From the NCBI GenBank assembly GCA_965205975.1, contig OZ242195.1, positions 144,202 through 208,201 on the forward strand: a stretch of DNA of 64,000 nt, in the 5' to 3' direction. The position numbers and the translations under genes are program-made. Of the stretch, positions 1-64,000 are shown in pieces. The number at the start of each line of letters is the position of its first letter. Position 1 is the first letter of the stretch. The notes below the pieces were generated by a model that was not told the DNA's origin, searched no databases, and worked only from the letters and a program-made list of their open reading frames with translations. This DNA comes from Candidatus Latescibacterota bacterium. GTDB taxonomy: Bacteria > Latescibacterota > UBA2968.

Positions 1-149
1 TACGTAATCGCCTTCTAATAGCGTATCTTCCATCGAGCCCGAGGGAATGTGATACGCTTGCACCAGCGTTCCCCGGATCAAAATGGCTAAAAATATAGCG
101 ATTCCAAATTCTCGCAGCATGCTCCGTTTGCGCTTTTTTTTGATATTTC
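1..149 (-). CDS. lepB: signal peptidase I, N-terminal ~49 codons; the gene runs off the window start
   Basis: Reverse-strand translation from the ATG at 149..147 gives MLKRNIKKKRKRSMLREFGIAIFLAILIRGTLVQAYHIPSGSMEDTLLEGDYV. This is a basic N-terminus, one TM helix, then the SPase I catalytic-Ser box IPSGSM..TL..GD. A GGAAGG RBS lies 6 nt upstream. It is absent from the ORF track because it has no stop within the window. Confidence 0.65.
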
Positions 150-297
150 TTTTTAGCATAGGCCTTCCATTGTGAATTGAGTTGTTAGTAGTCAGTAGTC
201 AGTTACCCCCTCTTCCTCTGCACGCGCAGCACAACGAGGTAACGCGGGGTCGGGTGGTTGGGACTGGCAACTGGCAACCGACAACTGATCGCTTTCT

Positions 298-1275
298 TTA
301 ACGATTTTGTGAAAAATAAGTTCGCTCGGGTTGGCCCGTTTCAGCAGATTTGTTTGCCGCGAGTGAAATATCGAGGCTACGCAAACCGTCTTCAAAGTCA
401 GACAAGATTCCCGATCCATCTCCCGAACGAATTGCAGCCATAAATACTTCATCAATATCTTCCGATTCAAACATTTCGCCGACCTCAGCCGCACCGCCTG
501 GAAATACAGTTACACCATTTCCATCGACGGTCGCTCGCATATCGCGCATGATGATATCAATGCCATTTGAGCCGCCGCCATTGCGGAGAACGCAGGTAGA
601 ACTCAGCGTGCCCACAGCACCATTTTCAAATTGGAGCGATAGAGCATATACATCGGGGATATCGAGATTTTCGACATCGTTCAATGCGCGGGTGGCATAA
701 TACGCGTGTACTTCTGCAACATCGCCCACGAGGTAACGCAATAAGTCGATCTGGTGCGTGGTCTGTTCGACAATTTGCCCGCCCGACTGCGCCATGACGC
801 GCCACCACGGCGTGCCAGGCAACCCGCCCCAGCGATAGGCCAGGGCCATGGCGACGGGCTTGTCTTTCAAAAATTCACGCCCTTGTTTTGCCCATCCCGT
901 ATATCGCTGTTGATAGCCGACAGAGGTCAGTACACCTGATTTTTGAACGGCTTGCAGAATTTCCAATCCCTTTTCCATTGACGGCACTACGGGTTTTTCC
1001 AATAACATGTGTACGCCCTGTTGCGCCGCCAAGATCTCTGCATCATAATGTGCAAATGTCGGCACGACCACATACATCGCGGTCAAATTTTCACTGTCCA
1101 GCATCACGCGATAGTCGGTGTAAGCCGTACCACCAAATTCTGAAGTTGCGCTTTGCGCCGTTTCTTCTTTTATGTCGCAAATTGCAACGATATCGACATC
1201 TTCTATATTGGCTAACGCGCGCATATGAGACCGCGCACGTCCACCAGCACCCACAAAACCCACATTAATGCCCAT
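298..1275 (-). CDS. Gfo/Idh/MocA family NAD(P)-dependent oxidoreductase
   Basis: The N-terminus MGINVGFVGAGGRARSHMRAL is the Rossmann GxGxxG motif typical of the family, followed by a C-terminal alpha/beta domain. Length is 325 aa, with a GGAGGA RBS before the ATG at 1275. Confidence 0.8.
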   Translation of the reverse strand: MGINVGFVGAGGRARSHMRALANIEDVDIVAICDIKEETAQSATSEFGGTAYTDYRVMLDSENLTAMYVVVPTFAHYDAEILAAQQGVHMLLEKPVVPSMEKGLEILQAVQKSGVLTSVGYQQRYTGWAKQGREFLKDKPVAMALAYRWGGLPGTPWWRVMAQSGGQIVEQTTHQIDLLRYLVGDVAEVHAYYATRALNDVENLDIPDVYALSLQFENGAVGTLSSTCVLRNGGGSNGIDIIMRDMRATVDGNGVTVFPGGAAEVGEMFESEDIDEVFMAAIRSGDGSGILSDFEDGLRSLDISLAANKSAETGQPERTYFSQNR

Positions 1276-1378
1276 TTATATCCTCCATTCAAAAGGTGAG
1301 AGGTAAAAGGTAAGACGTAAGAGGTCCTCCCAACCATACACCAATAGGAACACCTCACACCTTGTATTCTCTCGTTCA

Positions 1379-1408
1379 AAAATAGACTGCATGACGGAAC
1401 GTGTCAAG
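1379..1408 (-). promoter_or_regulatory. putative sigma70-type promoter for the oxidoreductase gene
   Basis: On the minus strand there is TTGACA (1408..1403), a 17-18 nt spacer and CTATTT/TATTTT, about 100 nt upstream of the ATG at 1275. Confidence 0.3.
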
Positions 1409-1447
1409 AGGTACGCCCATTATTAAGCTGTGTTGTGACAAATTGTA

Positions 1448-3193
1448 TTATTTTTTTACCACTGGACCTGTAGGCGCTTCCTTGCTGTACAATGTACTGC
1501 CTCGCTCGTAAGACGAGACGACTGAACCGTCGGCAATTTCCAATCTGGGTACGTTTTTTTCGAATACATCGCGGTCGGGTCCGCGCATGACTGCCATCTG
1601 TTCGTCGGTCATGCCCGAGACGAGATCGCCCCACCGTTTTTCTGGATGGGTCAATTCTCCTCCGCTGCGATTGAAATTGCGCGATGAGTATTTGTGCAAA
1701 ATTCCCCGCCGCGAGATGTCGCTTTTCCACGCCAATGTGCCATGTGTGGTGCCTCCGTCCATGAAGAAGAGCACATCGCCCGCTTTCATTTCGACGTGTT
1801 TGACCAATCCCATGTGGTCATCGCAGGTGCGCACGCCCGGGGGGAGTGAATAATACGCTTTGTGCGATCCCGGCACACACGCAAACCCACCGTCGGCTTC
1901 GGTCACGTCGCGCAATTGCCATGTCACAGTTACGGCTTCGCAATAGCTTCGCCCATTTTGATAGATATATCCGCGCCCTGGATTGAGTGGCTCATTGGAG
2001 TCGTGCAGGGAATGGCCCGATGTGCCTTTGACCGCACAAAATGCCGTTCCTCCGCCCGTGCGACCACCACTGGCACCCATCCAGTTTAGCCGATGTTCAA
2101 CGGCCGGATGGGCGAGCATTCTTCGAAATGGGTCACAATGGGGACCGGGCAACTGAGTCAGTCCACTTAACAGGGGTCTGCCCGTGCCCGCGAGGCTTTT
2201 TGACCCGCGTGCGAGTTCGTCGCCAACGACGATTCGATCTTCAAATTTGTCAATGGCGGCATTGGCCTGTGTCAGCCATTCACCATCCATGATCCCGCGC
2301 AGTACCAGGTACCCGTTTAAGTCCCAAAAGTAAAATTCTTTTTCGTCAATGCCCGAATTTGGATTTTTAATCAGGTAAGATGGGTGAAAAATTTCGCGGG
2401 ATTCGTCCAATGTGATTGTCTCGCCATCTGTTTTCAAAGTCGGTGGCGGCGTTGTATTGCGATATCCGGGGCGATATAGTGATGCGCGCTGTTCAGGTGT
2501 TAGTTCTGCCATTGAGTCGGATACTGGCATTTTATCTGATTCAGGGCTAGGTCCCGCAGAACGGATCACACCGCGGCCTACATATTCGTAGGATAGTAAG
2601 CGTTGCAGTCCCTCGCCTTGCCACGGACGCATGCCCTGTACTACGCTCAGGCCAACGATGAGCATATCGCCCGCTTTTAATTCGGGTTGAAAAAGATAAT
2701 CCGAGTCATCTACACCGGTCAATATATCTTCTGGTGTTTCCACATTTGACTTGTGTGTACACGGTACGAATACAAATCCGCCGTCGCCAGCTTTTACGTC
2801 CGAGAGTGCCCAGATTACGCGCACGCCTTCGCAAAATCTTCGACCGTTCTGGTAATAATATGCGAGTGCGGGATCTCGCGGCTCATTGCCACCTGCCAGG
2901 GGGGCAGAGGTGTCACAGGTTTCGTTACACAGAATTTCGGGGGCGCGGTCGAGCCTGAAACCGTGTCCCACAATTTGATTCAGATACCACACGAGTTGGG
3001 GATGGATCAACAAATCGCGGAATGGCTCGCGCAAATCATCTTCCCATCCGAGCATGCCCTCGAGCGATCCCGCCCGATCAATCGCATCGTTCAACCGCGC
3101 GACTTCGGGACGGGTCAGGACCCCCGATATATGCAAATAGCCCGTTAAATCAAAGGCGTAATTCTCTTCGTTTGTCATCGTTTCCCGGTCCAT
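1448..3193 (-). CDS. tandem-duplicated phytanoyl-CoA dioxygenase (PhyH) family protein: a degenerate N-terminal copy plus an intact C-terminal copy
   Basis: Two homologous ~280-aa halves. Copy 1 has YAFDLTGYLHISGVLTRPEVARLNDAID ... YYYQNGRRFCEGVRVIWALSDVKAGDGGFVFVPCTHKS. Copy 2 has FYFWDLNGYLVLRGIMDGEWLTQANAAIDK ... YIYQNGRSYCEAVTVTWQLRDVTEADGGFACVPGSHKA. Copy 2 keeps the HD metal-ligand pair (SLHDSNEP) and the distal His (TTHGT); copy 1 has GG and no distal His. An AAGGAGG RBS precedes the ATG at 3193. Confidence 0.7.
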   Translation of the reverse strand: MDRETMTNEENYAFDLTGYLHISGVLTRPEVARLNDAIDRAGSLEGMLGWEDDLREPFRDLLIHPQLVWYLNQIVGHGFRLDRAPEILCNETCDTSAPLAGGNEPRDPALAYYYQNGRRFCEGVRVIWALSDVKAGDGGFVFVPCTHKSNVETPEDILTGVDDSDYLFQPELKAGDMLIVGLSVVQGMRPWQGEGLQRLLSYEYVGRGVIRSAGPSPESDKMPVSDSMAELTPEQRASLYRPGYRNTTPPPTLKTDGETITLDESREIFHPSYLIKNPNSGIDEKEFYFWDLNGYLVLRGIMDGEWLTQANAAIDKFEDRIVVGDELARGSKSLAGTGRPLLSGLTQLPGPHCDPFRRMLAHPAVEHRLNWMGASGGRTGGGTAFCAVKGTSGHSLHDSNEPLNPGRGYIYQNGRSYCEAVTVTWQLRDVTEADGGFACVPGSHKAYYSLPPGVRTCDDHMGLVKHVEMKAGDVLFFMDGGTTHGTLAWKSDISRRGILHKYSSRNFNRSGGELTHPEKRWGDLVSGMTDEQMAVMRGPDRDVFEKNVPRLEIADGSVVSSYERGSTLYSKEAPTGPVVKK

Positions 3194-3305
3194 GTCAGCC
3201 TCCTTGACCTCGATTTACCTGTTTGCCTGCCGGTATGCAGGCATGAATGTGGCGGTTTATTCATGAAATGTTCAAATTGATGCAAAAAACAAGTATAAAA
3301 TGAAA

Positions 3306-3333
3306 CCCCTCTTGACCGATTGCTTGACGCATC
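3306..3333. repeat. 28-bp direct repeat, copy 1 (cccctcttgaccgattgcttgacgcatc)
   Basis: Near-identical copy at 4375..4404 (ccccttcttgaaccgattgcttgacgtatc). Each lies about 110-150 bp upstream, in gene orientation, of a minus-strand gene (starts 3193 and 4225). Internally it contains GTCAAG-N6-GTCAAG on the minus strand. Confidence 0.6.
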
Positions 3334-3409
3334 CTCAAAACTATCTATACAAAAAAACTGCCCATATAAATAGAAATGGGCAGTTTGATGATTCATTCTG
3401 AAGTACAGT

Positions 3410-4225
3410 TTAGTTTCTTTTTTCGGGAATGCTCCCTTCCTTAATCATGCGATTTTCTGGAGGGGCAGGTCGCTCCGGTGGGGTCGATGGTGGGGGATTT
3501 GCTGGCGAATTAGATGGTGGGGGATTTGCTGGCGAATTAGATGGTGGGGTACTCTCGCGGTTCATCGTTTTTTCCTCCAATGAAGAAATTTCATGAAAAT
3601 TATCTATTCGAATCCGGTGGATTTTTTCTGGTTTATTAAGATCCGCATACAGGAAAGGCACGCTACACACCAAGGCACTACATAGCGTAAAAATAAGAAA
3701 TAAATTGGCCGAATGCAACCTTTCAGATTTTGAGTCATTATTCCAGGTATTTTCATTTGTCGCTGAAATATACTTTTGGGACAAAAATTCTTGGAAATCT
3801 TGTTCCGCTAACTCCTCAGGTTCTGGATAGTCCTTTTCCCTGGGTTCTACACCATAATATTCCTCTAAAGACTTATAGTAATCAGATAAATTTCTATGAT
3901 GCTGAAGCAATTCGTCGTAGTAGGTTTTGAGCTCTCCAGGTGTCTCAATAAAAGCGTACGTGCGTCCATAAAAAGATCGTATAAGATGGTAAACGGCTTT
4001 TAAAAAGAATATCGTTGATATCCCTAAAAAAAGTAAAAAAATGAACGTGGTAGGAGTTGAGAAATCATAGGGAAATTCTTTTACAAAAAATCCTAATAGA
4101 CCCCCCAAAACAATTAAAACTCCTGTGGGTAAATTGAGGGATGTTCTGAGTTGATTTTTGCGTTCTATTTCCAACAAATACTGATCTTTGATAAAATCAA
4201 AATCCATTCCTATAGATTTCCTCAC
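3410..4225 (-). CDS. hypothetical membrane protein (3 predicted TM helices) with a C-terminal PPSNSPANP tandem repeat
   Basis: 271-aa ORF with an AGGAAA RBS and hydrophobic segments LPTGVLIVLGGLLGFFV, TFIFLLFLGISTIFFL and LFLIFTLCSALVCSVPFLY. The C-terminus is PPSNSPANPPPSNSPANPPPSTPPERPAPPENR. The gene is about 38% GC against roughly 52% in the flanks. No family could be recognised. Confidence 0.5.
   Translation of the reverse strand: MRKSIGMDFDFIKDQYLLEIERKNQLRTSLNLPTGVLIVLGGLLGFFVKEFPYDFSTPTTFIFLLFLGISTIFFLKAVYHLIRSFYGRTYAFIETPGELKTYYDELLQHHRNLSDYYKSLEEYYGVEPREKDYPEPEELAEQDFQEFLSQKYISATNENTWNNDSKSERLHSANLFLIFTLCSALVCSVPFLYADLNKPEKIHRIRIDNFHEISSLEEKTMNRESTPPSNSPANPPPSNSPANPPPSTPPERPAPPENRMIKEGSIPEKRN
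3487..3549. repeat. 27-bp tandem repeat, 2.3 units (atggtgggggatttgctggcgaattag)
   Basis: Read directly in the sequence. The units are in frame and encode the PPSNSPANP repeats of the 3410..4225 protein. Confidence 0.8.
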
Positions 4226-4374
4226 CTAAGAACATTAGTATGGTTTAGAAGCTATTTTAAAATTTCTAACAGCGCAGACACTACCTGATGCCCAGTGTGG
4301 TGACTTTTCAGTAAATAATACGAGAGAAGGCAGTTCAATGCAACCTTGGATTCTTCATGGAAAGCCCAAACTGA

Positions 4375-4404
4375 GCCCCTTCTTGAACCGATTGCTTGAC
4401 GTAT
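4375..4404. repeat. 28-30 bp direct repeat, copy 2
   Basis: See copy 1 at 3306..3333. It lies in the divergent intergenic region between the membrane-protein gene and the PLD-helicase gene. Confidence 0.6.
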
Positions 4405-4489
4405 CTGATGGGTCTTTGTACATTGCCCTAATTCTTTTTGTGAATACCATGACTGAGTAACTTCATTTGATGATTTAAGGACACTATTT

Positions 4490-5443
4490 ATGACTACCCA
4501 TTCCGACCTCACATTCATCACAAATGAAAAAGGCCAAAATCTTCTTGAGCGGTTTAAGGTGCTGATCAAAGACACAGAATTTTTTGATGTCCTCGTCGGC
4601 TATTTTTATACCAGTGGTTTCCACGCGCTTTATCGATCACTGGAGAGAACGAAAAAGATCAGAATTCTCATCGGTATCAGCACGAATAGGCAAACACTCA
4701 ATCTGATTGAGCAGGCACGCCAGCAAGAGCTTCAATTTTCCCACGCGGAGACGAAGGAGCATTTTTCCGATCTACTTATTGGAGAGATGGCAAATGTTGA
4801 AGATAACAAGAAGGTTGAACAAGGAGTGACAAAGTTTTTGGAGTGGCTGAAAATCGGAAAGTTGGAGATTAAGGCGTATCCCACGGAGAATATCCATGCC
4901 AAGCTCTACATCATGTCTTTCGGTGAGGACGACCGTGACGTTGGGCGTGTGATCACCGGGTCGAGCAACTTCACGCAGTCCGGCCTGGTAGATAATCTTG
5001 AGTTCAATGTAGAACTCAAGATGCGCTCCGATTATGACTTTGCCAGGCAGAAGTTTGAATATCTCTGGGGAAATGCTGTTGATGTGAAAGATAAATATAT
5101 TGAGACCATTCAGAAAAACACATGGCTTAATAATGCTATTACTCCCTACGAGCTTTATCTCAAGTTTCTCTATGAATATTTCAAGGATGAGCTTCGCCAA
5201 ACCGATGAAGTGATCTTCAAGTACATTCCAACGGGGTTTAAGCGACTGGAATATCAGGAACAGGCCGTCCTGAACGCAAAAAAGATTCTTGAAGAGTACG
5301 GTGGGGTTTTTATTTCAGATGTCGTGGGACTTGGAAAAACTTATGTATCCGCCATGCTGGCAGGCCAATTGTGGAGTTACCCCGCTTCGGTGGAGAGTTT
5401 AGGGCTTGTGTATCAAGCCTGTGATAGATGCAACTTTTCATAA
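4490..5443 (+). pseudogene. 5' fragment of a PLD-family nuclease / SNF2-like SF2 helicase fusion gene, truncated after helicase motif I
   Basis: The HKD phospholipase-D nuclease motif is present (HAKLYIM..x..GSSNFTQSG). The helicase Q-motif and Walker A follow (YQEQAV ... DVVGLGKTYVSAML). The ORF then ends abruptly at 5443, where the IS3 remnant begins. Proteins of this architecture are usually around 1000 aa. The fragment is about 40% GC, with an AAGGA RBS. Confidence 0.65.
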
Positions 5444-5444
5444 G

Positions 5445-5906
5445 CTATCGGCGCATAGTAGGCGATGGAAGAATGCCTGCGATGCGGATTATACCATCCT
5501 TCCAAGTGGGTACATAAGTGATGTCAGCCACAGTGAGTTTATTGACCGTTGGCACAGTAAAGTCGCGCTTTACCAGATCAGGAGCCTTATCAGACCGTTG
5601 CGCCTTACGCGTCGTTTGCGTGCTCTTGCGGCGAGAAACGCCACAAATGCCCATCTCACGCATCAGACGCGCTACGCGCTTCTTACCTACAAGGATACCC
5701 ATATCCATCAGGTCTTTAAAGATGCGAGGGGCACCATAGGTGCTATCTGATCGGGTATGAAAGGTCTTGATATGCTTCTTCAAGTCTGCATCAACCTTTG
5801 CTCGTTTAGAGGGTGGACCTGCTCGCCAGGCATAATACCCACTGAGGGAAACACCCAGGACTCGGCATTGCGTGGCGATAGGCCAAAGGGCCTGGTGCGC
5901 TTTCAC
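5445..5906 (-). pseudogene. IS3-family transposase OrfB, N-terminal fragment only
   Basis: See the mobile element entry. The catalytic rve domain is absent. Confidence 0.7.
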
Positions 5907-6217
5907 GAACGCGAAGATTTTCCAGGGATCGCGTCGGTCTCCGCTGCGAACCAGGCCGCTGCTTTTGACAATATCTCGCGCTCGATGCGCAACTGCTTAT
6001 TCTCACGTCGAAGACGACGTAACTCTTCGCGCTCATCGCTCTTCAGACCATCTTCTCGAAGGCCCTCATCTCGATCAGCCTGGCGTATCCAGTTTTGGAT
6101 CGTCTGAGCGGTTGGCTCAAACTCTTTGGCCAACTCGGATGGAGAGCGACCAGCGCGCACAAGCTCAACGATCTGGCGCTTCAACTCGGATGGATAAGGC
6201 GGACGTGTTGGTGGCAT
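5903..6217 (-). CDS. IS3-family transposase OrfA (HTH)
   Basis: See the mobile element entry. 104 aa with a GAAAGGAG RBS. Confidence 0.75.
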   Translation of the reverse strand: MPPTRPPYPSELKRQIVELVRAGRSPSELAKEFEPTAQTIQNWIRQADRDEGLREDGLKSDEREELRRLRRENKQLRIEREILSKAAAWFAAETDAIPGKSSRS

Positions 6218-6620
6218 AGTGGGTCTCCTTTCTTACTACTCATAAGGTACCCACCGAAACGGGTCAAGTCCATCAGAAAGTTACTACTTAAAGATGAGAA
6301 GTTTGCTCACATCCGCTACCTTGATCCTGAGAATCAAAAAAGCCAAAAGAAGCAACTCTATAATCCCAACATTCTGCAAGAGTTGGATAAGTATTACCGG
6401 AAGCATGAGAAGTCTGATAAGCGCTCGTGATTTCTTGCTATATTCGCTATGCGTAGTGTTATTATCTCCTGATCCGGAACTATGGGTATCTTGATAGTGC
6501 CGAAACCAAACCCATTATGAAAAACCAAAATGTAATCGGAAGATCAGCAAATCGTGGATCTGTGGACTTGATAGATATTGCTGAACAAGGTGTGGATGAA
6601 TAGTTTTGATAGGTATCACA

Positions 6621-8054
6621 ATGGCAAGGTCTCGTCCCAATATCGTACTTGTAATGTGCGACCAGATGCGCTGGGATGCGGCTGGTTTTGCGGGTAGTTC
6701 TGTTGTTCACACGCCCCATCTGGATCGTCTATCCGAGGGTGGTGTGTGCTTTGAAAATGCCTATTGCGCTTCTCCTGTTTGTTCGCCCGCTCGGGCGAGT
6801 TGGTTAACCGGGTGCTATCCCCATGCTCACTTGCAATTGCGAAATTACGGGCCACAACGAGGAAAAGACTGGGGGAGTTATCTGCCGCAGGACCGCGTTA
6901 CAATGGGGGATGTTTTGAAACGCGCGGGATATCGCTGTGGCATGGTTGGTCCGTGGCATCTGGGCGATGATCATGCCCCGCAACACGGGTTTGAGGATTT
7001 CTGGCAGACCTATCGATATCTCGGCGACGAATATACAGATCCTCTTTTCGATTATTTCGAACGCGAGGGGGTACCCAATCTCTACAGCGATAAGGAAGCC
7101 GTCACGCAATACGGAAATATTCTGGCGTTTACGACACTTACAGATCCGCGACAGCAGCGTACGACCTGGACGGTTGACCGCGCGATTGATTTTTTGCGCC
7201 AGCGAGAAGATGACCCGTTTTTTCTTTTTGTGAGTGTTAAGGATCCGCATCCCCTCATCGTTATCCCACCCGAATTGCTTGAACTCTATCCGGTAGATCA
7301 AATGCCCTTGCCTGATTCTCTGCGAGACCCACTTGAGGGTAAACCGGATTTTCAAACCCGCACAAAATTTCGCATGCCCAATACAGTGACAGATCGGCAG
7401 TTCCGCGAGATGATGGCGTACTATTACGCCCTGATCACCCATATTGATGCGGAGGTCGGGCGTCTGATTGGCGTTCTTGAAGAACAGAATATGCGCGACA
7501 ATACGCTCGTGGTTTTTATGAGCGATCACGGCGAACTGCTCGGCGATCACGGTTGCACAGAAAAGTGTCTGATGTACGAAGCCTCGGTCAGAGTTCCTTG
7601 TCTGCTTTCGTGGCCGCGTGCGCTCCCAATGGGTTTGCGCGTGACGACCCCGCTTGCCGGTGTTGATTTGATGCCGACTTTGCTCGATCTGGCAAACGAG
7701 GCGTTGCCCGAGAAAATCGATGGTCGTTCCGTTGCGGACGCGATCCTGAATGGTCGGCAGCCGAAACCTCAGCCCATTTTTGCCGAAATAGCCAGCCAGG
7801 AAGCCATTTATTGGGGGTCAACAGAAAGGGAGCAGTTTGCCGCGCATGTGATGAATTTCGATGGTCGCTGGAAGTATATTCGCAATCGTTTTGATATCGA
7901 TGAATTGTACGATTTAGAGACAGATCCGGGCGAAATGCAAAATCTCGCGCAGCTTTCCGAATATCAACCGCGCATTATAGCTATGCGCCAGCAAATCGCC
8001 GAGATGATTTGCCATACAGGCCCTGGTCCCTACGACTGGTGTTTGCAAGTGTAG
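6621..8054 (+). CDS. sulfatase (formylglycine-dependent arylsulfatase family), no signal peptide
   Basis: N-terminus MARSRPNIVLVMCDQMRWD and the sulfatase signature C-S-P-A-R in AYCASPVCSPARASWLTG. The C-terminal GDHG motif is also present (SDHGELLGDHG). Confidence 0.85.
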   Translation: MARSRPNIVLVMCDQMRWDAAGFAGSSVVHTPHLDRLSEGGVCFENAYCASPVCSPARASWLTGCYPHAHLQLRNYGPQRGKDWGSYLPQDRVTMGDVLKRAGYRCGMVGPWHLGDDHAPQHGFEDFWQTYRYLGDEYTDPLFDYFEREGVPNLYSDKEAVTQYGNILAFTTLTDPRQQRTTWTVDRAIDFLRQREDDPFFLFVSVKDPHPLIVIPPELLELYPVDQMPLPDSLRDPLEGKPDFQTRTKFRMPNTVTDRQFREMMAYYYALITHIDAEVGRLIGVLEEQNMRDNTLVVFMSDHGELLGDHGCTEKCLMYEASVRVPCLLSWPRALPMGLRVTTPLAGVDLMPTLLDLANEALPEKIDGRSVADAILNGRQPKPQPIFAEIASQEAIYWGSTEREQFAAHVMNFDGRWKYIRNRFDIDELYDLETDPGEMQNLAQLSEYQPRIIAMRQQIAEMICHTGPGPYDWCLQV

Positions 8055-8077
8055 ATAGCGCGCGAAAAGGAGGACTG

Positions 8078-9025
8078 ATGAGGGAATCAACAGATCTTGC
8101 GGAGGATGGTGCTATTCCATTTGAGGTGTTTGCGGGTTTTGAGCGGCTTGAGGATGTTAACCCTATCATTGCCTGCGAGCCGCCAGAGTGGGCAGCCGCA
8201 GCCCATGCATTTGTGATGGATGATACGGTGCACTATTTGTGGGGAAGAAGAAAAGAAGGCAATTATTGGGTTTTAATGCATAGCACAGCTCCGGTGAAAG
8301 ATCCCGCAAAGATCGCGCACGATTCGCGCAATCCCGTGCTTTTGCCTTCGGGCGAGGGGTTTGACGATTATACAATCGAATATCCTTTTCCGTTTTGGAA
8401 TCCCGCCGATGGCAGGTTTTATGTTTATTATTTGGGGCGACGACAAAAGCCGCCAAAGCAGACTGGTCTATTGGTGGGCGATGGCGATTTTGGCAAGTGG
8501 ACGCGCGTTTGTCAGACGCCTGTGATTGCCTCAGATACCGCGCATGAGCGGCAGGGTTCGTCGCATCCCTCGGTTGTGGTGGTAGATGATACCATACATA
8601 TCATTTATACGGGGGAGTCGGCAGAGCCGCCGACCTTATGCCACGCGACCGCGCCGACAAGCGATCCCGCGGCTGTTACCAAAGATTCCGCAAATCCCAT
8701 TTTTACGGGTAGCGGAGAAATGTGGGATAGTTGTGGTGTCCGAGAGGCTGAGATTTTTAAGGGTCCACAGTATTTCCATCTCTTTTACGGGGGGTCCGAT
8801 GGCGAGGCCTGGCGGATTGGGCATGTGCGAACGCGCGATTTTCGCACCTTTGAACCCAATCCACACAATCCAATTTTTTCGCCCTCGCCAGATCCCGATG
8901 CATGGGACTGCGACGGGATACTAACGCCTCAGGTGATTGAAATTGACAACCGCTACTACATGGTCTATGCGGGTATGCGGGGGCGTGAGTGGCAGACGGG
9001 ACTCGCGGTAACGCGATCTGTATGA
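8078..9025 (+). CDS. five-bladed beta-propeller glycoside hydrolase-like protein (GH43/GH130-like fold)
   Basis: Repeated blade-like segments, for example VHYLWGRR ... YWVLMHSTAP, RFYVYYLG, TIHIIYTGES, YFHLFYGGSD and RYYMVYAGM. An AAAAGGAGGA RBS precedes the ATG at 8078 and there is no signal peptide. Family assignment is tentative. Confidence 0.5.
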   Translation: MRESTDLAEDGAIPFEVFAGFERLEDVNPIIACEPPEWAAAAHAFVMDDTVHYLWGRRKEGNYWVLMHSTAPVKDPAKIAHDSRNPVLLPSGEGFDDYTIEYPFPFWNPADGRFYVYYLGRRQKPPKQTGLLVGDGDFGKWTRVCQTPVIASDTAHERQGSSHPSVVVVDDTIHIIYTGESAEPPTLCHATAPTSDPAAVTKDSANPIFTGSGEMWDSCGVREAEIFKGPQYFHLFYGGSDGEAWRIGHVRTRDFRTFEPNPHNPIFSPSPDPDAWDCDGILTPQVIEIDNRYYMVYAGMRGREWQTGLAVTRSV

Positions 9026-9026
9026 C

Positions 9027-10127
9027 TCAGTCTTTCAGAACGCGGTTGGGCGTGTACTGGTTTGTGTAGTGACGCATGTTTCCCACGGCGTTGTTCTGTT
9101 TGATGGCGTCAGCGGGGAAGGTATGGAGAAACCAGTTGTTGTAGATTTCAGCACTTTCCTGGGGGATACCCCGAATGACTACGGCGGGTACACTAACGGC
9201 GCGAAAGGTGTTGTGGTGGATTAACATAAGATCGCCAGCGATGTGCGTATCGTCACCGCGATCCCGGCCGCCGTGCATGTCAAAGCTGTGGCTGTTGGCA
9301 TTTTCCAAAATCAGGTTGTAACGGGCTTCGTAGCTGGTGCCAGGTCTTCCAGTGCCTGCAATGTGGTGGCGGCACCAGTCGAACAAATTGGCTTCGATAA
9401 GGGCGTTGGATTGGTCCAGCACCACGCCGTAGCCCAGGCCGTAGCGCTGATTGTGGTGAAAGTAGTTGTGATGGATGTGGTTGTCCGTTGAGCCTGCCCG
9501 CAGGAAGATCGCGGCGTGGCTCCAGCCCCAGAGTTCGCAGTTATCGACTTCGAGGTTGGGATATTCGGTCTGGATGGCGCGGGAGTTGGGTATGCTGTAG
9601 TAGCGCCCTTCGGCATGGAGTTGTCTCATTTGCTCGGTGCGTCTGAGGGTGTCCGGTCCCCGGAAGCGAAGGCCGGTGATGCGGATGTTGGGTCCGGCGG
9701 CGATAAAGAGGGGTATGGTTTCGAGTTGTTTGGAGTAGAGCAGGGCGCCCTGGGAGCCGGGTTTGCCCCGGCCGCTGGCGAGCGTGACGCCTCCGCGTAT
9801 GGTGATGTTCTGATGTCCAGTCAGGTCGATTCTGATGGTATCTACTATATAGACTATCTGGTTGGGACCGGCGAACTGGAGAGCGTCGAACAGTTCCATG
9901 CGGTTTGTGACCAGGAATACAGATGGGTCAACCAGGCGGTTATAGCCCTCGCCACCGCCGATGGGATTGCCAGTGGGGTTGATGTCGGCACCGAATTTGT
10001 CATCTGAAAGCAGGGGTTTTTCCTGCTGTCCGTTGCCATCTGATGTATCGGGATTGAGAGGTTTTTCTTTTTCAGAACAGGCAAACAGAAGGAGCAAGGC
10101 GGTGAGATATCTAAGCGTTCTTGACAT
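9027..10127 (-). CDS. right-handed parallel beta-helix repeat lipoprotein, polysaccharide lyase/hydrolase-like
   Basis: The N-terminus MSRTLRYLTALLLLFACSEKE carries a lipobox (L-F-A-C). Beta-helix repeat signatures follow (NHIHHNYFHHNQRYGLGYGVVLDQSNALIEANLFDWCRHHIAG ... LMLIHHNTF). A GGAG RBS lies 7 nt before the ATG at 10127. Confidence 0.6.
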   Translation of the reverse strand: MSRTLRYLTALLLLFACSEKEKPLNPDTSDGNGQQEKPLLSDDKFGADINPTGNPIGGGEGYNRLVDPSVFLVTNRMELFDALQFAGPNQIVYIVDTIRIDLTGHQNITIRGGVTLASGRGKPGSQGALLYSKQLETIPLFIAAGPNIRITGLRFRGPDTLRRTEQMRQLHAEGRYYSIPNSRAIQTEYPNLEVDNCELWGWSHAAIFLRAGSTDNHIHHNYFHHNQRYGLGYGVVLDQSNALIEANLFDWCRHHIAGTGRPGTSYEARYNLILENANSHSFDMHGGRDRGDDTHIAGDLMLIHHNTFRAVSVPAVVIRGIPQESAEIYNNWFLHTFPADAIKQNNAVGNMRHYTNQYTPNRVLKD

Positions 10128-10248
10128 GTCAATCTCCTTCTTTATTTCAAAATGATTGATCAATCAAAAACTACGGCAATTCAGCCGATTGATCAAGTCG
10201 AATAGAAGTCCTATCAACACGGGACCACTCAAGAGAAAGGAGTTCGCA

Positions 10249-11217
10249 ATGCGCGATATTGTGGTCTTTAGCGGGAACGCACATCGTCAATTGGCAGAGC
10301 ATATATGCCAGTATCTGAGCGTGCCTCTTAGTCAGAGCACGATTAACCGCTTCAGTAACGATTGCATTCAGGTGCAGTTAAACGCCAATTGTCGGGAGGC
10401 CGATGTCTTTCTGATTCAGCCTCTTGTGCCACTTGTCCAGGACCATCTCATGGAACTCCTGCAGATGCTGGACGCGGCACGCGGGGCATCGGCTGCCCGT
10501 ACGACGGCCGTTATTCCATACTACAGTTACGCGCGGTCAGATAAAAAGGATGCGCCTCGCATTTCTATTGCAGGGAGACTGGTGGCAGATTTGATTGATA
10601 CGGCAGGTGCAAATCGGGTGCTCACGATGACTCTCCACGCGCCGCAGGTACATGGATTTTTTCGCATTCCCGTCGATCATCTCAATGCTCTCCATGTGTT
10701 GGCGAGATATTTTCGGGGCAAAGACCTGGCGGATACGGTCGTTGTTTCACCCGATCTTGGAGGCGCAAAGGAGGCAACGCATTTTGCCCGCCTGCTCAAG
10801 TTGCCCGTAGCTGCCGGAATCAAACGCCGCATCAGTGATGAAAAAGTCGTGATTGATTCAATTGTCGGCGATGTAGATGGGAAGAAGGTGATTGTTCTGG
10901 ACGAGGAGATAGCTACGGGGGGAACACTTGTGGAGCTTGTTGATCGCCTTCGGGAGCGCGGCGTTAATCACATCACGGTATCCTGCACACATGGTCTTTT
11001 TACGGGACAGGCACTGCCGCGTTTGAGTGCAATTGCAGAAGTGAAGGAATTGGTGACGACAGATACGGTTCCGCTTCCTTCGCAGAGCCAATGTCCTCCC
11101 AATCTGACTACTCTATCCGTGGCACCTCTCCTGGGTGAGGCGATCCGCAGGATACACCACGGGGAATCGGTCAGCAGCCTGTTCACGGCTCCTGATTGGA
11201 TCGTGGATACGGGATAG
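10249..11217 (+). CDS. prs: ribose-phosphate pyrophosphokinase
   Basis: [23 protein letters not shown] ... the PRPP-binding loop [15 protein letters not shown] ... [11 protein letters not shown]. An AAGGAG RBS is present. Confidence 0.9.
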
Positions 11218-11227
11218 GAAAAAGATC

Positions 11228-11911
11228 ATGAAAAAGAAAGCAGTTGTCTTGCTCAGTGGTGGTTTGGATTCTACTACAACGCTGGCCATTGCGACAGACA
11301 AAGGGTACGCGTGTTATGCGATTACTTTTTGTTACGGGCAACGACACGAAACCGAACTCGATTGTGCGAAAAAAATTGCCGCTCATTTTGGCGTACGAGA
11401 TCACGTTATTGCCAATATTGATTCGCGCGCTTTTGGTGGTTCGGCATTAACCGATGATATCGATGTGCCCAAAAATCGAGACGAGAGCGAAATGTCCGAT
11501 GGTATCCCGGTCACTTATGTACCCGCTCGCAATACGATTTTTCTTTCTTACGCGCTTGCAATGGCCGAATCTCTCGATATCCGCGATATCTTTATCGGTG
11601 TCAATGCGATTGATTACAGTGGTTATCCCGATTGCCGCCCCGAATATATCGCCGCGTTTCAAAACATGGCGAATCTCGCCACCAAAGCCGGTGTTGAAGG
11701 GGATGCGTTCACCATTCACACGCCGCTTATTGATCTGACCAAGGTCGAGATTATCAAATGCGGGTTAGAACTCGGCGTTGATTACGCTATGACCTGCACC
11801 TGTTACGATCCCGATACAGAAGGTCGCGCGTGCGGGCAGTGCGACGCCTGCTTATTGCGCTTGCAGGGGTTTGCTCAGAATGATATGAAAGATCCGGTGG
11901 CTTATCGGTAA
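11228..11911 (+). CDS. queC: 7-cyano-7-deazaguanine synthase
   Basis: [17 protein letters not shown] is the PP-loop, followed by YGQRHETEL and the C-terminal zinc-binding cysteines [10 protein letters not shown]. Confidence 0.9.
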
Positions 11912-12011
11912 GAGGTGGTTCTTCATTGCCGCAATGTACGCTTGCTAAATACATGCGGATTTACGATCTTACAAAGTCGTTATCTCATTCACATTCAAAG
12001 AATTGTGTTTA

Positions 12012-13348
12012 TGCCACCTCTCTCACTCGATCAACTTATCGCCGATTATTGCGATCAAAACGCACACTCGCAACGTCTTTTCAAGCGTGCACAAGAAGTT
12101 TTGCCCGGCGGCAATACGCGCACCGGTGTTTTTGTCAATCCCTTCCCGATTTACGCGGACCGGGGTGAGGGTGTTTATATCGATGATGTCGATGGCAACC
12201 GCCGTCTCGACTTTGTCAATAACGCCACCGCCCTCATCCTGGGTCACGCGCATCCCGCTGTGAGCGATGCCCTGCGCGAGCGTATCAATAGTGGTACGGC
12301 CTTTTTTGGTCCTACCCAACTCGAAATCGAATGGGCAGAACTCCTGCGCGAGCGCGTTCCTTCTCTCGAACATCTGCGCTTTTGCAGTTCGGGTACCGAG
12401 TCTGTGGGCAATGCTCTGCGCGTTGCCCGCGCTTTTACGGGGCGTCAAAAAATTGCCAAATTCGAAGGTGCATATCACGGTATTGACGATCCGGCTCTCA
12501 TAAGCTATGTGCCACCTGTTACTCCCGATCTCGGTCCCGAAGAAGCGCCCAATTCGGTGCTTTCTTCTGCCGGTCTTGCACCCGCGACGGCTGAAAATGT
12601 CCTCGTTTTGCCCTTTAATAACGCGCGCGCTTGTGAACATCTCATTCGCCAACATGCGGAAGAACTCGCGTGCGTCATTATTGACCCGCTTTCTACGGCT
12701 GCTGGTATGGCTTTGCCGGATTCCGAGTTTCTCACGCTCTTGCGCAATGTGACGCGGGAACTTGAGATTCTTCTCATTTTTGACGAAATTGTCAGTTTTC
12801 GAATGACGTCGGGCGGCACACAGGCGGCGTATAATATCACGCCCGATATGACCTGTCTGGCGAAGGTCATTGCTGGCGGCACTCCGGCTGGTGCTTTTGG
12901 TGGTCGCAAAGATGTGATGGCGCTGTACGATCCCACTTCTGGATCACCTGCGATTCCTCAATCTGGCACGTATAATGGCAATCCTCTCGTGGCCATCGCT
13001 GGTCTTATGACTCTTAAAACCATGACTTCCGATGCATATCGCCACATCGACTCGCTCACCGAATACATTGCCGCTGGTCTCAAGGACGCTTTTAAAAGTG
13101 CCAGTATTCCGGCCACTATTGTCACTGCTGGCTCACTGTTTCGCATCTACTTTCTCGACCATACACCTGCCAATTATCGCCAGGCCGCACAAGACAGTAG
13201 CGAAAAACACCGCTGGCTCTATTTCTATCTTTTAAACCACGGTATTGTCATCCGCCAGGGTGGCTGTGTTTCTCTTCCCATGACGAGCAAACACGCCGAT
13301 GATTTGATCAACTGCGTGCGTGAGGGATTGCGCGTTTGGCCCTATTAA
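12012..13348 (+). CDS. class III PLP-dependent aminotransferase (glutamate-1-semialdehyde aminomutase-like)
   Basis: LPGGNTRTGVFVNPFPIYADRGEGVYIDDVDGNRRLDF ... IFDEIVSFRMTSGGTQAAYNITPDMTCLAKVIAGG. The start is assumed to be the ATG at 12012; an upstream in-frame start at 11915 cannot be excluded. Confidence 0.75.
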
Positions 13349-13359
13349 TCCAAAAATAA

Positions 13360-14082
13360 ATGTCCGTATCTATACCAGATGGCCTCGTTGTCCTCACCTT
13401 TGATGACGGCGTCAAATCACAATATACCTTTGCCGCACCCATCTTGCGCGAATGCGGATTCAACGCCACTTTTTATATTACTGAGGGATTGAACTTTCTC
13501 ACGGATAAGACGCGCTATCTCACCTGGGTAGAAGTGCGCGAATTACACGATCTGGGCTTTGAAATTGGGAATCACACGCGGCGACATAAAAGCGTTGCCA
13601 ACCAATCACGAGAGGAACTTTTATCCGATATCCGCTATATTGATCGGCAATGCAGCCACTACGGTATCCCAATTCCCACTACATTTTGTTACCCCGGCTA
13701 CACCAATACATCTGAAGCTGTTGATGTACTCAAAGAGCGCGGTTTTACTTATGCCCGACGTGGCACTGTACCCGAATATCCTTATGACCGGGAAGGTGGC
13801 CGTGGCTCGGCCTATAGTCCCGAGCAACACGATCCGCTTCTCATTCCAACTACGGGCGCGTCGGGACCGCACTGGAATTTCGACGATTTCTTGTGGTCGC
13901 TTGAGCAGGCGCAAAACGGTTGTGCCACAGTCCTCACCTTTCACGGGGTACCCGATCTCGATCATCCATGGGTGCATACCGAACCCGCATTTTTTGAACG
14001 CTGTATGCAGCATCTCACAGATAATGGACACAGAGTAATCGCCCTGCGCGATCTTACAAACTACATCGCTATGGAGTCCTGA
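13360..14082 (+). CDS. polysaccharide deacetylase (NodB homology) family protein
   Basis: LVVLTFDDGVKSQYTFAAPILRECGFNATFYI is the NodB motif 1 (TFDDG). The ORF is 240 aa, has no signal peptide, and its stop overlaps the next start (TGATATG). Confidence 0.7.
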   Translation: MSVSIPDGLVVLTFDDGVKSQYTFAAPILRECGFNATFYITEGLNFLTDKTRYLTWVEVRELHDLGFEIGNHTRRHKSVANQSREELLSDIRYIDRQCSHYGIPIPTTFCYPGYTNTSEAVDVLKERGFTYARRGTVPEYPYDREGGRGSAYSPEQHDPLLIPTTGASGPHWNFDDFLWSLEQAQNGCATVLTFHGVPDLDHPWVHTEPAFFERCMQHLTDNGHRVIALRDLTNYIAMES

Positions 14083-14083
14083 T

Positions 14084-14884
14084 ATGGTTGATCCTCTTCC
14101 CCTTGTTGCCTACGATACGCTTGCAGAGCAAACCGAAGCTCTATACCGCGATGGCTATGCGTATCTGCCAGGTGTATTGACGCCCGATCAAGTGGCAAAA
14201 CTCCGCGATTACATGGATGCGCTTACACCGATTTCGGAAAGTTTTGACAAAAATGGTCGCCCTGAAGATGTCGGTTTTATCAATAGACACATCAACAATG
14301 CGTTCAACCGGCACGCTCATTTTCTGCAATTTCTCGACCGTCCCGGTGTGATCGAGATTGCTGAAGCCATACACGGCGACGATTGCCACTGCATTGGTAT
14401 GACCGCATGGATGACCGGTCCCGGTCGTCCCGACCAGAATCTCCATACCGACTGGCTTCCCCTGAGTCTGCCCGCCGATATACTTGAGGATTCTCGGGTG
14501 CGCATCCCCATTTTTATTACTACGGCGCATTTCTATCTTGACGATATCAGCGAAGCGCTTGGTCCTACTAATTTTATCCCCGGCAGCCATCTTTCGGGCA
14601 GAAGCCCCAATGGCGATACAACGTGGAAAGGGCAGACTGAAAAATCCATTATGTGCAATGCAGGCGATGTGGTCATTTTTCGCAGTGAGGTCTGGCATCG
14701 CGGTACGGCCAATACGAGCGATAAAACGCGCTATTTGCTTCAAGTCCACTATGCGAAACGCATGATTACGCAAAAATATCCACCCTATCTCAACCGGTTT
14801 CAGTTCAATTCCAAAATTCTCGAGCAGGCGACGCCGCGCCAGCGCCGCCTGATGGGCGATCACAAAAGCAGCAATTACGATTGA
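14084..14884 (+). CDS. phytanoyl-CoA dioxygenase (PhyH) family Fe(II)/2-oxoglutarate oxygenase
   Basis: LYRDGYAYLPGVLTPDQVAKLRDYMD ... NLHTDW ... FIPGSHLSG ... VWHRGTAN. The HxD...H triad is present. Confidence 0.75.
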   Translation: MVDPLPLVAYDTLAEQTEALYRDGYAYLPGVLTPDQVAKLRDYMDALTPISESFDKNGRPEDVGFINRHINNAFNRHAHFLQFLDRPGVIEIAEAIHGDDCHCIGMTAWMTGPGRPDQNLHTDWLPLSLPADILEDSRVRIPIFITTAHFYLDDISEALGPTNFIPGSHLSGRSPNGDTTWKGQTEKSIMCNAGDVVIFRSEVWHRGTANTSDKTRYLLQVHYAKRMITQKYPPYLNRFQFNSKILEQATPRQRRLMGDHKSSNYD

Positions 14885-14894
14885 GGAGTACACT

Positions 14895-15329
14895 GTGACT
14901 TTCTTGATAGGATATTATCTTTGGCTAAAAGTTGTACATCTCATCGCCATGATTGGTTGGATGGTCGGTATTTTGTATTTGCCGCGGCTGTTTGCCTATC
15001 ACGCCGATGCCTCTGCTGATACGGATGAGACATTTCAACAGATGGAATACAATCTTATGCGGCTTCTGCTTATGCCCTGTATGATTGTCGTTTTTATTAC
15101 GGGCATTCTCTTGATTTTTGCAACAGGGAGCCTGACGAGCGGGTGGCTTCACACCAAATTTTTACTTGTTCTCATGCTCGCGGGATTGCACGGTATGATG
15201 TCGCGCCAGCGCAAGAATTTTCAACGCGGCGAAAATACCAGAAGCGCGGCGTACTTTCGCACATTTAGCCACGTTACAACGCTTATTGTGATTCTCGTTG
15301 TCGCGCTGGCTGTTCTGAAACCTTTTTAG
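14895..15329 (+). CDS. hemJ: protoporphyrinogen IX oxidase HemJ (CopD-like 4-TM protein)
   Basis: YLWLKVVHLIAMIGWMVGILYLPRLFAYHAD is the conserved HemJ N-terminus. There are 4 TM helices over 144 aa, a GTG start and a GAGGAG RBS. Confidence 0.75.
   Translation: MTFLIGYYLWLKVVHLIAMIGWMVGILYLPRLFAYHADASADTDETFQQMEYNLMRLLLMPCMIVVFITGILLIFATGSLTSGWLHTKFLLVLMLAGLHGMMSRQRKNFQRGENTRSAAYFRTFSHVTTLIVILVVALAVLKPF
15171..15194. repeat. direct repeat copy 1 inside hemJ (ctcatgctcgcgggattgcacggt; extended imperfect repeat about 15138..15194)
   Basis: A perfect 24-bp copy recurs at 16119..16142. With the upstream gagcgggtggct block, the similarity extends to about 55 bp. Confidence 0.8.
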
Positions 15330-15341
15330 TGGGAGTGAAAC

Positions 15342-16091
15342 ATGGCAAACGACGAATTTGTAATTCCGCGACGATTGATCAATTCGGACCGGGAGGAAAC
15401 ACCGAGGTCCTTGCTGGACCTGATTGAACAGGGGCCATTCGATTTGGACACGGCGGCGTGGTGGATGTCGCATGTGACGAATGGGGCTTCGTGGATCGTG
15501 GGGTCGGGTCCGGGTGGGATCGGGAAATCGACGACGATGCGTTCCTTTCTGAGCGTTGTACCCGGGGACCGGGTATTTGCGATCGCGATGCCAGGGGAGA
15601 TCCCACCGCTCGCGGATCAGAAACGCTGCACTATTGCGCTCGAGTTGAGCGATCATCGGCCGCCCGGCTACCTTTGGGACCAGGACCTGCGTGACTTCTT
15701 CGACCTATCGAAGGTGGGACACCAGCTTGTGGGGAATGTCCACGCGGATACTTTGGAAGAGACGCGTGAACAGATCGTCGGGGCGTGTAGCGTTCCCGAG
15801 GAACAGTTCCATCACATCAATATCATTGCATTCGTCTGGCTGGAAGGTTATGAACGCGGAAACAGCAGGCGGATCAGGGATCAGACGTCGCGGCGGTTTC
15901 TGACAAGCGTGCACTACACCGATGGTTCAGGTGCCCACGAGCAAGTCTATTCGGAAGGGTCAGGGCTCTCGCCCGACGCACCGAGGGATGTGGCGCACGA
16001 AGCAAAGTGCCGAACTTTTTTGGAGGAGGCATTGGGAGAAGCGTCGCGGGATATGGATGAATTGAGGGAGCGATATCTGGCCTGGCATTAG
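15342..16091 (+). CDS. P-loop NTPase of unknown function on a GC-rich insert (weak resemblance to the VirB11/CpaF-type secretion ATPase core)
   Basis: Walker A GSGPGGIGKSTTM at residues 54-66; a possible Asp-box DRVFAIAMPGE and a Walker B-like NIIAFVWLEG. The gene is about 60% GC against roughly 50% for its neighbours. A GGGAG RBS precedes the ATG at 15342. Confidence 0.55.
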   Translation: MANDEFVIPRRLINSDREETPRSLLDLIEQGPFDLDTAAWWMSHVTNGASWIVGSGPGGIGKSTTMRSFLSVVPGDRVFAIAMPGEIPPLADQKRCTIALELSDHRPPGYLWDQDLRDFFDLSKVGHQLVGNVHADTLEETREQIVGACSVPEEQFHHINIIAFVWLEGYERGNSRRIRDQTSRRFLTSVHYTDGSGAHEQVYSEGSGLSPDAPRDVAHEAKCRTFLEEALGEASRDMDELRERYLAWH

Positions 16092-16118
16092 GAGCGGGTG
16101 GCTCATACCAAAATTCTA

Positions 16119-16142
16119 CTCATGCTCGCGGGATTGCACGGT
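16119..16142. repeat. direct repeat copy 2 (extended about 16092..16142), a decayed duplicate of hemJ codons ~85-101
   Basis: See copy 1. Confidence 0.8.
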
Positions 16143-16151
16143 CAAGCGTAC

Positions 16152-16188
16152 ACAAAAAATCGCGACTTCTAAGAATGGAAGTCGCGAT
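16152..16188 (-). terminator. rho-independent terminator of ssrA
   Basis: Perfect 11-bp stem atcgcgacttc / gaagtcgcgat with an 8-nt loop, followed on the minus strand by TTTTTTGTG. It lies directly 3' of the tmRNA CCA end. Confidence 0.75.
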
Positions 16189-16197
16189 GCAAGTTAT

Positions 16198-16582
16198 TGG
16201 TGGAGGCGGCGGGAATCGAACCCGCGTCCGAAAGCAGTTTGATAACGGCATCTACGTGTGTAGTCTATTCACTTAGGATCTCGCATCTCGCGCCCCAACA
16301 GACAGGGTCGCTGAGATGCCAGCCCGATGGTTGGGGCTGTGGCCCGCTCTCATCCGGAGGCCCTCGAGCGGAAACCCCCGCACCAGCCTGCTCTCGTCGG
16401 CGCTCTGCCCAGACCACGCAGGCAAGGTCTGAGAGAACGGACTGCGTAACGGTTAGTTAGGCAGCCATTGCGTACGTGTTATCGTCCGCAGTTGCGTTTT
16501 TTCCCAATTGTTTTACGAGGTGATTGGGCACCTCGACACGCAGCTATTATCTCCCCACCCCCGTCGAAGCCGTGTCGCCCCC
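16198..16582 (-). ncRNA. ssrA: transfer-messenger RNA (tmRNA, SsrA)
   Basis: The 5' end is GGGGGCGACACGGCTTCGACGGGGGTG, the tmRNA tRNA-like 5' consensus. The 3' end is GCGGGTTCGATTCCCGCCGCCTCCACCA (T-arm plus acceptor/CCA). The internal tag reading frame is GCA ACT GCG GAC GAT AAC ACG TAC GCA ATG GCT GCC TAA, giving ...ATADDNTYAMAA-stop, matching the canonical ...YALAA degradation tag. Confidence 0.9.
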
Positions 16583-16594
16583 ATTACATTTAAA

Positions 16595-16623
16595 AATATA
16601 TCTAAGTTAATCCTTCCAGTCAA
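16595..16623 (-). promoter_or_regulatory. sigma70-type promoter of ssrA
   Basis: On the minus strand: TTGACT (16623..16618), an exact 17-nt spacer and TATATT (16600..16595), 12 nt upstream of the tmRNA 5' end. Confidence 0.6.
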
Positions 16624-16635
16624 GCTGTCCTCAGC

Positions 16636-17571
16636 CTAATTTTCTCTAAACCACTCTATTGTCTGTCGCAATCCCTGCTCTGGCGTCACTTTGGGTTCCC
16701 ATCCCAGGAGTTTTTTGGCCAGGGTGATATCGGGTTGTCGCATTTGGGGATCGTCGCCGATTTGCGCGTTGGGCATCAGCGCGATTTCGCTTTTGCTTTC
16801 GGTTAGTTCAACGATCTTTTTTGCCAGATCCAACATCGATGTTTCACTCGATGGATTGCCGATATTTACGGGCGCGTGATAATCCGTGTGCATCAATCGA
16901 TAGATCCCTTCAATCAGGTCTGAGACATAACAAATACTGCGCGTTTGACTGCCATCGCCATATACTTTTAGTGGTTCACCTGCCAGTGCCCGATTGACAA
17001 AATTGGGAATGGCCCGTCCATCGTTTTTGCGCATGCGGGGACCATAGGTATTAAAAATCCGGACAATCCGCGTATCGACCCCGCTTTCGCGGTGATAGGC
17101 CATTGTCATGGCTTCGGCAAAGCGCTTGGCTTCGTCATAGACGCCACGCACGCCCAGTGTATTGACATTGCCCAAATACGATTCTGGCTGAGGATGTACT
17201 AATGGATCGCCGTAAATTTCGGATGTTGAGGCCAAAAAAAACTTCGCCTTTTTTGCACGCGCCACACCGAGCGCGTTGTGCGTGCCATGTGCGCCTACTT
17301 TCAAGATGCGGATGGGATAGCGCGAAAAATCATCGGGGCTGGCCGGGCTGGCAAAATGCAATACATAATCCAATGGCCCCTTCACATAGATGTATTGCGT
17401 CACATCGTGTTTGATAAATGTAAAACCATCTCGTCCAAACAGGTGTGCGATATTTTTTGCACGTCCAGTCAATAGATTATCCATGACAATTAGTTCGTGC
17501 CCTTCACCCAGCAAACGGTCACACAAATGCGACCCCAAAAACCCCGCGCCACCTGTTAGTAAAATACGCAT
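16636..17571 (-). CDS. UDP-glucuronate decarboxylase / NAD-dependent sugar-nucleotide epimerase-dehydratase (UXS-like)
   Basis: [44 protein letters not shown] ... the YxxxK catalytic region and the C-terminus [14 protein letters not shown]. The ATG at 17571 has an AGGAA RBS. Confidence 0.8.
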
Positions 17572-17581
17572 ATAGTTCCTG

Positions 17582-18928
17582 TTATAATTTAAAGACGTGA
17601 TCTTTCTTTCCAGATACAGCCTGCGTGGCATTGCGCGTATCGACAATACAGCGCGCGTGCCTTACAATCCATTCATAATCCCAATCGCTGTGATGTGTCA
17701 CGATCACCACACAATGGGCATCAGTTATATTTTTTTTGTTTAAAGAGATACTTTTCAAGTCCAAACTTTCTGTCTGCAAGTGATCTACAAACGGATCGCA
17801 ATACGAGACCTTCGCGCCTTTCTCCTGAAGCATTTCTATAATATCCAATGCCGGTGACTCGCGAATATCGCGTACATCGGGTTTGTATGTCACGCCCAAT
17901 ATCAGGATGTTCGAGCCTTTCAAACACCGCTCGTGTTCGTTGAGGGCGTCGGTGATTTTTTCGACCACATAGCCCGGCATGCTGCGCGTCACTTCGCTGG
18001 CCAATTCGATAAAGCGCGCATTGTAATTCAAGGTCTTGAGCTTCCAGGCCAGAAAGTGAGGATCAACCGGGATGCAATGCCCGCCCAATCCAGGACCGGG
18101 ATAAAACGGCATAAATCCAAACGGCTTGGTCGCTGCGGCATCGATTACTTCCCAAACATCCACACCGAGGCGATCACACATCAGTGCCACTTCATTGACA
18201 AGGCCGATATTTACACTGCGAAATGTATTTTCCAGCAACTTGGTCATTTCTGCGGCCTGGGTCGATGAGACCGGTACGACTTCGCCGATTGATTGTCGGT
18301 AAAAATGTGTGCCTATTTCTGTGCAAGAAGGGGTAATACCACCCACGACTTTGGGCGTGTTGGTGATGGTATAAACCCTGTTGCCTGGATCGACGCGCTC
18401 TGGAGAAAATACCAGAAAAAAATCTCGACCGACCTTCAAGCCACTTTCTTCGAGCAGGGGCAATACCAGTTCATGGGTCGTGCCTGGATACGTCGTGCTT
18501 TCCAGAATTACCAGTTGTCCACAGCGCAGATGGTCTTTGATTGCACCACATGCCTGCAAAATAAACGAGACATCCGGGTCGCGTGTTTTATTTAAGGGTG
18601 TGGGCACGCATACCACAACCACATCGGCCTCATCGAGCACATCGCATTCTCGAGTTGCCGTCAATTTCCCCACAGCTTTGAGACCCGCTACTTCAAATTC
18701 CGATACACCCTGCACGTCGGACTTTCCCGATTCTACTATCTTTACTTTGCGTGCCGATATATCGATTCCCGTGACACAAAATCCCACCTTGCCCAATTCC
18801 ACGGATAGGGTCAATCCCACATACCCCAATCCCATCACCGCTATCCGCGCTTCGTGCGATGCGATCTTTTCTTCCAGTATCTGTCTGGGGTTGGCGATTT
18901 CTCGAGATAATCTTTCTGGTATAGCCAT
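17582..18928 (-). CDS. nucleotide-sugar dehydrogenase (UDP-glucose / UDP-N-acetyl-D-mannosamine 6-dehydrogenase family)
   Basis: [30 protein letters not shown] is the NAD-binding GxGxxG motif ... catalytic Cys region GGHCIPVDP. The start MAIPERL at 18928 forms a TAATG overlap with the upstream gene's stop. Confidence 0.8.
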
Positions 18929-19857
18929 TATGTTATCCGCTCTGGTCCAATCATTTGAAGCAATACGGCCTTTTGAACGTGCATGCGATTCTCTGCTTGA
19001 TCCACAGCAATGCATCGCTCGCTTGCCATGACTTCATCTGTCACTTCGTATCCCTTATGTGCTGGCAAGCAGTGCATCACATAAGCGTCGGTCTTTTTGA
19101 GCAAATCGCCATTGATCTGATATGGCATGAATACTTTGGTGCGTCGCTTTTTTTCTTCTGCAAATTCTGGATTGTTAAAAAATTCCATATCAATCCACGT
19201 ATCGGTATAAAGAAAATCTGCATCGGCAATAGCGGCTTCCAGATCCAGCGTTTCTTCAAATAACCCGGTTGCACGCGCTGCTTTGACCAGTTCGGGGTCT
19301 GCCGATGGTTTGTTGATCTCTGGCGTCACAGCCGTTATGCGTACGCCGGCTTTTGTACACGCTGTTACCAGCGAATTACACACATTGTTCCAGATGCCCA
19401 CATAAACCACATGCGTTCCCGCCAACTTGCCTCGCACTTCCAGGATTGATAGCAGATCGCCCAGGGCTTGACAGGGGTGATAACGGTCACAACATCCGTT
19501 GATTACAGGGACTTCGGAGCCAAGGGTCAGCCGCAGCAGATCTTCGTGTTTGAGCATGCGCGCCATAATCACATCTGCATATCGCGATAGGACCTGTGCT
19601 TCATCGCGCACATCGGCCAATCCAAAATTGGTGGTCATCCAGTCCAAAAACACGGCCTGCCCCCCCAATTGGTGCATGCCTACTTCAAAAGCTACGCGGG
19701 TGCGCGTTGATGTTTTCTGAAATAACATCGCCATAGTTTGTCCCGTTAGCAAACCTTCATAGCGCTCGGGATTCTTTTTGATCACCAGACCCATTTCTAC
19801 CGCACGCAAAATATCATCTGGCGACCACGTCTTCAGTGTCAAAAGATCCATATCCAT
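18928..19857 (-). CDS. ornithine-carbamoyltransferase-family transcarbamylase with a non-canonical second-substrate motif
   Basis: The carbamoyl-phosphate motifs STRTR and HPCQ, and HCLPAHKGYEVTDEV, are OTC-like. The ornithine-binding DxxxSMG motif is replaced by YTDTWIDMEF. The gene is translationally coupled to the nucleotide-sugar dehydrogenase. Confidence 0.65.
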   Translation of the reverse strand: MDMDLLTLKTWSPDDILRAVEMGLVIKKNPERYEGLLTGQTMAMLFQKTSTRTRVAFEVGMHQLGGQAVFLDWMTTNFGLADVRDEAQVLSRYADVIMARMLKHEDLLRLTLGSEVPVINGCCDRYHPCQALGDLLSILEVRGKLAGTHVVYVGIWNNVCNSLVTACTKAGVRITAVTPEINKPSADPELVKAARATGLFEETLDLEAAIADADFLYTDTWIDMEFFNNPEFAEEKKRRTKVFMPYQINGDLLKKTDAYVMHCLPAHKGYEVTDEVMASERCIAVDQAENRMHVQKAVLLQMIGPERIT

Positions 19858-19939
19858 TTCCTTTCTATTGAACCGCTGCTACAGCCTGCTCCTGCCGGAA
19901 TCGTGCAGGGGTTTGCCAGGCCTGGGGAGTTTCACCGAT

Positions 19940-20911
19940 TCACAATTGTTCGCGCACAAGAGATAGCAAACGCGCTTGCACTTGACCGACAGAGCCTTTA
20001 ATTTCGCATCCCGATGCGCGGATATGGCCGCCACCATCAAATTGACGGGCAATGCGATTGACATCCACTTTTCCCCGCGACCGCAAGCTCACGCGCTGTT
20101 GTCCCGGCTCTTGTTCTTTAAAAAATAGTGCGACTTCAACTCCGTCAATCGACATCGCGTGATCGACCACCCCGTCCAAATCGCCGTTCATCGCATGTGT
20201 TTTGTGATCAACGTACAATGTGCTGATCTGTCCGTTTTCGTGTAACATTAGATTCGACAGCGCGAACCCCAGGGTTTTCACTGTTTGATATGTCTGGTGC
20301 GAAAACATGTTCTCCGCAATTTGCTGCGGGTCAGCACCGTGCCCAACGAGTTCTGCGGCGGCGCGGAGTGCGCGTTCTGGATGCGAATGCTTAAATAGCT
20401 TTGTGTCAAATACAATTCCAGCATATAAACACGTCGCGATTTCGGGTGTAAATCTCGAATTACTACCATACCAGTTTATGAGCGAATAGATCAACTCACT
20501 GGCAGAGCTGGCATCTGTATCGATCACCCGTACATCGCTCACTTCATCTGCATCCACATGGTGATCGATAACCAGCGTTTTGGTTGCAGGCCCAATCAGC
20601 CTCGCGACATCGCCAATACGTTTTTCCGATGTTGTCGTATCCACCACCACGAGGCGCAGCACAGGGGTTGCCAGTCCAGAGTTGTACACCGACTCAATGC
20701 GATCATAGCCCGGTAAAAACCGATATTTGCGATCCGGTACCTCGTCCGCCACTACAATGCGGTGCTTTTGGTCCTGCCTCGTTAACCAATGGCTCAATCC
20801 CAACAGAGCACCGAGGCCATCGCCATCGGCATTCACATGCGTTGTTAGCACGAGTTCATCGCCGGATAATAAAAAATTCAGAGCCGCCTGAAAGTTCATT
20901 GTTATATCCAA
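19940..20911 (-). CDS. nrnA: DHH/DHHA1 family phosphoesterase (oligoribonuclease / pAp phosphatase NrnA)
   Basis: VLTTHVNADGDGLGALLGL ... LVIDHHVDADE is the DHH motif ... DHHA1 GGGH (FDGGGHIRASG). Confidence 0.8.
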   Translation of the reverse strand: MDITMNFQAALNFLLSGDELVLTTHVNADGDGLGALLGLSHWLTRQDQKHRIVVADEVPDRKYRFLPGYDRIESVYNSGLATPVLRLVVVDTTTSEKRIGDVARLIGPATKTLVIDHHVDADEVSDVRVIDTDASSASELIYSLINWYGSNSRFTPEIATCLYAGIVFDTKLFKHSHPERALRAAAELVGHGADPQQIAENMFSHQTYQTVKTLGFALSNLMLHENGQISTLYVDHKTHAMNGDLDGVVDHAMSIDGVEVALFFKEQEPGQQRVSLRSRGKVDVNRIARQFDGGGHIRASGCEIKGSVGQVQARLLSLVREQL

Positions 20912-20944
20912 ATGTACATATCAATGCAAGAGGATAGCTATTCT

Positions 20945-21535
20945 TCAATGTTTGAAAATCTGCTCGTACTGGCGTTTGCGTTGCAGCAAAATTTGCTGTC
21001 GCCGCTTCTGCGAACGGAGTATGGTGAACAGAATATTTACCCGTTTGCGCGCCGCTCGCAATACCTGAACATCCCGCTGGTCCTGATCCTTTAATCGGGA
21101 CAAATACAGCAGGCACTGGGCCGCATCTCGTAGCGACTTCGCCGAAAACAGTACTGATAGTATTCCCTGTCGTCCTATTTTGTATATTTCACGCACACGT
21201 TGTGCTATATTCTGTTCGCGATTTTTAAGTTGTGACTGAGCCTGTCGAAGCTGTTGCTCAGTACGGTCGATTTCATTATTCAGACTATTGACTTCTTCAG
21301 CCAGATTCAAAGATGTGTCCCGCGCCTTCTCACCCTCGCTTTCTGGTTGATTCTGTACCGATGCTTCAGATGAGGACCGGGAGTTTAAGTCACGCGCTTT
21401 TAAGCTGTCCATCGCAGCTTGCTCAGCTTTCAGACGCGCTTCCAGCGCTGTTATAGTCTGCGCGCTTCCATTGGGAGATAATGCGAGTAGAAAAGTTATT
21501 ATACACAATATATATTTTTGCACGCCATACCTCAA
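20945..21535 (-). CDS. secreted coiled-coil protein, possible FtsEX partner (EnvC-like coiled coil without an M23 domain)
   Basis: Signal peptide MRYGVQKYILCIITFLLALSPNGSAQ, then about 150 aa of heptad-rich, Q/E/R/L-rich sequence. It sits immediately downstream of ftsX on the same strand. Confidence 0.5.
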   Translation of the reverse strand: MRYGVQKYILCIITFLLALSPNGSAQTITALEARLKAEQAAMDSLKARDLNSRSSSEASVQNQPESEGEKARDTSLNLAEEVNSLNNEIDRTEQQLRQAQSQLKNREQNIAQRVREIYKIGRQGILSVLFSAKSLRDAAQCLLYLSRLKDQDQRDVQVLRAARKRVNILFTILRSQKRRQQILLQRKRQYEQIFKH

Positions 21536-21550
21536 TGGACAGGCACTGCC

Positions 21551-22408
21551 CTACGCGATTTCTCTTAACAGGCGGTTCAGAGATGCCCAACTACCTATCG
21601 CGCCGAGCACGGTGCCCAATACCACCAGACCGAATGCCAGTTCAATCGTTGGTGTGACCGTCAAGTCCGGTACGCGAACAGCCCACGAGGGTGATATATA
21701 AGCCATCATCAGAGGTGCCAAAAATCCACCGACAAAGCCCAATAGTGCCCCCCCAACTCCAAAGATCATCCACACAGTCGTATTTGTCGCGCCGACCAAC
21801 CGCATAATCTCAAGGGCATCGCGCTGCGCCAGCACCATCAACTTGGTTGCATGGCTCACTGCAAATACACACGCAAAACACAGCATACACCCAAGTGCGA
21901 GCCCAATTCCGGTGGTTACTTCAATAAAATGCTCTAAAGAATCCACCCAAACTTCACCTACGTTTACACCTTCTACAGCACTATGGCTGGCTACATATCT
22001 TGCAACGGCTCGAGCGCGGCGCGGCATATTCTCGCCGGGAGAAATGCGTACTCTAAGCGAAGCGGGCAATGGGTTGCTCGAAAGCGCATCGACCGTACCC
22101 AAACCAAATAGTGACCGAAATTCTTTGGCAGCCGCTTCCTGATCCATATACACAATCCCGCCTACCTCGGGTCTCGCTTCTAACCTGCGCCGCAACGCGA
22201 GTATTCGCTGAGATGAAACGCCATCTTTCAGGTAAATGTCTATCTCCACCCGCGTGCGCAATCGGTTAGCCAGAGCGTTTCCACTCTCGATCACCTGCCA
22301 AAAGAATCCCAATACCAGCAGTGAGGCTCCAATGGTCACCACTGAAATCACACCTGCGATTCCCGTGCGCCTGATCCCTTGCAATGCCTCGCGCAATACT
22401 AGATTCAT
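21551..22408 (-). CDS. ftsX: cell division ABC transporter permease FtsX
   Basis: MNLVLREALQGIRRTGIAGVISVVTIGASLLVLGFFW ... a periplasmic loop and three C-terminal TM helices (the FtsX/MacB 4-TM fold). The start is taken at the ATG at 22408; a TTG at 22429 is an alternative. Confidence 0.8.
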   Translation of the reverse strand: MNLVLREALQGIRRTGIAGVISVVTIGASLLVLGFFWQVIESGNALANRLRTRVEIDIYLKDGVSSQRILALRRRLEARPEVGGIVYMDQEAAAKEFRSLFGLGTVDALSSNPLPASLRVRISPGENMPRRARAVARYVASHSAVEGVNVGEVWVDSLEHFIEVTTGIGLALGCMLCFACVFAVSHATKLMVLAQRDALEIMRLVGATNTTVWMIFGVGGALLGFVGGFLAPLMMAYISPSWAVRVPDLTVTPTIELAFGLVVLGTVLGAIGSWASLNRLLREIA

Positions 22409-22425
22409 TTCACTTTTCCATTTGT

Positions 22426-23091
22426 TCAATTTGCAATCTGTTCAATGACCTCATTTTCCAATTGCAATATTCGCCGCGAATATCGGTCTTCTATCGCTGT
22501 ATTATGTGTCGCTATGATCACAGCTATTCCGCGTACATTCATTTTTTGAAAAATAGCCATCACCTGTTCTGTCGCTTCGGAATCCAAATTGGCGGTTGGT
22601 TCATCTGCCAACAAGATAAGGGGATCATTCACCAGTGCCCGCGCTATTGCTACCCGCAGCCGTTCATAAGCCGACAACTCATCTGGATACGCATTGCGTT
22701 TGTAAAGCAAATCCACATCTGATAATATCGCCTGAGTTTTGCGCTTGATCCTGCGCCGCGAAACGCCTTTTACTTCAAGCGCTAAGGCCACATTTTCAGA
22801 TACGGTGCGATGGTGCAATAATTTGAAGTCTTGAAATACTACGCCTACTTGCCTTCGCAACTGCGGGATATCTATTTTTCGAATTTGCTGCGAGTCGTAT
22901 TTTCCCACAGATACCACGCCCGAACTGGGTAATTCCTCAAATATAATCAGCCCGAATAGCGCGCGTTTTTCCGCCTCTGTGTGTCCAGTCAGATAGACGA
23001 ATTCGCCCTGATTGATCTCTAAGTTGGCATTGATCAATATCGGCTGACCTCGCTGCTCGACCCGCACGTTTTGTAATTTAATCACTGGCAT
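22426..23091 (-). CDS. ftsE: FtsE-like ABC ATPase with degenerate Walker A and signature motifs
   Basis: Overall FtsE-like: GEFVYLTG ... Q-loop VGVVFQDF ... Walker B ILLADEPT ... H-loop IIATHN. Walker A reads HTEAEKRALF instead of HSGAGKSTLL (both glycines changed to E, S/T changed to R/A). The ABC signature reads LSAYERLRV instead of LSGGEQQRV. The start at the ATG at 23091 (MPVIKLQ) is tentative. Confidence 0.75.
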   Translation of the reverse strand: MPVIKLQNVRVEQRGQPILINANLEINQGEFVYLTGHTEAEKRALFGLIIFEELPSSGVVSVGKYDSQQIRKIDIPQLRRQVGVVFQDFKLLHHRTVSENVALALEVKGVSRRRIKRKTQAILSDVDLLYKRNAYPDELSAYERLRVAIARALVNDPLILLADEPTANLDSEATEQVMAIFQKMNVRGIAVIIATHNTAIEDRYSRRILQLENEVIEQIAN

Positions 23092-23133
23092 GATGTACAA
23101 CTGCATCAGCAGTTCCAATATCCATTTCTTAAA

Positions 23134-23883
23134 CTATTTTTTTAGAACAAAATGCACCCGATCCGAAAATCTTGTCGGCGGTGCATATCCAAATCCCCCG
23201 TAAGCTCCTACCCTTTCAAAAGGCGATTTATCGACAATCTCTTCAATCGCTGCCAAAGAATAGATCCGCTGTTGATGTACTTCTTTGACCACTTCATCCG
23301 TGTCTTCAAAATGAATATCAAATTTGTTGTATTGTACACCCTCTTCGTAATAACTGTGCCGCCGATATGAAAATCCATCTCCCGAATCTTCTGACTCCAT
23401 ATTGCAGAAGTATTGCCTCGAATTGCTCTCTGTACAGATATCGACCACAAAAACCCCGTTGGGATTTACAATGCGATGCACTTCATTCAGAGCACGCGCG
23501 ATCATTTCAGGTGACATCAAATAGTTGATGCTATCGTACAAACACAACACCGCATCACACGGGGGCAAATCGTCTAAATCGAGCAAATTGCGATGGTAAA
23601 ATGGAATGGGATAGTGCAACTTACGCGCCTTTTCTATAGCCACATCCAGCATTTCTCGGCAACCATCTGCACCCATTACATCGAATTTCTGACGGTATAA
23701 CTCAATTGCCAGACTGCCCGTGCCGCAGGCCAGGTCCAATACGCGGTTGGGTTTCACTTTGTGTCGCACGAGCAGTGATGAGACATAATGCGCCCAATGC
23801 ACGTAATCCACATGTCGCATTACATAATCGTAAATGGTCGCCAAGCGGCTATACGGGGTTGCCTCAGTTTCGAAGTTTTGCAT
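23134..23883 (-). CDS. class I SAM-dependent methyltransferase
   Basis: VLDLACGTGSLAIEL is motif I, followed by DVMGADGCREMLDVA. Confidence 0.7.
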   Translation of the reverse strand: MQNFETEATPYSRLATIYDYVMRHVDYVHWAHYVSSLLVRHKVKPNRVLDLACGTGSLAIELYRQKFDVMGADGCREMLDVAIEKARKLHYPIPFYHRNLLDLDDLPPCDAVLCLYDSINYLMSPEMIARALNEVHRIVNPNGVFVVDICTESNSRQYFCNMESEDSGDGFSYRRHSYYEEGVQYNKFDIHFEDTDEVVKEVHQQRIYSLAAIEEIVDKSPFERVGAYGGFGYAPPTRFSDRVHFVLKK

Positions 23884-23952
23884 AAAATGAAAAACGGCCA
23901 GCCCGTGCCGGCCTTTGCCTTTCTATTTTTTTTGTTCTGGCGGGATCGCGTT

Positions 23953-24225
23953 TTAAAAAAACTCTGGTGCCTGTGCTTCATCTCGAATAATGCGATAATA
24001 TTCAGGTGCTCGTTTCCGCGATACATTACCTCGTGGAATCGCCAATACTTCAAATTCCAACAGACGATCGGAAAACGCAATGCTCACCCTTTGCCCTGCG
24101 CGCAAAACGCGACTCGCTTTGGCTTCTTGCCCATCTACTGTCACAATCCCATTGTCACACGCTCGTTTGGCTTCTGAACGCCGTCGCACCAGACAACATG
24201 TATTTAGATAGATATCTAATCTCAT
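23953..24225 (-). CDS. S4 RNA-binding domain protein (Hsp15 / RqcP-like)
   Basis: MRLDIYLNTCCLVRRRSEAKRACDNGIVTVDGQEAKASRVLRAGQRV matches the S4 domain consensus. Length is 90 aa. Confidence 0.7.
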   Translation of the reverse strand: MRLDIYLNTCCLVRRRSEAKRACDNGIVTVDGQEAKASRVLRAGQRVSIAFSDRLLEFEVLAIPRGNVSRKRAPEYYRIIRDEAQAPEFF

Positions 24226-24231
24226 ACTATC

Positions 24232-25473
24232 CTATTCCAACCGTACATCCACATATAATTTCGCCCGCGTTTCTGCCAGTTTCTCACGGAATAATTCCTG
24301 CAAGCGTTCCAGTCTGGCAATTTCCTCTAATGCAGTGGCCTCGTCATTGATCCGGAACAGATTCCAGCCGCCTTCCATTTTTACGGGTAAACTCACATCG
24401 CCCGGCTTGAGTGCCCGCACCACATCTGCAAATTGGGATGGGAGATCAGACCTGGGAATATTCTGCCAAAATCCGCCGCGCGATGCTGTTTCTTCAAAGT
24501 CGGAATGCTCGCGCGCAAGTTCGGCAAAGTCCGCCCCGTCTTGAATCTGTTGATACAATGCCATTGCCTTTTGCTGAGCGACTTTTTCGTCTTTTTGTAA
24601 TAAAAACAAAATATGACGCGCCCGCACCTGATCGCCCGAAATTTCCTCGACGAGAATAATGTGAAAGCCAAACTGCGATTGTACGAGGTCGCTCACTTCG
24701 CCGACTTTGAGACTAAAGGCAACGTCTTCAAATGCAGGCACCATGGTACCGCGTCCAAAAAAGCCCAAATCCCCGCCTTGAGACGCGCTGCCAGGATCTT
24801 GTGAGTATTCTTTTGCCAGCGCTGCAAAATCTTCACCTGCCCGAATGCGTTCCAAAACCGCTTCTGCCTGGGGGCGAATTTTGTCCTGCTGTTCTGTCGA
24901 TGCAGCAGGTTCAATAAAAATATGACTTAACGAAATAAAAACTGATTCACCGCGGCGGTATTTTTCTTGAAATTCCTTCATGTCCCGGGGCGACACACTG
25001 ACCTGTTGCACCAGCATTTGACGCATACTGTCTTCTAAATACTGATTGCGGATTTGCTCCCTGTATTGATCTCGCATCTGTCGCTCGGTCAATCCCTCCT
25101 TTTTTAGTTCTTCGGCAAATGTCGCCGCGCCAAACTGTTCCTTAACGTAGCGAATCTGCGCGCGCACCGTCTCTTCCACGCGCTCGTCATCTACCTCAAT
25201 GCTGTCTTCTCGCGCTCGGACCAGTAATAAGTTGCGTTGAATTTCATTTTCCAGAATCTTATTAAACATATTCTCAAGCTCTGCCTGTGGCACGGTTCTC
25301 ACATCAATTCTTCGAGTGACCAATTCCAGGCGTAGCTTGTTTTCCACATCGGATCGCAACACAATTTTGTCATCTACCACTGCTATAATTTTATCCAATA
25401 AGACAGGCTCTGCACGCGCTGTGCCCGCGAGCAGGAATAACCCAATTAGCACGTTGATCAATAGCGTTTTCAT
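24232..25473 (-). CDS. surA: periplasmic chaperone / parvulin-type PPIase SurA
   Basis: Signal peptide [21 protein letters not shown]; SurA N-domain ([20 protein letters not shown]); two parvulin segments ([20 protein letters not shown] ... [10 protein letters not shown]). Confidence 0.8.
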
Positions 25474-25518
25474 ATCGATAAATTCCTCGAAATTGGTGAG
25501 ACGTGAGAAGCCCAGTTC

Positions 25519-26376
25519 TCACTGTGCTCTATTCAATTGCTTCCAATCCACTGACCATTCAATCCGCTCTTTGAGTTCGGTCAGCAATTTGGCGCGTTGC
25601 TCGCGTCGTCGTTCGGTCAGGATGCGTTGCTGAATCTCGTTGCGCACATCGACCAAATCGCGTATTGAACCCTCGTTGTCCCGATCCATTACCTCAATGA
25701 TATGGTAGCCCAATTCAGTGCGTATGCGTATCCGGTGCCCCAGTTTGGCTTCCCGACAGGCCTCCCAGAAAGAGGTGGTGACCATATCTTCGGTAAAATA
25801 TCCCAGATCGCCGCCATTTACGGCCGACTGATCAATAGAAACTTCGCGTGCCACCTGTTCAAAAAACTCACCCTTTTGCAGCCGGTCCCACGCCCGATTC
25901 ATTGCATTCCTATCTGCCACAACGAGATGCCGCGCTCTGAGTTCGAGTTGATTGCGTTCAAAATCTGCTCGATGTTCTTCGTAATAGGCGAGAATTTTAT
26001 CCTCTGAGATTTCGGCGTCGCGTGCGTATGTGCGGGTCATTAATTCGTTTGCCAACAGTTGTCTAACAGCGCGATCAATGCGATCCGATAGTTCGGAATC
26101 CCGGTCGAGTTTTTGTCGCAGGGCTTCTTGGTGGAGGAGTTCTTCCTCAATCCAATTTTCGACCAATCTTTGTTTTTCTTTAGGCGAAAGTGTGCCTGCA
26201 AACGGGGCGGGAATACGCTTCTCCAATGCTTCTATGGTCAGATAGCGATTTCCCACTTGTGCCACGACGGAAGTTTTTTGTGGCCTCTCACAACCCCATA
26301 TGCCAATCAGGCAGATTATTAAGCTGATTTTCAAACACCGCGCTCGTTTCAAAACGCGATCCCCCATCGCGGTCAT
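25519..26376 (-). CDS. parvulin-type peptidyl-prolyl isomerase (PrsA/PpiC-like), exported
   Basis: An N-terminal hydrophobic segment, then the parvulin domain RARHLVVADRNAMNRAWDRLQKGEFFEQVAREVSIDQSAVNGGDLGYFTEDMV ... LGYHIIEVMDR. Confidence 0.7.
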   Translation of the reverse strand: MTAMGDRVLKRARCLKISLIICLIGIWGCERPQKTSVVAQVGNRYLTIEALEKRIPAPFAGTLSPKEKQRLVENWIEEELLHQEALRQKLDRDSELSDRIDRAVRQLLANELMTRTYARDAEISEDKILAYYEEHRADFERNQLELRARHLVVADRNAMNRAWDRLQKGEFFEQVAREVSIDQSAVNGGDLGYFTEDMVTTSFWEACREAKLGHRIRIRTELGYHIIEVMDRDNEGSIRDLVDVRNEIQQRILTERRREQRAKLLTELKERIEWSVDWKQLNRAQ

Positions 26377-26440
26377 ATCCCCGCATGTGGCTCTAAACTA
26401 TTGACAATAAAAAAGGTTCCGACTAATCGAATATACGCCT

Positions 26441-29400
26441 TCAAATTAGGCTCTGCAACACATTTTTAGCCGATTCTAACCGCGATTGTGGTCCCTTGCC
26501 CATTAGCGCGACTTCGATTTTTGGCGGATCTCCCAGGGCAAATTCCAGGGGAAGTGGTGATTGTGTCACCATCCGTTCAATATCCGTTCGCATCAGCGGT
26601 TTGTCTGGCGACAGGGTCATTGTCATGATCTGTCCAATTTGCAACTGCGACAACCTGAGTTGGCGTGCCAAGATTTTGACCTGTAAGATGTCTAATAATG
26701 CAGCTGTGGGATCGGGCAAAGGTCCAAAGCGGTCCGCGAGTTCTTCCTCTATTGCCAGGACTTCCACAGTTTGCCGTATCTGGCCCAATCGCTGATAAAA
26801 CTGCATTTTTTGATCTGTATCCGGAATATAGTCGTCCGGAATATACGCCGAAACGGATATCTGTACATCTGGCTCAATCGCGGGTTCGGTCTCATCGCCC
26901 TTAATTTGCCGCACGGCTTCGTCCAGCAATCGCGTGTATAAATCAAATCCCACGGCTGCGATATGTCCGTGTTGCTGTGATCCAAGCAAGTTGCCCGTGC
27001 CCCGAATTTCCATATCCCGCATTGAAATGTGGAAACCCGATCCCAAATCCGAAAATTCTTCGATGGCCCGCAATCGCCTTACCGCTGGTTTTCTGAGTGC
27101 TTGCCACGACGGTACAAATAAATACGCATACGCCCGCTTATTCGATCGTCCCACCCGGCCGCGCAATTGATACAACTGCGCCAATCCGAGGCGATCTGCC
27201 CGATTTACGATTAGCGTGTTCGCGTTGGGAATGTCCAGTCCGGATTCCACGATCATGGTGGAGACCAGAACATCGTATTTGTGCTCGAAAAAGTCCATCA
27301 TCACTTTTTCGAGTTGCCGTTCGGGCATCTGGCCGTGTCCCATACCAAAACGCACCTGTGGCAATAGGCGAGTAAGAAAACCCATCATCGCGTGCATGGA
27401 CTGGACCCGATTGTGTACAAAATAAACCTGTCCATTGCGATCTACTTCCCGTAAGATCGCTTCGGCTATGCGGTCTTCTTCAAAGGCCAGCACTTCAGTC
27501 TGAATTGGCAATCGGTCTTTGGGCGGGGTTTGTATGACCGACATATCGCGTGCGCCCATCAGCGACATGTGCAGGGTGCGCGGAATTGGCGTGGCGGTGA
27601 GCGTCAATACATCCACCAGACGCCGCATTTCTTTTAATCGCTCTTTGTGCCGCACCCCAAAGCGGTGTTCTTCGTCTATGACCAGAAGGCCGAGGGATTT
27701 GAAGTTGACATCTTTTGACAATAACCGATGCGTACCTACTACAATATCTACGGTACCTTTCTTCATCGCCTCAAGAGTTCGCACTTGTTCGGCCCGCGTA
27801 CGGAAGCGGCTCAATACCGCTACATGGATGGGAAATTCGGAAAACCGTTCGCAGAATGTGCGATAATGTTGCTGCGCCAAAATGGTTGTGGGGGCGAGTA
27901 CTGCTACTTGTTTGCCATCTAAGATCGCCTTAAACGCCCCGCGAATCGCCACTTCTGTTTTGCCATATCCCACATCGCCACAGATCAACCGGTCCATGGC
28001 GGACTGTGTTTCCATATCTTTTCGCACGGCGTCAATCGCTTCTTGTTGATCTCGGGTTTCGCGATAGGGGAACGAGGCTTCCAATGCGTTCATTTCTGAT
28101 CCATCAGGTGAAAATGCCGTGCCCGGTTGCGCTTTGCGTTCGGCGTATAATGACACGAGTTCTGCTGCCATTTTGAATATCGCTTTGCGCGTCTTTTCCT
28201 TTAGTCTCTCCCATGCTACTGTACCCAATTTGCTCAATACGGGTACTGCGCCATCTTGTCCGGAATATTTTTGCACCTGATTCATCTGATCTACCGGCAC
28301 AAAAACCCGATCTCCATCCCGATATCCAACGGTCAGACAATCGTTGGCTATGCGGCCTATTTCAATTCGCTCCACGCCTTCAAATCGACCGATTCCATGA
28401 TCTACATGCACGACAAAATCGCCGCGCTGAAGAGCGGACACTGTCTTGATGGGCTGTGCATCTTGAAAGCGGCGATACCGTCGTCTGCGATGTACGCGGC
28501 TGTAAATTTCGTGGTCATTGATCAAAAAGACTTTGCCGAGACGGTATGTAAATCCGGATTGTAGTGTGCCCACATACAGGGAGACGATATCGGCACTTTC
28601 TTCCAGAATTTCTTCCAATCGCGCTTTTTGCCCATCACTTTCACAAAGAATGACCACTTCATAAGCGTCCAACCAGTACTTTCGCAAATCTTCTTTTAAT
28701 AGCTGTACATAGCCTTCGTAGTGTCGCCCACTCTGCCCACCTAATTCTACCACTTCTTCAGATATTCCTCCCAGTGCGCGGTTCAAGACCCGGGGCATGT
28801 GTTCCAGTTGCCGAAGCATGATTTCCGGTTGTCGGAGTACGCACCGCGCTGGCAGGGGTTCTGTTTCCGCCCGCCGTTTTTTTTGTCGCTGCGCGATTTG
28901 CTCACATGCGCGCCATGCGTTATCTGCGGCAGTAGCGATGCCATCCGGGTCATCGAGGACGAGCCAGGATCCTTCGGGCACGTAATCCAACAGGCCCGTT
29001 CTCTCGCCGTATAACACACTCAGGTAATGTTCCTGTCCTTCAAAAATGCCTTCGCGCTCCAATAAGTTTCGCACCTCGGGCAACTCAATGCATAGCTCCC
29101 GTTCTGCTATTTCCAGATTTTCCAAATAAATATCTGCCATTGTCAGCGGGAGTACGCTTTCCCGACATGGCAAAATTCGCGTTTCTTCCAATTGCGCGAT
29201 AGACCGCTGGGTGCTCAAATCAAATGCCCGGATAGACGAGATTTCATCGCCCCAAAATTCCAGCCTGACCGGGTGTGCATTGCCAAATGAACAAATATCC
29301 AGGATGCCGCCGCGCATCCCGAATTGCCCCACACCTTCTACAGTTGTTACCCGTTCGTATCCGATTTCCACCAGATGGTCCGCGAGATCTAAAGGGGAAA

Positions 29401-29848
29401 CTTCCTGCTCCAGACGAAGCGTTTTTACACTCAAGTCAAAGAGGTCTGGAGGTAAGGTGTGTCCCATCAGGGCTTCGATGGATGTGACCACAATGCCACC
29501 GGCTTTTCGGTGCAACTGATCCAGCGCCTCCATTCGCAATCCCACCACATCGAGATGCGGAGAACGCCCGTCAAAATGAGCTACATCCCAACTCGGAAAG
29601 TAGCCCACATGTTCTTCGTCTAATAGCCGTTCCAAATCATTGCGCAATGCCTCGGCGCGGTCCTCATCTGCACTTATGACGACTACCGGGCCAGGTACGG
29701 TTTCTTCAATCCACGCGATGGCAAATGCCGATAGCGATCCGGATCCTCCGCGCATGGTTACGACCCGCTCTCCCGATTCCAGTTTTTGCGATAGGTCCTT
29801 AAATGGCGTCGAGTTTTTGATTCTGTTGTACAATCTATCAACGGACAT
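26441..29848 (-). CDS. mfd: transcription-repair coupling factor
   Basis: Length 1135 aa. UvrB-homology N-terminus; RNAP-interacting domain; SF2 helicase motifs (LICGDVGYGKTEVA, DEEHRFGV, TATPIPRT); TRG motif. The ATG at 29848 encodes MSVDRLYN. Confidence 0.9.
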   Translation of the reverse strand: MSVDRLYNRIKNSTPFKDLSQKLESGERVVTMRGGSGSLSAFAIAWIEETVPGPVVVISADEDRAEALRNDLERLLDEEHVGYFPSWDVAHFDGRSPHLDVVGLRMEALDQLHRKAGGIVVTSIEALMGHTLPPDLFDLSVKTLRLEQEVSPLDLADHLVEIGYERVTTVEGVGQFGMRGGILDICSFGNAHPVRLEFWGDEISSIRAFDLSTQRSIAQLEETRILPCRESVLPLTMADIYLENLEIAERELCIELPEVRNLLEREGIFEGQEHYLSVLYGERTGLLDYVPEGSWLVLDDPDGIATAADNAWRACEQIAQRQKKRRAETEPLPARCVLRQPEIMLRQLEHMPRVLNRALGGISEEVVELGGQSGRHYEGYVQLLKEDLRKYWLDAYEVVILCESDGQKARLEEILEESADIVSLYVGTLQSGFTYRLGKVFLINDHEIYSRVHRRRRYRRFQDAQPIKTVSALQRGDFVVHVDHGIGRFEGVERIEIGRIANDCLTVGYRDGDRVFVPVDQMNQVQKYSGQDGAVPVLSKLGTVAWERLKEKTRKAIFKMAAELVSLYAERKAQPGTAFSPDGSEMNALEASFPYRETRDQQEAIDAVRKDMETQSAMDRLICGDVGYGKTEVAIRGAFKAILDGKQVAVLAPTTILAQQHYRTFCERFSEFPIHVAVLSRFRTRAEQVRTLEAMKKGTVDIVVGTHRLLSKDVNFKSLGLLVIDEEHRFGVRHKERLKEMRRLVDVLTLTATPIPRTLHMSLMGARDMSVIQTPPKDRLPIQTEVLAFEEDRIAEAILREVDRNGQVYFVHNRVQSMHAMMGFLTRLLPQVRFGMGHGQMPERQLEKVMMDFFEHKYDVLVSTMIVESGLDIPNANTLIVNRADRLGLAQLYQLRGRVGRSNKRAYAYLFVPSWQALRKPAVRRLRAIEEFSDLGSGFHISMRDMEIRGTGNLLGSQQHGHIAAVGFDLYTRLLDEAVRQIKGDETEPAIEPDVQISVSAYIPDDYIPDTDQKMQFYQRLGQIRQTVEVLAIEEELADRFGPLPDPTAALLDILQVKILARQLRLSQLQIGQIMTMTLSPDKPLMRTDIERMVTQSPLPLEFALGDPPKIEVALMGKGPQSRLESAKNVLQSLI

Positions 29849-29882
29849 AATTTTTAACTTTTCCTCCCAAACAGTACACGCC

Positions 29883-29917
29883 AAAAAGCTCGACACATTG
29901 TATGCGTCGAGCTTTTT
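29883..29917 (-). terminator. rho-independent terminator downstream of tRNA-Asp
   Basis: Perfect 12-bp stem aaaaagctcgac / gtcgagcttttt with an 11-nt loop. T-runs lie on both sides, so it can act bidirectionally. Confidence 0.7.
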
Positions 29918-29924
29918 GGCAAAA

Positions 29925-30002
29925 TGGCGGGGTAGACGGGGCTCGAACCCGCGACCACCGGCGTGACAGGCCGGTACTCTAACCAGACTGAGCTACTACC
30001 CC
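29925..30002 (-). tRNA. tRNA-Asp (GTC)
   Basis: GGGGTAGTAGCTCAGTCTGGTTAGAGTACCGGCCTGTCACGCCGGTGGTCGCGGGTTCGAGCCCCGTCTACCCCGCCA folds into a cloverleaf with a 7-bp acceptor stem, anticodon loop CTGTCAC and an encoded CCA. Confidence 0.9.
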
Positions 30003-30234
30003 AATGTGTAAAACAATCTTCAAAATTCCATGAAGGACCGAAAATTTAACAAGGTGTCTTTGCAGTGTCAAGCAAATTTAACAAATCACAGAGTAATCAA
30101 CGGACAAGCCTCAAACTAACTATCTTTCAGCATAACAATTCACTATTTGTGTGCACCTTACTTGAGAATTGCGTAATATCAGTATCTTATTATGTTAAGA
30201 CGATTTTGCGCCAAAACTCTCAAAGGAGAATTTT

Positions 30235-33200
30235 ATGACTCGACGCGATGCTGTATGGGTTGTTTGCTTCCTGATCGCAGGTGCGCTCGGTCTCACCTGT
30301 TATATCCAGTTTTTTGACCGCGCGCAGCCCGTTGCCTCGCTCAATTTTCGCGTGGATCGCGAACAAGCACATCAGGCTGCCGAGGCGTATCTTCACCGCC
30401 TGGGTTACGATCTCACAGATTATGAAAGTGCTCAGGTTTTCTCTTACTCCAGTCTGCCCCAGGTCTTTCTCGAACGCACCCTGGGCCTTGAGGAAGCCAA
30501 CCGCCTCGTGCGCGAATGGGTCTCGGTATGGTACTGGAACATCCGCTGGTTTAAGCCGCTTCAAAAAGAAGAACTCCGCGTGCGTATTGATCCCGGCGGA
30601 AGAATTGTAGGGTTTACGCACAGCATTCTCGAATCTGACGAAGGCGCGAGTCTTTCAGAAGAAGATGCCCGTGTTATTGCGGAGGTTTTTTTGACCGATG
30701 TGCAGGGCTTTCAACTCGATGATTACGAATCCATCGAAGCGTCGAGTATTGAGCGTCCCAATCGGATGGATCACACCTTTACTTATCGAAAAAAAGATTT
30801 TGTCTTGGGCGATGATGGGCACTACCGTTTGAGCGTTACGGTTAAGGGTGATAAAGCAGGCTATTTTGCCGAATACCTCAAAGTGCCCGAAACATTTTCG
30901 CGCAATTATCGAGAAATTCGCTCGCGTGCGGGCTTACTTACAAATATTGCTTCGATTTTCTTTTTCGCACTGGGCATTGCAATGGTTGTCGTGCTCGTGC
31001 GAAAATATCGCCAGCACACATTGATATGGCGCGCTGCTCTCGCCGTAGGCATTCTCGTAGCCGCCACCAGTTTCCTCGGTGTCATCAATGGCTACCCGCT
31101 TACGCGCTTCGGTTACGATACCACGCAGTCATTTGTTTCCTTTATTCTTACCTTTATCTTCGGCGGTCTGTTGAGTGCCGTGCTCAGCGGGATTATTATC
31201 GCGCTGTCCGGCGCAGCCGGGGGGGCTGCCGCTCAGGATGTAGAAGGCTGGAAAAATCCACTCGCGCGACTGTCTCTGCGCGGCTGGCGATCGGCGAATT
31301 TTGCGCGCATTACCCTCATCGGTTACGGACTTGCATTTGCACACCTGGGATATGTCACCATCTTTTATATTTTGGGCAATGACTATCTGGGGGTCTGGTC
31401 TCCCGCGGCGATGACACAGTACAGCAATACGTATAGCACATACTTGCCGTGGATCTATCCTTTGCTTATCGGTCTCCTCGCCGCAACTATGGAAGAGTTT
31501 TTCTTTCGCCTGCTCGCCATTTCCCTGCTCATCCGGTATTTAAAAAGCACCTGGTTGGCCGTTCTCATCCCCGCGATTATATGGGCTTTTTTGCATGCGA
31601 ATTATCCGCAGGAGCCTATTTATATTCGCGGTCTTGAACTCACCGTAGTAGGGGTCATATTTGGTATTGTGTTTTTGCGCTACGGTGTTTGGGCAACCAT
31701 TATTTCGCATTATGTGTACAATTGCTTTCTCGGCATTTACCCGATGGTGCAGTCCGATAGTCTCTACTTCAAGGTCTCGGGCATTCTGGCGGTCGCGATT
31801 ATTTTTATTCCGGCCATTCCCGCTATTTTTGGTGTGATCACAGGGCGGTATAAAGAGGTAGAGGGGCCTGAAGAGGTGGCTCCCCCTGAGCTGCCAGAGG
31901 ATACAGCACCTGAAACAGCAATGCCCGAATCCGAACCACCCTCTGAACCCGAGGTCGAACGCAAAACCCCTTCGGATTATCTCATTCCCAAGAGTGGTCT
32001 CGTCGTTTTTGGCGTTCTGGGTCTGATCGGTTGGTCCGTGTATTTCATGTCCGACCTTCCGGGATTTGCCAAATACGCCCGCGAGTCCATTATCACGCGA
32101 GCCGAGGCGATTGAGAAGGCAGAGGATATCCGGCGTCAACTCGGACTCGATCTCGAAGGCTATCAACGCACCACATCGTTTTCCAGCAGTTTTAGATCCG
32201 GCCATTTTACACATCTCATCCGAAATGTCGATCTGGCGCGTGCAGATACGCTCGCTGCCGAGCACACAGCCTCCTGGCGCTGGAGGGTGCGATGGTTCAA
32301 ACCTCTGGAAAAGGAAGAAATCACCATCAGTATTGATGGCAATGGCGATTTTTGCCGCATATCGCATTATGTTCCCGAAAGTCGGGAGGGCGCAGAACTC
32401 AGTACGGAAGAAGCGCAAAAGATCGCCGGGGCTTTTCTGTCCGAATACTTACAGCGCGATGTGACAGATCCCGCACTTTACAAACGCCTTGAAGCCCGCT
32501 CGCAAAAGCGCGAAAACCGAATGGACCATAGCTTTGTGTGGGAGCGTACAGATATCAAAGTTGAAGAAGGAGAATTTCGTATTATCGCCTCTGTGCAGGG
32601 CGATCAGATTGGGCATGCATATAAAGCCTACAAAGCACCCGAAGAGTTTTTGCGCAAATTGCGAGAACGCACGGCCAAAAGTACGATTGTTTCTACTGTC
32701 TCGACAATCGCAGTTCTTGCCACCGCTGTGCTCGCCATTATTTTCTTTTTGCGCGCTTATCGCGATGGACATGTCAACTGGCAATTGCCCATTCGTGTTG
32801 GCATTCTGGCTGGTCTGTGTTTTTTCTTCGAAAGACTCAATAATCTACCTGTGTTCTATAGAGGTTATAATACCAGTGAAGCGATGAGTACCTTTCTCGG
32901 CGGTGAACTCATTGGTCTCGTCATAGATCTTGTTATTGCTGCGATTATGGCTTTTTTATTATGTGCATTTGGCGATACGATGTATCGCCGCGAACGCCCC
33001 CAAGAGATGCAAATTTCCGATTGGATCGATGTGCTTCGTTTGAAGATAAATAGCACAGCACTCTGGTGGCAGATTGTCTTTCTCGCTATCTGCTATTTTG
33101 GGATTACCAGAGGTAACAGTATTTTTTCGTCTTATGTCACCCTCACCTATCTCGGCGACTACCTCGGTGCGGGTGGTGGTGCGCCTCCCGAAATCAACAG

Positions 33201-33633
33201 CTATTTCCCCGCATTTGGCGAACTCATTGATGAAGTTGGCAGTATGCTCATAGCTCCCTTTGCCATTCTGGGTATTCTGTTTGTCTGGTGGCGTGTGATA
33301 GGCAAGATAAATCTGCTGATTCTCGGCGTAGTGCTCGTGCTTATCTTTCAATCTGTGGTCTCTCCAGCGAAAGACTTTTACCACGCAGGTATTCTTCTCG
33401 CTAAAAGCATTCCATATTGGATACTTATGGCTTTCCTCATTTTGAAATATATTCGCTTTAACTTTCTCTTTTACGCCGTAACCCTCTGGTGTTCAATTAT
33501 TTTTGTTGGCGTTCGCTATCTCAAATACGATCCCAGTATTTACCAGATCAATGGCATTCTCATGATTCTTTTTGGCTGCGTTCCCCTCATTCTCGCCGTT
33601 CTGGCCTGGTACAAAGCGCGATCTACGGCGTAA
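30235..33633 (+). CDS. 1132-aa membrane protein: tandem duplication of [extracytoplasmic domain + multi-TM CPBP (CAAX/Abi) intramembrane protease domain], second copy degenerate
   Basis: Copy 1 carries the CPBP motifs EEFFFR (EExxxR), AFLHA (FxxxH) and SHYVYN (HxxxN). The extracytoplasmic modules are homologous (WYWNIRWFKPLQKEELRVRIDPGGRIVGFTHSILESDEGASLSEEDARVIAEVFL against WRWRVRWFKPLEKEEITISIDGNGDFCRISHYVPESREGAELSTEEAQKIAGAFL). The second TM block keeps FYHA but reads GELIDEV where EExxxR would be and has no HxxxN. The two halves are joined by an acidic, Pro-rich linker. An AAGGAG RBS is present. Confidence 0.7.
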   Translation: MTRRDAVWVVCFLIAGALGLTCYIQFFDRAQPVASLNFRVDREQAHQAAEAYLHRLGYDLTDYESAQVFSYSSLPQVFLERTLGLEEANRLVREWVSVWYWNIRWFKPLQKEELRVRIDPGGRIVGFTHSILESDEGASLSEEDARVIAEVFLTDVQGFQLDDYESIEASSIERPNRMDHTFTYRKKDFVLGDDGHYRLSVTVKGDKAGYFAEYLKVPETFSRNYREIRSRAGLLTNIASIFFFALGIAMVVVLVRKYRQHTLIWRAALAVGILVAATSFLGVINGYPLTRFGYDTTQSFVSFILTFIFGGLLSAVLSGIIIALSGAAGGAAAQDVEGWKNPLARLSLRGWRSANFARITLIGYGLAFAHLGYVTIFYILGNDYLGVWSPAAMTQYSNTYSTYLPWIYPLLIGLLAATMEEFFFRLLAISLLIRYLKSTWLAVLIPAIIWAFLHANYPQEPIYIRGLELTVVGVIFGIVFLRYGVWATIISHYVYNCFLGIYPMVQSDSLYFKVSGILAVAIIFIPAIPAIFGVITGRYKEVEGPEEVAPPELPEDTAPETAMPESEPPSEPEVERKTPSDYLIPKSGLVVFGVLGLIGWSVYFMSDLPGFAKYARESIITRAEAIEKAEDIRRQLGLDLEGYQRTTSFSSSFRSGHFTHLIRNVDLARADTLAAEHTASWRWRVRWFKPLEKEEITISIDGNGDFCRISHYVPESREGAELSTEEAQKIAGAFLSEYLQRDVTDPALYKRLEARSQKRENRMDHSFVWERTDIKVEEGEFRIIASVQGDQIGHAYKAYKAPEEFLRKLRERTAKSTIVSTVSTIAVLATAVLAIIFFLRAYRDGHVNWQLPIRVGILAGLCFFFERLNNLPVFYRGYNTSEAMSTFLGGELIGLVIDLVIAAIMAFLLCAFGDTMYRRERPQEMQISDWIDVLRLKINSTALWWQIVFLAICYFGITRGNSIFSSYVTLTYLGDYLGAGGGAPPEINSYFPAFGELIDEVGSMLIAPFAILGILFVWWRVIGKINLLILGVVLVLIFQSVVSPAKDFYHAGILLAKSIPYWILMAFLILKYIRFNFLFYAVTLWCSIIFVGVRYLKYDPSIYQINGILMILFGCVPLILAVLAWYKARSTA

Positions 33634-33647
33634 ATTTGGAGGTATCT

Positions 33648-34862
33648 GTGACTCCTATCTGCACTGCCTGGCAGACTTCAGTAGAGGAGGAGGCTTACTG
33701 GCAGTCGATTCGCAAGCAGTACATGATTGCGCCAGATGAAGTTTATCTCAATACTGGCTCTTTTGGTTCGCAGCCCAGGCCCGTGTTTGAGAAGATGCTG
33801 GAAATATTGGAGGATGTTGAACGCAATCCTACGCGACATCGGGCGGAATACAACAGCGTTGTAGATAACTCTCGTGCCCACCTGGCAGCGTTTGTCAATG
33901 CGCCGGCAGAGGATATTGCTTTTGCCACCAATGTCACTATGGCTATCAACATGGTTGTGCATGGTCTGGATTGGCGGCCAGGCGATGAAATTCTGGCTTC
34001 AAATCAGGAATACGGCGCGATTGACAACTGTCTGCATCTGGCTGAACGCCGCTATGGCGTGGTGGTCAAGCGTGCCGAAATTCCCATTCCTCCCGAACAT
34101 CCCGAAGATATTCTGAACGCTTTTGAGGCTGAATTTACAGATCGTACAAGGCTGGTTTTTTGCAGCCATATTACCACTCGTACTGGTTTGATCACTCCGA
34201 TTAAAGCGCTGACCCGACTGGTACACGACCGCGGTGCGCTAATTGCAGTAGATGGCGCGCATGCCCCGGGGATGATCCCGCTGGATCTGCAGGACCTCGG
34301 TTGCGATTTTTACGGCGGCAACTGTCACAAATGGCTCTGTGCACCCAAAGGCACTGGTTTGCTTTATGCATCATCTTCAATGCAAGAGCGACTCAATCAC
34401 GTCGTTGTGAGTTGGGGATATAGCCAAGAAGGCGCGAAGAGAGGGGCAGACGGCATTCTGCGTATCAATGACCGTCCGTTTATGTGGGGGATTGAGAACT
34501 GGGGCACCCGAGATCAGGCGTGTTTTGCGGCTGTAGGGGCAGCGGTTGAATTTCAAGAGGCGGTTGGCAAAGATCGGATTCGAGAACGGGGGCAACAACT
34601 GGCGGCGTACCTGCGAGGTCGTTTGGCTGCAACTGGCTGGGCAAAACAGCTCACGCCTTCCGTGCCAGCTCTATCCGGATCGATCTCGGCTTTCCATCTT
34701 TCTGGATTCGACGATCTGGATCTTTATGAGCGATACCGGATCACTGTGCCGACTGCAAAGAGCGATGATGTTTACTGGATCCGCGTTTCTACCCATATTT
34801 GCAATGGCTTTGACCATGTAGATCGTCTGATAGATGCTTTACGCGAAGAGAGAAATGCCTGA
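33648..34862 (+). CDS. class V PLP-dependent aminotransferase (cysteine desulfurase / isopenicillin-N epimerase-like)
   Basis: MIAPDEVYLNTGSFGSQPRPVFEKM ... CSHITTRTGLITPIKAL ... GGNCHKWLCAPKGTG. The PLP-lysine is in HKW. The start is a GTG at 33648 with a GGAGGT RBS, 15 nt after the upstream stop. Confidence 0.7.
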   Translation: MTPICTAWQTSVEEEAYWQSIRKQYMIAPDEVYLNTGSFGSQPRPVFEKMLEILEDVERNPTRHRAEYNSVVDNSRAHLAAFVNAPAEDIAFATNVTMAINMVVHGLDWRPGDEILASNQEYGAIDNCLHLAERRYGVVVKRAEIPIPPEHPEDILNAFEAEFTDRTRLVFCSHITTRTGLITPIKALTRLVHDRGALIAVDGAHAPGMIPLDLQDLGCDFYGGNCHKWLCAPKGTGLLYASSSMQERLNHVVVSWGYSQEGAKRGADGILRINDRPFMWGIENWGTRDQACFAAVGAAVEFQEAVGKDRIRERGQQLAAYLRGRLAATGWAKQLTPSVPALSGSISAFHLSGFDDLDLYERYRITVPTAKSDDVYWIRVSTHICNGFDHVDRLIDALREERNA

Positions 34863-34874
34863 ATTGTTTTGTGT

Positions 34875-36668
34875 TTAAGAATTTACCTCGCGGAATCCTT
34901 TGGGCAAATCTTCTCCTTTCACAAGTGCGGCCTTCAATGCGCGTGAGTGCTGACAATTTCCTCTGTATTGAAATCCGCGGCAGGCACAGGACACGTCGTT
35001 TCCATCTACTTCTAATTCGTAAAAAGCCCCCGGTCGTGACGAACTTTCCGCGCGATACTTTGCAATTTTGGGTCCACTCAATACTCGTGCCAAAATCTCA
35101 ATAGCTTCTTGAGATGGTTGTTGTCGTTCAACTGGTTTACCTGTGCCAAATGCCTCTGCGTGCGTTTCCCGAAAGGCCGCGCTTGCCTCGCGCAATACAT
35201 CGCCCATTTTCGTCCCGTCCATATTTGCAGATAAAGCATCTACTCCGGGTTGCAATACATCCATAATGCGTCGCATTTCACCCATCACGTCACGATGGAA
35301 ATCTTCGGGTAGCGCGCTGCCTTCCACCATCTGATCGATCAAATTCGCTTTTGTTTCCAATACTGTGCGCACAAATGTATCAACTGTATCGCGTCCAACC
35401 ATGTACGTCACATTTACCGTACCGGTCTGACCAATGCGATAAGCCCGGTCTTCGGCTTGCCAGTGATTAACCGGTACCCAGTCCAGGTCGTTAAAAATGA
35501 CCTGGCGAGCTGCTGTCAGGTTTAGCCCCACGCCGCCTGCTGTGATATTTGCCAGTAATAATCGCACGTCATCGTCTTCCTGAAACCGATCCGCCCTTTC
35601 TTGCCGTTGTGCTACCGGCACTTCACCTGTAATGACCACGGCCTGGTCGCCAAATTTTGTTTTTAAAATTTCCAGTGGGCGCAAGAAGCACGAAAATACT
35701 ATCGCTTTTTCTCCTTGATCCACCACATTTTCTACAAAGGGCAATGTCGTTCGCACTTTGGATGTCGCCAGGCGAAGCCTTGCTCTTGTCAACTGTCCCA
35801 GCGCCTGCCCCCGTTCTTCAGATGAAGGGGATTCTTCTAAAGTCTCTCGCACTCCTCGTCGAGAATATTTCCGCAGGAGATCCAGAACGGCTGTGCTCAT
35901 TCGATGTGCGACCCGACTCGATACATCCACATCTAACCACGTCCGTATTTTGGGTGGCAAATCCAGGACCTGATTCTTTGTCCGCCGCAGCATTATTCCG
36001 TGCAAATGTACGGTTAATTCTTCGATATTACTCGCGCCATCTGTTATCCAGCCATATTCCCCCTTATGCGCATCGCAATACCGTTTTGCAAACCCCATAA
36101 AGCTGCGTCCCAGAGCGTGTCGAGCAAGTTGTAGCAATGGGAATAGATCTCTTGGCCGACTCGTCAGGGGGGTGCCTGTCAAGATATGCACCACTGTTTC
36201 TTCGGGTAATTGCTTTACCAGTTGCATGGAAAATTTGTGCCGCTGACTGCGGTGGTTTTTCAAATAATGCGCCTCGTCAAAGACAACGCCTTTCCAGTCC
36301 AGCGCGCATAATGTATTGATGTGCTTGCCCAGGATATCGTAATTGACAATCGCCCAGCCTTTAAACCCCGACCCGGGTGGATCGTCCGGTCCAATAATCC
36401 ATGTCTGTACACGCGGTAGAACAACCGCAATTTCTCTCGCCCAATTGCGTTTTACTGTTGCCGGACAAATCACCAGATACGGTCCTTTGGGTTCGGTTTG
36501 TGACATGGCAATCACGGACTGCCGCGTTTTGCCCAGTCCCATGTCATCGGCTAAGATCGATCGCCGCCGCCCCATCAAAAACGCGATGCCCTCTACTTGA
36601 TGTGGATAAAGTCCTTTGGCGATATCTGTTGCACGGTTGAGTATTGCTGTATCGAATGTTTCTGCCAT
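34875..36668 (-). CDS. SNF2-family helicase with a C-terminal SWIM zinc finger
   Basis: Helicase motif I ADDMGLGKTRQSVIAM, motif II DEAHYLKN and C-terminal helicase motifs. The C-terminus has a CxCx(n)CxH SWIM-type finger (VSCACRGFQYRGNCQHSRAL). The start is MAETFDT at 36668. Confidence 0.75.
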   Translation of the reverse strand: MAETFDTAILNRATDIAKGLYPHQVEGIAFLMGRRRSILADDMGLGKTRQSVIAMSQTEPKGPYLVICPATVKRNWAREIAVVLPRVQTWIIGPDDPPGSGFKGWAIVNYDILGKHINTLCALDWKGVVFDEAHYLKNHRSQRHKFSMQLVKQLPEETVVHILTGTPLTSRPRDLFPLLQLARHALGRSFMGFAKRYCDAHKGEYGWITDGASNIEELTVHLHGIMLRRTKNQVLDLPPKIRTWLDVDVSSRVAHRMSTAVLDLLRKYSRRGVRETLEESPSSEERGQALGQLTRARLRLATSKVRTTLPFVENVVDQGEKAIVFSCFLRPLEILKTKFGDQAVVITGEVPVAQRQERADRFQEDDDVRLLLANITAGGVGLNLTAARQVIFNDLDWVPVNHWQAEDRAYRIGQTGTVNVTYMVGRDTVDTFVRTVLETKANLIDQMVEGSALPEDFHRDVMGEMRRIMDVLQPGVDALSANMDGTKMGDVLREASAAFRETHAEAFGTGKPVERQQPSQEAIEILARVLSGPKIAKYRAESSSRPGAFYELEVDGNDVSCACRGFQYRGNCQHSRALKAALVKGEDLPKGFREVNS

Positions 36669-36767
36669 AGAGATGACCGGTTTAGTGAATTTAGTTGCTT
36701 TTAATAGAAGTCTTTTCTTTTTTAAATATAGTTTATACTTTGCTTTTTGCAATCGGCAAACTATTAA

Positions 36768-38267
<1,500 letters not shown>

Positions 38268-38292
38268 GCTGTCTGTTTTACGTACATGACAA

Positions 38293-38330
38293 AGCGCTGT
38301 GCAGAATGACCTGCACAGCGCTTTTTTTAA
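38293..38330. terminator. bidirectional rho-independent terminator between ilvC and the RND pump gene
   Basis: Stem aaagcgctgtgcag / ctgcacagcgcttt with loop aatgac, followed by TTTTTTT on the plus strand and preceded by an A-run. Confidence 0.7.
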
Positions 38331-38341
38331 TGTTGAAGCGT

Positions 38342-41300
38342 TCAGGCTCTTTTTGCCACGGCCACAATCCGCTTTGTATATCCCGACAGGTCATCCATGA
38401 GCGAATATATGGTGGGCAGGATGACGAGGGTGAGGATAGTAGAGATCGAGAGGCCAGAGATAATGACCAGACCAATTGGGCCCCAACGCCTGGCATTGCC
38501 TTCGACGTTGCCGTAAATCATCGGAATAACCAGCGGCGTAAGCCCCAGAATGGTCGTGGTTGCGGTCATCAAAATGGGACGCAGGCGGTCCTGTCCGCCG
38601 CGCAAGATCGCATCTCTTCGATATAGCCCCTGCTTGCGATAGCGATTGATGTGGTCGATTAATACAATGCCGTTGTTGACCACAATGCCAAATAAAATGA
38701 GTAGCCCATAGGTCGCATTGCTGTCCAGCGCAATGCCGAATATGTAAAGTCCCAATGCGACGCCTATAAACGCGAAGCTGATAGAAAACATGATGGTAAA
38801 TGGATGGACATAAGATTCAAATAGGGAAGCCATGATCAGATAAATGAGCAAGGCAGCGAAGATCATGGTGAAATTTGTTTCGCCCTCTTCTGAAGCCATA
38901 TAGCGGAATCGTCGATCCATCTGCCAACTATACCCCTGGGGCAATGGGATGGCATCCATGCGGTCGCGCATTTCATAACCGACCGCTTGGACTTCCGATG
39001 CTTCCGTATTTGCGAACACGGTTACTGTTGACATCCGATCCTGACGTTCGATGGATTGGGGACCTTTGGTTAATTCAAAATCGGCCAGGCTGGCAAATGC
39101 AATCATAGTACCCCGGTTGTTTTCAAACGAGAGGGTTTTGAGCTGGTCCAGCGTGGCGCGGTCCTCTTCTCGCAGTTGCAGCGCGATATCGATTTCTCCA
39201 TCCGGCGTTTTGAATTTGCTATTTCCGCGTGCTCCCAATGCCGTGGCAACAGTTGAAGCTATTTGCTGAGGTGAAAGGCCGTATTGTTGCGCGCGTTCTC
39301 TCCTCACCGAGACCCTGATTTCTTCTGTGCCACTTTCCAGGCTGGTTTCCACGTCGTGAATGCCCTCAATATCGTCCATTCGCAGCCGGATATCTTCGGC
39401 TAAAATCGCCAGCACTTCGGGATTTCGCCCTTTGATTTCTACCCCGACGCCCGTGCCACTGCTGCCACCTCGCTGGAAGCCCGCCTTAAAACGCACGCCA
39501 GGGATGTCTTTGGGCAGCAAAGCACTTACCCGTTTTTTCACATCGTCTGTGCTAAGTGGGCTTTCTTCGACGGGTTTTAAGTACAGATAAATCCTATTGC
39601 CTCGCCGAGTGCTATATCGCGTTTTCATGGCTTCGATATCCAGTTCTTCCTTGTGTGGGAGAATAACGGTTTCAACCTGTTTGAATAGCGCGAGTGCGTC
39701 GTCAATATCGTATGTCCGCGGCATTTCCACTACATAGCCCACCATTCGGTCGGGTTGGTAACGATAGCGCTGTACTTCAATTTTGGTAAAGATGTATATG
39801 CCGCCAAAGAGGATAAATGTCGCAACGACAACGGTGGTCCAGCGATAGTGCAGCGTGGTGCTGATTACGCGCGTGTAAACGCCTTTGAGGCCGAGATGCC
39901 GAAACCGGAAATAGAGATAGCCGATTGTGGCGACAAATACGCCCAGCGCGACCCAGGCCAATATTGGCACGGTTGAAAGCCCGCCCAAAATCCACAGCGT
40001 ATTGTCTTTGAGCCAGGTGGCCGATTCGATAATGCCCTCCTGGTAAATGAGATACGCCGCGCCTGCGGCAAACAAAGTACCCAATCCAATTTTTAAAAAG
40101 AGATCAACTCGGGTACCCGCATTTGAAAATGCCCGGGAGCAGGCCAGCGGTATGAGTGTTAAAGCCACGCATAGTGCCGCTACGACTGCAATACATACGG
40201 TGATGGCAAAATCGCGCATCCACATTGTATTGTACGAGCCAGAAATAAAGATGAGGGGTACAAATACGCATATTGTCGTCAGTGCCGCCGCCAGTACGGG
40301 TATGCCGATTTCGCGGCTGCCTTCAATCGCTGCGGTTCTCGTGCCATCGCCTACATCAAAACGCCTGCGATAAATATTTTCCAGTGCCACGACCGCTGGA
40401 TCGACCAGCATTCCAATGGCGACCATCAGACCCATCATCGAGATCATGTTCAGCGTGATAGTCGAGCCAAATACTTGCCGCATTAGATACATGATCATAA
40501 AAACGCACAATACCGAAATGGGAATGGCGGATCCCACAATGAGCGTGCTGCGGAAGTTTCGCAAAAAAATAAAAATGATGCCAATAGCGAGCATGCCTCC
40601 CAGCATGGCGGATTGCCCCAGACTGGCGATGCCCCTTACCACGGCTTCTGATTGGTCTCGGCGCAAGTGCAATCGCAATTTGTCGCGCCCAATTTCATCT
40701 TGTAGAGCTTCTAACTCTGCCCGGACCAATCGGCAGGTTTCTACCAGATTGGCAGTCGAGGTTTTGCGAATTTCCATAGAGACCACATCGCGCCCGTCCA
40801 TGCGTTCAAAATATCGCTTTTCCGGATAGTCGTAACTCACTTTTGCCACATCTTTTATTTCCAGACCATTGGGAAGTGTGAGATCGCGTATTTGATCCAC
40901 TTCGTCAAATTCGCCTACTGCCCGAACGGCGAGGCGTTTGTCGCCTTCAGTGACATAACCGCCAGAAATGTTGATGTTGTTGGAGCGTATTGTTCTGTTG
41001 AGGGTGCGAATGTCCAGGCCATGGGCGTGCATGCGATTTTTATCGACATCGACTCTGAGTATTCTTTCATCGGCGCCTTCCATTTCGACATTGCCCACCC
41101 CGGGGATGCGTTGCAAGCGCGGCACGATCGTATTTTTATACACTGTGGCGAGTTCGGATTGATTATCGCCCAGCCAGACCATATTGTAGTCCAGAATTTC
41201 CCAATCAGACGAGTCCCATCTGCGCATCTCAATGCGTTCGAGGTCTTCAGGGAGTTGGTTCCGAACTTGATCGACGCGATCCCGAACCTGAATAGATTTG

Positions 41301-41608
41301 AGATCCATGTCGGTACCGTAGTCAAATTCGATGTACACATAACCCCGACTGCCATAGGATCGCGCGCGGAGTGATTCAACGCCGGGAATCGTGCCCAGTA
41401 TCTCTTCGATTGGCTTGGTAATTTTCTTTTCGATTTCTTCGGGAGATGACGAGGGATATGAAAAGCTCACATACATCCTGGGATACTGTAAGTCGGGTGC
41501 GTATTCGAGGGGCAATCTGAATAGGGAAATGAATCCCATGACTATGAGACTGAGCGCTACCATTACAGCAGTAATGGGTTTTTTAATCGCGTATTCCGAG
41601 AGTTTCAT
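38342..41608 (-). CDS. RND family efflux transporter permease (AcrB/HAE1-like, 12 TM)
   Basis: Length 1088 aa, with two large periplasmic loops and the characteristic TM4 region (GLMVAIGMLVDPAVVALENI). No adaptor or outer-membrane-factor gene is adjacent within the window. Confidence 0.85.
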   Translation of the reverse strand: MKLSEYAIKKPITAVMVALSLIVMGFISLFRLPLEYAPDLQYPRMYVSFSYPSSSPEEIEKKITKPIEEILGTIPGVESLRARSYGSRGYVYIEFDYGTDMDLKSIQVRDRVDQVRNQLPEDLERIEMRRWDSSDWEILDYNMVWLGDNQSELATVYKNTIVPRLQRIPGVGNVEMEGADERILRVDVDKNRMHAHGLDIRTLNRTIRSNNINISGGYVTEGDKRLAVRAVGEFDEVDQIRDLTLPNGLEIKDVAKVSYDYPEKRYFERMDGRDVVSMEIRKTSTANLVETCRLVRAELEALQDEIGRDKLRLHLRRDQSEAVVRGIASLGQSAMLGGMLAIGIIFIFLRNFRSTLIVGSAIPISVLCVFMIMYLMRQVFGSTITLNMISMMGLMVAIGMLVDPAVVALENIYRRRFDVGDGTRTAAIEGSREIGIPVLAAALTTICVFVPLIFISGSYNTMWMRDFAITVCIAVVAALCVALTLIPLACSRAFSNAGTRVDLFLKIGLGTLFAAGAAYLIYQEGIIESATWLKDNTLWILGGLSTVPILAWVALGVFVATIGYLYFRFRHLGLKGVYTRVISTTLHYRWTTVVVATFILFGGIYIFTKIEVQRYRYQPDRMVGYVVEMPRTYDIDDALALFKQVETVILPHKEELDIEAMKTRYSTRRGNRIYLYLKPVEESPLSTDDVKKRVSALLPKDIPGVRFKAGFQRGGSSGTGVGVEIKGRNPEVLAILAEDIRLRMDDIEGIHDVETSLESGTEEIRVSVRRERAQQYGLSPQQIASTVATALGARGNSKFKTPDGEIDIALQLREEDRATLDQLKTLSFENNRGTMIAFASLADFELTKGPQSIERQDRMSTVTVFANTEASEVQAVGYEMRDRMDAIPLPQGYSWQMDRRFRYMASEEGETNFTMIFAALLIYLIMASLFESYVHPFTIMFSISFAFIGVALGLYIFGIALDSNATYGLLILFGIVVNNGIVLIDHINRYRKQGLYRRDAILRGGQDRLRPILMTATTTILGLTPLVIPMIYGNVEGNARRWGPIGLVIISGLSISTILTLVILPTIYSLMDDLSGYTKRIVAVAKRA

Positions 41609-41864
41609 AAACAGACCTCAAAAAGATAAAAGTTGAAGTAAGAAGTGAGACGCGAATCTCAGTGTCATCCATCAGCAGCTAAGACGAATTTTGCTAAGTA
41701 ACCATTTACTTACTTATGGATAATATACAACATTTCATCACAAAAGCAACCGCAGTTTTTTAAAAATTTCACCATTACAGAAAAGACTTGCAAATTTGTT
41801 TCAATAGATATTTCATGCTGAAGTCTGGGCATAATCACACATTTACTTTCTAAAGGAGACTCCA

Positions 41865-42746
41865 ATGGGCAATCGGGTCAATCGCGCAGTTGAGTTGCTT
41901 TCAGAAGATCAACCGATCTATTATACAGGGGCACATACAGGGCATGTGCTTACGTTTGAACAGGGACAGAATGACGCCAGTACCTGGGCGGATTATATCA
42001 ATGTGGGTATGGAACACGGGGCTTTTAATCTGGGAGGGCTTGACGACTATATGCGCGGTCTGGTCAGCGGGGGACCTACAAATAGCGGGCACAGGACGCC
42101 CGCTGTTATTGTTGAAGCTCCTGTGGAGGGCGCGTCGGAAAATATTGTGCGCTACAATGCCTGGCAATTTCGGCAGATTCTCGCGCGCGGTGTACACGGC
42201 ATTTTGCTCTGTCAGGCGGAATCGCCCGATGCGATACGCGCTTTTGTCGAGTCGTGTCGCTATCCCATCAACAAAATCGGTGTTGGCCACGGCCTCAGTA
42301 CAGGTACGCGAGGCGTGGGGTCCGAATCGTCTGCAACAGCGATATGGGGGATTAGCCGCGATGAGTATATTCAGAAGGCAGATCCCTATCCGCTAAATCC
42401 CGATGGCGAACTGTTGCTGGGCATCAAGATTGAGAATGTGCGCGGTGCATCCAATATCGAACAGATTCTCAAGGTGCCCGGTATTGGGTTTGCCGAAATG
42501 GGTCCGGGCGATTTGAGTATGTCGATGGGGTATTTGCACCGTCCAACGCCTTTTTCTCCCGAAATGCAAGAGGTGAGGGATCGCGTGAAGGCCGCGTGTG
42601 CAGAAAACGGCGTTGCTTTTCTCGAGGGAGGTAGTCCCGAGACGGTTGCCGCAAAAATAGACGAGGGTGTGCGCGTGGTTTCCGGTGGCAGGGAAGAAAT
42701 CGCACGTGTTGGGCGCGAATATTCAGGCCGTCGCATGCCGGTTTAA
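41865..42746 (+). CDS. HpcH/HpaI aldolase / citrate-lyase beta family (PEP/pyruvate TIM-barrel) protein
   Basis: LLGIKIENVRGASNIEQILKVPGIGFAEMGPGDLSMSMGY is the family signature. AAGGAG RBS. Confidence 0.65.
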   Translation: MGNRVNRAVELLSEDQPIYYTGAHTGHVLTFEQGQNDASTWADYINVGMEHGAFNLGGLDDYMRGLVSGGPTNSGHRTPAVIVEAPVEGASENIVRYNAWQFRQILARGVHGILLCQAESPDAIRAFVESCRYPINKIGVGHGLSTGTRGVGSESSATAIWGISRDEYIQKADPYPLNPDGELLLGIKIENVRGASNIEQILKVPGIGFAEMGPGDLSMSMGYLHRPTPFSPEMQEVRDRVKAACAENGVAFLEGGSPETVAAKIDEGVRVVSGGREEIARVGREYSGRRMPV

Positions 42747-42781
42747 TAAAAAAATAGGGCTGTGCGATGTTTGCACAGCCC
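42747..42781 (-). terminator. rho-independent terminator of the MORN-repeat lipoprotein gene
   Basis: Stem gggctgtgc / gcacagccc with loop gatgttt, followed on the minus strand by TATTTTTTTATT. Confidence 0.65.
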
Positions 42782-42804
42782 CGAGTATTCGATTTAATAC
42801 GTGC

Positions 42805-43278
42805 TTAAAATGGATTGCCCTGGCGCGCCAGTTCAAATTTTCGCCAGCCGACTTGTTTGCCATTTTCGAACACTTTTTCCAGTGTGTAAAAGGAGGATGG
42901 GTCGTATTCTCGCCAGACGCCCGTTTTTTTATTTTTTAGGTATAGACCTTCTTCTTTTTTTACACCGTTTCTAAAATAAGATATCCAGTGTCCGTCTATT
43001 ACACCATTTGTCCAGTTGCCTTCTGTTTTTTTCTGTCCGTTGCTGTAAAATGTGATTTCAAGCCCGTCTTGCATGACGCCATTTTTGTATGTGCCCTGCC
43101 CGTGTACGTTGCCCGCGGCATCGTAATATGTCCAAACCCCAGTGCGGGCACCGCTGTCGTATTGCCCTTTTGCCACTACGCGGCCGTATTGTTTTATTTC
43201 CGTCTGTCCTTCAAATAGCGAGGGCATCTGACACCCGGCTGTTAGGATTCCCACGAGAAGAATTGTAATTTTGTTCAT
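42805..43278 (-). CDS. MORN-repeat-variant lipoprotein (YwqK-like antitoxin family fold)
   Basis: Lipobox LTAGC; repeated G-x-W-x-x-Y/F motifs (GVWTYYDAAGNV, GLEITFYSNGQK, GHWISYFRNGVK, GVWREYDPSS). AGGAG RBS. Confidence 0.65.
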   Translation of the reverse strand: MNKITILLVGILTAGCQMPSLFEGQTEIKQYGRVVAKGQYDSGARTGVWTYYDAAGNVHGQGTYKNGVMQDGLEITFYSNGQKKTEGNWTNGVIDGHWISYFRNGVKKEEGLYLKNKKTGVWREYDPSSFYTLEKVFENGKQVGWRKFELARQGNPF

Positions 43279-43511
43279 TTTTTACTCCTGTGTTGTTCTT
43301 TGGATATTTTATGTGATAAACTAATATACAAAACTGTTTTCATAAGGCAAAGACCGAAATGACAAATGATTCATTTAATACTTGTGAGTGTGCATAAATT
43401 GGACCTGACCTCAACTACAAAGCGATTGCACTCAACGACACCTTTATTGTTACCACCGTCCTCTCATAGTATTTTGTAAACAGTTCGCTTATCGTGGACA
43501 AAGAGTCCAAT

Positions 43512-44237
43512 ATGTTACTCATTGAACTGGGCCAACGCCTTCGCGCTCAGCGGGAACGCCTTGGCCTCAAGCAAAACGACGTTGCCAATGCCCTGCAGGT
43601 AAGTCCACAGGCCGTTTCCAAGTGGGAAAGGGGTGAAAACGGTCCCGACATTGCTACTCTGGGACCTCTTGCCAGATTGCTCGGCGTTTCGACGGACTGG
43701 CTTTTGGATGCACATGGCGAAAATCAAGATGTTTTTGATGCTACTATCTTTACCTCTACCGTCGTCGGTGCATATCAAAAATCATTACAAATGGAGGCGC
43801 GGGAGTTTGCAGCATGGGCAAATGGTATTTTGTTTCAACTGACCGAAGCTGTTTTGCGCCACGATGGCGTTCCGCTCAGATATATGGGTGACGCATTTTT
43901 GTGTTTTTTTTCCGGTGTTCACCATCAGCTTCGCGCTGCTCAAGCAGCGGCATTTTCCCAGCGGCTCATCAGCGAAGACCTGGTCATTGGTTTGAGCAGT
44001 GGTGAGATTTATTTGGGCGCAATGGGGCATCCCGATTACGCTCATCCCGATGTGACGGGAGAAGTGGTCAACATCGCGTTTATTGTTCGAGAATGGGCAG
44101 AAACAAATGTCCGCAAAGGAATTGCAGCAACGACATCTGTGTCGAACAATCTCGATGAAGTTTTTGATATTTCCCAACCCACAGAAATCAATTTTCGCGG
44201 CATTGAGACGCCCATCTCAATTTGTCAGATCAGATAG
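43512..44237 (+). CDS. XRE-family HTH fused to a class III nucleotidyl cyclase homology domain
   Basis: The N-terminus LGQRLRAQRERLGLKQNDVANALQVSPQAVSKWERGENGPDIATLGPLARLLGVSTDWLL is a Cro/C1 HTH. The C-terminus aligns to the cyclase core: VFDATIFTST (metal Asp), RYMGDAFLCFF (second Asp), GLSSGEIYLGAMG and DVTGEVVNIAF (Asn present, Arg shifted). An upstream GTG at 43494 is an alternative start. Confidence 0.6.
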   Translation: MLLIELGQRLRAQRERLGLKQNDVANALQVSPQAVSKWERGENGPDIATLGPLARLLGVSTDWLLDAHGENQDVFDATIFTSTVVGAYQKSLQMEAREFAAWANGILFQLTEAVLRHDGVPLRYMGDAFLCFFSGVHHQLRAAQAAAFSQRLISEDLVIGLSSGEIYLGAMGHPDYAHPDVTGEVVNIAFIVREWAETNVRKGIAATTSVSNNLDEVFDISQPTEINFRGIETPISICQIR

Positions 44238-44282
44238 GGGTGTTCCTTGTCCGCGTGTGCCAACCGAGAGAAAGGATAAAAT

Positions 44283-45734
44283 ATGGCCGATGTAGTGTTG
44301 CCCGATAGCGCGATTGATATTCAAATTCCCGATTATTCGCATCTGCCCTATAAAGTCGCCGATATGTCTCAGGCAGATTTTGGACGAAAAGAGATCACAA
44401 TTGCCGAGCAAGAGATGCCCGGTTTGATGGCTGTGCGCGAAAAATACGCAGATCAGAAACCTCTGAAGGGTGCCCGCATAATGGGTTCGCTTCACATGAC
44501 GATTCAGACCGCTGTGTTGATCGAGTCGCTCAGGGTGTTGGGGGCCGATGTGCGCTGGGCGTCGTGCAATATTTTTTCTACCCAGGACCACGCAGCCGCC
44601 GCTATTGCAGAAACGGGTACGCCGGTTTATGCGTGGAAGGGCGAGTCGCTGGAAGAATATTGGGAATGCACTTTGCAAGCACTCAATTTTGTGGAGGGTG
44701 GACCGACACTTATTGTCGATGATGGAGGAGATGCGACGTTGCTGGTTCACCGGGGGTATCAGGCTGAAGACGATCCTTCGATTCTCGATGAGCCAACCGA
44801 TAATCGCGAATTGGAGATTGTCAATGCCGTGCTGAGGCGGCAACTCGAGCGCGATCCGCGTTTTTGGCACAGTATGGCTGCGGATATTCAGGGCGTGTCA
44901 GAGGAGACTACAACAGGTGTTCACCGCCTGTATCAGATGCGGGATGACGGCACGCTTCTTTTTCCCGCGATCAATGTCAATGATTCGGTGACCAAATCGA
45001 AATTTGATAATCTCTATGGCTGCCGCGAATCGCTTGCCGACGGTATTAAGCGCGCGACGGATGTTATGGTCGCTGGCAAGGTCGTTTGCGTGTGTGGTTA
45101 CGGCGATGTGGGCAAGGGATGTGCCCAATCTATGCGGGGATTTGGCGCGCGTGTGTTGGTGACGGAGATCGATCCGATATGTGCTTTGCAGGCGGCGATG
45201 GAGGGTTTTGAAGTGACGACTGTGGAGGATGCCCTTTCCGAAGCCAATATTTTTGTTACGACGACGGGAAATACGGATATTATCCGCATTGAGCACATGG
45301 TAAATATGCTCGACCAATCCATTGTGTGCAATATCGGGCATTTTGACAATGAGATTCAGGTCGATAAGCTGGTCGATTATCCGGGTATTGTGCACGAAAA
45401 TATCAAGCCGCAGGTCGATAAATACACGTTTCCAGATGGGCAGGCGATTTTTTTGCTCGCGGAAGGCCGTCTGGTCAATCTCGGTTGTGCAACCGGGCAT
45501 CCTTCTTTTGTGATGTCCAATTCGTTTACCAATCAGGTGCTGGCGCAGATGGATCTGTGGGCACAACAACGCGAAGTCGGCGTTTATACGTTGTCCAAAC
45601 ACCTCGACGAGGAGGTTGCGCGCCTTCATCTTGAAAAACTGGGTGTAAAGTTGACCCAACTCACGCAGAAGCAGGCCGATTATATTGGCGTGTCTGTCGA
45701 AGGTCCGTATAAACCCGGTCATTACCGGTATTAA
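44283..45734 (+). CDS. ahcY: adenosylhomocysteinase
   Basis: [33 protein letters not shown] ... NAD-binding [33 protein letters not shown] ... C-terminal [11 protein letters not shown]. Length 483 aa. Confidence 0.9.
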
Positions 45735-45741
45735 CGATTAG

Positions 45742-45777
45742 GGGACTGGGAGCTTATCCCCAGTCCCAACCTTTTTT
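45742..45777 (+). terminator. rho-independent terminator after ahcY
   Basis: Stem gggactggg / cccagtccc with an 8-nt loop, followed by AACCTTTTTTA. Confidence 0.65.
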
Positions 45778-46656
45778 ATGCGATTTTTAGACTATTTTAC
45801 CGGCAATCAATCGGTCATTTCGTTTGAGATTTATCCGCCGCAGACGTCGGGTGGTATGCGCGCGCTCAAAGCGCGGGTTGTTCCCAATTTGCTCAAGCTG
45901 AATCCCAGCTATATGACGGTTACGTATGGCGCAGGTGGCTCGACACGCGCCAAGACGCTGGAGATTGCCTCGCTTATTCAGAATGAATTTGGGCTGACTG
46001 CGGCGTGTCATCTCACCTGTGTGGGGTCGTCCCGGACAGATATCGATGATATTTTGCAGGCGATTCGCGCAGAGGGTATCCGCAATATTGTTGCGCTTCG
46101 CGGCGATCCCCCGCGTGGCGAAGATACTTTTGTGCCCGCGAAGGATGGATTTGCTTATGGCAATGAGCTTGTGGCGCATATTCGCAGTACAGAACCGAAA
46201 GACGATGGGTTTGGGTTGGCTGTTGCGGGGTATCCCGAGAAACACCTCGAAGCGCCCGATTTTGATACGGATATTGCAAATTTGAAGCGGAAAGTTGAGT
46301 CAGGTGGGGATATTGTTATTACGCAGCTTTTTTATAATAACGATCACTTTTTTCGTTTTGTCGATCGCGTGCGTGCAGCCCATATCACAGCACCTGTTGT
46401 TCCGGGTCTGATGCCGATTCTCGCGGCGGGACAGATCCAGCGCATCGCATCTTTGTGTGGGGCTGAGATTCCGGGGGATTTGCAGGATCAACTCAAGGGG
46501 GCTGTGGATGATGAAGACAAGGCGATGAAAATTGGGGTAGATCAGTGCATCGAGCAGGCAACCGAATTGCTCGAACAGGGCGTGCCGGGTATTCACTTTT
46601 ACGTGCTGAACAAATCCACTCACATGCGCCGGATTATCAGCGCGCTTCCTCTCTAA
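45778..46656 (+). CDS. metF: 5,10-methylenetetrahydrofolate reductase
   Basis: SFEIYPPQTSGGMRAL ... VTYGAGGSTRAKTLEIASLIQNEFGLTAACHLTC ... ALRGDPP. No SD sequence precedes the ATG at 45778, so the start is tentative. Confidence 0.85.
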   Translation: MRFLDYFTGNQSVISFEIYPPQTSGGMRALKARVVPNLLKLNPSYMTVTYGAGGSTRAKTLEIASLIQNEFGLTAACHLTCVGSSRTDIDDILQAIRAEGIRNIVALRGDPPRGEDTFVPAKDGFAYGNELVAHIRSTEPKDDGFGLAVAGYPEKHLEAPDFDTDIANLKRKVESGGDIVITQLFYNNDHFFRFVDRVRAAHITAPVVPGLMPILAAGQIQRIASLCGAEIPGDLQDQLKGAVDDEDKAMKIGVDQCIEQATELLEQGVPGIHFYVLNKSTHMRRIISALPL

Positions 46657-47167
46657 GTGGAAATTTCTCAGTGATTAGCATAATTGGCTTTTTATTGGCG
46701 AGCACTCTGTAGGTGCGGCTGAGTAGTGGTTCCCCTTCAAGATGCGCAATGGCTTCCGGCAGATCCCGTGCGGTTTCACAGCAGCACCACAACAATTCAC
46801 GGCGGGTTTCCAGTCCGCTGTTTTGCAAAATCCCTCCCAATCCCGCAGGATCTGATTCCAATTCGTCCAAAATGCCTTTTGGCAAGTGTTGCGGTACAAT
46901 GAGGGATGTGGCATACGCCTGAATTTTTGGCGTATCTTTGCCGATTGAGGGCGTTTGTAGTACTGCTTGTCGTGCTATGACGTGTGCCCCTGCTGGCAGT
47001 TCAAGCCAGATATGTTCTGTGCAGAGCGTCTGTTCCGTCTGGTGGAGGATCGCGACTTCCACCGGCGCGAGTGTATAGGCTTCGATGAGTCTTGTGACGG
47101 TGCCGTCGGTGACGATTAATGCCCGCTGGAATGGCGTTAATTGCGCGATGTTGATTTCTCCAGACAT
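46637..47167 (-). CDS. hypothetical protein, chorismate-lyase (UbiC)/DUF98-like fold
   Basis: LIVTDGTVTRLIEAYT resembles the UbiC-family LxxxDGSxTxxLE motif. A GAAAGG RBS precedes the ATG at 47167. The longer ORF extending to 47254 is an alternative. The assignment is weak. Confidence 0.4.
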   Translation of the reverse strand: MSGEINIAQLTPFQRALIVTDGTVTRLIEAYTLAPVEVAILHQTEQTLCTEHIWLELPAGAHVIARQAVLQTPSIGKDTPKIQAYATSLIVPQHLPKGILDELESDPAGLGGILQNSGLETRRELLWCCCETARDLPEAIAHLEGEPLLSRTYRVLANKKPIMLITEKFPLREEAR

Positions 47168-47376
47168 CGCTGGCCTTTCGGCCTGTGCGACAAATATATT
47201 TTTTACGTGTGTGTCAATAAAGGTTGTCGAATTGAAAATTGAATCTGTCTTCATCGAGCTATTGTCCTTTCATATATACAGTCGTTGCGCAACGCACTTT
47301 AGACACATAAGGACAAAAAAAGTTCTGAAACATTGCATGTGTGATTCTAATCCGTTATTTTGATGGGAAGAGCGCA

Positions 47377-48141
47377 ATGAGAATAGTTACATGGAATGTA
47401 AATGGATTGCGGGCTGCACTTCGCAAGGGGTTTATGGATCATATTAAAACGCTAAACCCCGATGTGATCCTTTTGCAAGAAATTCGCGTTTTGCCCGAGC
47501 AACTATCTGCGAGAGAACGCAACCCCGAGGGATGGCATGTTATCTGGCATCCAGCCGAGCGCAAGGGCTATGCGGGTACAGCGGTATGGTCTCGTACGCC
47601 TTTAGGAGAAGAAGAACGCGGTGTGGGCGGGACCGATTCTGAAGGTCGGATTTTGCGGGTGAACACTCGAGGTATTCAATTCGTCAGTGTGTACCTGCCC
47701 TCGGGGTCATCCGGCGAGGAGCGCCAGGCGATCAAGGAGTGCTGGATGGATCGCTTTCGCCCCTGGGCCGATGGCCTGGTGAAAAAACGGGTTCCTACAA
47801 TTATGGGCGGTGATTTTAATATCGCGCATACCGAACGCGATATTTATTATGCTAAGAGCAATGAAAAAAATTCGGGTTTTTTGCCGCATGAACGCGCGTG
47901 GATGGGCGATTTCATCGCTTCTGGCTGGCGCGATTTTACGCGAGAACACTACGGCGATATTCAGGGTCCGTATTCCTGGTGGTCCAATCGGGGAAGAGCC
48001 AGGGAATTGGACCGAGGTTGGCGCATCGACTATTTGTTGGGTAATGCAGCCGCCGCAAAGCGCGTTCAATCTGCCCGTGTTGACCGCGAAGGCGGTTTGA
48101 CCATATCTGATCACGCACCGGTTGTTGTAGATTTGAAATAG
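47377..48141 (+). CDS. xth: exodeoxyribonuclease III (AP endonuclease)
   Basis: MRIVTWNVNGLRA ... VILLQEIRV ... GGDFNIAHTERDI ... WRIDYLL ... ISDHAPVVVDL. Confidence 0.9.
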   Translation: MRIVTWNVNGLRAALRKGFMDHIKTLNPDVILLQEIRVLPEQLSARERNPEGWHVIWHPAERKGYAGTAVWSRTPLGEEERGVGGTDSEGRILRVNTRGIQFVSVYLPSGSSGEERQAIKECWMDRFRPWADGLVKKRVPTIMGGDFNIAHTERDIYYAKSNEKNSGFLPHERAWMGDFIASGWRDFTREHYGDIQGPYSWWSNRGRARELDRGWRIDYLLGNAAAAKRVQSARVDREGGLTISDHAPVVVDLK

Positions 48142-48163
48142 CTAATATACACAGGAGATTTCT

Positions 48164-49594
48164 ATGCACACTCTTGAAACACATCCTTTTGCAGCGTTAT
48201 TTGGCATTGATGAAAGTGTGTCCGCGCAGGCATTGTCCGAAGCGATGTGCCGAGGTGCCGAATTTGCCGATCTGTATTTTCAGTATGTGCGTACGACGTC
48301 TCTCAGTTTAGAAGATGGCATTATTTCCAGTGCCAATACAGGTATTGATCAAGGCGTGGGGATTCGCGCGGTGATTGGAGATCAGGTTGGCTATGCTTTT
48401 TCCGAGAGTTTAGAAGCAGATGCGATTTATAAGGCTGCTCGGATAGCTGCTGCAATAGCAGAGGGCACAAAGAATATGCCGCCACAACACTTGCAGAGTA
48501 GTGAGGTTGATAATTATTACGAGATTGATCGCGATTGGGATGAGGTCAATATTACCGAACGTCTGCCATTGGTGCAAAGTGCAGAGACGATGACTCGCGC
48601 AATGGATCCCTCAATAGAAAAAGTGTCTGTGGGATGGATGGACAGGGATGAGCGCGTGCTCATTGTGACCAGCGATGGTGTTTTCAGTACGGATCGGCGG
48701 CCTATGGCGACGCTGTATTGCTCGGTGACTGCGAACAAGAATGGCGTGCGGCAGAGCAATGGGGCTTCGGTCTCCCGGCGCGAGGGGATTGGCTATTTTA
48801 CCGAAGAGAATATCAGGGCGGTCTGTCAAAAGGCAGTTGATCGCACGATGATTCTCTTTGAGGCGCAGCGCCCGCCCGCAGGTGAAATGCCGGTGGTGCT
48901 TGCAGCAGGTGCTTCGGGTATTTTGCTCCACGAAGCGATAGGGCACGGCCTGGAAGCGGATTTCAACCGCAAGGGTACGTCCATTTATGCGACGATGATG
49001 AATGAAAAAGTCGCCCCGGATTTTGTAACGATCGTCGATGATGGTTTGCAGGAAAATGATCGTGGGGCTCTCAATGTAGATGACGAGGGTCAGGCTACTG
49101 CGTGTACGACGCTTATTGAAAACGGCGTCTTAAAAAGCTATCTGCACGACCGTATTTCGGCAAAACACTACGGGGTCTCACCCACGGGATCGGGGCGCCG
49201 CGAAAGTTTTCGGCATGTTCCTATGCCGCGTATGCGATCTACGTATATGCTCGACGGACCCCACTCCCGAGACGAGATTATTCGCGCTGTCGATTACGGC
49301 ATTATTGCCGATACGTTTACCAATGGACAGGTGCAAATAGGCGCGGGAGATTTTACTTTTTATATCAAGAATGGATGGCTTATCGAAGGCGGCAAAATCA
49401 CTGCGCCGATCAAGGATGTCAATATTATCGGCAATGGTCCCGAGGCTTTGAAAAATGTGGTTATGGCAGCAGGCGATGCCGTGTTGGACGATGGTAGCTG
49501 GACGTGTGGAAAAAATGGACAGGGCGTGCCCGTTTCGATGGGTGTTCCGACGATGCTGGTGGAAAAGAGTATGACTGTGGGTGGGGTGAACTAA
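48164..49594 (+). CDS. tldD: metalloprotease TldD
   Basis: TldD/PmbA fold with the HExxxH motif (LLHEAIGHGLE). Length 476 aa, AGGAG RBS. Confidence 0.85.
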   Translation: MHTLETHPFAALFGIDESVSAQALSEAMCRGAEFADLYFQYVRTTSLSLEDGIISSANTGIDQGVGIRAVIGDQVGYAFSESLEADAIYKAARIAAAIAEGTKNMPPQHLQSSEVDNYYEIDRDWDEVNITERLPLVQSAETMTRAMDPSIEKVSVGWMDRDERVLIVTSDGVFSTDRRPMATLYCSVTANKNGVRQSNGASVSRREGIGYFTEENIRAVCQKAVDRTMILFEAQRPPAGEMPVVLAAGASGILLHEAIGHGLEADFNRKGTSIYATMMNEKVAPDFVTIVDDGLQENDRGALNVDDEGQATACTTLIENGVLKSYLHDRISAKHYGVSPTGSGRRESFRHVPMPRMRSTYMLDGPHSRDEIIRAVDYGIIADTFTNGQVQIGAGDFTFYIKNGWLIEGGKITAPIKDVNIIGNGPEALKNVVMAAGDAVLDDGSWTCGKNGQGVPVSMGVPTMLVEKSMTVGGVN

Positions 49595-50911
49595 ATGGAA
49601 CGAGAACTTTTCGAACAAGCCGAGCAGGCGATTGCGCAAGCGCGCAGAGCAGGTGCGAATGATGCGATAGCGCGGGTGCGGGATGAAAACAGCACGGAGT
49701 ACACGTATCGCGATGGTAATATTGAGCAGGTTCAACAAAGTGCTACCCGCGGCTTGAGCATTCAATTGTATGTCAATGGGCGGTATTCAACACACCAGAC
49801 CTCGGATTTGCGCGCGACATCAGTTGCCCGATTTGTCGAAGATGCGGTTGCGCTGACGCAGCATCTGGCCGAAGATCCGCATCGCGTTATTCCCGATGCC
49901 GCGCTGTATGAAAATCGGCCGGATACCGATCTTCAATCCGACGATGTTGTGGTGCGCGATTTGCCCCGCGAGGCGTGTATTGATTGGCTAAAAAAAATGG
50001 ATGCTATCACCCATACAGATGACCGCGTGGTGAGTGCTACCGCTGATGTTTATTATGGTTGGCATACGTCGGCTCGGGTGAGTTCAAATGGATTTTCGGG
50101 GATACAGAGCGGGACTTCGATAGGCTATGGCGCGAGTGTGACGCTAAAAGAGGGCGAGCATGGGCGTCCCGAAGATCATCGCTATGTGCGGGCGCATCAT
50201 TTGTCGGATTTGCCCAATCCTGAGACGGTTGCGCGCGAAGGGCTCGACCGCGCGATTTCCCGATTGGGCAGCGAAAAAGCGCCGAGCGGGCGGGCGACTA
50301 TGGTGGTTGATCCCGAAGCGGGCGGGCGTTTGATTGGCGCGATATGGGGCGCATTGCAGGCGCGTAGCATTCAGCAGAACCGGTCTTTTCTCGCTGATAA
50401 AAAGGACGCGCAAATTGCCAGTTCGCTCCTGACGGTGACAGATGATCCTCTGATGGTACGCGGTCTCGCATCTCGGCATTACGATGGCGAGGGAATTTCG
50501 GCAAAGCGCAGGTGCGTCGTTGATCAGGGCGTCTTGCAAATGTATTATGTCGATACGTATTACGGGCGCAAACTCGGCTGGGATCCTACAACTGGAATGT
50601 CGTCTAATCTCGTTTTTGTGCCGGGTGAGAAAGATCTCAATGGTCTGATTGCAGAGATTAAAGAAGGCTTTCACGTCACGTCTTGGCTCGGTGGCAATGC
50701 CGATACGACGACTGGGGATTTTTCTTATGGTTTTCGCGGCTTTCGCATTGCCAATGGGCAGAAAATGGGTGCGGTATCGGAAATGAATATCGCCGGCAAT
50801 TTTCTCGATTTGTTGCAAAATCTCGTCGCCGTGGGCAATGATCCCAATGTCTATTCCAGCATGCAAACACCTACTCTAATTTTTGACAATGTGGCGTTTA
50901 GCGGGAAGTAA
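49595..50911 (+). CDS. pmbA: metalloprotease PmbA/TldE
   Basis: Homologous to TldD without the HExxxH motif. The gene is translationally adjacent to tldD. Confidence 0.8.
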   Translation: MERELFEQAEQAIAQARRAGANDAIARVRDENSTEYTYRDGNIEQVQQSATRGLSIQLYVNGRYSTHQTSDLRATSVARFVEDAVALTQHLAEDPHRVIPDAALYENRPDTDLQSDDVVVRDLPREACIDWLKKMDAITHTDDRVVSATADVYYGWHTSARVSSNGFSGIQSGTSIGYGASVTLKEGEHGRPEDHRYVRAHHLSDLPNPETVAREGLDRAISRLGSEKAPSGRATMVVDPEAGGRLIGAIWGALQARSIQQNRSFLADKKDAQIASSLLTVTDDPLMVRGLASRHYDGEGISAKRRCVVDQGVLQMYYVDTYYGRKLGWDPTTGMSSNLVFVPGEKDLNGLIAEIKEGFHVTSWLGGNADTTTGDFSYGFRGFRIANGQKMGAVSEMNIAGNFLDLLQNLVAVGNDPNVYSSMQTPTLIFDNVAFSGK

Positions 50912-50938
50912 AAAGAGTGGCGTTAGAGAGGGAAAATA

Positions 50939-52225
50939 ATGTCTGCCGCGTCAAAAACGCCGCGCCATATTGCATTGGATATCCTCTGTCGCGTTGAACG
51001 GGGCGCTTATCTCGACCGTTTGCTCGACGCGCAGCGCGAACATATTCGCGGTCCCGATGGCGATTTGCTTCAGCATCTCGTTCGGGGTACGCTGACCAAT
51101 CGGGCGCGGCTTGATCATATCTTGACGCCCTATCTCAAAAAACCCCTGTCCAGACAGCACGCCAAACTCCGCAATCTCCTGCGCCTCGGTGTTTATCAAC
51201 TCCAGTATCTCGACCGCGTGCCATCTTATGCGGTTGTTTCTGAAGCTGTTATTCTCGCTCGTCATATTCTCGGGGAGCCGATTGCGAAATTGGTCAATGC
51301 TGTGTTGCGCGGTGTGGCCGAAGATCGCAAGCCTGTTGTTTTTCCCGATTTTGATAGCGATCCCGTCGAATATCTCGCCATTGCGACATCACATCCCCAA
51401 TGGCTCGTCACGCGGTGGATCAAACGCTATGGCATAGATGAGACACGCGCCCTGTGTGAATTTGACAATGCCCAACCCGCCCTCACTATTCGTCCCAATG
51501 CGTTGCGAACGACGCCCGATGCCCTGCGCGAGCAACTCGCTATTGAGGGGATTGACACTGAATTTGCAACATCCGATCTCCTCGCCGTATCCCATGTGGG
51601 CCACCTTTTTCAGAGCAGGGCTTATTGCGCTGGTCTCTTTAGCGTTCAAGGCGCGGGGGCTGCAATGGTTGTTCCACTGCTCGATCCGCAACCCGGCGAG
51701 GCTGTTCTCGATTTGTGTAGTGCGCCCGGCGGCAAAACCACTGCTATGGCGGAGCGCATGAAGAATCGGGGTTTTATTCTTGCTACAGATCTCTATCCGC
51801 GCCGTCTCGAAATAGTAAAACAAAACACGCATCGGCTCGGAGTTTCATGTGTTTATCCACTCGCTGCCGATGCGTGTTATTTGGCTGTCAACCGCTTATT
51901 TGATCGGGTTCTGGTCGATGTGCCCTGTTCCTCGCTGGGTATTCTGAATCACCATCCCGACCTGCGCTGGCGGAAGTGTGATATTCAGGACCTTGCGCGC
52001 TTGCAACGCGCCCTTATCGAACGCGCTGCCGATTACGTCTGTCCAGGTGGTGTTCTCGTCTATAGTACTTGTACCCTCGAACCCGAAGAAAATGAGCGCG
52101 TTGTCGAAGCTTTTTTAAGCGATCATCCGGGCTTTCGAGTTACCCATCCCTATCTGCAATTGCTACCCCATCAAACTGGTAATGACGGTGTTTTTGCCGC
52201 GCGGTTGCATAAGACGGCTTCTTAG
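50939..52225 (+). CDS. rsmB: 16S rRNA (cytosine967-C5)-methyltransferase RsmB/Sun
   Basis: NusB-like N-terminus; SAM motif LDLCSAPGGKTTAMAE; catalytic DVPCSSLG and TCTLEPEENE. Confidence 0.85.
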   Translation: MSAASKTPRHIALDILCRVERGAYLDRLLDAQREHIRGPDGDLLQHLVRGTLTNRARLDHILTPYLKKPLSRQHAKLRNLLRLGVYQLQYLDRVPSYAVVSEAVILARHILGEPIAKLVNAVLRGVAEDRKPVVFPDFDSDPVEYLAIATSHPQWLVTRWIKRYGIDETRALCEFDNAQPALTIRPNALRTTPDALREQLAIEGIDTEFATSDLLAVSHVGHLFQSRAYCAGLFSVQGAGAAMVVPLLDPQPGEAVLDLCSAPGGKTTAMAERMKNRGFILATDLYPRRLEIVKQNTHRLGVSCVYPLAADACYLAVNRLFDRVLVDVPCSSLGILNHHPDLRWRKCDIQDLARLQRALIERAADYVCPGGVLVYSTCTLEPEENERVVEAFLSDHPGFRVTHPYLQLLPHQTGNDGVFAARLHKTAS

Positions 52226-53721
52226 GCCAACTCGTAGTGCCTGCGGTCAGGCTGAGGCACTGGCCGGGCATCTTCGGTGTTTATGCTCCAGTCGGCGAGT
52301 CGCAGTCGCATGTCGGCGAGGGCGTCGCGATGTTGTTCTTCGTCGATCACATTGACCAACTCGCCTGGGTCGGCGACGAGGTCGTAGAGTTCGTCGCGAT
52401 CTCCCATGGGGTCGTGGACGTACTTCCACTGGCGGGTGCGGACCATCTTGCACCGACCGGCTGCCTCGCGCCACTGCAAGGTGTCAATCAGGGTCTTGCG
52501 GCCCCAGGGTTGAGGTAGCTTTTCCAGGTCGGACATGGTAAAGAGCGGTCCTCCACTTCCGTATTCGGAAAAAGTCGCGTCCCGAGGTGCGGCTGCAGTC
52601 ACAGTGGGCAGTGGTATTCCGTGCATGGAATTCGGTTGGGCCATTCCTTGCAAGTGCAACAGCGTGGGTACCACGTCGATCAGATTGGCCATGCTTTGAT
52701 CGCGCACCCCGGCGGTGACCTGCCCGGGCCAGGAGACGATCAGCGGCACCCGAGTCAGGCTGTCGTAGAAGACTCCGCCTTTGCACTGCATGGCGTGTTC
52801 CCCCATAAAGTCGCCGTGGTCCGAACAAAAGACGACAATCGTCTGCTCTCGCAGCCCCAGTGCATCGAGTTTGTCGAGTATTTGGCCGAGTGCGTCGTCG
52901 ATAAAGCGCACCATACCAAAATACGAGGCCATAACGCCATAGAGATCTTCAGTCGAATCGCGGCGCATTCCCAGCATCTGGTAGAGCGCGCGGTTGCGCT
53001 CGGGGGCGCGTTCGTCGTCAAATTCGTCGTCGCGCCAGGGGGGAAGGTCAATGTTTTCGGGCGGAAACAAGGCTGCATACTCGGCCGGGCACAGCCACGG
53101 TTCGTGTGGATCGGGAAAAGAAACCCACAGGGCAAAGGGCTGGTCCTGGTGCTTTTCGATAAAGCGCGTCGTCTGTCCAGCGATCAGGCCGGTGGAGTGG
53201 TCCTCTAAGGGTAGTTCGGAGGTGCCGTAGCTGAAGCGGGGGTTCTGATGGGCGAGCTGGCGATTTTCGGCGGCGACCTTGCGGCGGCCTTCTGCCGGGC
53301 GGAACCAGTCCATGCCCCGCGTCTCTTCGCCGCTACCGCCGTGGGTACCGGGGTTCCACACATCGAAGAGGGCCAAATCCTCTTCCTGTTCGAAGCAGTG
53401 GTTTTTGCCGATCAGGCCCGTGGCGTAGCCCGCCGCTTTCCAGAGTTGCCAGGCGTGTTCGGCACCGGCTGGCATCAAGGTCTGGTTGCGTCGGCCCCCG
53501 TGCGAGTGGGGAAACTGCGAGGTCCAAAATGAGATGCGTGCTGGCACACAGAGTGGGTGCGGGGTGATGGCGTTTTCAAAGAGGACTCCGCTGGCGGCCA
53601 GGCGTTCCATCGACGGGGTTTGGCAAAAGGTGTTGCCGTAGAGATGGCTGGCTGTGGCGCGCTGTTGGTCAGTCATGATTACGAGGATGTTGGGGCGGTC
53701 AGTCATGGTGTTTTTGCTCAT
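52222..53721 (-). CDS. sulfatase (formylglycine-dependent), no signal peptide, GC-rich
   Basis: NILVIMTDQQR ... the sulfatase signature C-V-P-A-R in HPLCVPARISFWTS ... CSDHGDFMGEH. About 58-60% GC. It starts 5 nt downstream of sat. Confidence 0.85.
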   Translation of the reverse strand: MSKNTMTDRPNILVIMTDQQRATASHLYGNTFCQTPSMERLAASGVLFENAITPHPLCVPARISFWTSQFPHSHGGRRNQTLMPAGAEHAWQLWKAAGYATGLIGKNHCFEQEEDLALFDVWNPGTHGGSGEETRGMDWFRPAEGRRKVAAENRQLAHQNPRFSYGTSELPLEDHSTGLIAGQTTRFIEKHQDQPFALWVSFPDPHEPWLCPAEYAALFPPENIDLPPWRDDEFDDERAPERNRALYQMLGMRRDSTEDLYGVMASYFGMVRFIDDALGQILDKLDALGLREQTIVVFCSDHGDFMGEHAMQCKGGVFYDSLTRVPLIVSWPGQVTAGVRDQSMANLIDVVPTLLHLQGMAQPNSMHGIPLPTVTAAAPRDATFSEYGSGGPLFTMSDLEKLPQPWGRKTLIDTLQWREAAGRCKMVRTRQWKYVHDPMGDRDELYDLVADPGELVNVIDEEQHRDALADMRLRLADWSINTEDARPVPQPDRRHYELA

Positions 53722-53725
53722 TTCT

Positions 53726-54988
53726 TTATGCGGTTGCCGACATGGCTTTGCTCAATATTTCCGATGTGCTCGGGCGCATGATGCGGGGATCGACTTGTTC
53801 TCCGGCGCTGAGTGTGTCGCGCACTTGAGAGCCTGAAATAAAGACCGGTTGTTCATCGGGGTGATGTTCCATTAAATCCACGCGTCCAAGTGATTCGTAA
53901 TAGGCGGCAAACCCAACGTTCACGGGCTGAATTTGGAGGTCGCCATTTAGATTTTCAAAAATCTCCTGTGCATCGAAGTCCCCCCAGATCGCGCTGCCGT
54001 CGTGATAGGGGGCATCGGCGTGTTTGCGGCCGATGATGATGTCGGTGAATCCAAAGTTCTGGCGGTAAATGGCGTGCATGACGGCTTCTTTGGGTCCGGC
54101 GTAAAACATTTTGATATCCAGTCCGAGCAAAATGACTCTGTCCGGTACAGATTCTCCGCGTTTTTGCCACAGGTCCGCGTCGCTATCCCCTTCGCCCAGT
54201 CCCCGAGATGCGATGAGTGCTTCGTAAGTTTGCATGCGAATTTCTGCGCGCACGTCGTCCGATTTGGTTTCGCCCACGAGGGGATTTAAGCACGCGCCTG
54301 CGTTGTGTCCCTGGCGCAGGAGGGTTTCCAAGCCATATACCAGTGCATATTCGTGTGCGCGATGCAGGGCATTGCGCGTTTGAAATGCCACAACGCGGTT
54401 CCAGCCTTTTTGGACCAGGAGGGGCCTGACTTCTCGCGGGCTGAGTACGTATTGTCCAAAATGTGGATTTTTGGGTTGGGGTAGTACTTGTATTTCACCG
54501 CCTATGAGATGGGTTTTGTCGCCGTCGCCATTGAGGACCATATCGGCACCGGGGTGGTCTGTACGATCCGTTAAATATACGCGCTGGAGGTATTGGGTTT
54601 TATCCCATTCAAAGATGTCGCTGATGTCCAGCACCGCCACTATTTCGCCAGATGTGTTTTCCAATGCGACTTTCTGGCCAATCGAAAGTGTTTGGGCAAG
54701 ATTGGGACTCACGGGTAGTGATATTGGGATCGTCCAGGCATAGCGCTTGCCATCTACTTTGATGACGGATTCGTCGAGCACTCGATGATATGTTTGTGCA
54801 TCCATCGGTCCTGTAAGCGGACTCAATCCGCCGTCGCCAAAACGATAGACCGAGGATAGATCTGCATCGCTGACCGGGACGCGCGTCAGTCCGTTTGCTC
54901 TGGATAAAAATGTTTCAACATCTGCTACCATGCGATTGACCGGTTCGGATAGACCACCGTGGGGTGCAATCAGGGGTGTATCGGACAT
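53726..54988 (-). CDS. sat: sulfate adenylyltransferase (ATP sulfurylase)
   Basis: LIAPHGG ... [11 protein letters not shown] ... [10 protein letters not shown] (the GRDHAG equivalent) ... the HH motif. Confidence 0.85.
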
Positions 54989-55107
54989 TTGGGTAAACCT
55001 CCTATTATTATGATATTCTTGATTTACTAAGTAATGAATATATATTTGACCTGTTTTCTGTCAAGAAAGAAAGCGGTTTTGGGCCTTGACCTTTTTAAGC
55101 TGGCTTC

Positions 55108-55440
55108 TCATCGCGTTTTTTGCGCTTCCATATATGCCCGTAGGACCGCATTCATTCGAGTTTGATATCCCCTGCCGAACGATTGAAAAAAGTCAACAAC
55201 ATCGTTATCAATTCGCAGCGAGATTTGTTTCTTTCTTTTTGGCATTACAACCCGTAGTTGTGTCAGGTCGCAGTCTTCTAAGCGCAGTGAGTCGGGGTCT
55301 TCGCGGGCGTTGCGCTCAATTTCCTCTTCGGTCATTGTGTCCAACCGATGCCAATCGGTTTTGTCTTTCTTGCTGCCTACTGGCACACCTTGGGAAACAG
55401 AAGTTATTTTGTCTTTCTTTTTGTTTGTGATCCTGCTCAT
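55108..55440 (-). CDS. brnA: BrnA antitoxin (ribbon-helix-helix, type II TA)
   Basis: TDWHRLDTMTEEEIERNAREDPDSLRL ... KKQISLRIDNDVVDFFQSFGRGYQTRMNAVLRAYMEA matches the BrnA family consensus. Confidence 0.8.
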   Translation of the reverse strand: MSRITNKKKDKITSVSQGVPVGSKKDKTDWHRLDTMTEEEIERNAREDPDSLRLEDCDLTQLRVVMPKRKKQISLRIDNDVVDFFQSFGRGYQTRMNAVLRAYMEAQKTR

Positions 55441-55450
55441 TATCGCCTCC

Positions 55451-55714
55451 TCATGTGTTTAACTCAAACACGTTCCTCTCTTTTCTACTCGCTTTTCGTG
55501 CCGAAATGATCCTCCGGGCCTCGTCACGCCAGGTATAAACAACGGCAATTACGTGATTGTTGAGCATGCCAAGTGCAAGTATCCGAGCTTCGCCATGTCG
55601 CCTTTGGGGAATCTCTACAACTGTATTTTCAAAGATGTTTATAGCGACTCGAAAGTCGTAGCCGTGTTTCTCAATATTGGCAAGCCGCTTATTTATATCC
55701 CATTCAAATTTCAC
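55451..55714 (-). CDS. brnT: BrnT toxin (DUF497 ribonuclease, type II TA)
   Basis: VKFEWDINKRLANIEKHGYDFRVAINIFEN ... ARILALGMLNNHVIAVVYTWRDEARRIISARKASRKE matches the BrnT consensus (KFEWDxxKxxxNxxKHG). The start is taken at the GTG at 55714, but the ORF is open upstream to 55777. The gene lies 10 nt upstream of brnA. Confidence 0.7.
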   Translation of the reverse strand: MKFEWDINKRLANIEKHGYDFRVAINIFENTVVEIPQRRHGEARILALGMLNNHVIAVVYTWRDEARRIISARKASRKERNVFELNT

Positions 55715-55810
55715 ATAATGAATATACAAAATGTAGATACATTTATCAATACAAACAATACAAAATAAAACAGGCACTTGCGAGAAGTACGTAAGTGCCT
55801 GTTCGGATTA

Positions 55811-55886
<76 letters not shown>

Positions 55887-55930
55887 GTTTTTTCAGGTGA
55901 TTGGAAATGTAAAGAAGCCTTTGCGCGATG

Positions 55931-56404
55931 TCAAGTCTTGCGAATATAAGTTCCGCTGCGTCCACCGCTTTTTTGCAAGAGACAGATTTCTCCGATGACC
56001 ATGCCGCGATCTACTGCTTTGCACATGTCGTAAATGGTCAACAGAGCGACACTGACCGCGGTGAGGGCTTCCATTTCGACACCTGTGCGGTCGGGTACGC
56101 GCACAGTTGCACGCGCTGTAATGCTCGTATTTTCGGCTTCAAAATTGAGTTCAACGCCCGTAATGCCCAGCGGGTGACACATTGGGATGAGGTCAGATGT
56201 GCGTTTGGTGGCCATGATGCCCGCAATGCGCGCTGTTTCCAGCACGTTGCCTTTGGGCATATTTCCTCTGGTGACGAGTTGCAGGGTTTCGGGCTGCATT
56301 TCAATTTTGCCCGATGCGATTGCCTCGCGGTCTGTCACGTCTTTGTCTGTGACATCCACCATCTTCACGGATCCCTGTTCGTCAATATGTGTCAATTTTG
56401 CCAT
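55931..56404 (-). CDS. moaC: cyclic pyranopterin monophosphate synthase accessory protein
   Basis: LTHIDEQGSVKMVDVTDKDVT ... GNVLETARIAGIMATKRTSDLIPMCHPL. Confidence 0.9.
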   Translation of the reverse strand: MAKLTHIDEQGSVKMVDVTDKDVTDREAIASGKIEMQPETLQLVTRGNMPKGNVLETARIAGIMATKRTSDLIPMCHPLGITGVELNFEAENTSITARATVRVPDRTGVEMEALTAVSVALLTIYDMCKAVDRGMVIGEICLLQKSGGRSGTYIRKT

Positions 56405-56410
56405 GATCTT

Positions 56411-57634
56411 TTACCAGCTATTTAATAAAATGAGGTCCAATTCGGTTCCCGCAGGTACATGGGCATCTTCGGCGTTGACTACGAATAAGCTGTTTGCGCG
56501 GGCCATTGAAAACAGATCAGCCGAGCCGTGGTGCCCGACCCAGGTGCTTTCCCAAATGCCTTTTTTGTCCTGAACACTGTGCGCGGGTACAAATTGCTTT
56601 CGCCCGGGCGTTTGTCGAAAATCTGCACTGAGTACTGTGCGGACGGTGGGGAGATGCAAATCCGTCATGCACTGCATTTTTCTGATTGCAGGACGCATGA
56701 GCAATTCCAGGCCGACTACAGAAGATACCGGATTGCCGGGCAATCCAAAGACCTGTCGCGCGCCTTTTACGCCAAATGTCAGGGGTTTGCCGGGTTTCAT
56801 GCGGATGCGGTCAAATAGTACTTCGACACCCAGATCTCGCATGCCGTCTTGTACCAGATCGTATTCGCCAGCAGAGACACCACCAGATAGGGCGACGATA
56901 TCACAGGTCTCCAGACCTTCGCCGATGGTTTGTATCAAGGCATGGATGTCGTCTTCTACAATGCCGAAATAACGCGCTTGCGCCCCTGAGCGCAAGACTT
57001 GAGCCATCATTGAGTATCCATTGCTGTTTCGTATTTGCCCGGGTTTGGGTTTGTTGTGTGGTTCAACAACTTCGCTGCCGGTTGCCACAATGCCAACTAC
57101 TGGTTGGCGATAGACCTCGACATGGATATGTCCCACAGCGGCGAGAATGCCAACTTCGAGGGGGCGTATGACTGTGTTGGCTTGCAATACGACCTGATTG
57201 ACGCGCACATCTTCGCCGAGGCGGGCGATATTTCTGCCTGTTTCCGTGGTGTCGAGTACCTGCACTTTTTGGGCGTCTGTATGTGGTAAGGTATCTTCTA
57301 CCATAATTACCGTGTCTGCGCCATCGGGTACGGGTGCGCCCGTCATAATTTGAGAGGCTTGCCCACATTCCACGCGCTTTTGCGGCACGGTGCCCGCTGG
57401 AATTTCTTCGATCACATCGAGTATGACCGGTGTATTTTGGGATGCGGATGCGATATCTGCTCCCTGAAGGGCATAACCATCCATGAGGGCTTTGTCAAAG
57501 GGTGGCATGTCGATATCCGAATGCACATCTTCGGATAAAACGCGCCCGAGTACATCGTCCAATCCAACGCGAATTTTGTCAATTTTCTGTGTGTTTTCCA
57601 TTACTATGCGAATGGCATCATCCATTTCAATCAT
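56411..57634 (-). CDS. moeA: molybdopterin molybdotransferase
   Basis: MoeA N-terminal, linker and MoCF-biosynthesis domains (DIVALSGGVSAGEYDLV ... GLPGNPVSS). Length 407 aa. Confidence 0.85.
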   Translation of the reverse strand: MIEMDDAIRIVMENTQKIDKIRVGLDDVLGRVLSEDVHSDIDMPPFDKALMDGYALQGADIASASQNTPVILDVIEEIPAGTVPQKRVECGQASQIMTGAPVPDGADTVIMVEDTLPHTDAQKVQVLDTTETGRNIARLGEDVRVNQVVLQANTVIRPLEVGILAAVGHIHVEVYRQPVVGIVATGSEVVEPHNKPKPGQIRNSNGYSMMAQVLRSGAQARYFGIVEDDIHALIQTIGEGLETCDIVALSGGVSAGEYDLVQDGMRDLGVEVLFDRIRMKPGKPLTFGVKGARQVFGLPGNPVSSVVGLELLMRPAIRKMQCMTDLHLPTVRTVLSADFRQTPGRKQFVPAHSVQDKKGIWESTWVGHHGSADLFSMARANSLFVVNAEDAHVPAGTELDLILLNSW

Positions 57635-57765
57635 AACTTTACTCCTTGTTTTATTTTCATTAATCGCGCATAATATACGTAAACTTGCCCGAAGTATCTG
57701 AGATTTTTTTTGTATTTTTTATGGGAAAGATCGCGATAGAGCGTATTTTAACTATAAGGAGTAAT

Positions 57766-58485
57766 ATGTCCAAAACAGCAATTATTACTGGCGCAGGTAC
57801 CGGAATTGGTGCGAGTATTGCCATTGCATTTGCCGAAGCGGGCTATAATCTGGTGCTCGCGGGGCGGCGCGTAGAACCTTTGGAAGAGACAGCACGGCAA
57901 TGCGGCACTGCCAATATCGAGATCTGTGCTACCGATGTTGCCGACCGCGAGGCGGTTCAAGTGCTCGCCGAACAGACGGTCGCGGTTTTTGGGCGCATTG
58001 ATATTTTGGTGAACAACGCGGGTATCAATAGTAAAAAACGCCACTTGATCGATATTGCGGATGAGGACTGGGATCGCGTTATGGAGATCAATCTCACGGG
58101 TGCTTTTAATGCGTTTCGCGCTGTTTTGCCGCAAATGAAAGTGCAAAATGACGGTCTGGTTATCAATATCTCATCTATGGCTGGCAAAAGAGCGGGTATG
58201 ATCAGTGGTGTGGCTTATAGCGCGTCCAAATTTGGCATGGCCGCGCTGAATCAATCGATCAATGTTGAGTTTCGAGAGGCGGGCATTCGCGCCTGCTGTA
58301 TTTATCCCGGTGAAGTCGATACACCTATCTTAGATCACCGTCCCAATCCCGTCTCAGATGAAAAACGCGCCGCTGCACTTTTGCCCGAAGATATTGCTGC
58401 CGCCGCACTTATGGTCGCTCAGATGCCGGACCGCGTCATTGTCGAAGAAATTACCATTTTTCCACGCCGGGTGGTTGGGAGATAG
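57766..58485 (+). CDS. short-chain dehydrogenase/reductase (SDR)
   Basis: TAIITGAGTGIGASIA is the TGxxxGxG motif, followed by NNAG and a catalytic YSASK. AAGGAG RBS. Confidence 0.8.
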   Translation: MSKTAIITGAGTGIGASIAIAFAEAGYNLVLAGRRVEPLEETARQCGTANIEICATDVADREAVQVLAEQTVAVFGRIDILVNNAGINSKKRHLIDIADEDWDRVMEINLTGAFNAFRAVLPQMKVQNDGLVINISSMAGKRAGMISGVAYSASKFGMAALNQSINVEFREAGIRACCIYPGEVDTPILDHRPNPVSDEKRAAALLPEDIAAAALMVAQMPDRVIVEEITIFPRRVVGR

Positions 58486-58542
58486 TATGTCCGTGATATC
58501 CACTTATGTGCGTGCATTAGAATTAGTAAGGATAAAAATAAA

Positions 58543-60084
58543 ATGAAAACGGAAATCATTATCAATGTCGCGTCACACGAGTCGAGAATTGCCATTCTCG
58601 AAGATGGTCGGCTTGCAGAAATTCTCGTTGAACGCGCTGAAAAAGAACGCATGGTTGGCGATATTTACCAGGGGGTTGTAACCGCTGTTTTGCCTGGCTT
58701 ACAGGCAGGTTTTGTCGATATAGGACAGGAAAAAGCGGCTTTTTTACACGTTTCTGATATGCCTGGCTCGCCCGGCTCAATGGTCGAACTCGATTCGGAA
58801 ATTCTCGAGGATATCCGGGATCAGACCAATGGGCAGGGCAAATTCTCTATTGATGAGCTGTTGCACAAAGGCCAGGAGATCATTGTGCAGATTAAAAAAG
58901 AGTCCATCAATACAAAAGGACCGCGCATTACTGCCGTGCCATCACTCGCCGGTCGGTTTATGGTGCTGGTACCCGATGGCGATAAAGTGGGGGTGTCGCG
59001 CAAAATTACCAATTGGCGCGAAAAGCGGCGTCTTCGGGATATCGGGGGCAATATCAAGCCCGAGGGTTTTGGCCTTATTGTGCGTACCGAAGCCCGTGGC
59101 AAGGGCGAGCGGGAACTCAGGCGCGATCTCAAGCAGCTTTTGACAACGTGGAGACGAATTCAGAAACAAGGGATGAAAAATAGTGGTCCCAAATTGCTGC
59201 ACAAAGAAGTGGGCATGACATCTGGCCTTATCCGCGATTTGTTCACGGAGGATGTTCATCGTCTCGTCGTTGATTCGAAACGCGAATACAAGGAAATCCA
59301 GGCATATCTCAAAGGGGTCTCGCCAGAGTTGCGCCAGACTGTCGAATACTACGGCGATACGCGACCAATTTTTGACGCTTTTGGCATTGAAGCCGAAATT
59401 GAAAAATTCACCGAACGCAAAATCTGGTTCAGGGGTGGTGGTTATCTGGTTATTGATCCGACAGAAGCGCTGGTTGCCATCGATGTCAACAGTGGGCGCA
59501 GCGTGGGTAAAGGACGCGCCAAACAGGATGAGACCGTGCTTAAGACCAATTTGGAAGCCGCTCGAGAAGTTGCTCGTCAACTTCGCTTACGCGATATGGG
59601 CGGGCTTGTGGTTGTCGATTTTATCGATATGGACCATGCGCGAGACCGCAAGCGCGTTGAAGAAGAAATGCGTCAGGCTATTCGCCGCGACCGGTCCAGG
59701 ATCCGGTATTCGCGCATTACACAGTTTGGTCTAATGGAGATGACCCGCCAGCGGGTGCGTCCCAGTTTGATGTCCACTTATTCTGCGCCCTGTCCGCAAT
59801 GCCATGGTACGGGTCATATCCCGAGCCAGGAAACCGTGCTGTCGCGCATCGAACGCTGGCTCAAACGATCTCGCGCAGCCGCGCTCGAACGACGTCTCAC
59901 TGTGCAGGTTCACCCCACGCTCGGGTTTTATTTGCTCGAGAATCGCAGAGAACGCCTCAAAGCCATTCGCAAATCTACCCGGGTTTGGCTCGATGTTGAA
60001 TCGGCTCCGGATTTGCGCGAAGAAGATTATCGCGTTTTTTCTCGGAAGCGAAAGATCGATGTGACAAATGAAGTTCAAACTTGA
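58543..60084 (+). CDS. rng: ribonuclease G/E family endoribonuclease
   Basis: S1 domain (GDIYQGVVTAVLPGLQAGFVDIG); DNase I-like and Zn-link region (CPQCHGTG). Length 513 aa. Confidence 0.85.
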   Translation: MKTEIIINVASHESRIAILEDGRLAEILVERAEKERMVGDIYQGVVTAVLPGLQAGFVDIGQEKAAFLHVSDMPGSPGSMVELDSEILEDIRDQTNGQGKFSIDELLHKGQEIIVQIKKESINTKGPRITAVPSLAGRFMVLVPDGDKVGVSRKITNWREKRRLRDIGGNIKPEGFGLIVRTEARGKGERELRRDLKQLLTTWRRIQKQGMKNSGPKLLHKEVGMTSGLIRDLFTEDVHRLVVDSKREYKEIQAYLKGVSPELRQTVEYYGDTRPIFDAFGIEAEIEKFTERKIWFRGGGYLVIDPTEALVAIDVNSGRSVGKGRAKQDETVLKTNLEAAREVARQLRLRDMGGLVVVDFIDMDHARDRKRVEEEMRQAIRRDRSRIRYSRITQFGLMEMTRQRVRPSLMSTYSAPCPQCHGTGHIPSQETVLSRIERWLKRSRAAALERRLTVQVHPTLGFYLLENRRERLKAIRKSTRVWLDVESAPDLREEDYRVFSRKRKIDVTNEVQT

Positions 60085-60221
60085 CATAAAGTGATACTTC
60101 GGATACATTCTGTGTTCTTTGATTTCCCGGCCACACCGGGTCGGGAAGTCTGTTTGTAAATGGCAAATGTGGGGCTGGGGACTGGAGGTTGAGGACTGGG
60201 ACAGTTTCTGGAGGTTTAAAT

Positions 60222-60533
60222 ATGTATGCAGTAGTCGATATCGCTGGCAGCCAATATAAGGTGGAAGCGGGCGATAATATCCGCGTTGCTCGGCTCGATG
60301 CCGAGGAGGGGGATTCACTTACTTTGCCCGATGTGTTGCTCGTAGGTGGCAGCGATGAAATCAAAGTGGGCACGCCCCAGGTTGAAGGGGCTGTTGTCGA
60401 AGCTCTTGTCAAAGGACATGGTCGCGCAGATAAAATTACGGTTTTTAAGATGAAGCGCCGAAAAAATTATCGCCGAAAAAATGGGCATCGGCAATCTTAT
60501 ACCGAACTTCAGATTGAAAAAATTGTAGCGTGA
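60222..60533 (+). CDS. rplU: 50S ribosomal protein L21
   Basis: MYAVVDIAGSQYKVEAGDNI. GGAGGT RBS. Confidence 0.9.
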   Translation: MYAVVDIAGSQYKVEAGDNIRVARLDAEEGDSLTLPDVLLVGGSDEIKVGTPQVEGAVVEALVKGHGRADKITVFKMKRRKNYRRKNGHRQSYTELQIEKIVA

Positions 60534-60557
60534 GAGCTAAAATCAAGGAGGCTTTTC

Positions 60558-61746
<1,189 letters not shown>

Positions 61747-61764
61747 AATAGAATTATGATTGTC

Positions 61765-61790
61765 ATTGCGGCATGATTTTGAGCCGCAAT
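61765..61790 (+). terminator. hairpin terminator after mdh
   Basis: Perfect 8-bp stem attgcggc / gccgcaat with a 10-nt U-rich loop. The trailing T-run is weak. Confidence 0.45.
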
Positions 61791-61832
61791 CCAGTGGTTT
61801 TGAGCCGCCATACGCGTATAGCGGTTCCTGAG

Positions 61833-61878
61833 TCAGCCCGTTCAATCTCCCCAATAGAAGGGTAGTTGGACGGGCTGA
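61833..61878. other. long hairpin (9-bp perfect stem tcagcccgt / acgggctga enclosing a partly paired 28-nt loop) 37 nt upstream of the methyltransferase gene
   Basis: Read directly in the sequence; function unknown. Confidence 0.5.
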
Positions 61879-61914
61879 TTATCTTATGTGTAAAAAATGG
61901 GAGGACGGTCAAAT

Positions 61915-64000
61915 GCAAGATAGCCAGGTCAATCGCATTCCCAGATTTATATGGGGCATTGCCGACGATGTGTTGCGCGACCTGTACGTGCGGGGCAAGT
62001 ACCGCGATATTATTCTGCCGATGACGGTGATTCGGCGGCTGGATGCGGCGCTTGAGCCGACCAAGCAAGCTGTTCTCGCTATGCGAACCAGACTCGACGA
62101 GGATGGCGTGATTGAACAGGAAGCCGCTTTGAAGCAGGCCGCCGGGCACGCTTTTTACAATGCTTCGCCATTCACGTTGCGCGATCTTCGCGCCCGCGCC
62201 AACCGGCAGCAACTTCGGGCTGATTTTGAGGCGTACCTGGATGGGTTTTCGGCCAATGTGCAGGATATTTTGAAGAATTTTGAGTTTCGCAACCAGATTC
62301 CGCGTTTGTCCGATGCCGATGCGCTCGGCGCGCTGATTGAAAAATTTCTGTCGCCGGATATCAATTTAAGTCCCTATCCGGTGGAGAATGGCGATGGCTC
62401 TGTGCGGTTTTCCGGTCTGGACAATCACGCAATGGGTACGATTTTCGAGGAATTGGTGCGGCGATTTAACGAAGAGAATAACGAGGAGGCTGGCGAGCAC
62501 TGGACGCCGCGCGACGCGGTCAAGTTGATGGCGAATCTCATTTTTCTACCGGTTGCTGACGAGATTGAGTCGAGTACCTATTTGCTCTACGATGGTGCTT
62601 GCGGCACGGGTGGCATGCTGACTGTCGCAGAGGAGACGCTTCGAGATCTCGCCCAGGAGCGTGACAAGCAGGTTTCCACGCATCTTTACGGTCAGGAGAT
62701 CAATGCCGAGACCTATGCGATTTGCAAGGCGGACCTGTTGCTGAAGGGCGAGGGCAGCGCGGCGGATAATATTGTCGGGGGACCGGAGTATTCGACGCTT
62801 TCCAATGATGCTTTTCCATCCCACAAGTTTGACTTTATGCTGAGTAATCCGCCTTATGGCAAGAGTTGGAAGAACGATCTGGCACGCCTGGGTGGCAAGA
62901 GCGGCTTATCTGATCCGCGATTTCTTATTGCTCATGACGGCGATGCGGAGTATTCCCTGCTCACCCGCTCCAGCGATGGGCAGATGCTGTTCCTCGCCAA
63001 TCTGCTTTCCAAGATGAAGCGCGATACCACGCTGGGTAGCCGCATTGCCGAGGTTCACAATGGGAGTTCTTTGTTCACGGGCGATGCCGGGCAGGGGGAG
63101 AGCAATATCCGCCGCTGGATTATCGAAAACGACTATCTGGAGGCGATTGTCGCGCTGCCGCTTAATATGTTCTACAATACCGGTATCGCTACGTACATCT
63201 GGGTGTTGACCAATCGCAAGCCAGCGCACCGGCAGGGCAAGGTGCAACTCATCGATGCGACCGAGTGGTATAATCCCTTGCGTAAGAATCTGGGTGCCAA
63301 GAACTGCGAGTTGTCCAATGACGACATCCGCCGCATCTGCGACGCTTTTCTGGCGTTTGAGGAGACGGAGCAGTCGAAGATTTTTCCCAATAAAGCATTC
63401 GGATACTATAAGGTGACGGTTGAGCGACCACTGCGGCTCGCTGTGGATTTGTCGCCAGAGCAACGGACGCGATTTCGGGATGCCTGTCGAGAAGCAGATG
63501 AAGAGCCGCTCGCCGATGTGGTTGATCGGATGGCGGAGACTATCGGTAATGGTCTCCATCTCGATTTCAACAGTTTCATGGATGTAGTTGCAGCAGAGGC
63601 GTCTGAACAGGGCGTCAAGCTGATCGCCAAACGAAAAAAGCTGTTGCAAACGTCGCTGGCATTTCGGGACGAAGCCGCCGAACCTGTGATTAAAAGGGTC
63701 CACAAATTGGGCAATAGGGAGCCAGATCCGATTCGCGGTCCGGTAGAGGCGACTGTGAACGGCCAGTGCGTTATCGTCGAATATGAGCCAGACAGCGAGT
63801 TGCGCGATACCGAACAGGTGCTCCTGCTTGAAGAGGGCGGTATTGAGGGTTTCTTGAGACGCGAGGTGCTGCCCTACTCTCCCGACGCCTGGTACGTCCC
63901 GACGAGTGTTAAAATCGGCTATGAGATCAGCTTTACTCGCCATTTCTACAAGCCACAACCCATGCGTTCACGAGAAGAAATCCGCGCTGATATAATGGCG
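61915..64000 (+). CDS. hsdM: N6-adenine DNA methyltransferase of a restriction-modification system (type I HsdM-like); 3' end lies beyond the window
   Basis: GGGAGG RBS 8 nt before the ATG at 61915. The N-terminal region is HsdM_N-like (FIWGIADDVLRDLYVRGKYRDIILPMTVIRRLDAALEP). Methyltransferase motif I is YDGACGTGGML and motif IV is SNPPYGKSW. The frame is open for 695 codons to the window end. It is absent from the ORF track because no stop falls within the window. Confidence 0.8.

Follow-up and report, generated by a model that had tools for sequence, protein, structure and literature searches.

The 64,000-nucleotide stretch of DNA analysed here (the window) encodes a 241-residue protein in which an XRE-type helix-turn-helix (HTH) domain is joined, through a linker of ~6 residues, to a degenerate class III cyclase-homology domain (CHD). 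This protein is probably a transcription factor that governs the regulator-ahcY-metF operon, its own gene included, and in it a pseudo-cyclase dimer would sense an adenosine-containing metabolite, most plausibly S-adenosylhomocysteine (SAH). The narrower notion, that the CHD has been turned into a receptor for SAH or a close adenosine derivative and drives the DNA-binding domain, is put forward tentatively, as having somewhat less than an even chance of being right; the case for SAH as the effector comes from the content of the predicted regulon and from the adenosine-binding residues that the CHD appears to have retained.

Domains of the regulator and residues of the cyclase-homology domain

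The regulator gene lies on the + strand at 43512..44237 (241 codons plus stop). The sequence-only reading had outlined the open reading frame as 43494-44237, encoding 241 aa; the frame is real, and the in-frame GTG at 43494 is an alternative start, but homologues all begin at the position of the ATG at 43512 (MLL.ELG in the family alignment) and the protein is therefore 241 aa long. The family numbers at least 867 homologues, counted as database clusters at 90% identity. The best 120 of them are 240-361 aa long, all but two being under 265 aa, and nearly all span the full query; mean column identity in the family is only 62-67%. Public records name its members only as 'helix-turn-helix domain-containing protein' or 'class 3 adenylate cyclase'.

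Residues 1-66 (43512..43709, + strand) are unambiguously the Cro/C1-type HTH that had been read from the sequence. Pfam HTH_3 (PF01381) matches residues 10-64 of the single sequence at E=3.5e-16, with 59.4 bits against a cut-off of 23; the closest relatives in the PDB are the P22 c2 repressor (E=1.7e-11) and the 434 repressor (E=9.3e-7); and the five helices of an HTH_3-type DNA-binding domain of the XRE/Cro-C1 family are found in the AF2 model at residues 3-16, 21-28, 32-40, 47-56 and 61-64. The recognition-helix segment, QAVSKWERGEN, is invariant in 40 of 41 loci, down to 37% overall identity; in the sole exception (L017) it ends in ...ERDES.

The CHD occupies residues 73-241 (43728..44234, + strand). 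Single-sequence searches of Pfam, NCBIfam and the PDB were too weak to settle its identity, and it took a profile of the family and a model of the structure to establish it. PF00211 scores the single sequence at E=0.0089 and 16.1 bits, under the gathering score of 21.9. A profile of 20 family CHDs matches, along the full length of the domain, class III cyclases of solved structure, namely Cya2 (2w01, E=2.5e-10), CyaB (3r5g, 1.3e-8), CyaC (1wc0, 1.8e-6) and Rv1625c (4p2f, 3.6e-6). The AF2 model of the protein (pLDDT 90) retrieves Cya2, CyaC and CyaB in Foldseek at E=2.7e-13 to 8e-12, with target-normalised TM scores of 0.70-0.78 (0.76 with E=2.7e-13). By fold and by sequence homology the domain thus belongs with the class III cyclases, and the fusion of an XRE HTH to a CHD that had been proposed is upheld.

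In class III cyclases the metal-binding Asp residues are described as indispensable, a Lys-Asp pair reads N1 and N6 of adenine, and an Asn and an Arg are the transition-state residues (PMC4886424). HMM alignments to Cya2, CyaB and CyaC place the first metal Asp, that of the F-S-D-I-x-G-F-T motif, at T83; among 152 family members this position holds S in 76, T in 39, G in 16, A in 8 and D in 8, the Asp being missing in ~95%. The second metal Asp is D127, kept in 143 of 152 members (94%). Of the two metal-binding Asp residues previously assigned, to VFDATIF and to MGDAF, the latter (D127) therefore stands; the former is D76, which lies seven residues upstream of T83 at the start of strand beta1 and was rejected as the first metal Asp on the alignments to the three solved cyclases.

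The substrate-specifying pair (Lys plus Asp or Thr for ATP) is in place in the family: position 123, that of the substrate Lys, is K in 135 of the 152 members (89%), and the adenine-specifying D180 is D in 146 (96%). The protein itself has Arg at 123, as had been noticed, and so has its own clade; the occurrence of Arg in this clade, where Lys is otherwise conserved, counts against the main reading. The transition-state Asn, also recognised earlier, is N187, kept in 140 of 152 members (92%). The N-x-x-x-R pair that it should form with the transition-state Arg is broken: at N+4 the protein has I191 and the family has L in 124, I in 4 and R in 13 of 152, so that the Arg is missing in ~91%. The sequence-only reading had called this Arg displaced; it is absent from its canonical position, and no evidence was found of a shift elsewhere.

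Taken over six positions, the signature [S/T/G/A]-K-D-D-N-L is found in 112 of the 152 members and the full D-K-D-D-N-R set in only two distant ones, P0130 and P0136. With Cya2, CyaC, CyaB and Rv1625c the domain shares the fold, the order of secondary-structure elements, the second metal Asp, the Lys-Asp pair and the Asn; it differs from them in having S, T, G or A for the first metal Asp, L or I for the transition-state Arg, GAY for the GFT loop, and an XRE HTH rather than a sensor domain at its N-terminal side. Only 78 of 152 members have Lys at the position in the C-terminal F-K-G motif that we take to correspond to the gamma-phosphate Lys of cyclases. Since the first metal Asp and the transition-state Arg are lost, the CHD very probably is not a cyclase enzyme and no longer cyclises nucleotides; with D127 kept, some residual metal or nucleotide chemistry is conceivable, which counts against the main reading. 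Since the residues that hold adenine and ribose are kept while cyclisation is very probably lost, the domain is most likely a receptor for an adenosine metabolite.

The probable ahcY operon, its candidate operator and its predicted promoter

The gene for SAH hydrolase, ahcY (44283..45734, + strand; TIGR00936, 623 bits; PF05221, 4.7e-149), starts 45 nt after the regulator stop, and no convincing terminator was found between the two; ahcY is probably a co-transcribed target of the regulator. The third gene of the cluster is metF, encoding methylenetetrahydrofolate reductase (45778..46656, + strand; TIGR00676, 316 bits). The flanking genes named in the sequence-only reading, one for a MORN-repeat protein (PF07661) and ahcY, are both there. 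The MORN-repeat gene, conserved within Latescibacterota only, was rejected as part of the system; ahcY, which had been taken as a mere neighbour, is on the contrary, together with the operator within 43279-43493, what we regard as the key to function.

In 28 of 38 informative loci ahcY lies directly downstream of the regulator on the same strand. These loci belong to Latescibacterota, Hydrogenedentota, Nitrospinota and Planctomycetota, at least four phyla, and to unclassified metagenome contigs; the regulator-ahcY pairing is kept from phylum to phylum as all the other neighbours change, metF following ahcY only in Latescibacterota relatives (L001-L004, L023). Among the 10 of 38 loci that lack ahcY, the neighbour is MetH in one (L015), an adenosine deaminase in another (L007, 3.8e-83) and a thrC-like PLP enzyme in a third (L018). 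The downstream gene of L009 is unrelated to the pathway, and no identity was obtained for those of L019 and L020. Simple greedy ORF calling failed in high-GC loci. In L007 the operator described below is found between the regulator stop and the adenosine deaminase gene, not before the regulator. At loci without ahcY or without the operator element the target, if any, would lie elsewhere in the genome.

The candidate operator is a bipartite element of 42 nt (43410..43451, + strand) made of two ~21-bp units, CTCAACTACAAAGCGATTGCA and CTCAACGACACCTTTATTGTT, each of which opens with an invariant (T)CAAC; the family consensus is ctCAACca...cGt.A....a.tCAAC.acc.CgTcATTG.c. It lies in the interval (43279-43493) that had been singled out as the place to look for a palindromic operator, but the half-sites are ambiguous, only the left CAAC of each unit being invariant, and just a few loci (L007, L009, L099) have a clean 17-bp palindrome (CTCAA-N7-TTGAG). 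A position weight matrix (PWM) trained on 22 other loci, with the window's own site left out, has a single match in the 64 kb, at 34.1 bits, to be compared with a maximum of 14.3 over 20 shuffles and of 17.5-18.5 bits in 576 kb of control loci. Each of the 23 loci from which the model was built has a single copy of the element, on the + strand and 31-79 nt ahead of the regulator ATG. Of 39 assessable loci, 33 carry the element, among them L097 and L098, which were not used in training, and 6 lack it. A recognition helix that is invariant in all but one locus matches this conservation of the operator, and the predicted element would provide the specific site near a regulated promoter that is proper to XRE/Cro-C1 proteins. 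A single-unit 20-nt PWM is not specific enough for predicting a wider regulon, shuffled sequence reaching 20.9 bits; its second-best match in the window, at 55544-55563, falls inside a small ORF and was taken as chance.

The promoter was placed by comparison of loci; a generic scan, in which only 8 of 12 positions match, did not call one on the + strand. The predicted -35 hexamer is TTGTTA (43447..43452, + strand), its TTG being the last conserved block of operator unit 2, and the predicted -10 hexamer is TATTTT (43470..43475, + strand). Of 25 non-redundant loci, 22 have a TAnnnT 16-18 nt downstream of the element's TTGnnn, the background rate being 1.2% (binomial P ~2e-39). Transcription is predicted to start near 43482, which would put the centres of the operator units at ~-42 and ~-63 (each +/-2). 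Conservation of the terminal TTG of the operator is partly due to the -35 element itself.

A riboswitch was considered as an explanation of the conserved upstream element and rejected. The SAH riboswitch is found upstream of ahcY(-metF) operons, which it turns on when SAH rises (PMC4239095), and the content of those operons is the same as in the window. However, its control is RNA-based, whereas the element described here lies upstream of the conserved -10, in untranscribed DNA. An Rfam cmscan of 42700-46800 at E<=1, a region that includes the DNA upstream of ahcY, gave only a chance match to a plant-virus pseudoknot and no riboswitch, the SAH riboswitch covariance model included; the scan of the whole window at the gathering cut-off gave a tmRNA and two tRNAs only.

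Proposed mode of action and choice of effector

These features can be assembled into a one-component transcription factor of the methyl cycle. By analogy with all class III cyclases, two subunits would dimerise through their CHDs, thereby bringing their N-terminal XRE-type HTH domains next to each other, and two such dimers would occupy the two ~21-bp operator units, abutting or overlapping the -35 element of the regulator-ahcY-metF promoter. The kept adenine- and ribose-holding residues (Lys/Arg123, Asp180, Asn187) would make of the dimer interface a receptor for an adenosine-containing metabolite, for which SAH would be the ligand that fits the regulon best. Its binding would change the orientation of the subunits and of the HTH pair and so raise expression of ahcY or, in other genomes, of adenosine deaminase, metH or the thrC-like gene. 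A regulatory ligand site of a comparable kind exists in mammalian adenylyl cyclase (AC), where forskolin occupies a pocket at the cyclase dimer interface that is devoid of catalytic residues. The pocket proposed here would likewise be a degenerate dimer-interface site; in heterodimeric cyclases, however, one site stays catalytic, whereas here both sites of a symmetric homodimer would be degenerate and the output would be DNA binding.

We lean slightly to ligand-dependent activation, because site centres near -42 and -63 resemble those of lambda cI at PRM or of a class II plus a class I activator; relief by the ligand of a repression exerted by occluding the -35 element has prospects just short of even. 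The lambda cI, 434 and P22 c2 repressors, which include the closest PDB relatives of the HTH, have in common with the arrangement proposed here tandem sites (there of ~17 bp) about two helical turns apart, of which the promoter-proximal one abuts the -35 element, a geometry that lets lambda cI activate PRM. They differ in carrying a LexA/S24-like oligomerisation and cleavage domain where a cyclase fold is found here, and in being products of phage immunity genes rather than of a chromosomal, metabolic gene.

An effector other than SAH (adenosine, SAM, ATP or ADP, cAMP or homocysteine), acting through the same architecture on the same target, is unlikely but is the alternative to be taken most seriously, for in real cyclases the adenosine moiety is all that K/R123, D180 and N187 recognise (PMC4886424), and the adenosine deaminase that appears to be the direct target in L007 would suit a sensor of adenosine as well. 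Against it stands the company that the regulator keeps. The regulon core of both SahR and the SAH riboswitch comprises ahcY, metH, metF and metK (PMC4239095), and a regulon that is centred on ahcY (28 of 38 loci) and takes in metH and metF is what characterises those two SAH-responsive systems, as opposed to systems that respond to SAM or ATP (PMC4239095). ATP is further disfavoured by the fact that the triphosphate- and metal-handling residues are the ones that have been lost, and adenosine by the consideration that inducing ahcY would presumably drive a reversible reaction the wrong way.

A second alternative, distinctly improbable, is that the CHD binds no ligand and is only a scaffold for dimerisation, the protein being a constitutive autoregulator that fixes the level of ahcY. 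Class III cyclase domains are obligate dimers, and many small XRE regulators need just a dimerisation module. Packing, however, would hardly demand the conservation that is seen: K123, D127, D180 and N187 stand far above the domain average among the 152 members, the pocket residues being conserved at 89-96%, and the family-specific polar residues N104, T111, R141, H173 and Y176 are each conserved in at least 93%, in a family whose mean is 62-67%. Linkage to a metabolic gene across phyla, moreover, usually accompanies control by a metabolite.

Still less probable is that the protein is a minimal but functional nucleotide cyclase anchored to DNA, with non-canonical catalytic residues; a DNA-tethered cyclase was one of the two possibilities that the sequence-only reading had raised. 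The fold is intact, with D127, K/R123, D180 and N187 kept; 89% of the 152 members have an acidic residue at position 73 and 82% have one at position 76; P0130 and P0136 have the full catalytic set, P0130 with the same operator upstream; and atypical cyclases without the Asn are active (PMC4886424). Nevertheless, one of the metal Asp residues said there to be indispensable and the transition-state Arg are gone in ~90% of the 152 relatives as well as here, and in a homodimer the losses touch each of the two active sites. D73 and D76 lie at the far end of strand beta1, 7-10 residues off the metal site, and the two members with complete sets have no link to ahcY. The same losses favour the other possibility that had been raised, a DNA-binding regulator with a cyclase-like domain as its sensor or pseudo-enzyme. 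Finally, the notion that synteny is incidental, the regulator acting on some other gene or only on itself and ahcY sharing its transcript or neighbourhood, can appeal to the ten loci without ahcY downstream but is very improbable when the pairing outlasts all other neighbours across phyla, the alternative neighbours belong to the same pathway, and the L007 operator has moved to a place before adenosine deaminase.

Comparable regulators and significance

The preferred reading, an SAH-sensing pseudo-cyclase regulator, has analogues in two known kinds of protein. SahR, a regulator of Proteobacteria, shares the regulon core (its own gene, ahcY, metH and metF) and autoregulation, and has a palindromic operator of ~20 bp (PMC4239095). 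The likeness is one of regulon content only: SahR belongs to the ArsR DNA-binding family and the present protein to the XRE family, which makes them analogues, not homologues, and the Pfam and NCBIfam matches of the protein include neither an ArsR nor a methyltransferase family, even at E<=10. The XRE-CHD family, for its part, is found in Latescibacterota, Hydrogenedentota, Nitrospinota, Planctomycetota and others. The sensor domain of SahR is methyltransferase-like.

In design the parallel is BzdR/BoxR, in which an N-terminal XRE-type HTH and a linker likewise precede a C-terminal domain derived from a nucleotide-binding enzyme; in BzdR it is an inactivated shikimate-kinase-like domain that serves as the effector module (PMC3602430). 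The effector folds are unrelated (P-loop kinase there, cyclase/palm-like here), as are the pathways (benzoyl-CoA and the methyl cycle), and the protein is not a member of the BzdR subfamily: the NCBIfam model PRK08154 matches residues 2-80 only, with 27.6 bits against a cut-off of 204, and the shikimate-kinase-like domain is missing. The counterpart of the BzdR 'missing link' would be P0130 and P0136, with their complete catalytic sets.

A literature search yielded no description of an XRE-cyclase regulator of ahcY; such an absence does not prove novelty, but the protein is most likely an undescribed methyl-cycle regulator with a dead cyclase as its sensor. We know of no earlier transcription factor whose effector domain is a cyclase catalytic domain. 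If the proposal is correct, SAH sensing would have evolved independently a third time, after the SAH riboswitch and SahR, and the cyclase-derived effector would be spread over at least four little-studied phyla. The protein would also be a natural case of reverse signalling through a cyclase dimer, from occupancy of the pocket to the N-terminal domains, and the passage from complete to degenerate catalytic sets would offer an evolutionary series comparable to that of BzdR. A compact protein of 241 residues with a defined 42-bp operator might serve as a biosensor for SAH or adenosine. For the family, of at least 867 clusters at 90% identity, the finding would supply a function and a testable ligand, and it would caution against scoring its genes as producers of cAMP in Latescibacterota, Hydrogenedentota, Nitrospinota and Planctomycetota. 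For these organisms it would reveal how methyl-cycle homeostasis, and with it the detoxification of SAH, is controlled in phyla with neither SahR nor an SAH riboswitch at the locus.

Architecture and active-site residues of the probable regulator

The open reading frame of the regulator extends on the + strand from 43494 (GTG) or 43512 (ATG) to 44237. Its homologues all start at the ATG position (M-L-L-x-E-L-G), so that the product is 241 amino acids long, the size that the sequence-only reading had given. The Cro/C1-type HTH of that reading is confirmed as HTH_3 (PF01381) at residues 10-64 (E=3.5e-16, 59.4 bits); the closest solved structures to it are the P22 c2, 434 and ICEBs1 repressors. 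PF00211 (Guanylate_cyc) spans 162 of its 183 profile positions on the single regulator sequence, but the match (E=0.0089, 16.1 bits) is below the gathering score of 21.9, so one sequence cannot settle the cyclase-profile match on which the earlier reading had staked its domain assignment. A profile made from 20 family cyclase-homology domains (CHDs) matches solved class III cyclases over the whole domain: Cya2 at E=2.5e-10, CyaB at 1.3e-8, CyaC at 1.8e-6 and Rv1625c at 3.6e-6. The AlphaFold2 model, which has a mean pLDDT of 90 and a flexible linker over residues 69-71, recovers the same structures in Foldseek (E=2.7e-13 to about 1e-11; target-normalised TM 0.70-0.78). The XRE-HTH plus CHD architecture is real.

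The six canonical catalytic positions were placed by HMM alignments to Cya2, CyaB and CyaC. The second metal Asp (D127), the adenine-specifying residue (D180; Asp in mammalian adenylyl cyclases (ACs), Thr in CyaB and CyaC) and the Asn (N187) are kept, the substrate Lys is Arg (R123), and the first metal Asp (of F-S-D-I-x-G-F-T) and the transition-state Arg (N+4) are lost, T83 and I191 standing in their places. The Asn and the Lys-to-Arg exchange are as originally read. Of the two metal-binding Asp residues then thought present, only D127 stands: D76 (in VFDATIF) lies seven residues ahead of the metal position, at the start of strand beta1, and is therefore not the metal Asp. The transition-state Arg had been called displaced; the canonical position does lack Arg, and the alignments score the residue as lost.

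An alignment of 152 full-length family members, whose identity to the window protein ranges from 29% to 98%, has S, T, G or A at position 83 in 139 and D in 8; at position 191, 128 members have L or I and 13 have R. The most frequent six-position signature, [S/T/G/A]-K-D-D-N-L, is that of 112 members. The retained polar residues are very highly conserved (K123 in 89%, D127 in 94%, D180 in 96%, N187 in 92%), as are the family-specific N104, T111, R141, H173 and Y176 (each at least 93%). In a cyclase homodimer each of the symmetric sites comprises the Asp pair of one chain and the Lys, Asp, Asn and Arg of the other. Because the metal Asp residues are considered indispensable (PMC4886424), this sharing would leave both sites of the regulator crippled. 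The C-terminal domain, assigned by homology to the class III cyclase superfamily, fails two defining catalytic features of these enzymes, and the regulator is consequently not to be filed as one. The residues lost are those that handle metals and phosphates; those kept are the adenine contacts and, as is established from mammalian AC structures, the ribose contacts.

Gene neighborhood

The regulator stop is only 45 nt from ahcY (44283-45734; TIGR00936, 623 bits), and metF (45778-46656; TIGR00676, 316 bits) follows. The ahcY flank had been read correctly, as had the MORN-repeat flank, a divergent gene at 42805-43278 whose conservation is restricted to Latescibacterota. An ORF at 46637-47254 (-), of the chorismate pyruvate-lyase Rv2949c-like family (PF01947, 2.5e-15), converges with metF, its stop overlapping the metF end by ~20 nt; it is kept after metF among close Latescibacterota relatives. 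The window is from a Candidatus Latescibacterota genome; L001 (OZ220741.1) is 99% identical.

Full-length family loci were collected from species-representative genomes (22) and metagenomes (18). Where downstream sequence suffices, ahcY is the next same-strand gene in 28 of 38 loci, in Latescibacterota, Hydrogenedentota, Nitrospinota and Planctomycetota among others; all other neighbors vary between lineages. Three of the ten exceptions have, downstream, a five-domain cobalamin-dependent methionine synthase (L015), an adenosine deaminase (L007, Bacterium UASB14; PF00962, 3.8e-83) and a thrC-like PLP enzyme (L018:6756-8174; TIGR00260, 217 bits); the downstream neighbors of the other seven lie outside the methyl cycle or have no assigned identity. 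The thrC-like enzyme carries a ~90-residue N-terminal extension with Cys and His residues, and might serve homocysteine or methionine rather than threonine synthesis.

Predicted operator and promoter

The upstream regions of the family, otherwise unalignable and ranging from about 30% to 70% G+C, have in common a 42-nt bipartite element (ctCAACca...cGt.A....a.tCAAC.acc.CgTcATTG.c) whose two invariant CAAC blocks recur at a spacing of 21 nt (in a few loci, 20-22). When the window's own copy is kept out of the training set, the resulting matrix finds exactly one match in the window, at 43410-43451 (+), with 34.1 bits against 14.3 for the best of 20 shuffles. For the palindromic operator that had been suggested for 43279-43493, this conserved element is the candidate. 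It was recovered from 33 of 39 assessable loci, as a single + strand copy per locus, and in the 23 model-building loci it is 31-79 nt upstream of the regulator start; two untrained loci carry it (L097, 35.7 bits; L098, 30.5 bits), and control loci with unrelated XRE genes (576 kb) reach a maximum of 17.5-18.5 bits. In L007 it lies at L007:6753-6795, past the regulator stop and ~190 nt before the adenosine deaminase gene, an independent sign that the motif belongs with genes of the pathway and not with that of the regulator itself. The HTH recognition segment (Q-A-V-S-K-W-E-R-G-E-N) is unchanged in 40 of 41 loci, even where overall identity falls to 37%, which fits an operator conserved across phyla.

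Unit 2 reads CAAC-N9-ATTG, and its three outermost base pairs show complementarity in 91-96% of loci. In L009 and L099, unit 1 forms a clean 17-bp palindrome (CTCAA-N7-TTGAG); its L007 counterpart is near-perfect (TTCAA-N7-TTGAG). Right half-sites are degenerate in most loci, and the half-site structure can be read in more than one way. The Planctomycetota contig L020, whose upstream sequence is too short for operator assessment, has a (GACAGA)n simple repeat (L020:1-117) directly upstream of the regulator gene. A sub-threshold single-unit match at 55544-55563 was taken as chance; it falls in the second of two adjacent small ORFs (110 and 108 aa; 55108-55777, -) beside a tRNA gene, which by eye look like a BrnA/BrnT-type antitoxin-toxin pair. 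The window also carries a tmRNA gene (16198-16582, -; RF00023, 189.7 bits) and two tRNA genes, one at 29928-30002 (-) and one at 55814-55886 (-).

The element's terminal TTG is also a -35 element: TAnnnT lies 16-18 nt past TTGnnn in 22 of 25 non-redundant loci (background 1.2%; binomial P about 2e-39). This conserved spacing predicts, on the + strand, a -35 TTGTTA at 43447-43452 and a -10 TATTTT at 43470-43475, with transcription starting near 43482, a leader of ~30 nt, and operator units centered near -42 and -63 (each +/-2 by half-site reading). Lying upstream of the -10, the element is a DNA element and not leader RNA; an Rfam search of 42700-46800 at E<=1 found no riboswitch, and the riboswitch reading was rejected on both grounds. 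In L019, L094, L097 and L098 the conserved -10 ends 8-16 nt before the alignment-assumed start codon; either their transcripts would be leaderless or nearly so, or translation in fact begins at a later codon. A sigma-70-like promoter match (TTGCCT-16-TATATT; 43323-43350, -) faces the MORN-repeat gene; it is upstream of the operator by 60 nt, which keeps the two divergent promoters clear of each other.

A model for ligand-responsive control of ahcY

The best-supported reading of these sequences makes the protein a one-component regulator. Its CHDs would dimerize, as is universal for the cyclase fold, and short linkers would then bring two HTH domains together; the 21-bp spacing suggests two dimers on the tandem operator units, on one DNA face. 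An adenosine-containing metabolite bound in the CHD interface pocket would alter DNA binding or RNA polymerase recruitment. S-adenosylhomocysteine (SAH) would be the most economical ligand, because its build-up demands more AhcY and removal of adenosine and homocysteine, because both known analogous systems respond to it, and because the pocket kept adenosine-binding residues and lost those for triphosphate and metals. The operator sites, the proximal one abutting the -35, are placed like those of lambda cI at PRM and of class II and class I activators, and hence lean slightly toward activation: ligand-dependent activation with positive autoregulation has marginally better than even chances, and ligand-relieved repression by -35 occlusion, which has the same physiological logic, falls just short of them.

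That the effector is another compound, such as adenosine, SAM or ATP, is unlikely but the most credible of the alternatives. That the CHD is a ligand-free dimerization scaffold is improbable, since the polar pocket residues are strongly conserved. An active minimal cyclase, tethered to DNA as the sequence-only reading had alternatively proposed, is more doubtful still, the first metal Asp and the transition-state Arg being lost. The intact fold and the retained D127 speak for it, as do two distant members (43-45% identical) that alone have the complete D-K-D-D-N-R set, P0130 (L099:2932-3669) and P0136 (L102:518-1252). Both keep a GFT-like loop, reach PF00211, and may be active HTH-cyclases that mark the most enzyme-like stage in an evolutionary series. 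Against it, ahcY adjoins neither gene, although P0130 retains the bipartite operator ahead of its own gene (L099:2838-2878, inter-unit spacing one base shorter). An incidental regulator-ahcY synteny has hardly any likelihood. Favored is the other original alternative, a regulator with a cyclase-like pseudo-enzyme, supported by T83 and I191 in place of catalytic residues, by ahcY synteny and by the conserved operator; there is a strong bioinformatic case that the protein regulates ahcY and that its cyclase domain is dead, and we consider this quite probable.

In function, the regulator is nearest to SahR, an SAH-responsive ArsR-type protein whose core regulon is sahR, ahcY, metH, metF and metK, and to the SAH riboswitch, found ahead of ahcY-metF operons (PMC4239095); SAH hydrolase, removal of its products adenosine and homocysteine, and methyl-THF supply make up the gene set that both systems control. 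In design it is nearest to BzdR, in which an XRE HTH is joined to a shikimate-kinase-like domain that had to lose its activity to take on the regulatory role (PMC3602430). It has no homology to any of the three beyond the HTH. Public names for the family are 'helix-turn-helix domain-containing protein', 'transcriptional regulator with XRE-family HTH domain' and 'class 3 adenylate cyclase'; NCBIfam has no model covering it, and literature searches for the family found no description. On its sequence features we rate the regulator as a one-component, metabolite-responsive transcription factor whose type of sensor domain would be new in such a role.
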